Made by a program: the position numbers and the translations under genes. The notes beneath the pieces are model-generated. The model searched no databases. It had not been told where the DNA came from and saw only the letters and a list, made by a program, of their open reading frames with translations. A stretch of DNA of 64,000 nucleotides, from the NCBI RefSeq assembly GCF_037042905.1, contig NC_087245.1, positions 6,078,001 through 6,142,000 of the forward strand, read 5' to 3'. Within the stretch, counting starts at the first letter, position 1, and each line of letters begins with the position of its first letter. This stretch comes from Lytechinus pictus. Taxonomy: Eukaryota. This document shows positions 1 through 64,000 of this stretch, one piece after another.

Positions 1-84
1 TCATTTCATTTTTTTTCAATATTAGTATTTATGCTCTATTCTTTGTTTATATTTGAATATGTTACCATGTTTTATATTTGTGTT

Positions 85-165
85 TGTTCACGAAGGGCCT
101 CAACGAAAACCAGCTTGTTGCTGATTGAGCTACCCTTCTTTTAAATATTTGAAATAAATAAATAA
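85..165 (+). mobile_element. 3' tail of an L2-type LINE/SINE (fragment)
   Basis: GAAGGGCCTC...GAGCTACCCTTC stem-like motif followed by (TAAA)n. The tails at ~35770-35845 and ~39210-39283 have the same style. Confidence 0.5.
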
Positions 166-317
166 ACTTCTTTTGCACAATATTGTCTTTGCTGTACGAG
201 ATTTTAATCAAAGCCCCATATTCAATTTCACAAGAGTGGAAAAAAGTCACAGCTTTATAGCTTCATAATGAGTTGTATATGTATTTTAAAAAGTATAATT
301 GCATATCATCTCCGCAG

Positions 318-539
318 GTAAATATGCGGTTACAGGAGGAAATGACAAGAAGGCCCTACTCTGGTCATTGGATTCATCAGATGGTTTTTTGGTAAGGTGC
401 TACAACGTTTGGCAGTACATACATCAGAGGTAACGTGTGCTATCTTCATGCACGATGGTAGAATGATTATCACAGCTTCACATTCAGGAAGCAAACAGCT
501 CTATATGTGGAATATATCAGGAGATGAAACAGACAAACA
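318..539 (+). CDS. Penultimate exon of a WD40-repeat protein (1-nt frameshift at the T-run 385-390)
   Basis: Acceptor ccgcag at 312-317 and donor gtaagt at 540. Reads GKYAVTGGNDKKALLWSL, then in a shifted frame GKVLQRLAVHTSEVTCAIFMHDGRMIITASHSGSKQLYMWNI, both WD40-like blades. Phase 2 matches the next exon. Confidence 0.8.
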
Positions 540-616
540 GTAAGTAATCTGTCTTTCTTTCTTAAACTACAAACTTCATCCTTTATTCTTTTTCTCCTTT
601 GAGTGTCCAACCCTAC

Positions 617-700
617 ATTATAATAATAATAATAATAGCGGTATATTTACCCAGGGTAGCCGCTTCAGTTCCGAAAACTGTTCTCCCAGCGGGCCCTGCT
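617..700 (-). mobile_element. Intronic L2-type 3' tail fragment with (ATT)n
   Basis: The reverse complement reads CAGGGCCCGCTGGGAGAACAG...GGCTACCCTGGGTAAATA followed by an (ATT)n tail. Confidence 0.5.
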
Positions 701-991
701 ATTTGTAATTTAATCAAATTCCCCAAATTCCCCAAACAAACAAATTCCCCAAACAAATATATATCAATGTCAAATATGGGCGTTTCTTAATCTAGAGGGG
801 AAATTTAAAAAAAAAAGATATTCATGGTGTCGTGTGTACAGAGTGGGAGTTGGCCACTATAAATTGGTTTCTAGTGATTAGCTATAATTATAGAGCTCAA
901 CTTCAGTGACATTAAAGTCAATTACAATGCCAAGTGGTCTCAACTTTCAGTTAACAATGACAGATCTTTGTTTTACTCTCGATCTTGTTAG

Positions 992-1283
992 TTTCATCTA
1001 TGGACATTCCCACGCAATCCTAGATATGCATATATCAGCAAACGATTGTTACTTGGTTACAGCATCCCGTGACTGCACTGTCAAGGCTTGGCATCTTCCA
1101 TCCCGACAGTTGATGGCGTCCTTTGACTGCAAATCAGCGATAAAGCACATAGATGTGGTTTACATCAATGAAGATCACTACCGTATAGCAGGAGAAAACA
1201 AAACTGGAACTATTCTCCTACTGGATCTGTTTCTCCCAAAAGCAGACAGGTCTGAAGCCTACTATCAATCACCAGTAATGTAA
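992..1283 (+). CDS. Terminal exon of a WD40-repeat protein (possibly NACHT/WD-type C-terminus)
   Basis: Acceptor ttgttag ends at 991. GHSHAILDMHISANDCYLVTASRDCTVKAWHL is a typical WD40 repeat. Stop TAA at 1281-1283. Confidence 0.85.
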
Positions 1284-4200
1284 TGAAAAATGTTAATAGG
1301 CCACCTTATTTTAATATTTGTATACATACATATGCTTTTAGATTTCTGTGATACATTACAACAAATTTCATTAATGATCGATGGAACAAGAACATCTTGA
1401 TCATCTATTCATATACTGTATTCCTGTAAATTAAATGCAAACAATAAAGGGTTACTGGATCCAAATTTAGAAAACATGTTATCAACAACAATCGCAAGAA
1501 GTCTGTGTAAAAAATAATCAAATGATGTGGCTTTAGTAGAGGAAGTGAACAGAGAAGTTGTGAAACAGGACTCTTATGCATGTAAACACTCCAGGATTGA
1601 AAAGAGAGATGGTTGATAAAATTGATAGTGAACTGATGACAATCTTGTTCATGGGTCGTTTTAAGATAAAATGGTGCATGATAATTTCATCTTTCTTTTC
1701 AGTCAGAAGTCAGAGTATGAATACTAGAAGCTTTAATGCACCACTTTTAAAGAAAAATCCAGAATCAATGTGTTCAAACATGAAGCTTAATTAAAACTTA
1801 CACCCGCTCTGATACCAAAATGGTGGCAAAATTTGAATGAAAAAAAAGTGCCATTGCATCCAGGGTTTTCTACATATTACATAAGTGAATAGGATTCAAA
1901 GTGGAGGTCTTATGAAACCAGCTCTTTTCAGCTGAAAAGCAGCTTTAATTACATATTTATGAAAAGCAATTACATCTTAGCTTTTTATCTATGATATAAG
2001 GATATGAGTACAATATACATAGGTAGTTAGAAACAAAAAGATTTTTTTTTTTAGACCTTGCATATGACAAAAAGTATTAGCCTGAATAAAATTCAGTTGT
2101 AGCAAGGTAATATTTAGTTATACAAATATTATTGTTCGTTGTAAACATGAATTATTAACATACTTGTAGTATACCTTTCTTGATGTCACTCATATATGGG
2201 TCAAGTCTAGAAAATAAAAGAAATACAACAGATATCAATTTCACTTCTGAATTTAATTCATTTCACAAAATATTAGAATAGATTTGGTTTACAATATCAC
2301 AATGAAGGTAACACATCATTTGATCTTCTGACTCTTGCTCCTCCTGTAATATCTCTGGAGATATTAGGTGAGGGTTGTTATAGGGTTTGCAGTTTAGAAT
2401 TATGTGAGGATTGGGATTAAGGTTAAGGTCAAGTAGGTTAATGTTTGGCTAATGTGTGTATTATCAATGGGAGATATTGTCATAGAAGCAAATGTGACAG
2501 AACCCACAATGAAACCATGAAAGTCAATAATCATCTAGCCAATGTATTATTTTCAATTGATATTCAATATGATGATGTGATAACACTAGGATTAAATTGA
2601 TAATTTATAAATAAAAGAATGGAATGTAATATGACATCAAACACCTACACAAATCATTGTTTTTTATTCAGTCAAAACCACAAATGAATATTTTAAATAC
2701 AAATAACAATTTTCACACAATATCATAGTATATTGAAATAAGAAAATACATGATAAATAACTACAAATATCAATTTGTCTGTTATCTATGTCTACATATA
2801 TACAGATTATAATCCTGACTGATTAATTCTAAGCATCAATAAAATGTGTTGTGACAAAGATGATGATGAATTTGTATAGCAAAGCCACTGTATATTTCTA
2901 CTGCACTTTGCTTACACTAAACACTTAAAATGATGAAGTATTCTGGACTCAATTTTGTTTAGATTATTTGTTATATCTGCTTGATATATTCATACCTGAG
3001 TAATTTGTTTCTTTGTTTTGTTTTGTTCATGCATGTTATATTACTATAATTATACCAGTGGAAAACAAATTTCTTTGTAATCATGTTTACGAAGACAAAA
3101 TAAAATATCTTGTACATGTAAAATAATTAGCTTTAGAACTGATTATGTACAAAGTGTCATGTCTGAGTGTGACCCTTTCCTTTGCATCTTTGTAATTTTT
3201 CAAACATTAAAACACAACTGCATTACAGAAATTATCTTTTACTGCATTTGTGGCTGCTTTGTACTGCACCCCTGTCCTTTTCATTTTCATAATTACATGT
3301 ACATGTATTATTATAATTACATGAGATTTACAAGAATTTACAATTTCAAGAAGATTTTAGCCTTTGACTCATTGTAAAGCCAAATTTGTAGTTGTTTGTT
3401 CATTCTGACATATGTATAAAAATATACATATTCCCTGTTAAATTATATATTTTCCAAGATACAAGGCAAAAATTTACAAGAAAAGACTTAATCTTATCTA
3501 ATTTTGACAGAGTTTGATATTATCACTACTATTGCACAAGAAATATTTTCCATTAAGTTCATGAAAGGAAATGTTCAAAATATATAAGAGAATAAAAAAT
3601 TTATGAAATATTTAAGTAGAAAACTACATGTACTTGAAAGCAAGGTAGATGTAAATGATTGCAAGGTTTTTAAAGATCACATTATATCACAATAAAATCC
3701 ATTATAGAATGCAAGTGATGAAATCCAACTTGTGATTATAGAGATATTTATGAGTCCACTTGTTCAATATCTATAAATCTACAATACATTCATACATACT
3801 GTGAATAAACATTAGTATGTACAATGACATGCACTGTACATATGACTCATCATTACCAGGAAGACAACTGATACTGCCTACATTGTGCTTTCCCTTTTTC
3901 ATAATGCCCTTTAACGATAAAAGGAAACAAGTGTCACGTCAATCAAACTCTATTTACAAATATATAGCACTTAATACTTTGTTTTCAGAGCACTTTACAC
4001 TGCAATTATTATATACAGTTATACATTTTGTCATTACCAAGAGAATAGAACTCAAAAGTATAGATTGCTTGCCAGGAGCATGAAGAGGAAGTATACTGAA
4101 AATGTTATCGTATTGCTTTTAGGTCCCTTTCGCTTCAGCCTGAACGGCGGGTTTAACGTATTTGAATTATGCGACATTTGAATTCTATTTCATTTATAAG

Positions 4201-5759
4201 TAATAATGGGGGTTACAATATTTTCATGATTTTTTTCTAAGGAAAATGTTTTGTTAAAATTTTTTGAGGAAATAGTGCTTTAAAGCGCAAACCAAATAAA
4301 TGTTCATGTCAAACTGTAAAATGGATGGCCTTATGCAGATTTTTTTTCTTGGGAAGGCAAGACGCCTCAAACTTTTCGAAACAAATTGAAATCTCGGGAG
4401 CGAAGCGACCGATCATAATTATATCGGGGGAGGTTTTTCACTTTAGATTTCGTGCTTACTTTTTGTAAATTGTGAAAATGTTCAGTAAAGATGAAAGTTT
4501 TCGAATGAAAGAGGAAGGATTTCAATACTCTGTAAAGTATTATCCGTGGAAAGATATTTGATGAGTGTTACATGGATATCAAATGCATCCTATACAGATT
4601 ACCATCAGATGAACATTCAACTGTAGGATTGTGTGGTTTGCGCTCATCATGTCCTCTCCATAACCATTGATTCCTGTGTTATCATGAGATCGCTTGCATC
4701 GAATGATGTTGACTGATTTGTTATGTTGACTAACCAACAACATAACTAAATCAACCAGTGGCCACGGACCAAGTCCCCCCCCCCCCACCTTTCTAAACCG
4801 CAGTGGAATAGACATTACATGGTTATTATACCTGAACTATCTCAGAACCATGAAACCATCGATGTAAAGCTTATTATTGAAAGGATTATTAACTTGCCGC
4901 AAACATAAATATCAGTTTTATTCAGAAGAGGCGACGAGAAAGAACAAATACTTTATCATGTAAGATATCACGTTATGAACAATCATGTTCATGCTTTGTC
5001 ATGCTGATAAATAATAGTGAAACAGGGCTGTTGATATTTTGCTCACTCATTCGCCCCACTCGTATGCACATAATCAAGTTATGACACCAATGTGTAAATT
5101 TTCAACATAAGAACTTACTATTATTCCTTAAGGTTATCATATTTTACGTTTTCGTTCTGTTGGTGGAAATTGAAAATAGTTTGACATATCTTCTTCAAGT
5201 AAAATCTCCAATCAAAACTTACCCAAATGACTCTCCTAACTTTTGAAAGGAAGTTTTTTTACCTTCAATACGTGCTCACTAAAATATATGATGCCACAAT
5301 TTAAAAATTACATTTTGACACAGACATGAGTTGATTAAAATGGGTGAAGGAACATTTCTGCTGATAATTTTGTTTCTAGTTTAATGCGTTTTCTGTTAAT
5401 TGCATTATTTAGTGAAGGTGGCGATCAATTGGCCTATTCTTTGCCCATGGTGTGAAATCTGTGATTATGCTAAAATTTTGACAATCCATTTGGGTTTTTT
5501 TACACAAAGTTTGGTCATTTTCCACTTCTTTTCATCATTTACTTGAACATTTCAACGTATTTGCTTTAGATAATGCACTCAATCAGAATTTATGAACTTT
5601 ATAATAAGCTGTAACTAAATATTTCTCAATTCAATAATAGCGACACTTGTCATGTATCATGTAAAACAAATAATATACTGATATCAATACATTGGGTCAT
5701 TCTTATGAAATTTACTTATAATGCTCTGAAATTTTTTGTACAGATCCGAACCAAAACTT

Positions 5760-6860
5760 GATATTCTAAAGCACTTTTTGTTACCATGAAGGGGATAGGC
5801 GATTAACTAAAAAGTTTATGCAAGCGCGTAGCGCGAGCTCAAAAAGTTTTATTATTCCAACCCAAAACAGGACATTCTAAGGACTTTTGTGACCATGAAC
5901 AGGGTGGGTATCTATCTGAACAATTGAATCGAGCGCGAAGCGCGAGCTAAAAAAATACAGATTTTCTGACCAAAAATTTTGACATTCTAAGCACTTTTGG
6001 TCATCATGAGTAGGATGGGCATCTAACTAAGTAGTTCATGCGAGCGCGTAGCGCGAGCTAAACATTTTTTTATTCCAACCCAAAACTGGACATTTTAAGC
6101 ACTTTTGCGACCATGAACAGGATGGGTATCTGATGCGAGTGCGAAGTGCGAGCTGAAAATCTTTGGTAATCTGACCTAAATTTTGGACATTCTGAGCACT
6201 CTTAGTAATCATGAACAGAATGGCTATCTAACTTAACATTTCATGCGAGAGCTACATTTACTTTGAATTTAAAATTGGATAGGCCTATTCTAAGCTTCAT
6301 GGTATCCATGGTGAGCAGATGACTACATCTCACTTAATATGGAATATGAGCGCGAAGTGTGAGCGAAATTTTCTTTTTTATGTAATTTCACGATATTTTT
6401 TTCCATTTTCCAATTATCCCCTCCCCTTATTTTATTCACATTTCTCTTTTTATATTTATTTTGCTCTCTTCTTTCATTTTTTTTACATTATTTTCTTCTT
6501 CGTGGTGCGAAAAAAACTTTTTTGTTGGTTGTCTAGTTTTTCCGAAAAAAATCGAATTGGGAGCGAGTTTAAAATTTGTTTATTTTTCATAGTAAAACTT
6601 TCATTTTTTACTATTCTACATTATATAGGTTTTAAGATTTCTTTGTTTTAGCTGTTAGGTTTACCTGCTATCTTTTTCCTCCTCCTTTCTTCTTTTCTTT
6701 CTTTCTTTCTTTCTTCCTTCATTTCTTTCGTTCTTTCTCCTTTCTTTTTTCCTTTTTTTCTCCATTTCTCCTTTCCTTCCTTTTTTGTCTTTCTCTCATT
6801 TTCCTCCTGAAATTTATGGGGATGTGTCCCCCCCCCCCCCCGCTTCCGCCGCCTATGACT
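5760..6860. repeat. Non-autonomous DNA-transposon family with ~120-bp sub-repeats carrying GCGAGCGCGAAGCGCGAGC
   Basis: The motif recurs at ~5820, 5930, 6040, 6135 and 6348. The region ends in poly-C followed by GCTTCCGCCGCCTATG. Same motif family as 47818-48981. Boundaries are approximate. Confidence 0.6.
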
Positions 6861-6928
6861 TTGCGCATTGCAAAAAACAAGGGTCCTTGCCTGCAGAGTA
6901 GGCGTTGCTAGAGTATTGTGATAGGGAT

Positions 6929-7262
6929 TTACTTCCAATTCGTCTAATAAAAATTCGTCCAATTGCCAACTCGTCTACTATCATTCGGTCTACCATCAGT
7001 TCTTCCACTATCCACATGGACTAATTGCCAATTCTTCCACTCATTCTTTCGTGTAATAACCAGTTGGTCCACTAGCCATTTAGTCCATATACCATTTGGT
7101 CTAATTGGACTAAGTGTTAATTGTGCAAAATGAATGAAAATGGGTATTCATATTGGACCAATTGATTATTGAGACGAAATGGTCATAGACGAAACGGTGA
7201 TTAGACAAAGTGATGATTGGACCAAATATTTATTGGACGAAGTTGTTGTTAGACGAGATGTT
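6929..7262. mobile_element. Foldback/MITE-like element whose inverted arms are built from ~15-bp sub-repeats
   Basis: The left arm repeats TTCGTCTA/TTGGTCTA and the right arm repeats the complement TAGACGAA/TGGACCAA. Confidence 0.55.
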
Positions 7263-8117
7263 GTGTGTGTATGTGTGTGTCATATCAATAGAGGCTGGTA
7301 TATTATATCATATAATATTCATAGCTCTGCGCCACAGTGCAATTACCAAACAAAATATGTATTGCTGGTATTCAGGGAGAATCGTTACTCAATGTTTGGT
7401 TGAATGAATTCATCGATACTACCAGCAGTGCAACATTACTCGAAATAATGTACATGATAAATCCCATCAATATTATTACGCTCGAATTATAAGATAACTA
7501 TGCAGTGATTGACCGTCACATTCTATGACCAGAAATGCTACAATTCTTTAGAAGTCGTTAGAAGGGACGGGATCATGCGGTAACCTGTAAGATACGATAG
7601 CCTTTATAATAATAAAAATTATTATTAAAAAAGAAAAAAAAAACAAAGAAAGAAGGAGAGGAACGAATATAAAGGACACGTCAAAGAAAAGAAAGAAAAT
7701 AATAGTTGACCAAACGAGTTGGCGGTAATAGTCAAATATGACTGGTCGCCATTAATTTCCAACAAACAACAAAACTTTGATCGAGAACTTTAATGCTTTT
7801 GACAACATGAAAGAAAAAAAAACATATGTAACGGCTCACACTTTGCAAACCGATCAAATACCCGTAATATTCTTTCATGAAATTATACTATAAATTTTGG
7901 GATGCCTTACACTTTGCCCAGTATCGACTAGCCCTTCGTTTGATCAAGACATACATTATGTTACTATCCATTATTTTTCTTTTACAAACCTTTTTTATCA
8001 TTATCATAATTATTAAGCTGAGTTATTTTGTTATTGATGTTTTGTATACCAATATCATTGCTACTCTTGTTACCATCATTAATATTATTATTATCCGTAT
8101 TTCTATCATCGATATTC

Positions 8118-8182
8118 ATAATCATCATCATCATCATCATTATCATCATCACCACCATCACCATCTTCATCATCCTCATCAT
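8118..8182. repeat. (CAT)n microsatellite
   Basis: Directly visible. It explains the poly-His, poly-Met and poly-Ile spurious ORFs. Confidence 0.9.
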
Positions 8183-9795
8183 TAACATTTTAACTGTTGC
8201 TATTATTTTCATTACGAAAAACTATTATATTTAATGTTCTTACGTGAGTCTCAATGTATTCATTACAAACAATAGTCAATAAGTGTATGGGACACTCTAA
8301 GCATTTTTTTAAATAATTTTCATGAAATAGTATTTTGCATGCAAGTTGTGAATGGTAATTTCCTTCTTTTTTTTAAATAACTTTTCTGTTTATATCATAA
8401 TTCTTGTTTGTATATGCATAAACAAATGTATGAAAATTCCATATATATAGCTCCAGGGTCAAGGTTGTGAACGGACAGGCCTAAATAATAGGTACGTGGT
8501 CAGGACAACACAGGTGTGGAAAATAAACGGATCTAATTACACAGTTCATATGCCTACGTCAAATATGCGTGAGTGACACAATAAAATGAATAGAGCTCTC
8601 GGGTGGAGTAAACTCTTAAGCAAATAATGCCAGGGTCCCAGGGCCGGTGCCATTCATAACTTGGTTTCCTTACAGGATAATGCCGTTTGATAAATGCTGT
8701 GATGACTATAATTATAATCAACAAATTATTCCTCGTCAAATAAGTTCAATACTTCTGTCACGTCACACGCCGGACTAAAAACCAGGCGAGATTCACACCG
8801 AAGACAAGTGATCTACTTTAAAAAAGCTCTGTTCATTATTTTTACTCATAGGAGTTAAAGATTAGGAAATTTATTCATATTTTTTATTTAGTATATTATT
8901 CTAAATAAAATGTGTAAGCTGGAATGTTTTGAGACGCATAACGTTTTCTAAATTTTTAAAGATTTGATTGAGTGATATCTATAACCATGATGACAATAAA
9001 AGAAACAATTATATTAGTAGTGACATTATTGATAATAGTAATAACGATGAATGCAGTAAAGATAAAAATATACATCATCATTATCAAAAATGGCAGTAAT
9101 ACTTAGGCATTTCAAATAAAATCACAAGGACTGTATCATCGCATAATATATACAAAATTAAGTAAGCAGTGATCAGAGTAATGATATGGCATGGACAGAA
9201 ATGTAATCATGACAAAAATGAAAAGAAAAGGTGAATGTTAGTAGATAATATTTTGAAGGATTCAAAATAAGTGAATGGACAGACATGTGCTGATTTGAAA
9301 TTTTTAAAATATAGCGTTCATTAGTTAACTCGAATTCAGAATAAAGTTTGTATGTTAGTCTGTGTAGTTTAACACGACTTCCTATATACATCCACTTTGT
9401 TCCAAGAGACAGTAAAGTAAAGTATATTAAACGTAATGTTAAGACTTTTGGCACTAGGGCAGAAATAAAATGAGTGTCCATTGGATGTGTTCTCCTTGCA
9501 AGTCCCAAAATCAGCGATTCCGACAACTTTTCAAATATATTCTGACATATTATAAGTTTAAATATAAGATATACATATAACATTTAAAAAGTATCCATAA
9601 TTCATATGTATTGATATTATACTACAAAATAGGGGATAGCTATGGGGAATAACAGGAATTAGCAACATTAATTGTCTTATCAAAGCTAATCATCAATTTT
9701 TATGAAAGAAAAGCAGTGAAATAATAACAAATATTAACCAAATGGCCATCACATCAAAATGGGTGTCTACACATTAATGATAAGATAAGACCTAA

Positions 9796-9797
<2 letters not shown>

Positions 9798-9845
<48 letters not shown>

Positions 9846-9864
9846 GTATATATATATATATATA
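9798..9864. repeat. (TA)n microsatellite
   Basis: Directly visible. Confidence 0.95.
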
Positions 9865-10101
9865 CAATGAAAACCGATTTTATATCAAATTAATGAAATA
9901 TCTGCGTATTTTTGTCTTGATCATAATAATAATTAAAAAACGTTAATTGACTACTACATCTTTGTAATATTAGAATGTGTGATGATCATACTCAGGTATA
10001 ACTAACCTTACTAACCTTTACTAAGGCTTTGTACGAGATTTAAGATGGCCGAAGTAATAATACATCATGATGTATCGGCAAATGCTTGGATTCGTTGTTT
10101 T

Positions 10102-10374
10102 GGGCCCCGTCTTACAAAGAGTTACGATTAATCCAATCATAAGTAACTCTATGGAAATCCATCAGTATCATAATTTTTTCTACAGGAAATTTGCAAAATG
10201 TCCTTTTTAAACAAAGGAAAACACACCAAATTGTCAAGAAATCAATGACTTTATGGATATACATTCATATCTAGAACAATTTTTGAAAAAAAATGCACTT
10301 CATATGTTGACTTTGCTGGCTTTTCATAGTTGCAATTGATCGGATCAATCGCAACTCTTTGTAAGACGGGCCCC
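10102..10374. mobile_element. MITE with ~30-bp TIRs (PIF/Harbinger-like ends)
   Basis: GGGCCCCGTCTTACAAAGAGTTACGATT ... AATCGCAACTCTTTGTAAGACGGGCCCC. Confidence 0.8.
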
Positions 10375-11829
10375 TGATGTCTTAAACCGCGCTGTATAAA
10401 AGCGGAATATTAATATTCATATTTGTATCCAACTGAGAAGATTTGAAAGTTGAAGATAAAGCTGTGAATTGTATGATTGTGGTTCCTCTGAATTGAAAAC
10501 TATAAAGAAACACACATATCGCTTCCATTTTGCGATTTTTTTTTCATATGTTCTTATGGTCATAATGATAATTGAATTCTTCATATCGTCACTTAGAATT
10601 TAGTTATTTCAGTCGATAGTCACTGAATTATGGGGTGAGCCTGCGCCTATGGAGGTTTTTTACAGAAATATGGCGCAATATAAATGCTGTGGATTATCCT
10701 TTTTTTTTATATAATCGAACATGCTTATAAAATATTTATATCAAGATGGAATGTCCTTGCCATTGCTAAATGGTATATAATGCACGTTGGGAATGATCTG
10801 ATATAACTGATGGGCTATTTTTTCATTTTATTCCTTGCTTTCATTTATCTTCTCTGGAAAGAAACAATAAAATACCAAAGAAAAAGATTATAGACAAGAA
10901 TTTTCTTTCTATGTTTTTATTTGATTATAGGGTGTTGTCGGTATTTCATAAACTTTTGCAATACCACAGAATACGGGCAGCTGCTGTTCGCTCAATTTCT
11001 TCTACTGACGTCATACCGCCTACCTTCAATGTTGGGTTAGAAAAGAAAGATGATTATAAATATGGCGAAACAATCCTGGCGGATATGTGTTAACACTTCA
11101 TAAAGCACTATTTCGTAAAGAGATGAAGAAAGAGTACACTTTATTACAAACTATATATTAATTAATTCATTCATATCAAAATAATGAAATCGGAAATCCG
11201 TCAAGTTTGAATGAATTCTGACAGATATTGACAGATTCTTTGAAAGAGAATATTGTTTAGGGTGCGGCTTTCCTTAAACTGCTCAACATTTTTACGTCAG
11301 TGATTGAACGATTGACCTATAATTTCACTTTATTCTAACATAAAAAATCGAAATATTAGAAATGGTTCCGAGGTACGAATTCCGCATAAATATCACCCGT
11401 GCCTTGAATGAATACTGGCAATGAAAGATAAGGAAAATTATAATATCTATACAATTACACAGATTAATTTGTAAAACTGAGATAAGAAGACAATTGAAAC
11501 ACTTTTGATAAATTATGCATGTGTTCACGTTCCTATGCTCATTTGTAACACAAATCATGCAAAAATATTTTGTCACGAAATTTTTGCTCCGTTATCAAAA
11601 ATAGGAGACCAAGTATATTTTGAGAACATCCGTTGGCTTCTACTGATTGCTTTGGAACGACTTAACCATCTGTACTGAGCGTACAGAAACGTTGTTGGCG
11701 CTCTAACAGAGGCCCTGTTACAACCGGTAATGTGACGGCGATGTCCAATGTTACAACAATGCATTACTTACACATTGAAATAAATGTTTTGACTTCACAA
11801 TCCGAAAGTTGTGAAATAAATGTTTTTTG

Positions 11830-13780
11830 ACATTTTCACATAAAGAATGGAAATTCTAAGCACTTTATGTAACTCAAGCACAATAGGTATATAATAAAAC
11901 AATGCGAGCGCGAAGCGCGAGCGGAAAATTTCGAGATCTAGTCCTATATTTACTGAACGAGACACTCTATTCATGTTTTGTAAATCCTGAAAAGGATGAG
12001 TATTAATAATGCGAGCACAAAGCGCGAGCAGAAAATTTTTATATACGTTTTGAACTGGTACTTGTTGAAAAGGTACCTGTTAAGGACTACTTGCACTTAG
12101 CCATGAAGGTGTTACATATTTCAACAATAAAAAAATGCAAGCGCGAAGCGCGAGCTGAAAAATTTTGAACTTTCTGTAGAAAGAATGGAAAATTTTAATC
12201 AGTTTTTGTAATCGTGAACAGGATAGCTATATAATTTAACGATTGATGCGAGCGCGAAGCGCGAGCAGAAAAAAAAATCGAGATTTAGACCTAAAAATGG
12301 GCCACTCTGTTCATGTTTTGTAAATCATCAAAAGGATGAGTAATATGGGGTCTTCCTACATTAATAATGTGAGCACAAAGCGCGAGTAGAAAAATTTTGA
12401 TATTGTGATCTGAAACTGGATAATGATTTAAATTAGAGAACAAGTTGAGTATCTGAATAAACATGCGTGAGCGTGTTTCATATTTAGACTTAGAATCTAG
12501 GCATTCTAAATACAACTTTAATCATGAAAATCATGAACTTTGATATTCCGATCTGAAAAAAGAGTAAATTTCAGCTTTATATTTCAAGCACTTTGTAGAA
12601 AAATTTAAGGTGGATATGGATCTCACTTAAAAAACAGCTGATATTATTATTACTTTGAGTTTTGACATAGGACCGGGACATCCTTACGACATGTCATCAT
12701 ATGAAAATGATGACAATCTTCCTATTCCTCTTGCTAAGCGCGAGATGAAACAAAAGGGACAATTTAATTATTAAATTAATATCATATTTATTAATGCCTA
12801 ATGAGGGCGCGAAATCTGATGATATCATGGCATAAAAACTGGACATTTCACTTTTGTGATTATGAATAGGATGCATCAGTTGATATAATTTTAGCCATTA
12901 ATGCGAGCGCAAATCGCGAGCTAAAATTTCTGATAAACTGTCATGAAAAGGGGATTTTAAGTGGTTTGTTGTATAATCAATATTGAAACATTTATATAAC
13001 TCGCCAATCAAAATGCGAGCGTGCAGCGCGCTAGCTGATACGTCTTGACAATCAGACCTGAAAAGGGATATTTTGAAAACTTTATGGAATACACGAAAAT
13101 AATAGGTACCTGATAGATCAAAATTTGCGAGCGCGCAGCGCAAGCAGCAAATGTTAACATTCAGACCATAAAACTGACATTTTTACAGAGCACTTTTTAA
13201 AAACCAATTTGTAAATTAAACAAAATAATGAAAGTTCGATTTCCGAGGTGAAATATGTTTTTGTATATTGATTTCCAAACTTGATATTCGAACTCCATAT
13301 TGAACAAGATATGTAAATCACCTAACAGGCAATGCGAGCACGAAGGGCGAGCGAAAATTTTGTATAGTGGCACGAAAGATTCTTTTTATTTTCCAATCCT
13401 TCCCCTCAACTTATTTTATGCACTCGTCGTCCTTCTCTTCTTTTTCTCCTATCTTTTCCCTCCTTTTTTCCTTCTTTCTTTCCCTTTTTCTTTTTTGCTC
13501 CGCCAAGAGGGGGGGGGGGGGGGGCGGGCCCCTCGGCCCCCTGGATCCGCCTATGGGGATAAGGGGCGGGAAAATTTTACAAGCAAAAAAAAAGGTTATC
13601 ATCGCCAAAGTAAGGTCATCTCGTCCCAAAATACATGTTTTATTTCGATTTAGAATGATGTATTTTTTACCATCATAAAAGACCAAAAATAGTAGGGGGA
13701 CATTTGATATTGTGTCCCCCCTACTATTTTGAGTAGGGGGGACACGTCCCCCTGTCCCCCCTGGGATTTCCGCCCATGAC
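11830..13780. repeat. GCGAGCGCGAAGCGCGAGC sub-repeat DNA-transposon family (composite or nested copies)
   Basis: About ten motif copies. Poly-G/poly-C subterminal blocks end in GGATCCGCCTATG (~13555) and TTTCCGCCCATG (~13778). Boundaries are approximate. Confidence 0.6.
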
Positions 13781-13915
13781 TGTTAGCGCTCTATTAGGCT
13801 TTCAACGTTTCTGTGCGGTGGTTCTTTACTCGGGTTTACGCTGCTCAATTTTATTAATTATTTTTCTTTTAAAATAGATAACTAAAAATGGTATAGGTCA
13901 TATATTATTTTGAAG

Positions 13916-14094
13916 GAAATGGGTACCGGGTGCATGCAGATCGAGAAACGATAGCAAGAACGATGTCTGCCGAAGAGAAATTGGTTGTGAATCCACCGAA
14001 ATTGGAACACGATCTGCCGGCAGATAGTGTTCCTAGAACCTATCCGCCTAGCACCGGATCCGCCGCTACACCGGCACAAGTCACTTCTAATAAG
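13916..14094 (+). CDS. Possible isolated exon (MSAEEKLVVNPPKLEHDLPADSVPRTYPPSTGSAATPAQVTSNK)
   Basis: GC-richer open frame after an acceptor-like ttttgaag, with a weak donor aag|gttaaa. No recognisable domain and no partner exon found. Confidence 0.25.
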
Positions 14095-14284
14095 GTTAAA
14101 ACGACGAACAAAAATGTACTTTTCAAAAGCCAGCAGATTTACCTGCTGTCAACTTCCCGCGGGAAGTGGCGAGAAAGCCGAACAATAGGGATGCTTTTAT
14201 AAAGGGTTGAGGGTTTACCAGAGTGAGATGTATCCCCTTGGCGCGCCATGGCGTCTCCATAATGACGCATCACATATACATATA

Positions 14285-15264
14285 CAGTGCGTATCAACAA
14301 AAGATTACACTTTGAAAAAATCCTGTAAAATTACACATTTGTGATATCCTGAAGATTGTTCCACATTTTAACATTGGTACAGATCCATTTAAACAAATTA
14401 CGATATAACTGTCGAAAAATATTTCCGCTTGAGTGAGCACCACTTACTTTTGAAAAGTTAGTGAAAAATGATTTGCGCAGAACTTTGAAATAGCTATGCA
14501 AATAAATATAGACCTTAATCATGAAGAACATGTGGAATTTAGCTATTAAAATTGATTTGAAGATATCTTTAACATTTTAAAACTTGTTTCCTTGCCAAAA
14601 CCACTTCGAAGATTCCATTGCACCCCAGCCCACTCCCCCGCACAACGAGGCCATCGAGACGTTATTTGCTTTACACTGAGCTGTGATTTACATGAAAAGG
14701 CTTATGCTTGATTTTCATGTAGTTAACCATTGTCAAGTTTAGGAAAAGTGTGGCGAAACCAGTATTAAATGAAAAATGAAATGTAAACCCACTTTAGATG
14801 ATAAAAACTTAGTGAAACAATGCTGGAGATGTCTGATATAAACTTTTGTTCAGATTCAGTTATGTCCTCAGATCCAGCTGGCACAAAAAGGGTAAAGATT
14901 GTGCTTACTAAATGTTAAAATCTAAATTTGGGTGGCAAAATTGTTACAAAATGCTTGAATGTATCCGTTTTATTTCAATTGACTATAAGTGCAATGGAAA
15001 TGTATGAGAAATGTTTCGCAGGGTAAGTTTGATTTCGCCCTTTCCCCTTGACACATTGTGAAAACGAGCATTTCTGCGCTAACAGATTTCTGCGAGCTTT
15101 ACAAAAAGGACAGTGCTCACTCAAGTGTAACATTCTGTCAAAACTTTTACTTTCATTGAATAGATGAGACCCAAACCCAAGATTATAAGGAAAAAATTAT
15201 CACATATTGTATATTTTTTCATTCCCAGGGCTTTTTCAAAGTGTAAACTTTTTGATACGCACTG
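14285..15264. mobile_element. Non-autonomous Tc1/mariner-type element, 980 bp
   Basis: TIRs CAGTGCGTATCAA...TTACACTTTGAAAAA / TTTTTCAAAGTGTAAA...TTGATACGCACTG, with TA on both sides (14283-84, 15265-66). Confidence 0.85.
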
Positions 15265-16693
15265 TAGAGTCATATCTATAAGCAACCATTTCTCTGTATT
15301 CACAGTCGATTTTTTTTCTCAACCGAAAATAATGTTCAATATCATTTTTTTAACAATACAAGTGCTGGAATTCCTGTGGTATTTTATATTTTAAAAAATG
15401 GGATTTATTTTTTTCTTCACAAACGGAATTTGTGTTATCATAATTTCAATTTCTTGATATTAACAGAATGGCTTTATGCGATAAACCGATGGGAATTTTC
15501 GATATCAAGAATTTCATTCATGCACTAATTTCATTTCGCGATAACAAAAATTCATATTTCAGAAGAATTTCCTTGTATTACACCCAATGTGGCTACCTGT
15601 TGTAAAGGTGCGGCAACATCTTGACAAGTATAATTGGGCGAGGCCAGACGTTGTCATGGTTATAGCTTTATCAGTATTGGTCATTATCTTATGAGTGTGT
15701 GTGTGTGGCCCTTATGGGGGCTAGAGGGAGGGGGAAGTGGCTCATGTTGGTCTTGACGGGAATGTGACGCAGTTAAGACACCAAAATTAATTCTTCAGAA
15801 ACGTATCATGTAACGCTGAGAAGTATATTAATATCAGCTAGGTAGAAATACTATACCTAATGTCCTACAGAATAATTTCATAAGGTTTGCTTTCATATTT
15901 TAACACTACTTACCTAAAAATCTAAGGGTATTTTTTAGCAAAAATTTATTTCTCGCAGGACCCAAAATATGGAATTCTCTTGATAAAAAATAATTCATAT
16001 TTCTTAAGACCATTTGTGGATAGGGGTACCGAGACTGTTAGATACTTTCAAAATACAAATATCGAATAGAAAGGTCCCACAATACTCTTAATTTAAGAGG
16101 CAAATACCACACCCGGACACCCCCCCCCCCCTCAGTATTCAGAAAACACTCTTTTAGCATTGTTTTCCCAAAATGGACTTTTAACAAGAGGGCTTGCAAT
16201 GAAGTTTAGCAAAGGGTGGATCCGCATATATTGGTTAATCAACGAGTCACGTCTCAAAACAAGTCTGAATCAAATGTGTATTGATGGAGTTGTAGAAGTG
16301 GAATAAATAAACAGTATAATAAGAGACAAAAAATGAGATTCAAGGCCAACTACGACCAATATGTCGAATATGATTGATGCAATGTTCCACCCCTTTTTTT
16401 TTCTTTGGTAGAAAGCTGGTTCATATTCCATTCAAAACATCACAAAAGAGCTGAAGGGATGCATGCATAATGCGTTAAAACCTTGTACGTCATTCAATAC
16501 AATAATATTTGTGTGAGAATTTAGGAGATGGACCTCAATCACAGACTGGCGGAAAGGAAGGAAAGGTAAAATTTTATACTGTTTTAAGACAAAAACATTT
16601 TATAATTCATATTAAATTTTGCAATAACATGAAAATAATTAATTATTGAAAACTACTTAAATCACCCCCACCTCGCACCCAGAATTCTTGGGT

Positions 16694-17033
16694 GGAAGAG
16701 CCGTGGTGTAGTGGTTCTGACTCTCGCCTTGTAAACAGAGGGTCGTGTGTTCGAATACCACAGCGGTCTAGCGTCCTTTGGCAAGGCGTTAATCCACACT
16801 TTGCCACTCTCGACCCAGGTGCTAAATGGGTATCCGGTAGGATGCGAAAGATATTGTATGTTTGATTTTGCCAGCGCCATAATGAGGCTGCGATGAATGC
16901 AAGGAATGCTCCCCAGGGAGTGGAAATTGTGCACTTTTCGTGCGGGATTAAAAATTGAATCCAATGACCGGGGTAATAATATGCTGTAACGCGCTTTGAG
17001 CCATTCTGGGAAAAGCGCTTTATAAAAATTGGC

Positions 17034-17064
<31 letters not shown>
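16694..17064 (+). mobile_element. tRNA-derived SINE with L2-type tail
   Basis: A-box TGGTGTAGTGG and B-box GTTCGAATAC. Central CCCAGGTGCTAAATGGGTA. Tail GCGCTTTGAG...AAAGCGCTTTATAAA followed by (ATT)n. Confidence 0.85.
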
Positions 17065-17071
<7 letters not shown>

Positions 17072-18082
17072 TCCTACCCAACTTGTATTATTTTGTGCAC
17101 TTTATCCACATTTATACACACACCTCATCACTAAACATACTAATGACATTTTATCGACTGTTTTTTACCGGGACGCAAGTTCATATTATCAATTATATTG
17201 TCAGCAATAGGCCTATTTCCTTTTCTTATGCAGTGACATCTCAGTTGGATGAATCTTCAAAAATGATTAGGATGACAAGTCTCTGTTTTAGTATATTTGA
17301 ATAACATCTTAACTCAAATATTGACAGGTTGTTTTTATCAGCAAGCACTTAAATTTCCATTTTGCTATAATTTTCATTTAGCGCCTATAATTTTCATTTT
17401 TGCGTATCGCTGTTACATTTTAATCGGTGCAATGCAATAACTTGAAAAAAGACATTTAATTCATTCGTTTCATCAAAGCGAATCACGAATGTTGGAGGAA
17501 AGTATGACAATAAATCAGGTGCCATGAAAATCAAATTGGAGTAATCATGTTAATGGGTACCAAATTTATAAACAAATAAATAAAATAAATAAAAACGTGG
17601 ATATCTGCTTTAAAAGAAATTAGAAAAATAGCAACTGTTTAACTGATTAAGAAAAATGTCTTAATAATTATCTTTGTTTATTCATTCTATTGAGCCATGA
17701 TTATGTTTCATGTAGCACATAATAGGATCGCAATATGAATGTTACTTAACAAAATAGAGGGCGTGATGGATTTAATACTAACATGCCCATATAGAGTGAT
17801 TTCATAATTATTTGCTTTGGTATGTTTAGTCGGCAAACATTAATAAAATTATTTTTTTACATGTTTGTGATAGTGACGTTCTTGATTAAATAGTGTCTGA
17901 TGTTCAAGAACAAAATATCGCGATCAGTTTTCGTCTCTAAGATGGTTGACATTCAAGGAAAAAGAATTTAATTTTTAGAAACACAAAGTCGGCATCGCGG
18001 AGTTGAGCAGGACATGCGTGTTTAAGGGTGCGTGTAGGTGTATGTGGTTCTTTTTTTCACACAAGTATTTATCATTTATAAT

Positions 18083-18206
18083 TGTTTACGTCGGGGAACG
18101 ACCTTTAACGTCACCATCCGAAATACATGACCAGGGCTCAAACCACACATCAATTTGTAACTTCCCAACATAGCTTGGATAACTGGCGCACGTCACAACT
18201 CTTAAC
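18083..18206 (-). mobile_element. SINE-like fragment (second copy at ~50947-51045, +)
   Basis: Shares ATCCAAGCTATGT-GGGAAGTTACAAATTGATG with 50971-51004 and has a degenerate B-box. Confidence 0.55.
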
Positions 18207-19079
18207 GCACAGGAAGACAGAATCAAAGCATTCTCGAGTCAAGATGAATTAACAAACTGAAACAAGTATTCTGATTTCATTTTAAATAATTTATTGTCCA
18301 ATACAGCAGTATTTTATCATAAATTACATCGTACAAAGTATATTCAAAATCACGAAGAAAACGAGAAGTAAAGAGTGAAAGGTATTAATTCACCGTAGTT
18401 ATTGCATACAAATATGTTTTTCCAATGTCGCCTTGAAAAATACACACTTTTTTCAATGATAAAAACGGATTTTTAGCAGTTTGGATTTGAGCCTACAATC
18501 AAAACTTGCAGATTAGAAAACTCGGAATAGCATTAAGTGTATTTTTCTTTAGCTCAAGTATGAAAGCGATAGAGGTATACAGTGATATTTAGGCCCCTTC
18601 GAAAAATATTACTCATCACCTCAAAGAAATTATAGCCTGCACGATTAAACACTTGATTAGATGGCAAAATAGGAAATCGAACAACAATATTATAATACCA
18701 GAGACATGACCAGCATTTCGGCCCCCCAAAAATGCCATTTATGACATTGATAGATATTTATTTACGCAGTGTTTTTTCTGTATAGGTATGAGTTAATCAT
18801 GTCAAGACGTTATAACGTTTATTAACGAGGTTGGTTGTTCTATCGTATTATAAAGTCAGGTCAATTCAATTCAAATAAACATTTATTTTCTTCCATTTCA
18901 TTACATTTTTCGTATTGTAATTCATACAAAAATCAACTTGTTAGGAAGAATATAAATATTGTATACATGTTATGTTTAAAGAAGAAGGCGTATACCCTAA
19001 AGCTGAGGCTTGTGGCGGGAAACGCCTGTAGACAAAAATACAAGCGAGACAGGTAAGCATGATTACACAAATTTGCTTA

Positions 19080-19348
19080 TAATGTCCCTTTTTTAGGTAT
19101 GAATATCAAAAATTTTCAGCTCGCGCTCCGTGCTCGCATTATTTGATCAGTGTGATACATATCCGTTTAATTGCACTAACCTTAAAATGCCTCTACCTGG
19201 CAACTGAGCGCGCTTTGCGCGCTCACTAATACCGTGTTTACATGTGATGATCGGCTTTCGGTTCTGAACCAAAAGCCGATCACATGTAAACACGGTATTT
19301 TTGCTGGTGCCCCCCCCCCCCTATGCCGTGACCCACGGTACGCCACTA
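19080..19348 (-). mobile_element. Terminal fragment of the hAT-like family seen at 47818, carrying a palindromic insert at 19228-19299
   Basis: The reverse complement begins TAGTGGCGTACCGTGGGTCACGGC, matching the start of the 47818 element. Confidence 0.7.
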
Positions 19349-19559
19349 GACCCTAAGTCAATTGGCATTCCACATAGTTGTAGCTTTGCGAAGTATACCC
19401 TATATCAACGACACTTTATTTCTGAGCCCCATATTGGATTTTGGATCCGAAGATTATGGCAGGATCATTCTACATTACATTTGCTGAAAATAATAAATTC
19501 TCAGATATAGTACACTAAATCGTTCGTAATACTGGCAGAATTACAAACGTAACCACATA

Positions 19560-19784
19560 CACTCTAAAAACAAATCAGTCAAAAATGACTAGTTAATAGG
19601 GTCAGCTGGGTGCAACTGTTATTCTAGTCATGTTTGACTATTAATTTTTCTAGTCGTATTTTACTAGAACATAGCTATTTCTGACTAGAAAATATGTCAA
19701 AAATATTATTATCAGTGATTATCATATCAGTTGCACCCAGTTGACTATTGGTTTAGTAAATATGACTGATTTGTTTTAAGAGTG
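19560..19784. mobile_element. MITE with CACTCTAAAAACAAATCAGTCA TIRs and TA flanks
   Basis: TA|CACTCTAAAAACAAATCAGTCA ... TGACTGATTTGTTTTAAGAGTG|TA. Confidence 0.85.
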
Positions 19785-20352
19785 TAGTAAACTCGGTTGA
19801 TTTGCTATCTTACTTCTTGATGTGAACTGCTGGACTGCTGGACTAAACTGGACTAAACTGGGTTTACTGGGTGTATTTTTCTTGGAAATTTTACCTTTTG
19901 GACACTTCTTACCGTAATTTTGCCAATATGTTATATTTTAACTGGATTATAAATACCTAGGAGGGACTTTGCAGGTAACTATATTGCTTATTCGTTGAGA
20001 AATATTGGTGAACTTTGTCTGCTATGTGCACAGGATTGCTCTCCACATTTTTGGTACAGTCCCATGTACTTACCTTAATGTCTTGCTATGATTAAAGTGT
20101 ACACAGAGACCTAGCTAATGTATGTAGCACTAAAGGACTGACCTGGATTTTCAGTCGTTCATATCTACTCGAGCAGTAAATGACTCCTTCAATCCTGATT
20201 GTTATTGATTGCATTATACAGTTGACTCCTATTGACCTGTCTGGTATTCATTGAATGGTCTATTCACCTCTACTACTCTAGACTATAGACTAAACCTTGA
20301 TCGAACTTAGCCTTTGAACTAGTCTTTAAACTGGTAGTTTAACCCATCAACT

Positions 20353-21403
20353 ATGACATCTCCCAGCGTTAGAACTAGACAGGCTTCCAAGGAAAAATCC
20401 AACACTCAGAGTTTAGTGACATCTGTTATTAAAGACATTTTGTTGGATAAAACTTTTCTTGCTCTTGTTGAGAGTCCACACGGGTCGTGTGGTCCAGTGG
20501 TTAGAGCATTGGACTCATAATCGCAAGGTCGTGAGTTCGAATCCCAACTCTGCCATTGTCTCCACTTTGATAAAAAGGCCCAAGAGTGATATCTGTCGTC
20601 TATTACGTCAGCCACTATGACTGATTAACCTAGACGTAAAATGTTTCCAAAGTAATTGGTTATATACCAGCTTGGCGTTTACCAGCAAAAAATGCTGTCC
20701 TGCCGAGTTCCTACGGGAGTTACCACAAACAGAGAGTCAGGTTTCTAAACAACTATCTGAACTACGTACTGAGGGAGAGAAACAGGAGTCAAGGTTATTT
20801 GATCTTGAGGTCAAAGTCGAACGATACACCCATGATATGAACGACATGAAATCCTTGATAGAAACCCAGAAATCAAGTATCAAGAAGCTACAACATGCCC
20901 AGGAACAATATTCTCGCAGAAATTGCCTTCGGTTCTTTGGCTTTCATGAGTCTCCCCAAGAAGATACAGATGACATCATCATGAAGCTCGCTTCTGAAGT
21001 TCTTGGAGTTCAGCTGGCGAGGAACGACATCGAGAGGAGCCACAGGATTACTTCAAGAACTAAATCATTAAGATCTGGAGTGGCTGAAAGCACAGAAAGA
21101 TCCCATCCTCCACGACAGATAATTGCCAAGTTTGCCTCGTACAGGACCCGCCAGATGATTCTTAGGCAACGTCGGAAGCTCGCTGGAAAGGGGCAGTCGA
21201 TTCAGGAAGATCTGACTGCTCAAAATGCACAACTTCTCCATGCTGCTAAGACATCTAAGGTAGTGGAAACTGCTTGGTCAGTGGATGGACGAATCTTTGT
21301 ACTTGTGTCAAATGGTACCACCAAAAAGAAACATCTAATAAAGAACAAAACTGAACTTGAGCAGCTCATTGAACTCAACGCACACTTATCCAGGCTTACT
21401 TGA
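20353..21403 (+). pseudogene. LINE ORF1p (coiled coil + RRM-type), 262 aa when the SINE is removed
   Basis: Joining 20353-20469 to 20732-21403 is in frame (MTSPSVRTRQ...LALVESQVSKQLSELR...). Motifs RRNCLRFFG, DIERSHR, PRQIIAKF, IQEDLT and WSVDGRI are typical of L1/L2/CR1-type ORF1. Confidence 0.85.
20477..20731 (+). mobile_element. tRNA(Met-like)-derived SINE inserted in ORF1, 7-bp TSD
   Basis: GAGAGTC is duplicated at 20470-20476 and 20732-20738. The head GGGTCGTGTGGTCCAGTGGTTAGAGC...CTCATAA...GTTCGAATCCC has A and B boxes. Confidence 0.9.
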
Positions 21404-21640
21404 AACAAACTTTGCCTGCATTGACTCACCTCTAAAGCTTACTACACTGTTTTTACTGTTGAAGTCTAAAACTGTTATTGATTTGTTGTACTTTGATTGT
21501 TAAGTTTTTTTTGTTTGTTTTTTACACTCTCTGCAGCTCCCCACCCTCCCCCGATTTCAATTTTTTTTCTCTCTGTCTATAGAGTATTTCTTTCCCATGT
21601 ATTTGATTGTATTTGTATTCCTTGTTATTGAACGCTTTTT

Positions 21641-21878
21641 ATGATTAGTAATTTATTCACCTGCAGTAACTGTTCCAAACCTCAATCTCATCATGAAAAT
21701 GCATTTTGTGATTCCTGCAATACTATATTATTCCCTTTTAACCATTATGTAAGCAATGAAGAATTTGTTTTCTCAATTTTTACTTTCTTTCATTTAGATA
21801 AGTCTATCGATGAGGACAATTTTCATGCCTTGGCTATTAATCCTTTTACTTTGAATGAATCTGAGAATGACTATAATG
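21641..21878 (+). pseudogene. LINE ORF2, 5' part (before the 8.86-kb insertion)
   Basis: MISNLFTCSNC...CDSC...LFPFN...ENDYN joins in frame to 30739 once the insertion is removed. Confidence 0.85.
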
Positions 21879-22160
21879 TATTTTAAAGACGACTCGGCGA
21901 TTTAAAATGATTTATTAGTCGGTGAACAATGCCAGGTCATGAAGGTATTTGTAATTTGGAATGGCGCGGTTGACGAGGTGATACGTCACAATGGCGCGCC
22001 AGCCTGTTTGGTTTATGCCCACAATGACAATAATTTGTACTGGGCGCAAGGAGCGCGCATGTTTTGGCGCGCGCGCCTAGGTGTGAAGGCGCGAAAAATC
22101 CTTCATTTTAGTCTTGGCTTTCAACGGAGATGAACGTCCAAAATATTCGCTTGTAATTTT
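21873..22160 (+). repeat. Split direct repeat A1 (288 bp, CpG-rich)
   Basis: Identical by eye to 29160-29447 (offset 7287). The ORF track shows the same 64-aa spurious ORF in both copies. Confidence 0.95.
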
Positions 22161-25100
22161 TCTTACGACCTTGCATTTTTGAAGACGTCGTAATCTACAA
22201 AGAGCAACGAAATCTACAAGAATTTTTTGTTGAAACCATCATCGATCGGGACTCACAACAATTTCGCTTATGAAGCTGAAAATGCAGTCCGAATTACTTG
22301 ATGATACTCTATTTCTTGCCTGGCCTAACATTAACAACAACTCGTCTGCTTTGACTTTGAACCAAGTTTAATACGACGGGGAGCGACTGTATCGATTACA
22401 GCAGTCAGCAGATCGGCTGGGCCCTAACTTTTGAGCTGTTTGGTTTCAGCAACGATGGGACGAATGATGAGAATGTGACTCAAGCTGCTAGGTGGAATTC
22501 AGTTCATTCGGCTTTTCATAAGCCTGGAATTTTTATTGAGTCTGAGAGTCTTGTCGTTAACGTGCAGGATTTGGGACTGGCAACAGCCAACCCAGCCAAC
22601 AAAACATTTGAGCACGGACCCTGGCACAAGGTTAGAGACTAGGCCTAAGTTAGGCCTACATTGGCAACAAAATCATGCATAAGTTAGACATTGTCGGCGA
22701 CGCCATGATACAGTAGACTATGATTCATCATGATCACCCAATGATATGACTATGACTATGAGTATTTAATGTTTGTCGGAAGTCAGAGGTCCTACTCCTG
22801 AGTCCGAGCTCTCGAGTCTGCTTGTGGGAGGTGAGGCGACGGTCTGGATTGGCAGACGGAACGGGGAACGGGGTACTCGTGGTCGGTACCACTACCAGAG
22901 AATTCACAAGTTTCAGTCTCTACAAGACCTAGCCTATCCGGTGAGTACGAAGCAGGAATAGATCTAGGCTAGACTCAGTCTAGATTTAGGTCTACGGTTT
23001 AGTGTCAAATAGTATCCTAGGCCTAGGCCTAGTAGGTCTACGTTAGGCCTAACGTTAAGCCTAGTATACTGTAGTGCTAACTTAGAGTAGAAGTTAGGCT
23101 TAAATGAATCGTAGAAGAGGCCTGCTTTGTAACGAGCAGGTAGGCCTGTCTAGGCCTGGCTTTAGATTTCGAACAAAATCATGTTCTTATTGGTCAGGAG
23201 TTAATAGGCTCTGAGTCCTTTTCATTTCAATTTCATGGCCCGTCAACCCCCCCCCCCCCCCGGTTTTCACGTTAGAACGCGAAGATCCTATTACCAACCA
23301 TAGGCCAGGCATAAGACTAGTTAAGGTAGTCAGGCAAACATGGTTCGATGGGGGGGGGGGGCTATTTGGCTTGTCAACACAATGTTTAGATTTGAATGTA
23401 GGTCATATGTCAAGCCATAATAAGACATAGCTTGGACTTGGCCTGGAATTAATTTTAATTTGGTCCAAGCGGTTTATACGATCATGATGGAAAAGGGAGG
23501 GGTTGTCGTCATAATTCAAACACGGGCCTAGCTAGGCCTGTTCCTACTTGACGACTTGTTTTAGTGTCTGAACTAGGTCACTAGGTGTGTCATGGTGATT
23601 TTTAAAAAGAGTTCAACAATTTTATTAACGTTAATTACCGTATCGTATTAGGTGTAGGCCCTAGTTCATGGCTGTGGTTAATATGGATGTAAATACATTT
23701 TCACAGCCGGTGGTTTGGAAATTGGGGTTAGTCTCCTCAGTATATGACTACATTGAGGTTCTAAAGCTTCGGCCAGAATCGATGTATATTTTCGATGGAA
23801 AATCAAAGAAAAATGAAGTCTATAGAGGCCGATATGAAATTGGTTCTAGCAGCCATTATTTACAGCTTATTCTAGGCCTAGTGATGGGCTAGGCTAAGAT
23901 GTATTTAAGACCATGATTAATTTTAAGCCGCCGTTTTTGGCAAAAATGGTGAGAATAGCAGAGGGTCTACTAGTGATTGGCAAAAAGTTCGAACTTTTTC
24001 GGTGCTGATAAATAACTGAGTGAGAAATGTCACTTTGTCTTTGTTATAAATTTACAAGTAGTCTACTACTAGTACAGGTACTCGGACTACAATTTAATGG
24101 TGACACCACAGAGGAAATTAGGCTAAGTCCAACGTTAGATCTACTAACAGTAGACGCGGTTTTACATGTCTGTTTTGGGGATAAATCAGCTGGTTCAGTT
24201 AGGCCTATAAAAGTAGTATTTGACCTCTGTGACTTTTTCTGGATATGGGCCAGCATGAGCTGTGTTCTCGGTCTAAAAATTATGTGGATAGACCGGTGGT
24301 GGAAGAGCTTATACTAGATATGTATACGTCTACTCAGTTTTTAAATGAACATCTACAGACTGCGACGGGCATGATATTATTGTTGAATCAGTCACTTGAA
24401 AAGTAGCGGATGTGGCTTAGCATTATGACATGCGATTGTATGGATTTCTTACAGTCTTTTAAAGGAAAATAACTAGAGTTTAAAGTATTGAAAATAATAC
24501 TATTTATTGCTGATGTTGATGATACAGTGTGATAATGATTATACATTAAATATAAATACCTCCACCTTGCACCAAGCAGTTCTGTTTATACATTTACGCC
24601 TTGAAACGGGTTGGTTTTTGGAATTCACTTTGCATGAATTGAATGCCGATGCTTGGTGGAAATGTGAGCTTCACATTTCGAGGAAACATGGTACACGTAA
24701 AAGTGGACTTACCATGCACATAATAGTCGGATGTAATTTCAAACTAGCTTGGAATCCCCAAATTAGTTTAGATTGAAGTCAAGTGGTCAACGAGCAGTTT
24801 GTTATAATATTATAGGCCTCCCAATAAGAAACCTTTATGTAATAGGAGTCGTTTATGTGCGATGATTTTGTGTGGATTTTATTTTGTGTAAAAAAAAAAA
24901 AGTAGAAATGCTTAGGCCCTATTGGAATTGAATTTAATTACTGGTTGTTATATAGCGCTTTATATCAACCTCGAAGTCGAACTGCTCAAAGCGCTTCACA
25001 ATTGAACCTAGTTGCACCTCATGGTTCAAGGTATTTATCAAATAGGCCTATTTGGCTGGTCAATGATTTGAACTGAGATAATATCATTTTAAAAAGAATG

Positions 25101-26739
25101 ATAATTATGTAATTATGTAAATGGGCATGTGTGGGAAAGTCTGAAATCTTGTAGATGCACCATGCTGTCACCCCCCCCCCCCTTTGCTTTCGGGGGACAC
25201 AATACGGATGCCTTTAATGCAATGAGCCATGTAGGTAAACTGGCCAATCAAACGAAATTTACCGATTGCACAATCAGGAACCAGGTTACAAAAGTACATC
25301 TTCTTTTTTGGAATTGTACAGCGTGTGAAATATTTTGTTGGTGGCCCGTTGAGTATGAAAATGTTTCCAATGGGCTGGATGCAATAATTTGGCTCGATTA
25401 TTTCTGCAGTGATATGAGGTAAACTGAATACTGATATAATAATGATAATATATTTCAAAATAATACAAGTTATAGTCATTTGGAACAGATTATTTGAAGC
25501 TTAATCTGGTTTTGAAATATATTCTAAGTTGCGACACGCACATGTATGCAGATGATATTGCATCGCTGGTTGGGGTTGTACTGTAGGGAATTGGAAAATT
25601 AAAGTTAAAAATGAAACATAAGGAGCAGGACTACTGATTATTCCGTGAAGGCGGTTTTCAGATGTTTCGGGAAGCTGCTCCTTTCGTGTTAAGCTCATAA
25701 TTGAGTGATAAATTGAAAGGGAAAGCAGAGGGACAAACCCGTTTTGGTACGAGATACAGATTTAGGTGTTCTGCCCAGGCTTTTTTCTTGTTTTCTTTTG
25801 CAGAGCCGGCTCTTTGGATAAAATGGATTCAAGCTGACTACTGCGAGGCAAGGTAGGCTGGCAGGAAAGTTTGATGACAATCGGACCTACTATAGTATAA
25901 CCTAGAACGCTCCAAGTCTGGCTGCCAAAGAGTTTCCCTTTGGTTGGATCTAGTTCCTGACCAGATAGCCTAGAGTCCATGGTAATGGATGTCAATTGTG
26001 GCGTTAATACGCTCTTGTAATAAATAGAAATGAACTGGGTATAGCCTGAGAACTATGCTGCCGGAAATTACCCTAATTGGAGCAGTGGTCAACGTCTTCA
26101 TCTTCATATTAATAATTTACCGACAGGTGTGGATTTATAATACGTAGTCCAAGGAATAGAGGTTTTCTTCAGTAAAAAAAACTGGTGAACAAACATCTTA
26201 GCCTTCAAGGAACAGTATTGCAGCAGGGAAAACAATTTCATGTTTGAAACATCATGATACAGTGGGCTATCTTGAATAATGAGTCCATGATATGAGGATG
26301 AGTTCATTATGATTTCATTTTCAGACTTTTTATGAGGTCCTCCATATTGTTCACTTGGAAGGGATTGGAACTTGAACATATGAAGAAAGCCCTTTGCCTC
26401 TTTGTGCTTTTGCCAACAAGAATGTAACATATTGTTCAGGACAAATATATATATATGTGCATGTATAAATGTATAAGGCACTTCAATTTTATTCATTATC
26501 CTTTGAAGGACTACTCGTCGGATGTTATTTTAATTTTGAAATAAACAATTATTTCATGGATGTGGTGAAGATGATAAGACAAAAAGTCAGTCATGTTTTA
26601 CGTCGATATGTGAATACATAATCGAAAAATGAAACATCCCCGGTAAAATTCCAGTTTATGTTCACTGGTTCTTAGTTTAGCTGCATGAGGGGTGTAGCTC
26701 TATAAACGGAGTAGTTCTGACGGGAAGGGTTCATGTTCA

Positions 26740-27572
26740 AATTGGTTTTAGTGCCTTCAATTATCATGGTTATACTCTATTGGTTATATGGGGTTATTCT
26801 GTGGATGTTACTCTAGTTTTCAGTTTCAGTTTTTATTTTATCTCATTTCCAACAGAACAGTTTTCAAAATCCATTATAACTCAGGAATGGTATGATGTCT
26901 GTTTGTTGGCATTAAGAGTGAGGTGACTAACTAAATGCTGTGGTTGGATTTTAATTGATCGATTGTCCACAATTGAATCATATGGGTGCATGGAGTTAAG
27001 TCATGCACTGTTATAATTATATGGCAAATGGGACAACAAGAAAGTGGCAGTACCTCAGTGCGGCATGCATTGTTGGTTTAGCTATGTTGGGATGCTAGTA
27101 CGTGTTAACTATATGGTCAAACTGATGGCTTTCGGCCATCTAATTGGTTTTAGTGCCTTCAGTTATCATGGTTATACCCCATTGGTTATATGGGGTTGTT
27201 CTGTGGATGTTACTCAAGTTTTCAGTTTCAGATTTTATCTTATCTCAGTTCCAACAGAACAGTACCGGTATATCAAATCAAAAATAAATACTAATAATGA
27301 AAAAATGAATAAAATAAAGTATGGTATGTACCGTATTTGTTGGAATTAAGTGTGAAGTGACTAGCTAAATGCCGTGTTTGGTTTTTATCGATCGATTGTC
27401 CACAATTGAATTATTTGTGTGCATAGGGTTAGATTATGCACTGTTATACATGTATGGCAAATGGGACAACAAGACAGAGGCAGTACCTCAGTGCGGCATG
27501 CATTGCTAGTTTAGCAATGTTGGGATGCCAGTATTTGTTAATTATATGGTCAAGCTGAAGGCGTTCAGCCAC
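26740..27572 (+). repeat. Diverged ~400-430-bp tandem duplication inside the SDR element
   Basis: AATTGGTTTTAGTGCCTTCA...GGCAGTACCTCAGTGCGGCATGCATTG... starts at both 26740 and 27142. Confidence 0.85.
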
Positions 27573-28335
27573 CATTGATAACTTATCAAAATTGGTGATG
27601 CAATGAATTTCAATTTTGAAGATTGCAATAGATTTGTATCAAAATCATGATACTTCAAATGGCATATTATCTTGTCTTCCTTCATATGTTTTGTTTAGTT
27701 TTGCGCATGGTAATCAGATTTTAATTGTGAATGAAGTTCTGACACGGTTATGTTTTAATGTATTTCTATTGGGAGATTTTTCCAACAGCTGAATACATTG
27801 AAGTGTTTTTCATGCTCTCATTATACTTGAGATGGATATTTGTTCATATACTTGAATTGGATTTTTCTATCTGGTTTTGGAATGCAATAAGTGAAATATT
27901 CAGGTGCAAAGTATTTGTCATTTCATGCTGGTTTAAAACGGGCTGGTATGTTGGTCAAGAATAGAAAACAGGTATACTGCGTATAAAATGATCACTCTTA
28001 TATCAGCCAGAATAGCTAGAGGCAAAGAATGCCAGCCTTCAGGTAACTGTGTCATGTAAGACAGCGACGTCAAGGCTGTACAAAGATTTTATACAAAGAT
28101 GATATATTTTAAATTCATTTAAAATTATTGGAGGGCTTGGAGGCCTACTTGACTACATATGCATGATAACTGATTTAGCTTGGCCAGCTAATGCAAAACT
28201 AGACTAAATTATGAACGAAGGCTTAAAAAATGAATGAAGTGTTTGGCGGCCGATCATATATATAAAATATATTCTCGTTTGGCGGTAATTTGTCAAATTA
28301 TGCCGCCTAAACACTGTTGTCATAAGATATATTGG

Positions 28336-29165
28336 CATGGCATATGTTCTTTAATCCACAATGGTCACTTTTGCAAGGTGTTTAAAGCAGTGAATTATAT
28401 TTTCGCCTCTAGTTATTAGATTTTCCACTTTGATGCCATGTACGTTGATTAATATTTCATATTGAATCGGGTCCTCATTCGGTACCTAGACGAAGGGGAT
28501 TTATTTATAACTTTACATAGTACTTTAAGAACGCAATTGTAGATTTGAATGTAAGGGTGTCACGCTCGAACTTTCAGTTTAGGCCTCACCTGATCTCATA
28601 GGCGGGGAGGCTGGTATTCTGTATACATTTATATTTTATGTAAGGGTGTCACGCTCGAACTTTCAGTTTAGGCCTCACCTGATCTCATAGGCGGGGAGGC
28701 TGGTATTCTGTATACATTTATATTTTTCGTGAAATTTAGGCCTCACCCAAGTTCTCATGCGGGAAGGCTGGTATATATATATATATGTATATTATATGAT
28801 ATAAGTATGACATCTGTAATCCACCGATTTGCCGGTAGCTCATAAATGTAGTTCATAGCTGTGCTGGTATTCCTGTCCGGCTAGCAGAGAACCAGTGGGA
28901 AAGCAGCCGCGAAATTTAACGTTGAATTTTCTGGGAGGGGGGCCTTCTAGCCGGGGGTTTAACCCCCCTTCGGGGAGCTAATTCGAGGCTATCGGTTGGT
29001 TTCAGATATACATGAATGTAAGTCTCTAATCAGAGGTATTCATATCTATGTTTTATACTTATGTGATTGTGACACCAATTTCGGGAAGCGTTCATCTCTA
29101 TTGAATAAAGCCACGACATAATCGCATATTATTTTGTTTTGTCATTTTGTTTGCCGAGAATAATG
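28336..29165 (+). repeat. Split direct repeat B1 (830 bp), containing 2 x 89-bp tandem units plus a partial third, and AATAAA at 29104-29109
   Basis: Matches 29909-30738 (offset 1573). One T/C difference was noticed near the 3' end. Confidence 0.95.
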
Positions 29166-29447
29166 TATTTTAAAGACGACTCGGCGATTTAAAATGATTT
29201 ATTAGTCGGTGAACAATGCCAGGTCATGAAGGTATTTGTAATTTGGAATGGCGCGGTTGACGAGGTGATACGTCACAATGGCGCGCCAGCCTGTTTGGTT
29301 TATGCCCACAATGACAATAATTTGTACTGGGCGCAAGGAGCGCGCATGTTTTGGCGCGCGCGCCTAGGTGTGAAGGCGCGAAAAATCCTTCATTTTAGTC
29401 TTGGCTTTCAACGGAGATGAACGTCCAAAATATTCGCTTGTAATTTT
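29160..29447 (+). repeat. Split direct repeat A2
   Basis: Copy of A1 directly abutting B1 through the shared ATAATG. Confidence 0.95.
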
Positions 29448-29908
29448 CCCACCTCCTCCCCAACAACCACCCATGTAAACGGTACGTTTGGGTCAAACGA
29501 TGTTGGAATATTGTTTAAACACATGCGTTGGAGAAGGTCGAGAATGAAGATACGCTATACGTATCATTCAGAGTTGATTTGTGTTTTATTGGAATGTACA
29601 GCTCGTTCAGGATGGAATAACGGGATGTAGAACTGTCGATAATGGACATTTGAATTAGTTTACTTACATGAATATAATATTGATTTATATAACGAAACAC
29701 GAATTCAAATCCGGAGGCAGTTTGCCTGGTCGCACACCAAAACAATACCAAGATCGTCGTGCATTTAGAAATGTGGGCCGTAAGGGAATTTTATCCTTCT
29801 GATCTATTTTGGACTGTGGTCAGGTGGGTTTTCGCCCTTACCCGTTTTTGTGGCTGGGTGTTCGTTATATATTGGTAATTCACATGAATTGTATTGTCAT
29901 ATTATTGT

Positions 29909-30738
29909 CATGGCATATGTTCTTTAATCCACAATGGTCACTTTTGCAAGGTGTTTAAAGCAGTGAATTATATTTTCGCCTCTAGTTATTAGATTTTCCA
30001 CTTTGATGCCATGTACGTTGATTAATATTTCATATTGAATCGGGTCCTCATTCGGTACCTAGACGAAGGGGATTTATTTATAACTTTACATAGTACTTTA
30101 AGAACGCAATTGTAGATTTGAATGTAAGGGTGTCACGCTCGAACTTTCAGTTTAGGCCTCACCTGATCTCATAGGCGGGGAGGCTGGTATTCTGTATACA
30201 TTTATATTTTATGTAAGGGTGTCACGCTCGAACTTTCAGTTTAGGCCTCACCTGATCTCATAGGCGGGGAGGCTGGTATTCTGTATACATTTATATTTTT
30301 CGTGAAATTTAGGCCTCACCCAAGTTCTCATGCGGGAAGGCTGGTATATATATATATATGTATATTATATGATATAAGTATGACATCTGTAATCCACCGA
30401 TTTGCCGGTAGCTCATAAATGTAGTTCATAGCTGTGCTGGTATTCCTGTCCGGCTAGCAGAGAACCAGTGGGAAAGCAGCCGCGAAATTTAACGTTGAAT
30501 TTTCTGGGAGGGGGGCCTTCTAGCCGGGGGTTTAACCCCCCTTCGGGGAGCTAATTCGAGGCTATCGGTTGGTTTCAGATATACATGAATGTAAGTCTCT
30601 AATCAGAGGTATTCATATCTATGTTTTATACTTATGTGATTGTGACACCAATTTCGGGAAGCGTTCATCTCTATTGAATAAAGCCACGACATAATCGCAT
30701 ATTATTTTGTTTTGTCATTTCGTTTGCCGAGAATAATG
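29909..30738 (+). repeat. Split direct repeat B2 (right terminus)
   Basis: Copy of B1. It ends GCCGAGAATAATG, after which LINE ORF2 resumes. Confidence 0.95.
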
Positions 30739-33682
30739 ATATAAGTAGCTTTCAATCTCCATTTAATGTAAACAATGCAAACAATGTTTCCAGTAAATAT
30801 ATATTTTCTGATGATTTTATCCCTAAGTATCATTCTACTTGTGACAACTTTTCTTTATTACATGTTAATTCCAGAAGTCTTGTTCGTAATTTTGACGACT
30901 TACAGCTTCTTCTGAAATCTCTAGATTATAAATTTACCGCTGTCGGGATTTCTGAAACATGGTTTCGTGATAATATTTCAATTGATATGTATAATATTGA
31001 TGGATATTCCCTTGTTCACACTGATAGAGTTGGTAGAAATGGAGGAGGAGTAGCATTGTATATAAGAGATGGCATTGATTATAACTTGTGCAATATGATA
31101 TCATTAAGTAAAGATCACTGTGATACTGTTTTTGTAGAAATTAATCAACCAAAAAAGAAATCTCTTGTAGTTGGTTGCATTTACAGAGTACCCAATACTG
31201 ATATAACTTTATTCAACGAAACACTTTCAAATATTCTTACTGACATTAACTACTCAAAAAAGGACATTTATCTATTAGGTGATTTCAATATTAACTTAAT
31301 CAATTATAACATTGACAACAAGACAAATGAATTCTTAAATACTCTTTTTTCATGTGGCTTTTTTCCATCTATTAACAAACCTACACGTGTGACAAGGCAC
31401 TCTGCTACGTTAATAGATAACATTTTTACTAACTGTATTGATATGAACAATAAGTATGGTATAATTTATTCTGATCTTTCGGATCACTTTCCAATTTTTC
31501 ATATTACTGACACCAAGTCTATTCCAATTCATTTGCATCATTGTAAGTCACGTATTATAACTGAAGAAAAAATATTGACATTTCAGAGAAAGCTTCTATC
31601 AATCGACTGGTCTCCAATTTATAGTAATTCAGATGTTAATGTCTCATATGACCTATTTATTCACAAACTCACTTCCCTATACTCTGAATGTTTTCCTTTA
31701 ACCAAAATAAAAATAAAAAAGTATAATAAACCTTGGATTACTCATGGTATCATGAAATCTATCAAAAGAAAACATAGACTTTATTGTTGCTATATCAAAA
31801 AAAGAGACTCTCAAAGTCGAAATAAGTATATTGAGTATAAAAATACATTAACCTGTACTATTCGTCAGTGTAAAAAAATCTTTTATGAAAACCTATTTAG
31901 CAAAACAAAAGGCGATATGAAAAAAACCTGGTCTGAAATAAATAATATATTAGGTAAAAAGAAAGACTCACTTCCATCTCATATGTATTTTAACCAAGAA
32001 AAGATTTTTAGTAAAACATCAATCAGTGAAGCTTTTAACAAGTATTTTGTTAATGTTGGTAAAACTACGCAAGAAAAGATTCCCAATCCCGTCTCTCATT
32101 TCACTGACTATTTATCAAACCCTGTACCTTCTTCTTTATTCTTTAATCCCACTTCTAATACTGAAATAATTAATGTTCTGTCGTCCATGAAAACATCTGC
32201 TTCACCAGGTCCTGACTCTATTGCTGGTCGTGTTATAAAGAAGTGTATTCATTCCATTTTAAACCCTCTTTGTTATATCTTAAATGAATCTTTATCACAA
32301 GGAATAGTGCCAGATAAGCTTAAGACTGCTTTAGTTGTTCCCATCTTTAAAAGGGGTGATCGACATGACATTGTAAACTACCGTCCAATTGCTTTATTAC
32401 CATTCTTTTCCAAGTTATTGGAAAAGTTAGTATATACCAGGTTGTACAAATTTCTAACAGTTAATCATGTTTTAATACCACAACAATTTGGATTTAGGAA
32501 GAACTTTTCTACTGACCTTGGTGTCCTAAATTTATTTAACATAATTTCAAAAGAAATAGATGATGGTAATTTTTGCCTTGGTGTCTTTATGGATCTGTCT
32601 AAGGCTTTTGACACCATTGATCACCACATATTGTTAAAAAAATTAGAATATTATGGAGTTCGAGGAATTCCCCTTCAGTGGTTTCTTAATTATTTATTTA
32701 ATAGAAACCAACATGTGGTGATTGATGGTGTCAAATCTCAACACAGAGACATATCTTGTGGAATTCCTCAGGGCTCTGTGTTGGGCCCCCTCCTGTTTCT
32801 TGTTTACATTAATGATATAATTAATAGCTCCCCAATTCTAAACTTTTCATTGTTTGCTGATGACACAACAGTCACATTATCTCATAAAAAAATAAATAAT
32901 CTTGTCTCATCAGCAAACAATGAATTAAGAAAATTAAATGATTGGTTCGTTTGCAACAAACTGTTTTTAAATTTAGACAAAACAAAGTATATCATTTTTC
33001 GAACTCGAGGCAGGAGGGACCCTCCTCATTCTCTAAATATTTTTCTTGGTGTACATAATATAAAACAAGTAAAACATTTTCAATTTTTAGGAGTAATTTT
33101 TAATGAACACCTCTCTTGGAAACCACATCTCAATTCAATCTGTACCAAAGTTTCAAGATCTATTGGAGTTATTTCTAAAATTAGACATTTTGTTCCCCAT
33201 TCAATTTTAATTACTCTTTATAACAGTATCATACTTCCTCACTTAAATTATTGTAACATTGTATGGGGTCATACATTCAAAACACACTTGGATAAATTGA
33301 CAATTTTACAAAAGAAAGCAATAAGACTTATCTCAAATGCTCCTTTTAGTAGTCATACAAAGCCTTTGCTTTTACAATCAAATTTATTAACTTTAAAAGA
33401 TATGATATCATTAAATTCACTAGTTTTTATGTACAAGCTTAATGCCAAAATCTTACCACCTCTCTACAGTGACATTTTTGTTTCAAATTCTCAAATCCAT
33501 TCTTACTTTACCCGTCACACAAATGCCTACGCCCTCCACACGTTCGAACATCAATTGCTTTTAATTCATTTAAGACTTACTTCCCCAAACTATGGAATGA
33601 AATTCCAAATGATATAAAAAATAGTTCTACTTTATCAAGATTTAGATCTTTATGCAGGAAAATGTTATTTTCCGTTTATTGA
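30739..33682 (+). pseudogene. LINE ORF2 (APE endonuclease + reverse transcriptase), main part; 1-nt frameshift near 33530
   Basis: Motifs LHVNSRSL, GISETW, GGGVALY, IYRVP, LLGDFN, LSDHFP, NYRPIALL, QFGFR, DLSKAFD, GIPQGSVLGPLLF, FADD and FLGV. The expected C-terminus (PKLWNEIPNDIK...SRFR) continues in a shifted frame to TGA at 33680-33682. Confidence 0.95.
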
Positions 33683-36600
33683 TCGAATGCATGTGATCTC
33701 ACATCTTACATTAGTGCTTCACCCCCCCCCCCCTTTTTTTTTTACCTCATTCTTCTTTTTTTTTTCTTTTTTTTTTTGGCTGCAGGAGTGTTTCTTTTAA
33801 TTTTGATCTAGGATTTTTACTCTTTAATTTTGTCATTTGTAATGTATTAATGTATCGTGGTGACCCCTTTTATAAGCATTGCTTCTCCGGGGTCTCCGAA
33901 CCATCTATTTGTTGTTGTTTTTCTGATACTTTGTTAATACTGTATATTGTACTGTTTTTATCCTTTTGATGGTTGACTAAATAATTGAATTGAATTGAAT
34001 TTAATTGAATTGTGTCGGGGGGGATATTACGCGTTCCTTTAATCCTTGTGGCTACCACGGTTGATTGATATTTACCATGAAAGACATTGATGCACCATTC
34101 TCCAAGAAAGTAGACTGGAAGGGGTGCGGTTGCACATAAAACAATGAAGAAAATAAACTTAATTCCAGAGAGAACCCGAAGGATAGGATACACCCAGATA
34201 TTAACACCGTATCCCAACCAAAATATCCTGCAAGAAAATATGAAAAATATACATTGGTTTAATTATTTCCTTTCACATCATTTTCAAATATTAATGCTTT
34301 AACTATTTGATTAAAAAAATATATATCTAGTTTGCTTTGTCCAATGGGAAAAGCACTCTTAATATACATCTTAGCTTGTAAAGCATCTCGCCTGGTTAAA
34401 ATACCGATCACTTCATATAAACCAAATTAACATTGTATGTTTGGAATTTGCGGAGCAAATAAAGGATTGATATTTTTCTTCAATATTTAATGCAAATAGC
34501 TGAAATTATCAACACTACAATTTCTTCTTTCTTATTCCATGTGTTTTTAATTACTAATGAACTATTAGGAGTCGTGTGGAAGGTTTATGGTTCATCATTG
34601 TGGTTAGTTCTGAAACGTAGGCCTACTGATAACAAGGTGGAATGAAGAGAAAGTGATGAGAAATTGAATAAAAAAATGTAAAAAGATGGGAGTTCTCAAC
34701 GTTATGAGCAGCTTGACTGCCCTGTCATTAATCCTTGATTGGCAGTGAATATATGTTATTTCTCCAAGGCTTCACCATCGAGCCGCTATCTACTCCTCAC
34801 TTGCTCCTCCGAGCCGTCGTATTTCATCTGATTACAGTCTTTTTAAAATGAAATTCACCTTATCCCATGAAAGATTCATACACTCTCTTATCTTCTTTCT
34901 CTTTCCTTTTATTTCTCATCTTTCAATTCTTTTATTTCTCTTGTCATCAAATACACAGTGAACTGTAAATCCCCTAATTCATAATTTTTATCATTGAATA
35001 TGATAGACTTGTATAAAGGCGTGAGAGTTCTATAGTCTACAATTTCCTGACATTACTAGATACAGATGTCTAAATCGTTTCCCAAGATAGTATATGTCCT
35101 GAAAATTTTGTGAAGTGTTTAACAACAAAACAAATTTGGTTGAAACTAGATTAGATGGTAAACGCAAGGTTCATTCATATCATTTCGTATAAACATTAAT
35201 TTTCTTTTATTTGACAAATTTGTTTATATTTGTAAACATAAATTCATACAAAATCAGTTTGTCGAGAAAAAAAAATTTAGTTAATTTTTTTTTCTCGACA
35301 GAAGGCGTAAGTCCCTAAAAGAAAAAAGCTTGTGGCGGGATACGCCTGCAGAAACATATATGTTACAAAAATGCAATACAAAAAAAGAAGAAGGGCCGTG
35401 TAAAGGGAAGGGTAAAATTATAATTCTACAAACCAAGCCATGTAAAGAGCCGAGAAGAGTGAGAGAGTTGTAACACCACGTATCTTAGATGGAGGTTTGT
35501 GACGTATCAACCACATGTCAACTAATAAGATTGGTAAGACGTTTGTATGCTGGTGATGCAAAACATATTATAGGAAAACTTTGAATTTTAAAAGCATCGA
35601 TTTATGTATAATTATCATACATTTGTAAATGCTAGCGGTTGCCATCTTGTACCATTCAAATCATCTCCTTACTATCAATCTTACTATCAATTTTGTTTTG
35701 TATATTATTATCATGTATTGTGTGTTTTTTTTGTAATTTATTGTGTAATTTTTAATGTTTTTAACTGTATAGACAGGGCCACTTGGCAGAACAATACTCG
35801 ATATTGAAAGGGCTACAATGTATAAAGAAGACCAAATAAATAAATCATGAAATAACTGCTTTATAAGGGTTTAGAATGTATCTGGGAGTCAAACATTCAA
35901 TCTGTAATTTGGAAACTCTTCGAACAATCTCACAAGATATTAAGTGAAAAAAAAATTACTAAAACATGGTTGAGCCAAACTGGAAAGAACTCGTCCAACT
36001 CTTTTGGAAAGACCAATTTTCTATCAATAGACCAGAGTATCCAAAACATGCTAACCACCATCTACAAAAGAGGAGAGATAAAATTATACATCTATTAATT
36101 GTAATAAAATTATGTTCCCAATTTGCGACAACCGTAAAAAAAACTGATTATACATTTGTTCTTAACTAGACAGTGGCAAGATACGTATAATGTAGTAAAT
36201 GATGTAGTGAGATTAGTGACCGTTTTGTGAAAGTAATGAAACATTTTCCAAGGCTATTTAAAATGTAGATATTTGCATTTTTTCGAAATGAAAAGTTTTT
36301 AATACACAGGGGAATACAACTTACGTCATTAAAAAAACACATTGCAATGCGCAATATCATCCTTGATAATCACTTAATTTAGATCAAAACTGCGGGTTCA
36401 ATGGAGACCGATGATTTATAATCCAACAAATATGACAAAAAAGACAAACATAATTGAAATTTGTACAGGTCAATCATTCGTATCAAAACGCCCTACAGAA
36501 TTATATTATCCGAATCATGCTCAGATGCTGTGTATATATTGTAAATACATAACAGGTCACAAATGAATATGAGGGGATAATCAGGGTTCCCAGCCCATCA

Positions 36601-38859
36601 GGGAAATCAGGGAAAATCATTTCACTTTTTTTTGTATTTCATTATATAAAATATGAAATATCTTAATTTTCTCCTCATTATTGAAACAAACATTTATTCC
36701 TCCTGGGCATGTGGTATTACCATTGTTCTTTTATTTTGTGGAGCACTTAAGTTGGTCATTATTGTCAAATCTAAAAATTTAAATATTGAGTAGTTCAAAC
36801 AATAACAAAAAAATAAGTAGTGAGTGAGGAAAATCATCGACTCCCTCATTTGCCGAAACTTTTAAATGTCATAATTTTCTTATTATAGATCCGATTTTGA
36901 TGAAATATTCAGTGAATGATTGTTTAGTTTTTATTTATTGATTCAAATCAACATTTTTTGGGGGGTGTAATTGACCTTTAAAGATTTACATTATTTCGGT
37001 GAAACAGTTTTATTCATGAATATTCAATTAGCAAATTGATAATGCCACATCCCCACTTGTTCTTAACTTAAATCTTATTATATGAAATTATTTTTATTCA
37101 AATTTTGTCCTCCAAGAATAAAAACATGGATTGACAACTGATTTAAAGCATCAGCTATTCATTACTGCATTTTATTTTCTTACAAGGGAGACACACACTT
37201 GTATCGAAATCTGAAATAATTATGATTTCATGTTATAACATAATGAAAATGAAAGTGGGGATATGACATCATCAGCCCAATTAATGAATATTCATGACAA
37301 TGTGCGTATAACTGGTAAATTGCTAAACTTTAGAATTTGTATTTTCCGCGAGGAACTTTCCCTTATACAGAGTGGTTGTCATATTACCGGGTTGTTGTAT
37401 ACTTTCCGGGGTAAATTTCTTAGGGGATAGTTGACCTAGTGGTTTCGGGGTAGCTATTCAGGGGAGTATGTATCATAACCTAGAACCTATATAGGTTAAA
37501 TAATCAACTTTTTGACAATAAAGGTGAATAAAAGCTACAAAAATAATTGTTAAAAATTGTGTTTTAATGTTGCCGAAAAACATGTTATTACTGGGCCTTT
37601 AAGTAGAACAGAGCCATTTTATCAATGGCTCTGAATAGTGGTCCATTCGTATCTTTTCAAGTGTTTATATATTTATATTTAATCTTATATCTTGTGCAAT
37701 GTACTTTTACGTGATATTTATACGGTAAAGAAAACCAAACCATTAGATTTTCGTGAGCCTCCCATGTACTCATGATAAAAGAGTAAATAGCAAATTATTA
37801 ACTAAGTTTGTTTAGTAATAAAGAATGGTCTGGGTTTTATAATCGTAATTATGACATCCACTTTGTTGCTAAGCGATTCGACAGTCATTGATAAACCATA
37901 TTTCAATATTTAAATTCTGTTATCCTCTCCTTACAACTTCCCACTAATGAAGTCTTTTGAAAGAGAGTATGATAATCTTACCATTCCTACAGGGAAAGCA
38001 ATAGAAGATAGAAACCAATCTCTCATGGTATGCATCTTTTGGGGTTTCATGCCCATCATCTCCATCACATTAGCTACACAACATAAGAAGAAGTAGACAA
38101 TCTGAAAGTACTACAAAGATCATACAATGAAAATGTGTTAATTGTTGAACAATTATCTGAAAATGTAGGGCCAATGTACCGCTACATGGCAAAACCTTTA
38201 TCAAGCAAAAGGGCATGATAATAAACTTGTATTTATACATAGTAAAACCAATCTTAATAACAAATTCATGTCTATGGCTGACTGTTATTTCTCGACGGAA
38301 ACCACATTATTGACAAAGTGAATCCCTTCAAAAAAATAAATAAACAGGCTTGTTTACCAGGATACTTTTAGAAACTATGTTTTTTTCTCACAGAATCCAG
38401 TCCTTGAACAGAACAGGATATCAACCATTCGGAGATGAACCACATAAATTGTGGTTATATACTTCAAAGAAAATCATCAGACCATTAAGCATAAGGATTT
38501 CCTACTGTAGCCACAATTGAATATTCTATTTTATTTCTCATTAATCTTTACAAAATCAAGTATGCACAATATATATCGTAAAATGTTTTCGACATAATAC
38601 TTTATATTTTATATGAAATAAAAAAAAAAGGTTCGTAGATTTTTTTGTAATCGTTCCCTCCCACAATTGTGTAAATTATTTAATTTCGGATCTCTGCTTG
38701 AGAAAAGAATCGTAATATTTTGCCGTGAGGTAAAGTTTGACCATCTTCTTTACAATATATTCCGGATACTATGATTTTCACATTATATTGCATAAGGAAT
38801 TATCATATCAAAGTTATTCGGAATTAATTAACGTGAAGCAGTCCCTCCTGCATTCATGG

Positions 38860-39283
38860 AATGTGAACATATGCATTTTTATGGTTCAAATCTATGGAAC
38901 AGTTTACCCCAGAATATGCAAAGTGTAACATCTTTTCCCATATTTAAGAAACAATCTAGAATTTTAACTCTTACCTCCGAATTTAAAGCAAAGCAGTATT
39001 GATTTTGATTTAATGTAAATATTATACTTTTTATGACTTATTAGTTATTTGAAATTTAATTTAAACTTAATATAAATACTCTGCTTGTATGTGATTTTAG
39101 TTTTTTAATTTAAATTTAATGTGATTTTACTTGAGTAAATATTTGTAGTTAAGTATATAGTTTTAAGTTTTTTGTGTGTAAATTGTTATTATATGGATTT
39201 GTTTTTATTGTGCAGGGCTCCTTGGTAGAGCAGTTTTGTAACTGGAAGGGCTACCCTGCTGAAATAAAACAGAAATAAATAAA
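38860..39283 (+). mobile_element. 5'-truncated L2/CR1-type LINE end
   Basis: FYGSNLWNSLPQNMQSVTSFPIFKK matches the ORF2 C-terminal motif. It is followed by CAGGGCTCC...GGGCTACCCTG and (TAAA)n. Confidence 0.7.
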
Positions 39284-40559
39284 TGATACCAAATCGTCTT
39301 AAAATTAAGGATCAACAGTTGGTTAAGTTTGTAATAATGAAACAACTTGGTCAAACTAGACTGAGCTCAATGACTTTTGACCTTGATTTCGAGACCTGAA
39401 ATTTATTTCAAACCTGTCAAATGATCGATGACACTTGATCGCACAATTAACCAAATAGGGGAAAATGTAAGATACGCACTTAAAGTTATGATGGCATTTT
39501 TAGAACTAACATGACCAAGCTTTTGTTCATAATAACAAACAAATTTAACAATATAGGTAGGTATACATGGATGTATAGTAATAAAGTTATGCCTAATTGC
39601 ATGCGATCGAGCGACAGGACATTTCATTCATGCACGTGCACCGCAGCCATGCTGAGTATAAATATGATCCACTAATTATAGAGGTATATGTATATTTATT
39701 ATGTTCATGTTCTTACCCAGCACCACATAGTAAGAAATTTAGTGTCGCCTCCATATTGATAGCTCTTAGGTCGAAAATCTGACGCATTTACCCGATAGTA
39801 AACATGCTCACAATAGTAGTAGTATGAGAAGCAATAGTAGGCAAAAGCCAAGGCGTGGAATATTTTGCCAGCAGAATCCATTTTGAATGGGAAGTAGTGT
39901 AGAGATTATCAATGTTGTCAACATGTTAATCAAGTACTTTGTCTTATTATGCAAACAGGCTTCATAGTCTGATCTCAAGTCCCGAGGTCATTGCAGAAAA
40001 ATTAATCCTATCATCTGGTTCGATCTCTTCGGAAATATGAAATGCAAAGAATAATTGGGCCTAGAGATGACATCACGCGCTTGCTCAATGTATATTTATG
40101 AAAACATGCATAACAATTAATAACTTTTTTTTTTGGTCCGATTTTCATTGTTTTGTTTTTCTGATTTTGCAAGATCTGTTCAAATCACATTATTTCATCA
40201 TGGAGCCCCCCCCCCCCCTTAAATCAAGCGGGAGTATAGAGTACAGAAATCAATATCATGACACATTATCCCCATCCCACCACCTCTGTATCCGAATCTG
40301 ATCTGAGACATTGAGAGGTTTTTTATGGAAATACGTGTCAGCTAGCTACTGAGGATAGGAAATGCACTTCGATCAGTAAATAGACTTGATCTTGCATTGA
40401 CCTTCATTGCCTCCATGGGACAGTCATTCTCATCGTAAGTTTATAGTGACAAATGAATAAAAAGATTGGTTACAGGCCGATCTCAGGGGCAACCACCTTC
40501 TATCATGTCTATTGGTGTGTTGTAGGTTCGCAGTTTAGAAACATCATGTTACTGAATAC

Positions 40560-40987
40560 ACGTATCAGTCAATCGCTGATGTGGTTTACGGTACACCATG
40601 TGAAGTGTTGTAGAAACAGTGGATAGGAGAAGAGAAGAAATGGATAGGCGAGAAAGTGGAGATTTGAGAGTAGAGTATTCTTTCTTGAAAGTAGTCCTGA
40701 AAAGGACTGTAAACCAGGAAAGATTGATGAGTTGAGAACAGCTTGAGTAGTAGAGCTAGTGAGGAGATGCTGGCTTGAGTCGGCGAGTAGAGATGATGAG
40801 TAGTAGAGAGACTCGACGTTTCGGGCAGGTTGACTGTCCGTCTTCAGTCTTCTTTCTCGCCTATCCATTTCTTCTCTTCTCCTATCCACTGTTTCTACAA
40901 CACTTCACATGGTGTACCGTAAACCACATCAGCGATTGTACATACCACCATGCAAACCTTCAAACAACATCTGACGTATCAGTCAAT
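40560..40987. mobile_element. Penelope-like remnant: 87-bp inverted repeat, hammerhead motif, 14-bp flanking direct repeat
   Basis: 40570-40656 is the reverse complement of 40852-40938. ACGTATCAGTCAAT occurs at 40560-40573 and 40974-40987. Confidence 0.65.
40805..40850 (-). ncRNA. Minimal hammerhead-ribozyme-like motif
   Basis: The minus strand reads AGA-CTGAAGA-CGGACAG-TCAAC-CTGCCC-GAAAC-GTCGA-GTC-TCT: CUGANGA core, stem II, GAAA and GUC. Confidence 0.6.
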
Positions 40988-42834
40988 AGAGAAAAATTAC
41001 GTCATCCTTAGGTTGTCGTGCCCCCCCCCCCCCGCCTTAGTCGAAATACCTAGTGACGCACCTAGGTACACTAAACACATAAACTATATGAAAAAGTAAA
41101 CATGTGCACTCGTTTATTGATTTCCCACCAGGTTATCTCTTTTTCAGATGATTATTAATTGCTCTGTTCAAGAAATAATATTTACAGTTTTGCACTGAAA
41201 TCTGATTATCTATACTTTTGGAGGGAACTATCTTACACCAAATAAGGAAACATCTAAAAAGAAAGGGCAGTGCAATTGAGAGGGTTACAATCCTGCTAAA
41301 TATAACATACATCACACTTAAAAATGATTTTTCTTTTGGTACAGCGTTGTGCCAAATTAGGCAGGCACTTATAAAAATGTTGAAAGGTTTGAAAAACGGA
41401 AATCCCCAAAATATATAGAACCAATATTGAAAAAGAAATGATATGAATGTGCTAACAGAATTAGAATGACAGATGAATATCAACAAATCAACACAGGAAT
41501 ATGTAAAGCAGGAAAAGGGTACCTCTATGGGAAGAATATATATAATTTGTAATTTCTGTTAATAAAAATGAAGAATTATACATATTCTTGCACGGGGAGG
41601 AATCCCAATAACCTTGAGTGTTACGTTACATGACCACGCAAAAACCACGGATTCGGGGTACGTCCATCCCTCCCCCGGGAAAAGTTAATTATTGAAGTGT
41701 CGACCGTTATTGTACGTAGTAAAACGTTTTTTCTGAGCTAAAGCGGTATTTTTTTTACTTCCGTTTAGACGACGGAAACCATTAAAAAGTGGGCCCCCTC
41801 CGAAAAAGTACATTATATTCTTTTAAATAAATTTTATTACAAGCTTCATTATATTTGTTTTTTTATTTGGATGTATTGTCTGGATGTGGCGTTGCAGATG
41901 AACGTAATACAAAAAAGCAATTTTGCTTCTTTAGTTCCTGTGGTTCAAATAGCAGAAAGAAAATGCACCAATATACCCACTAGACTGGTTCATGATAATT
42001 CATATTTTCTCCGAAGTTTCCGTTGAAGTATAATCTATAATCGTTATATAAAAATATACTTCAATTCAAATAAACATTTATTTTCTTCCATTTCACAAAT
42101 GTTTTCATTTTTGTAGACATAAATTCATACAAGTATCAGTTTGTCGTGAAGAATGTTAATATGTACATGCTTTATCTATTGTGCAACACAATTACTTTAA
42201 CAAAAAAATATTTATTTAATTATTTGTAATCACCAAATTGGTGGTCTTCCGTGTGGCCCTGTTTGATACCAAGAAATCGAACACTTATTTTCACTGATAC
42301 AATGAATCAAGCAGTGTATAGCAGCTCTCGGAACTTATAGAAAATCATGGCACCAACAACCATGACAACGGAAATACGACGAAAATATGACGTCATGATC
42401 GTCACACACTGTTGTACAATTTTGATAGCAAATAAAATAGCAAAAAAAAAAGATATTTTACGTTCTCACCTAAATGAATTTAATTTATACGTTCACTAAT
42501 TATATTTATTTTAATCATCATCATTTAAAACGATATTTCCGAAATTATTTTGTCATTAACGTCTATTTTCATTTATCATTTCACAATTTTGTCAGGTATA
42601 TTTCCTAAAATTTCTCTTCATGTATGTCATCTGCAGAACAATATCTCTGACAAATATTATGATTTGCTCAGATAAAGTAAAATCAGACAAACAAAAGAAT
42701 GAAAATTGGAACAAAATCAGACAAGGAATAACAAAGTTATTTCAATGAAACGCTTCTATGCAAGTACACCTAATATTTCATCTGACTCTTACAAAAATGA
42801 GTATGATCGTTGTGCTGTTCTCTTAAATCAAACT

Positions 42835-43045
42835 AAAGGATTGAGAATCAATGCCTGCAGCTTGTTTGATAAAATGGATGAACTGAAATTTGTAATCAAC
42901 AAACTTAATCTTGATGTATTTTCTATAACTGAAACTTGGTTAACTCCATTTATTGCGAACAGTTCAATTTTGATAGATGGGTACTCCATATTCTGCCGTG
43001 ACCGCGCTGACGGTCGCCGTGGAGGGGGTGTGTGTATTTTGAGAA
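42835..43045 (+). pseudogene. LINE APE endonuclease N-terminal fragment
   Basis: INACSL...DVFSITETWL...IDGYSIFCRDR..RRGGGVCI. Confidence 0.8.
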
Positions 43046-43795
43046 GAAAACACGTGGACAAATGATATGCCATTGCTCGCTGTTTAATTCCGTACGAGGC
43101 ATCAAAACACAGAGGCAATATGCCTAAATAACATAAGAGGTGATAAACCTCAAAACAGTCTGAACAATGTCGTAAGACATAACGAAAAACTACATCTGTG
43201 GCATCCTATTAATCTTACTGAAAGATATGGTCACGTGATCGCCAGGAAGGGTAGTAACTCCTCCCTGGGACTGTTGATCACGTGACCCACCCGCAGGATA
43301 GTAGTTCCCACGGGTGTTTCCCTAAATCTTGGTAAACAACATCTTTGGAGCATATACTTTGATATCAATATTGGTGATCTGTCAGGTTTCAAACAAATTG
43401 TTTCTGAACAAAAACCTTCTACACTTCTAAAGCAATGTATCATGACATGCTCCTCCTTACCATTTAAATATAAAAGTCATAATTAGCCACATAATGCTCT
43501 ATGCTGCCTGTCCTTAAGTCCTACCCAACCTCCCAGCCATATTGTAGGCCTAGTCACTTTAATATGACTATCTGGACAGTGGACTTCTTTAAACCTGAGA
43601 ATATAATATGTATGACATATAAAAGTATACCTCTATCCTATGGCCATCTATTCAACAATGTTGTATATCTGCCTTCTTGATAAACTCGTAAGTGCCCTGC
43701 CCAACCTTCCAACCTTATGCAGGCCAAAAAAGTTACCTCCAGATGTCCTTGTTCCTAATCTAAAACATAAAATCATAAAATAATTCAATATCTCT

Positions 43796-44047
43796 CCCAA
43801 CCTCCCAACCATGATGAATGACTGTCTAAATTCTGCCCAACCTCCCAGCCTTAATGCAGAAATCAATGTCTTTCCAACCTACCAACCATGCTGATCTACT
43901 GTCGTAACTCTGCCCAACCTCCCAACCATGATGACTGACTGTCTAAATTCTGCCCAACCTCCCAGCCTTAATGCAGAAATCAATGTCTTTCCAACCTACC
44001 AACCATGCTGATCTACTGTCGTAACTCTGCCCAACCTCCCAACCATG
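43796..44047 (+). repeat. 117-bp tandem repeat (about 2.1 units) built from ~39-bp CCCAACCTCCCA subunits
   Basis: Units start at 43796, 43913 and 44030. Further degenerate subunits lie at ~43524 and ~43700. Confidence 0.85.
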
Positions 44048-44554
44048 AGATGTTTAATAAGAATATCATAAATCGTGATACACAAAATTTCCTACACACG
44101 GTAATTCTCAACAGTAATTCAGCTCTACGCATGGACTAAGATATCAGCTTGTATGGTAACATATGTGCTAAAGTCACCGCTACACTGCATTGCCTCAGAA
44201 ATATGCAACCCCCTTAACGATCCCGTGACTAAATTCTGTATTGACGCCGGGTCCTCCCATCCCGATAATATATTACCAATGTACCTGGGTGGGAGTGGAG
44301 GGGAAAAATTTGTTGCCTCGAAGGAATTTCAGACTGCAATGGCTTTATTACGTGCACACGTTACTAGTATATTCCACACCGCACATGTTTCCCGCTGTGA
44401 TTAGATCACATGTTATCCGGTTAGTGATCACATGCACAATCTGTATCAATTTGGACTTTTACACATTATATTCCTCTATGAACCTAACACTTGTTTCTCT
44501 CAAAAATTTACTGATCACTGAAAATGATCATTACCTTTTCGCCAAAAACGCATT

Positions 44555-47258
44555 GTCAATCGACGAACGAAATTATTTAAATGATAGTACTGTTGAAAGT
44601 GTTTGGGTAAACTTAAAAGCACCATCATCTGAAAACATACTTATATGTTGTTTATACAGACCTCCAGATGCAAATAACGATTATTTTGAAAGAATGATCG
44701 ATACATTTGAAAAGGCTTCATCTGAATCGAAAGAAATTTTAATACTTGGAGATCTAAATATTGACTATCCTACCACACATCAATGACAGTGTTAACCCTA
44801 TTAATCTCATTGAAGATATGTTTGCTCTTACTCAAATGATAGACAAACCTACTCGGGTGACGTCTTCATCATCCAAATGTATCGATCACATCTTATCCTC
44901 CATGCCTGAAAAACATGTCATTAGTGATGTTGCCAAAATAAGTGTAAGTGATCATTATCTTGTATTTACTTGTATTAGTTTTAAGTCTACCATTAATGAA
45001 CACAAAACCAAACGTTCTCTTAATTATAAACACTTCGATGAAGACAAATTTATTTCAGCCATTCAAAATTCGGATGTTCTTAGTAAAAAGGAATATCAGA
45101 GTCAATCTGTAACTGATGCATGGCACGAATGGAAGGTTGAATTTATCAATATTTGTAATGAGTATGCTCCTATCAAGACAATTCGCGTAAAGAATAAAAC
45201 ATATCCTTGGATCACACCTCACCTCTAATTTACAATATTCTAATGAAATTAATAAAGGATATCGTATAATGAGAAATCGTATTACTGATCTCATTAGAAA
45301 AAATAAACAGAAGCATTTTAATGATATCACTCATAAATATAAGTCAGACTCAAAAACACTTTGGAAAGAATTGCAAAAAGTTACAAATAAAAATGTTAAC
45401 TCAGAAAGTCGTAATATTGACTGCAATGTTATAAATGATTATTTCACTAATATAGGCAAAGAAATATCTAAGAGTTTTGATAATTCATACATTCTAGATT
45501 GGAAACACCCCAAATGTATTCGAACTTTTAAAATTGAACCAATTAAATCTAAAAAAATACTAAACTATTTGAGTTGTCTTGATAATAGCAGTCATCTCGA
45601 CATACTGGATTTCGATACTAAGTTACTAAGACTTGCTGCTCCCTATATATATGAATCTCTATGTTCTATTTTTAATGCTAGTCTGATCACAGGTGGCATA
45701 CCCTGTGATTGGAAGATTGCCCGCACTACCCATGTATACAAGGGCAAGGGGAACAAAGATGACATTACAAACTATCGCCCTATATCCATATATATTATTA
45801 AAATATCTTAAAGAGAACGATATGATCAATGTCGATCAATATGCATTTCTCCCTAACCATTCTACTATCACCTGCCTTCACAGGGTAATTGATGATTTTC
45901 ACGAGGCTCTTAACAATAAAGAATTAATTGGCTCATGCTTTCTTGACATTTCTAAATGTTTCGACTGTGTTAATCATGAATTACTCTTGCTTAAACTAGA
46001 GAAATATGGTATTTATGACAAAGAATTAAAATGGTTTTCTAACTATATTACTGAAAGAAAACAACTTGTTTCTTCAAAAGGTAAAAACCCCTCTATAAAG
46101 GAATTACCATTAGGGGTACCACAGGGCAGTGTACTTGCTCCTGTTCTATTTTTATTATTTATTAACGATATATCAGAAGGCTTTAATAATGCTGTATGTT
46201 CTATTTATAACCATAAACATAATGTTACTCTAAATTTACAAAATACGGTAAACACACTAGACAACTGGTATAAGAAAAATCGTCTTAAGATAAATGTTAG
46301 TAAAACGAAGACAATGTTAATTTCTACAAAGTCAACAGAATGTCTTAATATCTATATTGATAATGAACTCATAGAGCAAGTTCATTCTATCAGGTATTTG
46401 GGCATTATTATACATGAAAATTTAAAGTGGAATGACTATTTAAAACACTTATGCAAATTAACTGCTTAACAAACTGAAATTACCCTTATTGAGACTCCAA
46501 AAAAGAGCGGCCCGTCATGTAACCTTTAACTATGATTACAATACAAATTTAGGTCTTCACTTAATGAACAAACTTTCCTGGCAAACGATTGATGATCGCC
46601 GTGATTACTTTCTATCAACCCTAATGTACCAATGTGTTCACGGTCTTGCCCGATTACATGGATTATACAATGAAATGTACTTCGACAGGCATGGATTGAA
46701 CACTCGTAATGCTAGCTCCCTTAACCACCAAAACATAACATTCAACTCTTTTCTCAATCTTTTAAATATGCCGGTGCCAAAGTATGGAATAAATTACCCA
46801 CAAATTTCCAAAATGCTCAACCCTTAGATGTATTTAAGTCTCTAAACAAAAAATCTAAATCTAATATGTCATAATAATCCCATCCCTGAACTTATATATT
46901 TTCAGTAATTTACATTACAATTTTATTCTGTCTATCATTATTCACAACTTTCAGCCCCTACTTTTTTGCAATTGTTTATATACTGTAGTTGATAAGGTTA
47001 TACGTATACCAACCCTTCTTTCATGTAAGCCTATCTATTTTTTTTACCATTAATAATAAGGTGATCAATAGTATTTCGATGTTTTTGTATTACGCTGATA
47101 TTTTTATGTCTTACCCTGTTTTTTGATATATGCCTATTATTGTCATTACCATTTTATCATGTTTTTTTATACACCAGGACCAAGATGCAAAACAGTAATT
47201 TTATCTCTGATCTTGTGAACCTGTTTAAATATGTGTGAATAAATAAATAAATAAATAA
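44555..47258 (+). mobile_element. Decayed L2/CR1-group LINE (frameshifted APE-RT ORF2 + 3' UTR + (TAAA)n)
   Basis: Across several frames: LYRPP, ILGDLNID, KPTRVT, SDHYLV, PWIT, NYRPIS, LDISKCFDCVNH, GVPQGSVLAPVLF, YLGI and RLQKRAAR. The region expected to hold YADD appears deleted. Confidence 0.9.
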
Positions 47259-47817
47259 CATTTCATGAATATTCAATGAGCAAACTGATAATGTCATATC
47301 TCGACTTGTTCTTTTTTTATTGCATGAAATTATTTTGATTCAATTCTTTTTAGTTTTTCTTGGGTTTTCATGATTTTGTGAAACAAAACACATATAAACT
47401 ATACAAATAATATAAAAAGAAATACGAAAAGATAAAAAAACAGCATACAAAAAGTACAGTTTATCAACAGATAATAAGTGATATACATGTAGTAAAAGCA
47501 GTCACTTTGTCTCTTCTAAGTATTCCTCATCCCTTATAGTATAAGGCAAGAATGTAATAACAGAGAGATAAAAATCAGGTGATTCACCTATTTTTAGAGA
47601 TCTACAAAATTCCATCCTCAGAATTAAGGCATATTAAGATATTCTTCAGTTACAAAAAATAACAATGATAGAATATTTTACAACTCAAATCTCAATTTCC
47701 GAAAATGGCTTGTATGTGTATTTTTCTTGGCAATACGATATCCAATATCCTTGTTAGAGGTGATTCAATTTTTGTCCTCCAAGAACTAAATATTTGGAAT
47801 GTCAACTGATTAAGTGC

Positions 47818-48981
47818 CAGTGGCGTACCGTGGGTCACGGCTTTGGGGGGTACCAGCAAATATTTTGTGTCACTTAGTGAGCGCGCTTTTCGCGTGCTCA
47901 GCTGCCAGGTATAGGCCTACTGACCTAATGATCTAACAGAGACATTTTAAGGACAGTGCTATTAAACTGTTATGTATCTCACTGATTAAATAATGCAAGC
48001 GCGAAGCGCGAGCTGAAAATTTTGGAAATTCAGACCTGAAAAGAGCCATTTAAAGGCTTGTTTGTAGGAACTCACGAAGGCCATACGTATTTCACTAACC
48101 AAATGATGCGAGCGCGAAGCACGAGCTAAAATTTTTGTATATATTGACCACAAACATGGACATTTTAAGGACTATTTTTAAGGAATCAATTAAGAGTATA
48201 TATATCTCACCATAGTCATCTAATACGGGTGCCAAGCGCTTGCTGATTTTGTTAGAATTACATCTAAACACATGAAGCACTTTTTGTAGTCATTGTAATC
48301 ATGATTATCATATTCACTAATCAAACATTGCGAGCGCGAAGCGCGAGCTGAAAACTTTGGACATTCAGACCTGAAGAGGGGCATTCTAAGGCTTGTTTGT
48401 AGGAATACACTTAGACCATACGTATATCACTAAACAAATTATGCGAGCGCGAAGCGCGAGCTGAAAATTTTGATATTCAGATCAGAAAAGGGGACATTTT
48501 AAGAACTGATTTTAGGCATTTATGATGAGCAGACATATCTCACCAATCCACTAATGCAAACGTAAGCACAGAAAGGAAATGTTTTACATTAAGACCTTAA
48601 AATGGGGCAATCGCTTTAAGTAGTGATTAAAAAGAAGCACATGTCACTAATAAAACAATAACTCGAAGTGCAAGGAAATGTGTTTGGTGTATATTGACTT
48701 GAAAACGGGAGGTTTTAGTACAACAGGATCATATATCTCGTTAAACAGACTATGCGAGCACCAGGAACAATGAATACATAGGCCCTGAGCAAATTATGTT
48801 TCATAAAGTTATGAAAAATATGTTTCTTATGTAATAAAACATTACATAATTATAATATAACATTAAAATGAACAATAATTTCTTCTTTCCCACTTCGTTT
48901 CTCTTTCTTTCTCCCTTTTCTCCTTTCCCCGTTTTTTTTGGGGGGACACGTGCCCCATGCCCCCCCGTAGTTACGCCACTG
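47818..48981. mobile_element. Non-autonomous hAT-like element, 1164 bp, 8-bp TSD
   Basis: TIRs CAGTGGCGTA / TACGCCACTG. TTAAGTGC is duplicated at 47810-47817 and 48982-48989. Internal GCGAGCGCGAAGCGCGAGC sub-repeats. Confidence 0.9.
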
Positions 48982-49235
48982 TTAAGTGCATTAGATATTC
49001 ACTGCAGCAACTTATTATATAATTTTGATAGGGAGACATGTCATACAAACATGTATGAAAATATGAAATGATTACGCTTTTTAATATGTAACAACATAAC
49101 AAATAGGAAAGTGGGGATGTGACATCATTAGCCCACCTAATTAATAATCATGACAATGTGCAAATATATATACATATATTGTGAAATAAATGAATGAAGA
49201 GAACAATGGTTTTCCCAGAGGTGATGCCGAAAAAA

Positions 49236-49306
49236 TGTCTCCGCCGGGAATCGAACCCGGACCCCAGCTTTGAACGCCGGTGCCTTAACCACTAGACCAC
49301 ATAGAC
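49236..49306 (-). tRNA. tRNA-like gene or pseudogene with TCA anticodon, inside a (TA)n-flanked repeat
   Basis: GTCTATG-TG-GTCTAGTGGTTAAGGC-A-CCGGC-GTTCAAA-GCTGG-GGT-CCGGG-TTCGATT-CCCGG-CGGAGAC-A followed immediately by TTTTTT. It has one acceptor-stem mismatch and a 3-nt variable loop. Confidence 0.55.
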
Positions 49307-49496
49307 GGGTTAGTGGCTCGGGCGACCCCGACCCGATTGACCGTCAGATAAACAGATTTTCGACGCCACCAATTAACTTTCCTATGTCGGGTGTAGGTGA
49401 GTATTGAACAATGACAAGCCGCCATGCCTCAGCTGGATCAAAGCTATTGCTTATAGATACAGTACATGTATGGGACAAATTATACAAATGTGAGAC

Positions 49497-49500
<4 letters not shown>

Positions 49501-49528
<28 letters not shown>

Positions 49529-49735
49529 CATTATATATATTGTAAAGAAATGGATGAAGAGATCATTGATCTCTTCATCCATTTCTTTACAATATTTAAA
49601 TAAAAGAGTTGCCAAAGCTGTTGTACATGTATAACTTTACACATATGTATACATTATATATATATATATAATATATAATATATATAATATATAATATATA
49701 TAATATATATATATAATATATAATATATATATATA
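49501..49735. repeat. (TA)n-rich tracts with an embedded perfect 29-bp-arm hairpin (49537-49595)
   Basis: ATATTGTAAAGAAATGGATGAAGAGATCA-T-TGATCTCTTCATCCATTTCTTTACAATAT. Confidence 0.9.
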
Positions 49736-52700
49736 TTCATCTTTTTCATAAAATATTGCTTAAGTTTATAATTTGATATCTTTGTTATGTGTTATCAGAT
49801 TTTGATGGAATTTACGGCATTTGCTGTGTGAACTTTACACCTTTTTCAGATATAATCACTTTCTTCAGCCCGGAATACCCTTAAAATGAGATCCATTACC
49901 TTTTTAGAACTGCGTTTTCTTATTTCGGAAATTAGTTAAATAGTGAATTATACTACCTTGTAGATTTTGAAAATACCCCTTACCAAAATGTTTGGGGATA
50001 TACCCCGATCCCCCCCCCCCCCCGACCCCCGTCGCTCTTGTCTAAAACTTAATTTGTTCACTCTGTGCCTAAATAGACAAACAACTATTTTGAGTGGGTT
50101 TCAGACCGATTTCCGCCATTGATTCAGAGGAATTCAATATTCCACTCTTTATTGTTTGAATATCTTTATCGTCAACAAAGTATGTCGTCTATGTAGTTAG
50201 CAACACACCCTAACGTTGGATGTGCATATGACAACTGGAATTGAAGAAAACAAAACACTTGTCTCTCCAGCGCCCCGTTGCATAAAAGTCACCGTTATGG
50301 TAACTTTGCCATCCAATGTTAACTATCACGGTAACGATGATCAACAGCCAATCCCTAATATTATGGATATATCATGCATTGTCATTATTTTTTCTAATAC
50401 GGAAATGTACTACTTTACCACCCACTCTTCAGTCTAACCCTGATAGTTCTCGATACCCTGATTGTGCGCCAAATGGCACACATTTTTTACCGAAAGGCAT
50501 ACTGGTAATTGACAAGCAAACACGATATACATATTCAAAGATATTACAAGGGGCAGATCGGACACTTCTAAAAGGCGATGTTTTGAAACGCTCGATAAAT
50601 GCTCATGGGAAGGGCGCCCATTAGCGTTGAGTTAAGTAACCATCGCATATCGGCACATCGGCTGTGCATAAAACATATGGAGGAATGAGAGAGGGGATTC
50701 TGGAGAGGGCTCAAGGGCGGCGCATGGGAATAACTCCACCTTTTATTACCCATAAACCTCTGAAATATATTCATCTTTAATTTAAGGGAAAAATGAATGT
50801 AAAAATCGTCTATTGTGACCCTCACCATTTTATATGTTTTGTACACAACCATATCGCGATACGCAAAGGTAAAAAAAAAAGGTCGATACTCATCGCTGTA
50901 CTTGGGCGCTCTTTCTAAGCGTTCAAGGCCCAATATATAGGGCCTTGTAAGCGTTGTGGAGTGCGCATGTAATCCAAGCTATGTGGGGAAGTTACAAATT
51001 GATGCAGAGGTTCGAGCCCCGGTCACGTCTTTCGGTCCCAGACGTAAATAATCATATCTGATTGATACACGTCTGACAAAACTCAAATACACACACATTC
51101 ATTGTTTCATTGCGCGCTCTCTGTACTGTCCGATCTTCCCCTTAGTATCTTTGATATATTGCAAAGTGATAAGGACATTTTAAGCATTTTATTTTAAATT
51201 AAAACAACCATGTTTAGTTTCAAATCTATTTTGTTTAAAAGTTCGACATTGTTAAACAATTTTCTAAACGAGTCAAGAATAACTATTAGTAAGGACAACA
51301 AATCAGACTGTATAGGCCCGAATAATTTGTACGGGTTTGGAACATTCGTTTGCATTTTGGGGTAATAATAGTCGTATATACATTATTCTTTCTCCGATGT
51401 GTCTATTCATCTGTATGCACTTTTCTATCATACTTAGGGAGCAAACCCACATTTTTGAAAAATATCAAGCTGTGGTCCATGAGTTATACCACTGAGGGGA
51501 CTAATATTACTATCCCATCTAGCTCTACGGGGAGAGTAAATTTACTCTGACATTCTCAGCATGGTATATCCATATAAATCAAATCTTAAAGTCAAACTTT
51601 GAGGACTGCCTCGAATTTTTCTGCATAAAGCAATATAAATTATATCTAATATATACAATGTGTTTTTTTTTTTATTCAAGATATATTTATAGCATTTTGT
51701 TTACGTGTTTTTCTGTGTTCATATATTAAAGAACTGTTGCTGGGCTGGCGCCATGAGCGTCTTCGGACGGTTTGTGCGCTCTTACAACCAGCTGTGATAT
51801 AATAGGGAAGATGGCGTGCTTCATATTCAACAAATTAGTACCTTTACATCACAATGGTTTGTTTTAAAGAAATCGGAGTCCCATTCGACCAGCCGAGTTA
51901 CAAGATCGTTTAAAACTTCAAAAAAGTCACTCAGGTAAACGCAGGGATTTTTTGGGGGGTTGGTGTAAATCATTGCATAAATTTTTACTTAATCATTTTT
52001 GGGAATGTCTTGATGATTTCATATCTTATGTACCCAAATAATTATTGATGCTGAATATTAGATGTCCATTGAAACTAATCAGAGACAAAAACCTTCACTC
52101 GGGGTTGATATTCTGGTTGCTAAATGAAAATTTCTATCAGTCATTTTGTAAAACCTTCAGGTAATTTTTATCAACACACATTTATCCATATAAACACGAT
52201 AAACATCGTGAGAAGACGGGGTATTTTTATCCATGTGACAGATCTCGGAAATCGTATTCTCAACAAAGGGGAAGATAGCTATGATTATGCATAGGCAACA
52301 AATTCTTAAAGGCACGCATTGTATTTTTTTATAGCTTGAAGAATCATAAAAAAATGCTATAGTCACACCACTGGAACTGACTCCAGACCGATCAAAGCTA
52401 TTTCAAATGGTATATTATTGGTTAGTTTGGATTCAGTATGCGTTGGTGTGTGACTGAGGCAGGAAGTCATTTGAGGCTGTTTTAACGTTCGTAGAGCACG
52501 CCATCACATTCCTATATTTATATATCATGTTTGGCTTTCATCTGCCCAAACAGGTAGGAAACGTACCGTCAAAATCATACCACTGGTGTAACCCCAGGGT
52601 AAGGGATATATACATATCGAGAGTTGCGTGAATATTTGTACCAATCGCTCTGACATATTTTTATTAATGTGAAGAGAAGATGATGGTCAAGAATGAAGCA

Positions 52701-55415
52701 GAGTAATACACTGTGTTGCAAAGCCTTCGCCCTGGCCTTCTTGAGTTCTTATTTGCTAAATAAAACAAATAAAGCAAATTACAGAATTAGAAACACATAA
52801 CAAACATAATGGTAAATAACAGCAAATTAGGGCAAAACCAAAACAATTGTGAGAGATCGTAATTACAATTATGACAACGATGGCCAACCATATACTTTCG
52901 CGCCCAATCTCACATGTACCTTTGAATTTGGCTATATTTATATGATCGTAATTGTCAGGAATAGGTCACCTTTATTCCTGTTACAGTGAGTAAATAAGTA
53001 TTCATTAAATATATTTCGACCGCTGTATTCTCAATTTCTCGTTTAATGTAAAACGATTTTTTACTGTAAAGTTTGCTTGCCGCGACCACAGGTCTGTCCA
53101 ACTTTAATTCATGCCACAATTCAAACCATTAAAACAGCCATCACTAAAATTGCTAGTTAATAGTTGTTATTGTATCCCGTATACATAGCCTTAATGTGGA
53201 GGTGCCCCCAAAATTTTATTTTTTTAGCTCACTTTATTGTTTTGACCCCCTTCCCCAACTGCTCGGACCGGATTTACGACAGTGTTAATTATTATTAGCA
53301 ACATCGTGATAGGGGTAATTGTTGAGTGGCATGTTATCTGCTAACCATATTCTTTGTCGCACAAATAATACTTTCATTCATATATTACTTCATATTAAAT
53401 TTAAAACTGTATTGTAATACACTTTAAGGATTATTTGAGTGATTTTTCTTTCTAAACATATATTTCATATACCCGAACATTGCGGATATTAGCCGGAGCG
53501 AATTCCATTAAAACACGGAAGTATAAATTCAAAATACAGTGTAGTGCGTTTATCATACGGGATTGTATAGCAGCATTAAGCAGTCGTGTTGGTTCATATT
53601 TCACTTTTGGTTTTGGTGTCACTTCATATTACAATCATAGAATACCACAAGAAAACGACTGAACTTGATCTTGATCATTATAGGGGAAAAACCCTTACAA
53701 GAAAATGTTCGGTCATACCGTGAACGCTGCGAAAAGGGCAACTGTGATCGCGTTCATACTGAAACAAAAAAGGCGAGTTCGACACGGTCCGCGGATCACG
53801 AACGGAAGTAGAAGACGTCACAAATATGCCGTGTTTGACCTAGGTCATGCGGGTTCGACGTCGAGTCTGACTCGGCTCGCGGGTTGAAACCAACCATTTT
53901 GGCGGATCAAAAAATCCGTGTTCGACACGGCTCGCGGATCACACTGGTCGCATTTACACAACATAAAACTGCCGTGTTGAGCACGGCTCGCGTGTCGAAC
54001 CCCGAGCAAAGTCACTGTGTAAACACGGTTTACTCACGACGATCATTTTCATATTACTCGAGTTAATGCACATGTATCTCAACAAAAAGAATAAATGCCT
54101 TGTTTTATTTCATTAGGAGACAATTTACACGCAGAAGCCTTTGTTTCTTTTTCAATATGAAGCATTTAATTTGTTATTGAAACATTGATGGTTAATTTGT
54201 GTGAGGGTGTGTGTGTGGGTGATTTGTTTTAACATCTATTGCAAATTAACCAATCGAACTATAAATTTGACATTGTAAATTCTTAACTCAACATCACTTA
54301 AAGACGAAAAATTATAAAATTACTACAGATTCAAGAGCATACAGATTTGATAATAAAAGAAGAAATCCCTCGACATGAATTCCAGTAAAATCAAACCTGT
54401 TTAGAATTTTCACATTATATTTTTACAGTCTGTATTCTCTTGAAATTTAATAATAACTGTGGTCACGACGAAAAAAAAAGATCGTTATCTGCCCGTTATC
54501 TGTTAATATATGTGAATAATTAAAGTGCCATTTTGACAGGAGCCAATATAGTGAGAACGTGTTGGTCAAGATCTCATGAAAATACCTGGTTTCAATTGAT
54601 TAAATTTGAATTCTGATTAGTTATACGTATGATATACTTTTTTAACCATGTTAAAGCATACATTCAGTTGATCACACATTCAAAAGTTTAACCCTTTATT
54701 TTGTGAAAATAGGCCAGTTTATTGAATTTTGTTTGCGTCGCCCATTTGCAACCGTAAAGTTCAGTGCTTTGGTTTGATTGTGTTTATCACTCATTTTCAT
54801 TTCTGAGTTTCTCATTTGTAAGTTGCAAAAATAATCCTACATAGAGAAATGTCCGTTAGTATTTCTATCTAGGAAGTTGGGAATAAGACAACATATATAT
54901 CTAGCTCTCAAATAAGATATAGAAGTGACTGTACACATAGCCATCACCAAAAGGCTTCAACAAATATACACATTGTAGTAGAATGATAGAATCTAACATA
55001 ATTATACGCTGTGGAGTAATTTATTCATATTCTCAAATACTTTGAGAATAATAAATCTCGTTTTGAGTGTTTGTTGGAAAATTTAATAGCTTCTGAAACT
55101 GATTTTTCTCTTCAAAAACTATTGGAAGGCACAGCAAGGAACTGATAATAAATTGTACTCATATACGGTTCCGGAGATTCACTAATCGTGCATCGTCATG
55201 AGAGTGTAACACTAGCTTGGAGGTATATATTATGATGATCAATCATATTTTCCTCTTAAAAAATATGGAAGATCACAAAGATGCAACCCATTTCATTCTT
55301 CCACAAACATTACAATTAAAGGTAGGCCTACATTTCGAAGGCAGCAACTTGTAAGAGTTCTAAAGCTCATTTCGCTTTTATACTCACAATATGATTCACC
55401 GGTTATGATACTCAA

Positions 55416-55727
55416 TTAAATCAAATCTGTGTAGGCACTTTCTTCGCGTTTAGATAGAGTTTGATAACCATACTCATCACGATTATCAACTCGAGATCGT
55501 TCCATCGTACTCATCGATGCTGAGGAGGAGGATAGCAAGTACCCAAAATCATCAACGTCGGTACCAGCGACCGCAACAGATGTTGGTGTCGTGTTGACTG
55601 GTATGCCTATTCGTTGATCAGAGGAGCTAGTGTCGTTTCCAAAGTTTAAACAGTCTGGTTCCCTCTTTGAGTTCAGACCATTACTTCCCCTTGCTGGAAT
55701 GTTACCCATATCGATATAGTCATGAAC
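55416..55727 (-). CDS. Terminal exon: cytoplasmic tail with Tyr motifs (YIDM; ExxYQTL-x7-YTDL)
   Basis: Acceptor atttacag, phase 0 matching the upstream exon, 103 aa to TAA. Confidence 0.8.
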   Translation of the reverse strand, partial: VHDYIDMGNIPARGSNGLNSKREPDCLNFGNDTSSSDQRIGIPVNTTPTSVAVAGTDVDDFGYLLSSSSASMSTMERSRVDNRDEYGYQTLSKREESAYTDLI

Positions 55728-55945
55728 CTGTAAATATATTCAACTATTAGCGCACAATTCGTAAAACATAAATCAATATACTTCTTTAAAAATGTGTATA
55801 TATATTATATTCGAAACCTGAATGAATTCATTGAAATTAAACTTATCTCATGGTTTGGTTGAAACGTCACAATCAAGCAGCCTAGATTTTCAAAATAGTT
55901 AAGCATATCCAAAGGTGATAACATTTGCGGTATAAATAGAGTTAC

Positions 55946-56079
55946 CTCTTCAAGGTGGCTTCTACGACAATGAATGACAAGGGCCAGTGAGATGACCATG
56001 ATGACGGCCAAAGAGATCACTGTCGCTATACAACCGATCACGACTGTAAACAGTCTTAATCTTGTATTTTTATCTAACC
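55946..56079 (-). CDS. Transmembrane exon of a type I membrane protein
   Basis: Acceptor ttgcag and donor gtaac. Reads LFTVVIGCIATVISLAVIMVISLALVIHCRR, a hydrophobic span followed by basic stop-transfer residues. Phases 1 and 0 are consistent with the neighbouring exons. Confidence 0.85.
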
Positions 56080-56620
56080 CTGCAATTGAACATTCACGGA
56101 AAAAATAACGAAATATCAATATATTGATGCTATTTTAATATTATTGTATTACAAAAATGATGATTTAGCATCATTTTCAAAACGAGAATTGGTCTCATGC
56201 AAAATTGATTTCACTGCACTAAACGTCTGAACGAGCACATAACATGATTTTTTTAATCTTGCATGATATTGTATTCAAAAGAGGGGATAAGAAAGCTGAT
56301 AAAAAGTAAGAATGGACAATAACTCTGTTCGAGCTTCCACTCCGTAGTGATACTTATTTTAGACAAATGAAAAAGAGAAATTTATTACCTACTCACCAAT
56401 GGTAAAAAATAATAAATAATTCTTTTAAATTATCATATTGATTGAATAGTCATACAAAGTGATAGTGATTTTTATGTTTGAATTGTATATAAGTGAAGTT
56501 CATTTTTGAAGTATCGATAGTCTTGTTTATGATTTCTTTTTTTTACAGTGCATGATCAGCATAATTTTTTTTTTTTTTGGGGGGGGTGTAATAAAACAAA
56601 TTGAACGGTATAAATCACAC

Positions 56621-56854
56621 CTGATGTTGGTGCATGATGGGGTGCTGTTTCCCTCTAACAATATGGAATCGTCTTGTCCCAATCTTGGCCCATCTTCTTG
56701 GAGACTACATTTGGTTGGCATTCGATGAATTCACTTCTATTGATGACGTAACCAGTTTCACATGATAATTTGAGTGTAGAGCCTAGATGTGTGTTGTTTG
56801 ATAACCACCATCTATGATCAACATCACCGGGGTGTTCACAGAACCCGATAGTAG
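56621..56854 (-). CDS. Sushi/CCP domain exon (phase 1-1) with an in-frame TAG at 56655-56657
   Basis: CEHPG...GSTLKLSCETGYVI...IEC...WDKTIPYC fits the four-Cys and Trp CCP pattern. The 234-nt symmetric exon is bounded by AG and GT. Confidence 0.8.
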
Positions 56855-57448
56855 CTGTATGATTTAATGATGAAATAAGCAAATTAAGTCATACCAGAAA
56901 AGTCAACGCAAAAGGACACTTACTGCAATCGTATATGAATTTAGATAATCACCAAGTTCACTTTTTCATGCGCAGTTCGACAAATGCAGTATTTTTTTAA
57001 GGATATATGGAACCTACAAACTTCGTATATTTTATTTGTTGTTTGGGGATTTCTTGATCAAAATGGTAGTTGTAAATCAGCTCTTCGCCAAACAATTAAA
57101 ACAAGCTTCTGATTCATCCAATAATGCACTTAGCAAATCAAAGAAAACTACAGTATTATTAGACGGTATCATTACTTGAAAAAAATGTGAACATTCCTTA
57201 GTGTACAATACGTTTATCATCGTATGCCCATTGTCGAAAGAATTGTAAATCAAACGCAACTGGATCTGAACAAAAAGCAACGCATGGATTTTGGACTTGC
57301 ATAATATGATTTCGGTTGCATTCTAGGCAACTCTTTCTGCAACAGACCACAAATCATTTCGAAATATCTACTCTTTTAAAGCCACCCCCTTCTTTATTCA
57401 GTATCAGTTTACAGCGGAAAGCGAGTTTTAACTGAATGATGGAGATAA

Positions 57449-57605
57449 TACCTCGGTCACATTTCCCCTACGGCCGCCGAACGGTGAGTCAAAAACACCC
57501 GCTTTAACATTTTTTGTAAACCAGCTACATACGGGTGGTTTGAATAAAATTAGATAAAATGGCTGTTTTCGACTCGGCGGCCGTAGAGGAAATGTGACTG
57601 AGGTA
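57449..57605. mobile_element. Short MITE (Harbinger-like, TAA/TTA flanks)
   Basis: TACCTCGGTCACATTTCCCCTACGGCCGCCG ... CGGCGGCCGTAGAGGAAATGTGACTGAGGTA. Confidence 0.8.
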
Positions 57606-57661
57606 TTACCAAGTTTATTATAAGTGTAAGACCTCAGTTACATTTGCTGCGGCCGTCGTAA

Positions 57662-58552
57662 GGGCCGTCTGCACCATCCCGAGTTTTCAAATTAGCGCGC
57701 TATTTCTGATCCGGCAAATTATCCCGATCTGAAAAATCTCGAGATAGTTGGCGGTGCAGACGCAATTATCGCGCTAGTTCGTAGGATTAATCTCGAGATT
57801 GCAATCCCAAGTCAACTCGGGTTTATTTGCAAAATAGCGCGCTATTTTACGAATTATCCCGCTAATTCGTCGGTGCAGACGCACTCGAGATTGGACTCGG
57901 GGTAATTTATTCATGACGTCAGTCCATAATGCAATTCGCGTTCCACTTCCGCCTTGGTCAAAACATAAACACGTGCGAAAGTCAACTTTATACATGCGAA
58001 TAGCGTTCATATAAGCAACGATGGTGTCCCACCAGTACCAGTGAATGGATTTTGGGAGAGACCAGACCGTAGGGGGAGGCGCTCATCGACGATGGTCATA
58101 TTCAATAACAACACTGACAGCAGTGTTGTCTTATTCCTTCGAAAAATGTGAGCAAATAGCATTTCTTTCCTCCTTCTCTCCCTCTCTCTCTCTGTGTCGT
58201 TGCCTCCTACTCCGCCATCATATTTAACGAAGAATACATCACTTCTTCACTCGCTGAGCTGAGAGGATTGGGGGATTGTTGCATAACACCGGTTGAATTC
58301 GGCGAAAGTGCTAGTGAAAGGAGTACATTGCTTGCATATCGCGGGAAGTTATTCAAAAGCGCGGGCCGTTGAAACTCCAAGATCCGAAAGTGCGCATGCT
58401 CGTAATATCGGGCTTGTTGCCTCGCTCGAGCAGGAATCGCTCTTCGTGGGATGGTGCAGACGGGGTTTCTTGAATCTCGAGATTAATCGCGAAGAGGGCT
58501 GATCGGGCTAAAATCTCGAGATTGAGCAAACTCGGGATGGTGCAGCACCGCC
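57662..58552. mobile_element. PIF/Harbinger-like MITE, ~890 bp
   Basis: GGGCCGTCTGCACCATCCCGAG ... CTCGGGATGGTGCAG. A second left end starts at 58677 and is cut at 58741 by another element beginning GGGGGGTGTTTCATCAA. Confidence 0.7.
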
Positions 58553-59874
58553 TGTAGATTCTAAAATTTCCTCGGTGATTAGCAATTCTACGGTCGCCGC
58601 AGGATTTCCACGGCCACTTACTGTAGCAGTCACTTATATTAGGGTCGCGTCATGGCGTATTTTTAAATTTATAAGAGGGCCGTCTGCACCATCCCGAGTT
58701 TTCAAATTAGCGCGCTATTTCTGATCCGGCAAATTATCCCGGGGGGTGTTTCATCAATATTTTCGTCCGACAACTGTCAGCGCTGACTAAAATTGTCAGC
58801 GCTGACAATTTAGTCAGCGCTGACAAAAATTCGTTTCATCAAACTCTCGGAGCTTCTCTGACTATTGTCAGTGAATTTTTATTTTACAAATCGTCTTGAA
58901 CGAGGTTCGCTGACTAATTAGGCCACGCCCACTCCCAAAGTTGTGAAGAAGATGTAAAATTGGTTGATGTTTTCGCCGCGACGATTCGAAGTGAAACGAA
59001 GAAATAAGTAGAAGCGAAGGTCCCCGAAGAGGTGAATGAGGATTTTACCGTAAGTAAAACCCTTCAAAATGTCGTTCATATTGTATGTAAGGTTATTGAA
59101 TTATTCGTTGTGCGTAATTATCAAATGAATTACAAGAAAAGAGAATCTTCTGGCAGGACCCCTGTCGATACGATCGATAAACTTGACAGCACATAATCCA
59201 GTCTAGTCCCATACCCGTGTTTCTGTGTCTGTAGAACTATCTCAGGACCAAACTAACGACACGGCTGTCCATACACGTTTTTATGATCCGCACATGGCTG
59301 CAATTTTATAAATTTTGCAAAGAGAATACTTTATATTGTTCTAGGTTATGTCATTCTATGTTACATATCATAATTTTTCATTTCCTTTGGTTTTGTATTG
59401 ATTTTGTTGCTCGGTGTGGTCGGAGATATCCTTGATCACCAGTAGGCAGGACAACAAGAATTTCAAAATGTGTTTGTTGTCGAGAGAATGATATCAAAAT
59501 ATTCCTTAATATCTAATTTATCATGTGAAACCACTTAAAACTTACGTAAAATTCATTTAAACTGTAAAAAAAAGCAAATTCATAGCACCAACATGGTCCG
59601 AAAAAGCCATAGACATCGCGGTACCTTTTTAATACACTGTACGTACTATCGATAGTTAAAACGATCACGATGTGCTCGCTAAATGCGCGCGCCCATCGGC
59701 GTCTGCTAGCCGTCATCTGCTGTGACTCTCCAATAGCCCCGCATGTGCAATTTTTTGTAAGATCGTCCCATATGCTGTTTTTCATGTTAGTACATACATG
59801 CGTGCACGTTATTTGCGGACGCAGATCATGTACGCATCTCCGTCGTCTGCTACGGCTCTCTTTATCAGTCCCAA

Positions 59875-60470
59875 GTGTGAAATATGTGTACATGGTGTAT
59901 GTTCATTTGGTCTACATGCAGTTTGCCCACTTGTCATTTAGTCTAATGCCAAATGGGCTAAACCCATTTGGTCTACTGAATTGCCATTTGGTCTACACTA
60001 CATTTGGTCTAATTCTCATTTAGCGAAATGTCCAGTTGGTCTAATTTCAGCATAACCTAGGCCTACATAATTACAATTTTTTTACTTTGTCAAATACCGG
60101 TACATAGAATTGGCTTTATATCATGCAGTTCCACAGTGTGAAATATGTATGTATTCGTTTGGTCTACATGCAGTTTGCCCACTTCTCATTTAGTCTAATG
60201 CCAAATGGGCTAAACCCATTTGGTCTACACTTGGTCTAATCCTCATTTTGCGAAATGTCCAGTTGGTCTAATTTCAGCATGACCTACTTAATTATATTTT
60301 TTTTACTTATATATATTTTTTTAGTCTTTATACCAAATGGGCTTGACCATTTGGTCTATAAATTTTTTTTAATTGCCATTTGGTCTACACTTTGTGTAAT
60401 TTACATTTGGTCTACACTACACTTGATCTAATTTTGAGTCCAGTCCAGGGTCTAATTTCAACATGACCTA
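59875..60470. repeat. Local duplications of (CCATTTGGTCTA)-rich foldback-type repeat
   Basis: 59875-60060 is repeated at ~60136-60290, with further degenerate units after it. Confidence 0.7.
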
Positions 60471-61043
60471 CATCATTATGATTTTATACTTTGTGAATTT
60501 TTTTTTTCTTGATATAATTTCATTTCACCTTATAGTCTTAGCATTGGTTTCAAATAAATAATACTTGAACAGTGGCAAAGTCATGATAATGGAGCCAAAA
60601 GTTTTGAAAGGTCCATATATGGTGTATCAGGTAAAGTTATAAAGTTGTAAGCAGGAGAAGCAAACAACAAAAAATGTTGAAGCGGGGGGGGGGGGGGCGG
60701 TGTTCATTAATTTCCTTTTATTTTCCAATGCCAGATCAATCTTTGTTTTTGCTTGTCATTTTTTTTTAATGATATGTTCTGTTCACTCTACAATTTTTAC
60801 TAATGATCTTTTTTTTTGGGCTTATCATTTTTTTCAGACACATTCGCACCCGAACCGACTCTACAATTAAGGGAAGAGAAGGAATTATTGAACCTCTTGA
60901 GAGAATATACTGGTCAAGGGCTGTAATAGTATACAGGGGCACTTCCTGAGAGAAAGTTAATTTTATTTTAATTATGTGTTTTCAGGATATCTAATAGTAC
61001 TATTGAAATGGCGGTGAAAATTATTGCCCCTGCTGATGAGATT

Positions 61044-64000
61044 TTTCAGCTGCACCCCTCCTTTATTTTAGTGAATAAGGTGTGGCACTGCCCTATATGA
61101 TTCATTTTGAATTTTAATGGGCTCCAAAATGCAGTAATTTATAAATTATAGCATAATCTTATTTCGATAAAGCCTTTGACATAAACAAAGCATATTTAAA
61201 ACAGATTTAGTTATTGCATATCAGAATGTTATGTTTGCCTGATGTTTTCTCAATAACTCTAAGCTGTTATTAATGAATTCTTTCTAGAAACAAAAATAAG
61301 CAATTTATTCAAACATGTCAGTTTCATTTTGTAGACATATGCATTGAATTTACCAATTCAGTACAAGGTACGTATGCCATCTTTCACAAATGTTGATTTT
61401 TATCACTGGTGGATCTGGGGGAGGGCACATCTGGCTCACCCCCCCCCCCCCCCCTTAGAGAGCCTCAGTCGAGATTTGTAATGAAAATATGCCATTTTCA
61501 CCAAAGTATGCCCCCCCCCCCGGAAAGCAAGGCCCTTTTTTTGCTTGACAAATTTTCATCATGAAAATGTGCCCCCCCCCCCAGGATAAATCCTGGATCC
61601 ACCCCTGGTTTTTATTAAGTTTACATGTATTTTCATTTTGAAAAAAAAGGTTTCCTAGAGATTTATAAACAGCATGATTTACACTGAGCGTGTCATACAC
61701 TTCTGTGCAGAAGAATATTATCTTGAGAAATTTGGTTATTAAATTATGGAAAATATCTTTTGCAAATGAAATTACTTGATTGCAATTATTTCTTACATTG
61801 TATTGTCATTTTACTTGATAGAAATTCATTATTTTTTATAACCATGACAGTGTTCTAATTTCATATTTGCTAAATTGTAATAATTCTTTTGATCTTCCTT
61901 CATCTGAAGTCATGAAAGTATGAATTCTAGTCATCTGCTTCAAAGTCTGCCCAATACAATGGTTACAAAGGGCCTAAGCATCACTTGTCATTTTTTAATA
62001 AGTAGTTAAGTCAGTAGTCAAGTAAGGGGTCAGACAGTTTGGCTGTATTATATTTGTTTAATTATCTTACTAGTGTCAATTTACTAAACTTTTGCTGTTT
62101 GTGATTGAACCCCCAAATTGCTCGATAGTACCATTATGTTGGACAGACGTTAATATTGACTAGAGGACTATTATTACTTTCCAAACCAACCTGAAGATAA
62201 TATGATACTTCACGTAGTACAGGGGTATATTGTCTCCCTTCCATTGTTGTGATGTATGGGCTGGGTAATATCATCTAACTTGTCCTGGAATAATCATTCT
62301 CTGCAACAAGTTCCACTTCAGCGACTCTCAGTTGAACATCATCATTCCTGGCATTGGCGGCGGAAGCCAAAAATTTTAGGGGGGAACCGCCAAAACTTTT
62401 TGACAAAAAAAAAAAAAAAATAGTGACCAAAAATCTTAGGGGGGGGGGGACACAGGAAACAAAAGTGAAAATTGACAAGCCAAAAAAAAAAAAAAAAAAA
62501 AAAGGTTATCAACAAAAAATTTAGGGGGGGGGGTCGTCCCCTCCCCACCTAAAATTTAGGGGGATACGTCCCCCCCCCCCACTTCCACCGCCTATGATTC
62601 CAGGTGCTTGGAGATCTTCGAAAGGCATGCTATAACATCCACTTAAGTTCCAGTTCCTTTCATGTTTTTTCCTCATCTTAGTGAGCATCTCCAAGTGTTC
62701 ATATTTTTAGTGTCCTTTTTTAGATTTACCAAACTCAGTTTTATTACCTGATAAATGAAATTACAAAATTCTATCCCAAAAATTGAACACTTTGATCAAG
62801 TTTGGTTACTTAAACTTAATGTTAGATAAACTGAAAATATGTAATAAAAGGCAAAATAATAATAATGATGAAAAAAATTTCAGCTGCACCCCTCCTTTAT
62901 TTTAGTGAATAAGGTGTGGCACTGCCCTATATGATTCATTTTGAATTTTAATGGGCTCCAAAATGCAGTAATTTATAAATTATAGCATAATCTTATTTCG
63001 ATAAAGCCTTTGACATAAACAAAGCATATTAAAAACAGATTTAGTTATTGCATATCAGAATGTTATGTTTGCCTGATGTTTTCTCAATAACTCTAAGCTG
63101 TTATTAATGAATTCTTTCTAGAAACAAAAATAAGCAATTTATTCAAACATGTCAGTTTCATTTTGTAGACATATGCATTGAATTTACCAATTCAGTACAA
63201 GGTACGTATGCCATCTTTCACAAATGTTGATTTTTATCACTGGTGGATCTGGGGGAGGGCACATCTGGCTCACCCCCCCCCCTTAGAGAGCCTCAGTCGA
63301 GATTTGTAATGAAAATATGCCATTTTCACCAAAGTATGCCCCCCCCCCCCCCCGGAAAGCAAGGCCCTTTTTTTGCTTGACAAATTTTCATCATGAAAAT
63401 GTGCCCCCCCCCCAGGATAAATCCTGGATCCACCCCTGGTTTTTATTAAGTTTACATGTATTTTCATTTTGAAAAAAAAGGTTTCCTAGAGATTTATAAA
63501 CAGCATGATTTACACTGAGCGTGTCATACACTTCTGTGCAGAAGAATATTATCTTGAGAAATTTGGTTATTAAATTATGGAAAATATCTTTTGCAAATGA
63601 AATTACTTGATTGCAATTATTTCTTACATTGTATTGTCATTTTACTTGATAGAAATTCATTATTTTTTATAACCATGACAGTGTTCTAATTTCATATTTG
63701 CTAAATTGTAATAATTCTTTTGATCTTCCTTCATCTGAAGTCATGAAAGTATGAATTCTAGTCATCTGCTTCAAAGTCTGCCCAATACAATGGTTACAAA
63801 GGGCCTAAGCATCACTTGTCATTTTTTAATAAGTAGTTAAGTCAGTAGTCAAGTAAGGGGTCAGACAGTTTGGCTGTATTATATTTGTTTAATTATCTTA
63901 CTAGTGTCAATTTACTAAACTTTTGCTGTTTGTGATTGAACCCCCAAATTGCTCGATAGTACCATTATGTTGGACAGACGTTAATATTGACTAGAGGACT
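61044..64000 (+). repeat. Near-identical direct duplication, period ~1.83 kb (61044-62169 = 62878-64000, continues past the window)
   Basis: Both copies run from TTTCAGCTGCACCCCTCC to TAGAGGACT. Differences seen are mainly in homopolymer lengths. Confidence 0.95.
62352..62596. mobile_element. hAT-like MITE with near-perfect 8-bp TSD
   Basis: Ends CATTGGCGGCGGAAG / CTTCCACCGCCTATG, flanked by ATTCCTGG (62344-51) and ATTCCAGG (62597-604). Confidence 0.7.

Follow-up and report, generated by a model that had tools for sequence, protein, structure and literature searches.

Few mobile elements are as poorly understood as the retrotransposons that employ a tyrosine recombinase (YR), whose priming, end restoration, and integration are described mostly by models. 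One group, Ngaro, has been reported in S. purpuratus. The TOC1 element of Chlamydomonas reinhardtii, as reportedly described by Day et al. in 1988, is bounded at left and right by the two halves of a repeat and contains a complete repeat followed by a short unique spacer. TOC1 has been termed a non-autonomous DIRS retrotransposon, and TOC3 is named among the algal relatives that have a reverse transcriptase and a recombinase (PMC9940879). The PAT, Ngaro, and VIPER groups are defined in PMC4157794 by split direct repeats in the order A1-B1-A2-B2. SIRE of Trypanosoma cruzi, which consists of the A2 repeat, approximately 30 bp of unique sequence, and the B2 repeat of VIPER, is regarded in PMC6681497 as non-autonomous. 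Integration of DIRS-order elements has a published trinucleotide signature (PMC7192593, PMC3266345), and 23 of 28 DIRS1-like elements both start and finish with the trinucleotide of their junction (PMC3266345).

We analyzed a window of 64,000 nucleotides of Lytechinus pictus DNA containing an element whose parts, all given here on the + strand, are laid out as A1-int-B1·A2-spacer-B2. The best reading of this element, and one we consider probable, is that of a non-autonomous member of the DIRS order that carries split direct repeats and is comparable to TOC1 and SIRE. The preliminary description had called it a non-autonomous tyrosine-recombinase retrotransposon, which is supported by its architecture, its TAA signature, its non-coding nature, and the multiple copies and young age of the family.

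The 288-bp repeats A1 (21873-22160) and A2 (29160-29447) are 100% identical. The longer repeat, B1 (28327-29159), is fused to A2 and recurs as B2 (29899-30732) at the right end; when aligned over 28327-29168 and 29899-30742, the two were 99.5% identical in 844 alignment columns. Clean identity begins at 28337 in B1 and 29909 in B2, giving a B repeat of approximately 830 bp within which a single substitution (alignment column 852) separates the two copies. This is the DIRS order of split direct repeats, A1 ... B1 A2 B2 with A1 matching A2 and B1 matching B2, and a unique spacer of 451 bp (29448-29898) stands between A2 and B2. The repeats cannot be attributed to chance, since they extend over 288 and 830 bp at 99.5-100% identity and the same architecture is found at dozens of loci. 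The preliminary description was correct in reporting split, essentially identical direct repeats with B1 joined to A2, and also in reporting neither terminal inverted repeats nor a poly-A tail, as no inverted repeats of 40 nt or longer were found within 20000-33000 and no A-run was found at either element end.

The internal region, int (22161-28326), comprises 6,166 bp that are non-coding and rich in G+T on the + strand; its copies differ by many indels, and a repeat comparison revealed within it a degenerate duplication (26737-27571) of approximately 400-430-bp units that are 85-93% identical. B1 has two exact 89-bp tandem units (28549-28726), followed by a degenerate third motif of 40 nt (28735-28774), and each of these carries a weak hairpin; the tandem units of B2 lie at 30122-30299. 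The best fold z-score of the hairpins in the 89-bp units was -1.95, which is not significant, and that of the degenerate third copy was -0.04. An AATAAA (29104-29109) is situated 50 nt ahead of the end of B1, and this motif and its twin in B2 (30677-30682) are the only poly(A) signals on the + strand of A, B, and the spacer.

The window copy is an exact insertion of 8,860 bp inside the ORF of a LINE. The left part of the interrupted LINE (20621-21872, + strand) has a 260-aa frame (20621-21403) and an N-terminal 84-aa APE/RT piece starting at 21632, while the right part (30739-33617, + strand) carries the endonuclease and reverse transcriptase, the 979-aa frame at 30678-33617 having matches to Exo_endo_phos (1.9e-06) and RVT_1 (5.9e-32). 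Once 8,860 bp are subtracted, the 84-aa frame (21632-21886) is in phase with the 979-aa frame. Three uninterrupted paralogous LINE copies provide the empty site with a single ATAATG, reading ...gactATAATGatataag..., and the left LINE flank was found again at six other places in the genome with 98-99% identity. The in-phase frames and the three empty-site paralogues bear out the earlier suggestion that the element breaks an otherwise intact LINE ORF.

The hexamer ATAATG is present at the left end (21873-21878, core TAA at 21874-21876), at the right end (30733-30738, core TAA at 30734-30736), and once at the contact of B1 and A2 (29160-29165), the equivalent of a circle junction. Among the copies read, TAA marked 15 of 16 left ends and was invariant at the right end and at the inner junction (14/14 each). 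The left hexamers were ATAATG in 11 copies, TTAATG in 4, and ATATTG in 1 (n=16), and the right hexamers were ATAATG in 5, ATAAAG in 3, ATAATT in 2, and ATAAGA, ATAATA, ATAAAT, or ATAAAC in 1 each. From these spectra, the identity between element and target spans 3-6 bp and is unlike at the two ends of a copy, the flanking hexamers of which often differ from each other. The reconstructed targets lean to A-TAA-T-G, with A at -1 in 11/14, T at +1 in 8/14, and G at +2 in 8/14. A short trinucleotide is therefore common to the junction, both ends, and the target with no true target duplication, as in the DIRS order, and the TAA fits the trinucleotide integration signature of that order rather than a fixed target duplication.

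The 812-Mb assembly contained 127 A starts, 50 B-A junctions, and 63 spacer matches, compared to 0 for reversed-pattern controls. There were at least 37 A1-A2 pairs, 30 of which were spaced 6,988-7,434 bp apart, and the family comprises about fifty 8.9-kb elements. A junction search with a 27-mer (up to 3 mismatches) gave 48 matches that were the family's own copies, and the remaining two proved to be remnants of old junctions at locus L057, 82-89% identical and lacking any long ORF in their vicinity. All 14 copies read at both ends had the same boundaries and unrelated flanks, and the repeat order was uniform in these 14 copies and in 37/37 pairs. When 41 B-A junctions were classified, 40 were followed by the spacer and 1 was unclassifiable, with none shown leading into int. 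The element is accordingly not single-copy, its boundaries are reproducible, and the recurrence of the structure on many contigs excludes an assembly artefact.

Of the 127 A copies, the first 100 were sorted by what comes after them: 50 were followed by the spacer, 20 by the int of subfamily I, and 16, read directly, by a non-coding int of subfamily II (L067 and 15 of 20 sampled); in 4 of the 20 sampled, a diverged spacer, B, or an insertion came next. This census includes one unreadable copy (L086), one junction-preceded copy left unclassified, and 8 unread copies of A1 type, with 27 further A copies unlisted. Ten of the first 100 A copies were free short units, that is, A and spacer with no B upstream. 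At one locus (C12) an additional A-spacer-B unit stands in tandem, so that there are two junctions and two spacers and the A starts are separated by 1,582 bp, and a diverged spacer lineage is also present (L068, and in RNA reads).

Diversity among 12 copies was 0.001-0.002 in A, 0.002-0.005 in B, 0.008 in the spacer, and 0.017 in int, the alignment of which had 859 gap columns; A and B are thus 5-10 times less diverse than the interior. The B repeats of the 12 copies differed at 9 variant sites and by one 2-bp indel, each of which was common to B1 and B2 of the same copy, and no fixed difference between B1 and B2 was found inside the repeat. Subfamily II, like subfamily I, retains the whole architecture, and its A and B remain at approximately 99-100% identity, while its 5' int is 70-87% identical. 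The window copy diverges by 0.1% from two other copies (C7 and C10) and is very young, in agreement with the recent mobility originally proposed.

The longest stop-to-stop frame within the element is 141 aa (26107-26529, minus strand), slightly above the 130 aa given initially as the upper limit. No Pfam family was matched in six read-through frames of the element at E up to 1, and the gag, RT, and YR proteins of local DIRS1-like elements searched against the element by tblastn returned a best E-value of only 0.28. The statements that gag, RT/RNase H, and YR are unrecognizable and that the approximately 6.2-kb cargo is non-coding therefore hold. As the coding trait of the DIRS order, reverse transcriptase/RNase H with a tyrosine recombinase, is absent, the element can only be a non-autonomous derivative, and the mobility of the family must depend on enzymes supplied from elsewhere in the genome. 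Rfam searches with an E-value limit of 1 gave 0 matches, and the tRNA search likewise gave 0; by these measures the element is not retrozyme-like.

Several copies were considered as candidates for a coding form and rejected. The first 2.5 kb of the subfamily II int is collinear with that of the window copy, is 70-87% identical to it, and contains only ORFs shorter than 85 aa. The extra length of the C12 copy is a nested 3,448-bp element with terminal inverted repeats, and the C5 copy harbors a nested insertion exceeding 7 kb, whose 1,232-aa ORF has no match beyond a weak one to a Rabaptin-like family. The partner sharing the A/B ends that had been envisaged was not found, there being no coding interior among the readable copies of the first 100 of 127 A. 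The genome has at least 78 Phage_integrase matches above cut-off (98 of 200 candidates scored), and none of these 78 falls inside the listed family copies. It also has three DIRS1-like families with gag, RT/methyltransferase-like, and YR frames, but blastn with the element as query found no sequence in common with three rebuilt DIRS1-like copies or with 12 recombinase loci. Junction-like 20-mers outside the family were at chance level (366 versus 443 in the control).

Two raw RNA runs had reads on B, A, and the spacer at a depth of 4-9 and hardly any on int. These reads show fixed differences from the element and loose ends at 29164 (14 reads), 29159 (4 reads), and 29434/22147 (8 reads), which fit their derivation from a diverged short unit within another transcript; they thus give no evidence of transcription of the element itself or of its strand. 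A further run (X1, labelled 'RNA?') had depths of approximately 25:65:90:160 for int 5', int 3', spacer, and B, and was treated as DNA because this profile mirrors genomic copy number.

Compared to the described systems, the element resembles TOC1 in being non-coding, several kb in length, and built on a split repeat with a short unique spacer; it differs in having an animal rather than a green-algal host, in lacking any sequence relation, and in its larger size (8.9 kb, with the 451-bp spacer and 830-bp B). Whereas the alga has coding relatives, none with the same ends was found here among the copies read. The free A-spacer-B units have the anatomy of SIRE, but are 1.58 kb as opposed to approximately 0.4 kb, and the VIPER parent of SIRE is coding, while both the long and short forms here are non-coding. 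The order A1 ... B1 A2 B2 with identical repeat pairs and no fixed target duplication is shared with PAT-like and Ngaro elements (PMC4157794), although these encode gag, RT/RNase H, and YR, and PAT also a methyltransferase, while the present element encodes nothing. It cannot be placed with PAT, Ngaro, or VIPER, as assignment to these groups uses protein phylogeny and the element is non-coding. DIRS-1 and DIRS1-like elements share with it a trinucleotide that recurs at the circle junction, at either end, and in the target (PMC7192593, PMC3266345), and an internal junction copy essential for rebuilding the ends; in DIRS1-like elements, however, the terminal repeats are inverted and accompanied by a complementary internal region, in place of direct split repeats.

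The concerted variants of B1 and B2 and a copy-and-paste abundance fit movement by way of RNA. The RNA intermediate, the sense strand, and the helper are inferred. In the proposed cycle, transcription of the + strand would run from inside A1 to just past the AATAAA near the end of B2, yielding an RNA that would lack both extremities and would be copied by the reverse transcriptase of the helper. The inner B1·A2 junction could then serve as the template from which the missing ends are restored and B2 is joined to A1. The helper's tyrosine recombinase would recombine this joined B-A site, with its core TAA in ATAATG, with a junction-like target containing TAA, leaving TAA at both ends and no true target-site duplication. 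Cis-acting signals would be located in A and B, and the 6.2-kb interior would be a largely unconstrained passenger. The cues to the strand conflict, as the single AATAAA that the + strand offers in A, B, and the spacer is 50 nt from the end of B, yet the tracts beside A, such as the pyrimidine-rich start of the spacer, are purine-rich on the minus strand, which also has AATAAA-type motifs.

The identity of B1 and B2 over their whole length is not predicted by the simplest model, in which only the tips are restored, and requires LTR-like regeneration or gene conversion. Moreover, the B1-A2 and B2-A1 junctions would look alike to a recombinase, and a symmetrical double-stranded circle with two identical B-A junctions should yield permuted copies, none of which was seen at 41 junctions. 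Since both repeat pairs are rebuilt at full length in each cycle and no copy is permuted, we tentatively raise the possibility that split-repeat YR retroelements integrate directionally and not from such a circle. The suggestion also draws on the 1.1-kb B·A module, which is ~99-100% identical across lineages having interiors of 70-75% identity. Directional joining might involve, for example, a linear or single-stranded cDNA with its ends held by the inner junction, and the terminal module might be recopied repeatedly from a common template, possibly helper RNA.

It is unlikely that the family instead moves purely as DNA in the manner of a non-autonomous Crypton, an excised double-stranded circle re-integrating at the TAA core without reverse transcription. 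The TAA/ATAATG signature does speak for YR-type recombination only, not reverse transcription, and Cryptons are described in PMC3212892 as occurring in sea urchin, as recombining through 4-6-bp direct repeats, and as having non-autonomous derivatives (CryptonI-1N1_RPro and CryptonA-1N1_OL), non-coding tyrosine-recombinase passengers with short direct repeats as substrate, comparable to the short core repeat found here. The animal Cryptons described there nevertheless move as DNA and lack terminal repeats, whereas the L. pictus element has strict split direct repeats that evolve in concert. A two-junction circle should also enter in both permutations, contrary to the 41 junctions, excision and re-integration alone leave the re-synchronization of B1 and B2 in each lineage unexplained, and the existence of some fifty nearly identical copies, with divergence as low as 0.1%, suggests copy-and-paste.

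Less probable still is a composite origin, in which a long A-int-B unit and a short A-spacer-B unit with the same ends came together when the short one inserted at the TAA regenerated next to the long one, the pair now being mobile as a unit or the structure having arisen once and then amplified. Tandem accretion is possible, as the recombinase regenerates a site on both sides, and the free short units, the tandem unit at C12, and the diverged spacer lineage are all in keeping with it. Against it, the order is the same in 37/37 pairs and a long unit was never seen to follow a short one, the complete layout persists in both subfamilies, and A2 and B2 that are adjacent or parted by a short unique stretch are the norm in PAT, Ngaro, and VIPER (PMC4157794, PMC6681497). 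This origin concerns how the structure arose and is compatible with the DIRS-order reading of how it works at present. LARDs have a large non-coding interior. A LARD- or TRIM-like derivative of an integrase-type LTR retrotransposon, a tandem array of LTRs, or an artefact of assembly or segmental duplication can be dismissed as highly improbable: the interior is indeed large and non-coding, B·A could be read as a 1.1-kb LTR, and the repeats within a copy match each other as those of a freshly inserted LTR element do, but the element ends lie within the would-be LTR at the B-A boundary and not at LTR edges, the right end (...GCCGAGA) is not CA, the often differing hexamers that flank one copy leave no fixed duplication, a primer site of tRNA type was not found, whereas complete terminal LTRs, TG..CA, a fixed 4-6-bp duplication, and a PBS with a PPT would be expected of such a derivative, and an artefact is excluded by dozens of loci on different contigs and the exact paralogous empty site.

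The family is an addition to the known class of non-autonomous split-repeat elements. A literature search, carried out apart from repeat databases, yielded the Chlamydomonas TOC1 paper as its single result on non-autonomous DIRS elements, and an animal element of the split-repeat type may be undescribed in print. A protein-free and very young family in which only the terminal modules are conserved points to the sequences that the helper enzymes must read, and it gives clean insertion junctions, from which the core TAA and the likeness of the target to the junction of the element itself can be read. Any model of replication has to accommodate both the invariable repeat order and the concerted evolution of the repeats over their whole length. 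If the directional reading is true, this young, protein-free family of 50 copies would offer a natural map from which the cis signals of a poorly understood form of transposition could be read.

The two copies of A on the + strand, at 21873-22160 and 29160-29447, are each 288 bp long and identical to one another. The stretches aligned for B1 (28327-29168) and B2 (29899-30742), also on the + strand, agree at 99.5% over 844 columns, with clean identity from 28337 and 29909 onward and one substitution between the two inside the repeat, upholding the split direct repeats of the preliminary description. A single ATAATG links B1 to A2, the same hexamer is found at the left and right ends of the element, and 451 bp of spacer lie between A2 and B2. 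The B1|A2 junction has the sequence that a circle junction would have, so that outward PCR by itself would not reveal a circle. As had also been claimed, terminal inverted repeats are lacking, with none of 40 nt or longer in 20000-33000 of the window. The longest stop-to-stop frame within the element measured 141 aa, and the earlier statement that no ORF exceeds 130 aa was therefore too low.

The element interrupts the reading frame of a LINE, as first proposed. The frame at 30678-33617 encodes the Pfam domains Exo_endo_phos and RVT_1, and an 84-aa LINE frame ending in A1 is in phase with it once 8,860 bp are subtracted. Three paralogous LINE copies represent the empty site, reading gactATAATGatataag with one hexamer only, and the insertion was therefore exact. 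The interrupted LINE (20621-21872 and 30739-33617) is itself a member of a young family, its left flank being found at six other places at 98-99% identity and at four more at 69-91%. Sequencing run X8, of DNA labelled as another organism, contains the element's family at 95-99% identity, and one of its contigs holds the empty LINE site.

The assembly (G000; 811.7 Mb in 368 contigs, designated C1, C3 and so on) was searched with short probes. The 31-mer from the start of A occurred 127 times with up to two mismatches, and its reversed control not at all; the 27-mer spanning the B|A junction occurred 50 times, a spacer 31-mer 63 times, and a 31-mer from the start of the internal region 32 times. 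Among the first 100 of the 127 A copies there were at least 37 A1-A2 pairs, 30 of them spaced by 6,988-7,434 bp with a median of 7,307. Eleven more full copies align collinearly with the window copy over the whole length. In each of the 14 copies whose two ends were read, the terminal bases were the same and the flanks unrelated, so that a dispersed, multi-copy family is indeed present. The window copy diverges by 0.1% from copies on C7 and C10, which bears out the claim of recent mobility.

Two longer copies were considered as possible autonomous forms and rejected, the extra length being nested insertions. The C12 copy (L043:3025-6472) is interrupted at element position ~25281 by a 3,448-bp sequence resembling a non-autonomous DNA transposon, bounded by ~75-nt terminal inverted repeats that are 78% complementary and containing ~150-bp units repeated in tandem. 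The C5 copy (L045:1204-4899, minus strand) has gained over 7 kb of sequence at ~22764 of the element with an open 1,232-aa frame, whose only Pfam match is to a Rabaptin-like coiled-coil family, weak and below cut-off (6e-05). At 24.48 Mb of C15 (L057:4197-4376 and 6590-6915), two old fragments of the junction between B end and A start (82-89% identity) are separated by 2.2 kb and oppositely oriented, and they show the family, or one that preceded it, to be far older than the young copies.

The first 100 A copies were classified by adjoining sequence. Forty had B upstream and spacer downstream, one had B upstream of unclassified sequence, 20 were left ends followed by the window-type interior (subfamily I), 29 were left ends followed by other sequence, and 10 were free A-spacer units with no B upstream. 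A permuted or long-tandem copy, in which A would have B upstream and the interior downstream, was not found among the 100. Of the 29 left ends with other sequence, 21 were read, one over 2.5 kb and 20 sampled over 100 bp. The former and 15 of the latter open the interior of a second lineage, subfamily II, which is collinear with the window interior at only 70-87% identity and whose ORFs are all shorter than 85 aa. The remaining five comprised one diverged spacer, two cases of A joined to B, one insertion, and one unreadable sequence. Variant short forms at C17:17117723 (L082) and C3:4294677 (L072) have A fused to B without spacer, near the B start or in mid-B, and either come closer to the canonical A2-B2 layout or arose by deletion. 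At one C12 locus, an extra A-spacer-B unit measuring 1,582 bp stands in tandem.

The hexamers at the element boundaries share TAA as their sole constant part, present in 15 of 16 left ends, 14 of 14 right ends, and 14 of 14 inner junctions. Left ends read ATAATG in 11 cases, TTAATG in four and ATATTG in one; right ends read ATAATG in five, ATAAAG in three, ATAATT in two, and ATAAGA, ATAATA, ATAAAT and ATAAAC in one each; all 14 inner junctions read ATAATG. Since the left and right hexamers of one copy are often unequal, there is no fixed-length target duplication. Targets rebuilt from the flanks lean toward the element's own junction, A-TAA-T-G, with A at -1 in 11 of 14, T at +1 in eight of 14, and G at +2 in eight of 14. 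This TAA signature matches the literature description of DIRS-order elements; 23 of 28 DIRS1-like elements start and finish with the junction trinucleotide (PMC3266345).

Conservation is concentrated in the repeats. Over 12 full copies, diversity was 0.001-0.002 in A, 0.002-0.005 in B, 0.008 in the spacer, and 0.017, with 859 gap columns, in the interior. The two subfamilies have practically the same A and B end, while the 5' interior falls to 70-75% identity; the 100 listed A copies all match the A 31-mer exactly, and a single base distinguishes the junctions of the subfamilies. In an alignment of 24 B sequences, nine variant sites and one 2-bp indel were each common to both B repeats of one element, seven changes were private to a single B, and no site inside the repeat split all B1 from all B2. 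These shared copy-specific variants indicate that the two B copies are re-synchronised in each lineage; an LTR-like replication cycle or gene conversion could account for this. The identity of B1 and B2 over their whole length exceeds what a model restoring only the tips would need, a symmetrical two-junction circle predicts the permuted copies that were absent from the 100 A copies, and the termini are near-identical between lineages with interiors diverged by a quarter. Together these observations are the starting point for a more speculative and less likely reading, in which joining and integration would be directional.

No gag, RT/RNase H or tyrosine recombinase had been recognized by eye, and the searches agree. 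Pfam returned no family at E up to 1 in six read-through frames of the element, nor at E up to 0.1 in 12 separate internal ORFs; neither an Rfam match (E up to 1) nor a tRNA turned up in the element. Potential helpers were sought elsewhere in the assembly, where the scoring of 98 out of 200 candidates gave 78 Phage_integrase matches above cut-off, none of them within a listed family copy. Three young DIRS1-like families, represented by L058, L032 and L059 (C5), L060, L036 and L061 (C10), and L062, L042 and L063 (C3), have inverted internal and terminal repeats and frames for a gag-like protein (408-490 aa), a reverse transcriptase with a weak methyltransferase-like match (703-716 aa), and a tyrosine recombinase (331-336 aa), with several copies 98-99% identical. 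The genome contains many candidate helpers. No sequence is common to the element and these three families, and tblastn with their proteins against the element gave a best E-value of 0.28. Beside a decayed tyrosine-recombinase frame on C17 (L031:1-800, C17:18021007-18021800) are densely packed 13-nt repeats (TCCTGTAGTACTG-like), both direct and inverted, that form many hairpins.

In two raw RNA runs, of which ~6% each was read, B, A and spacer were covered at depth 4-9, with the first mate nearly always on the + strand, and the interior was almost without reads. The reads have fixed differences from the window sequence, and some have loose ends, 14 of them where B ends, four before A and eight inside A. 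They fit a diverged short unit inside another transcript and are not a firm sign of transcription of the full element. Sequence continuing past the B end in these reads is a separate 52-copy dispersed repeat beginning AATAGCTGTATTTATAAAGCGCC (37 forward and 15 reverse matches, e.g. C1:19274546 and C13:10221048), and its joining to B probably reflects one transcribed locus. The sole + strand AATAAA of A, B and spacer lies 50 nt before the B end, a placement that fits an RNA without the last bases of B2. Minus-strand motifs and purine-rich minus-strand tracts beside A weigh against settling on + as the sense strand.

The element does not look like a typical animal Crypton, as these are described as being without terminal repeats (PMC3212892), and the absence of inverted repeats sets it apart from DIRS1-like elements. 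It has the split repeats used as a definition (PMC4157794), and with no recognizable protein it is not placeable in PAT, Ngaro or VIPER. Mobility, exact ends, the TAA core, the lack of genes, conserved termini, concerted repeats and a fixed order are all borne out by the data. The element is most likely a non-autonomous split-direct-repeat member of the DIRS order that is mobilised in trans, and a large non-autonomous tyrosine-recombinase retrotransposon, as initially suggested, is still the best reading. Transcription would run from A1 to B2, a helper reverse transcriptase would restore and join the ends with the inner B1·A2 junction as its template, and a helper tyrosine recombinase would integrate the product. 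The predicted + strand RNA would begin within A1, beyond about 21900, and stop 15-30 nt past the AATAAA at 30677, short of the B2 terminus.

Within the collection of papers searched by phrase, non-autonomous elements of the DIRS, Ngaro or YR kind came up only in a Chlamydomonas paper, which terms TOC1 a non-autonomous DIRS element (PMC9940879). SIRE is described relative to VIPER as A2 and B2 with a short unique sequence between them (PMC6681497), and the free short A-spacer units of the present family have the same anatomy. TOC1 and SIRE/VIPER are the closest known cases, and the L. pictus element probably works like them.

Follow-up and report, generated by a model that had tools for sequence, protein, structure and literature searches.

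A split-repeat element in a sea urchin LINE, with the same hexamer at both flanks and at its internal junction

When the same six bases, ATAATG, stand at both edges of an inserted element and again at a joint inside it, are they a target-site duplication (TSD) made by a nuclease, or a crossover core that element and target each brought to the integration? The question is raised by a locus in Lytechinus pictus, which we analysed within a window of 64,000 nt (NC_087245.1, positions 6,078,001 to 6,142,000, forward strand; all coordinates below are counted from the first letter of this window).

Architecture of the element and its interrupted target

The element is 8,866 nt long, has the order A1-interior-B1A2-spacer-B2, and is inserted in ORF2 of a LINE; all parts are given on the plus strand. 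Repeat A1 (288 nt, 21873-22160), which is CpG-rich with an observed/expected ratio of 1.6, is identical at 288/288 positions to repeat A2 (29160-29447). Repeat B1 (836 nt, 28330-29165) has a fuzzy start, at 28330 or 28336, and matches repeat B2 (29903-30738) at 834 of 836 positions, with mismatches at 28335 and 29148. Between A1 and B1 lies a non-coding interior of 6.2 kb (22161-28329) with a longest stop-to-stop frame of 141 aa; between A2 and B2 lies a unique spacer of 455 nt (29448-29902) without similarity to the interior. The near-identity of both repeat pairs implies that the insertion would be very recent.

ATAATG is present at the three places, and with the flanks, that the initial annotation had described. 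The left core (21873-21878) opens A1 and can also be read as LINE ORF2 sequence, the internal core (29160-29165) is the overlap of the B1 end with the A2 start, and the right core (30733-30738) ends B2. At this one complete insertion site, the short repeat that flanks the element is the element's own junction word. A search of the whole window for solo B ends with a two-mismatch pattern returned 5 matches compared to 3.5 expected, and no solo B end was found.

Several other features lie within the element. Each B repeat contains two exact 89-nt tandem units and a diverged partial third (28549-28798 and 30122-30371), and the interior carries a tandem duplication of about 430 nt at 80% identity (26737-27571). 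GC skew is positive over 22001-31000, reaching 0.21 per kb, and mostly negative in the downstream LINE.

The LINE can be followed on both sides of the insertion. The 5′ part of ORF2 (21632-21878, plus strand) is an open frame to which 35 of 120 ORF2 relatives align; the relatives of the 3′ part (30739-33617, plus strand) are endonuclease and reverse transcriptase proteins (PF03372, PF14529, PF00078). It had been claimed that the reconstructed empty site restores ORF2 with a single hexamer. Joining the two parts with one hexamer does give an open frame, ENDYN-DISSFQ, and to that extent the claim stands; a single hexamer, however, is not demonstrated by the frame, which stays open with 0, 3, 6, 9 or 12 target bases kept. 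Because so many base counts keep it open, we rejected frame restoration as a test of one versus two hexamers. The linker across the insertion site is 52 aa long, compared to 46-59 aa in the relatives where it was measurable (23/120, both anchor motifs found). The LINE shows no large loss or gain at the insertion, and both element ends are clean. Protein searches did not find a near-identical copy of the LINE, the best relatives having 51-54% identity, and a scan of viral contigs, queried with the LINE protein, yielded no relative.

The junction hexamer in other runs and in the LINE

We compared four public runs (X1, X9, X11 and X23) over 20500-29270; X1, X9 and X11 cover the interior (22161-28329) from end to end. 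In run X9 (possibly DNA, organism B), contig 17 reads B-ATAATG-A and then continues into the spacer, both extremities of which, start and end, show up as loose ends in this run. The contig differs from the window at 10 positions in 360 nt of B and at one position in A (22019, outside the core), and its depth is 14.1, compared to an interior median of 6.4. X9 has no depth over the LINE bins (20793-21671), with the caveat that the record filters may drop some matches. The same B|A joint with its hexamer is also found in run X1. Given that X9 carries the joint without LINE depth, the comparison of these sequences indicates that the hexamer at the junction is a property of the element family rather than something acquired from the interrupted LINE. 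Scans of metagenomes with words from the A repeat found no element copies.

Run X11 (possibly DNA, organism C) bears on the target. Its contig 11, with a depth of 194, tracks the LINE over 21542-21878 and then leaves the element, the final 4 letters not fitting A. This depth is comparable to that of other X11 LINE bins (183-259). Because contig 11 continues at LINE-like depth through 21878, uninterrupted copies of the multi-copy LINE appear to carry ATAATG too, whether in one copy or two.

At a homology-free join, six or more matching bases would arise by chance at 0.31-0.47% of positions, as estimated over 109,948 positions outside the element on both strands. With a hexamer that is borne by the element's joint (X9 and X1) and apparently also by the multi-copy LINE (X11 contig 11), and with so small a chance of coincidence, the initial proposal that the repeat is a crossover core, not a nuclease-made TSD, is well supported.

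Another contig of X11 is harder to place. Contig 12 matches A only from 21876; its depth is 19.5, and about 200 nt of it contain 13 differences and one gap. A clipped alignment may account for this, or the contig may come from a diverged family, but as a genuine left end it would not fit an invariant hexamer.

On the 5′ side of the LINE, the region 20480-20733 was recognized by eye as a high-copy SINE-like repeat with a tRNA-like 5′ part, directly before the first ORF of the LINE. An X11 contig agrees with the LINE from 20732 onward but carries 180 extra letters at odds with the window, from which we infer that the LINE is probably interrupted or truncated on its 5′ side here.

A proposed route through RNA and borrowed enzymes

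We regard it as likely that a gene-less split-repeat element was inserted here by tyrosine-recombinase crossover within ATAATG, using enzymes borrowed from a partner of the Ngaro or PAT type. By this route, a plus-strand RNA would begin within A1 and run to the poly(A) signal of B2, about 50 nt before the element end, and would be reverse-transcribed by the reverse transcriptase (RT) of the partner. The internal B1|A2 joint would supply the template from which both missing ends are restored, such that the cDNA donor carries B-core-A. The partner's tyrosine recombinase would then cross this donor joint with a matching genomic word, and one core would be left from each. The mechanism is not new; it is the model already published for DIRS-order retrotransposons. 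In predicting potentially precise excision, the initial annotation read too much into the locus; such excision may be possible in principle, and likeness between target and junction is confined to the six bases.

The need for a partner is raised by the coding content. We scanned against Pfam 49 of the 57 listed element frames together with two LINE frames, excluding A2/B2 duplicates and frames that overlap the LINE edges. None of the 49 distinct element ORFs, all of at least 50 aa, reached the cut-off, nor did the two LINE frames, and among the element ORFs no recombinase, reverse transcriptase or HUH gene was seen; an Rfam search over 21500-31000 with E up to 1 gave no match. Judged from its frames, then, the element appears to be non-autonomous, and it is the architecture that points to a recombinase. 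The shared core sustains the crossover called in the initial annotation; that the enzyme is a tyrosine recombinase is not borne out by the ORFs, and a double-stranded circle as the donor is conjectural.

An RNA step is suggested by depth and by sequence signals. The contigs listed for X1 cover the interior with 0-5 differences each; no matching run listed is recorded as RNA, and that X1 is RNA is a guess. Its depth climbs from 24 beside A1 to about 70 beside B1 (Spearman 0.95 over 20 bins, compared to 0.30 in X9 and 0.56 in X11). On the junction contig it is 95, roughly what the two ends add up to, and the LINE has none. A candidate poly(A) signal, AATAAA, lies at 29104-29109 on the plus strand, about 50 nt ahead of the core, with a second copy at 30677; it is followed by a T/GT-rich tract at about 29130-29152. 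The gradient in X1 and the putative signal with its tract fit a long plus-strand poly(A) RNA; the depth trend that X11 also shows speaks against this reading.

The raw RNA run X23 gives a different strand. Most of its first mates map to the plus strand (13.4 versus 3.7 in A and 10.6-12.5 versus 2.4 in B), which by the rule for most stranded libraries usually points to minus-strand RNA. Read depth there does not exceed 13, and since every read, or nearly every one, departs from the window at several positions, the X23 reads probably derive from a relative.

The layout places the element near known families. The order A1-B1-A2-B2 is described as defining Ngaro, PAT and VIPER (PMC9210276, PMC6681497, PMC4157794, PMC8969392, PMC8547959), and both Ngaro and PAT-like retrotransposons are reported from sea urchin in one of these papers (PMC4157794). 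That split-direct-repeat layout, A1-interior-B1-A2-B2 with identical pairs, is present here, and pieces of it recur in X9. As passages on Ngaro and PAT have it, those elements share with ours the layout, the identical pairs and the lack of a conventional TSD (PMC9210276, PMC6681497, PMC8969392). Unlike them, the present element has no gag, RT/RH or tyrosine recombinase, and it has a 455-nt spacer between A2 and B2 and a long B repeat of 836 nt. Without those genes it is not assignable to Ngaro or PAT, and an autonomous member of either group was rejected on the same grounds, the longest frame being only 141 aa. TOC1 has split repeats with a short spacer. This element of Chlamydomonas reinhardtii is called a non-autonomous DIRS retrotransposon (PMC9940879); it and our element are both non-autonomous, and they differ in host and sequence.

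Three other groups were considered and rejected. In DIRS1-like elements, the junction word is described as recombining with an identical 3-bp genomic word, each of the two giving one flank copy (PMC3266345, PMC7192593). Those elements have inverted terminal repeats, an internal complementary region and a 3-bp junction, whereas here the long repeats are direct, which excludes the assignment, and the match extends to as many as six bases rather than three. For Cryptons, terminal direct repeats of 4-6 bp are read in the accounts cited as recombination substrates or microhomology, not as TSDs (PMC3212892, PMC13465315). Long direct repeats are absent from Cryptons, which encode a recombinase of their own; the present element is the opposite on both counts, and its direct repeats of 288 and 836 nt rule it out as a Crypton. 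Penelope-like elements carry a pseudo-LTR from a partial tandem copy and often a hammerhead ribozyme; we rejected this identity because the spacer is unrelated to the interior, leaving no pseudo-LTR, and because of the negative Rfam result over the element. The rule that junction equals target was reportedly proposed for split-repeat elements by Goodwin and Poulter in 2004 and in the kangaroo paper. Our search of titles and abstract openings, with most subscription papers and Repbase outside its range, found no description of the present family or of a hairpin at the B|A joint.

Core length, the junction hairpin and other routes to the same site

The empty site matches the B|A junction over exactly six bases, and the identity ends on both sides. 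How much of this match would a recombinase require? A required core of 3 nt would extend to six by chance at 7.6-10% of sites, and one of 4 nt at 20-24%. Because cores of this size can reach six by chance, one site shows homology, not its required length. The reading of ATAATG as the core therefore holds for the shared six-base match but not for the need for all six; the required core is probably three to six bases of ATAATG, and not necessarily the whole word. For a split-repeat element, this very young copy in a multi-copy LINE offers both a donor joint and a target that are clearly delimited, and with more copies and the partner in hand both core length and the role of a junction hairpin (below) become testable.

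The same retro-element donor could instead have entered the LINE at a six-base microhomology, through strand invasion or host repair, in which case no core would be fixed. This would suit a single complete insertion site at which the target is unlike the junction beyond six bases, and it would suit X11 contig 12, which begins at 21876. We nonetheless think it unlikely: both ends are clean, the LINE has lost or gained little (the 52-aa linker falls among the 46-59 aa of the 23/120 relatives), and both ends land on the very hexamer of the internal joint.

If a tyrosine recombinase carried out the crossover, as we prefer, the form of its substrate is of interest. A classical tyrosine-recombinase site is described as two inverted arms of 11-13 bp around a spacer of 6-8 bp (PMC3212892). 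The junction has imperfect inverted repeats across B|A (29142-29216), pairing 29147-29157 with 29206-29216 or 29142-29158 with 29180-29197; these arms are separated by 48 or 21 nt and are not centred on the core, and we rejected a classical site on this basis. The last 20 nt of B can nevertheless pair with the first 57 nt of A across the core. The folding gain, which we noticed post hoc, is -8.6 kcal/mol compared to about -1.9 for random left arms. Across four arm lengths it was matched by 0-3 of 300 genomic arms and 0-1 of 300 shuffled arms, and six other boundaries gave gains of 0 to -3.6. As single-stranded DNA, the junction can fold on both strands, with gains of -8.6 and -8.1 kcal/mol. 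The local-alignment score of the arms is not significant, since 511 of 3,592 windows do at least as well; the folding gain alone stands out.

The B1/B2 difference at 29148 sits in a hairpin arm, and the junction copy retains the pair. Among the three variants in this part of A carried by all X23 reads, and judged by hand against the B of the window, those at 21923 and 21930 would improve the outer stem and the one at 21916 would break a pair. Integron attC sites and the attP of CTX phage are folded single-strand recombination substrates. Given that the B end pairs with the A start only once the two are joined, the hairpin is a possible recombinase substrate here too, but that the recombinase acts on a folded single-stranded B|A junction, not on a duplex circle, seems to us doubtful. 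If true, this would agree with the finding that DIRS-1 cDNA is linear and single-stranded (PMC7192593), and it would explain why a classical arm-spacer-arm site is absent. The same paper states that, as of 2020, no experiment had tested how specific the DIRS-1 recombinase is (PMC7192593).

A junction that folds as a single strand, and on both strands, would also serve an HUH-type single-strand DNA transposon, which would use the hairpin and a short target word without any RNA step. IS200/IS605-like and Replitron-like elements are families of this type. Such a transposon would leave unexplained the two long near-identical split-repeat pairs, the AATAAA near the B end and the depth in X1 that rises toward the 3′ end; with no HUH gene among the Pfam-scanned ORFs of the element as well, we judge this origin quite improbable.

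Two target-specific DNA transposons, A-interior-B and A-spacer-B, might have inserted in succession, each with a true ATAATG TSD. Three hexamers would be left, as is seen, and A and B do have weak subterminal inverted repeats, yet the very termini have none. Moreover, X9 has the B|A joint with the same spacer at about twice the interior depth and without LINE depth, and while B1 and B2 differ at 2 places, the B of X9 differs at 10 in 360 nt. Taken together, these observations make two insertions very unlikely. That the repeat is an ordinary nuclease-made 6-bp TSD and the internal match a coincidence is extremely unlikely, for although ATAATG is frequent in a window as rich in AT as this one (44 sites on the plus strand, 49 on the minus strand), the chance of such a match is that given above, and other runs conserve the hexamer at the junction.

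Elsewhere in the window, a direct duplication at a spacing of about 1.83 kb and 99% identity (61044-64000) runs off the window end. Perfect 87-nt inverted repeats lie 195 nt apart at 40570-40938 and are MITE-like. On the minus strand at 49236-49306, ARAGORN calls a tRNA-SeC (TCA), which may be a tRNA-derived repeat.
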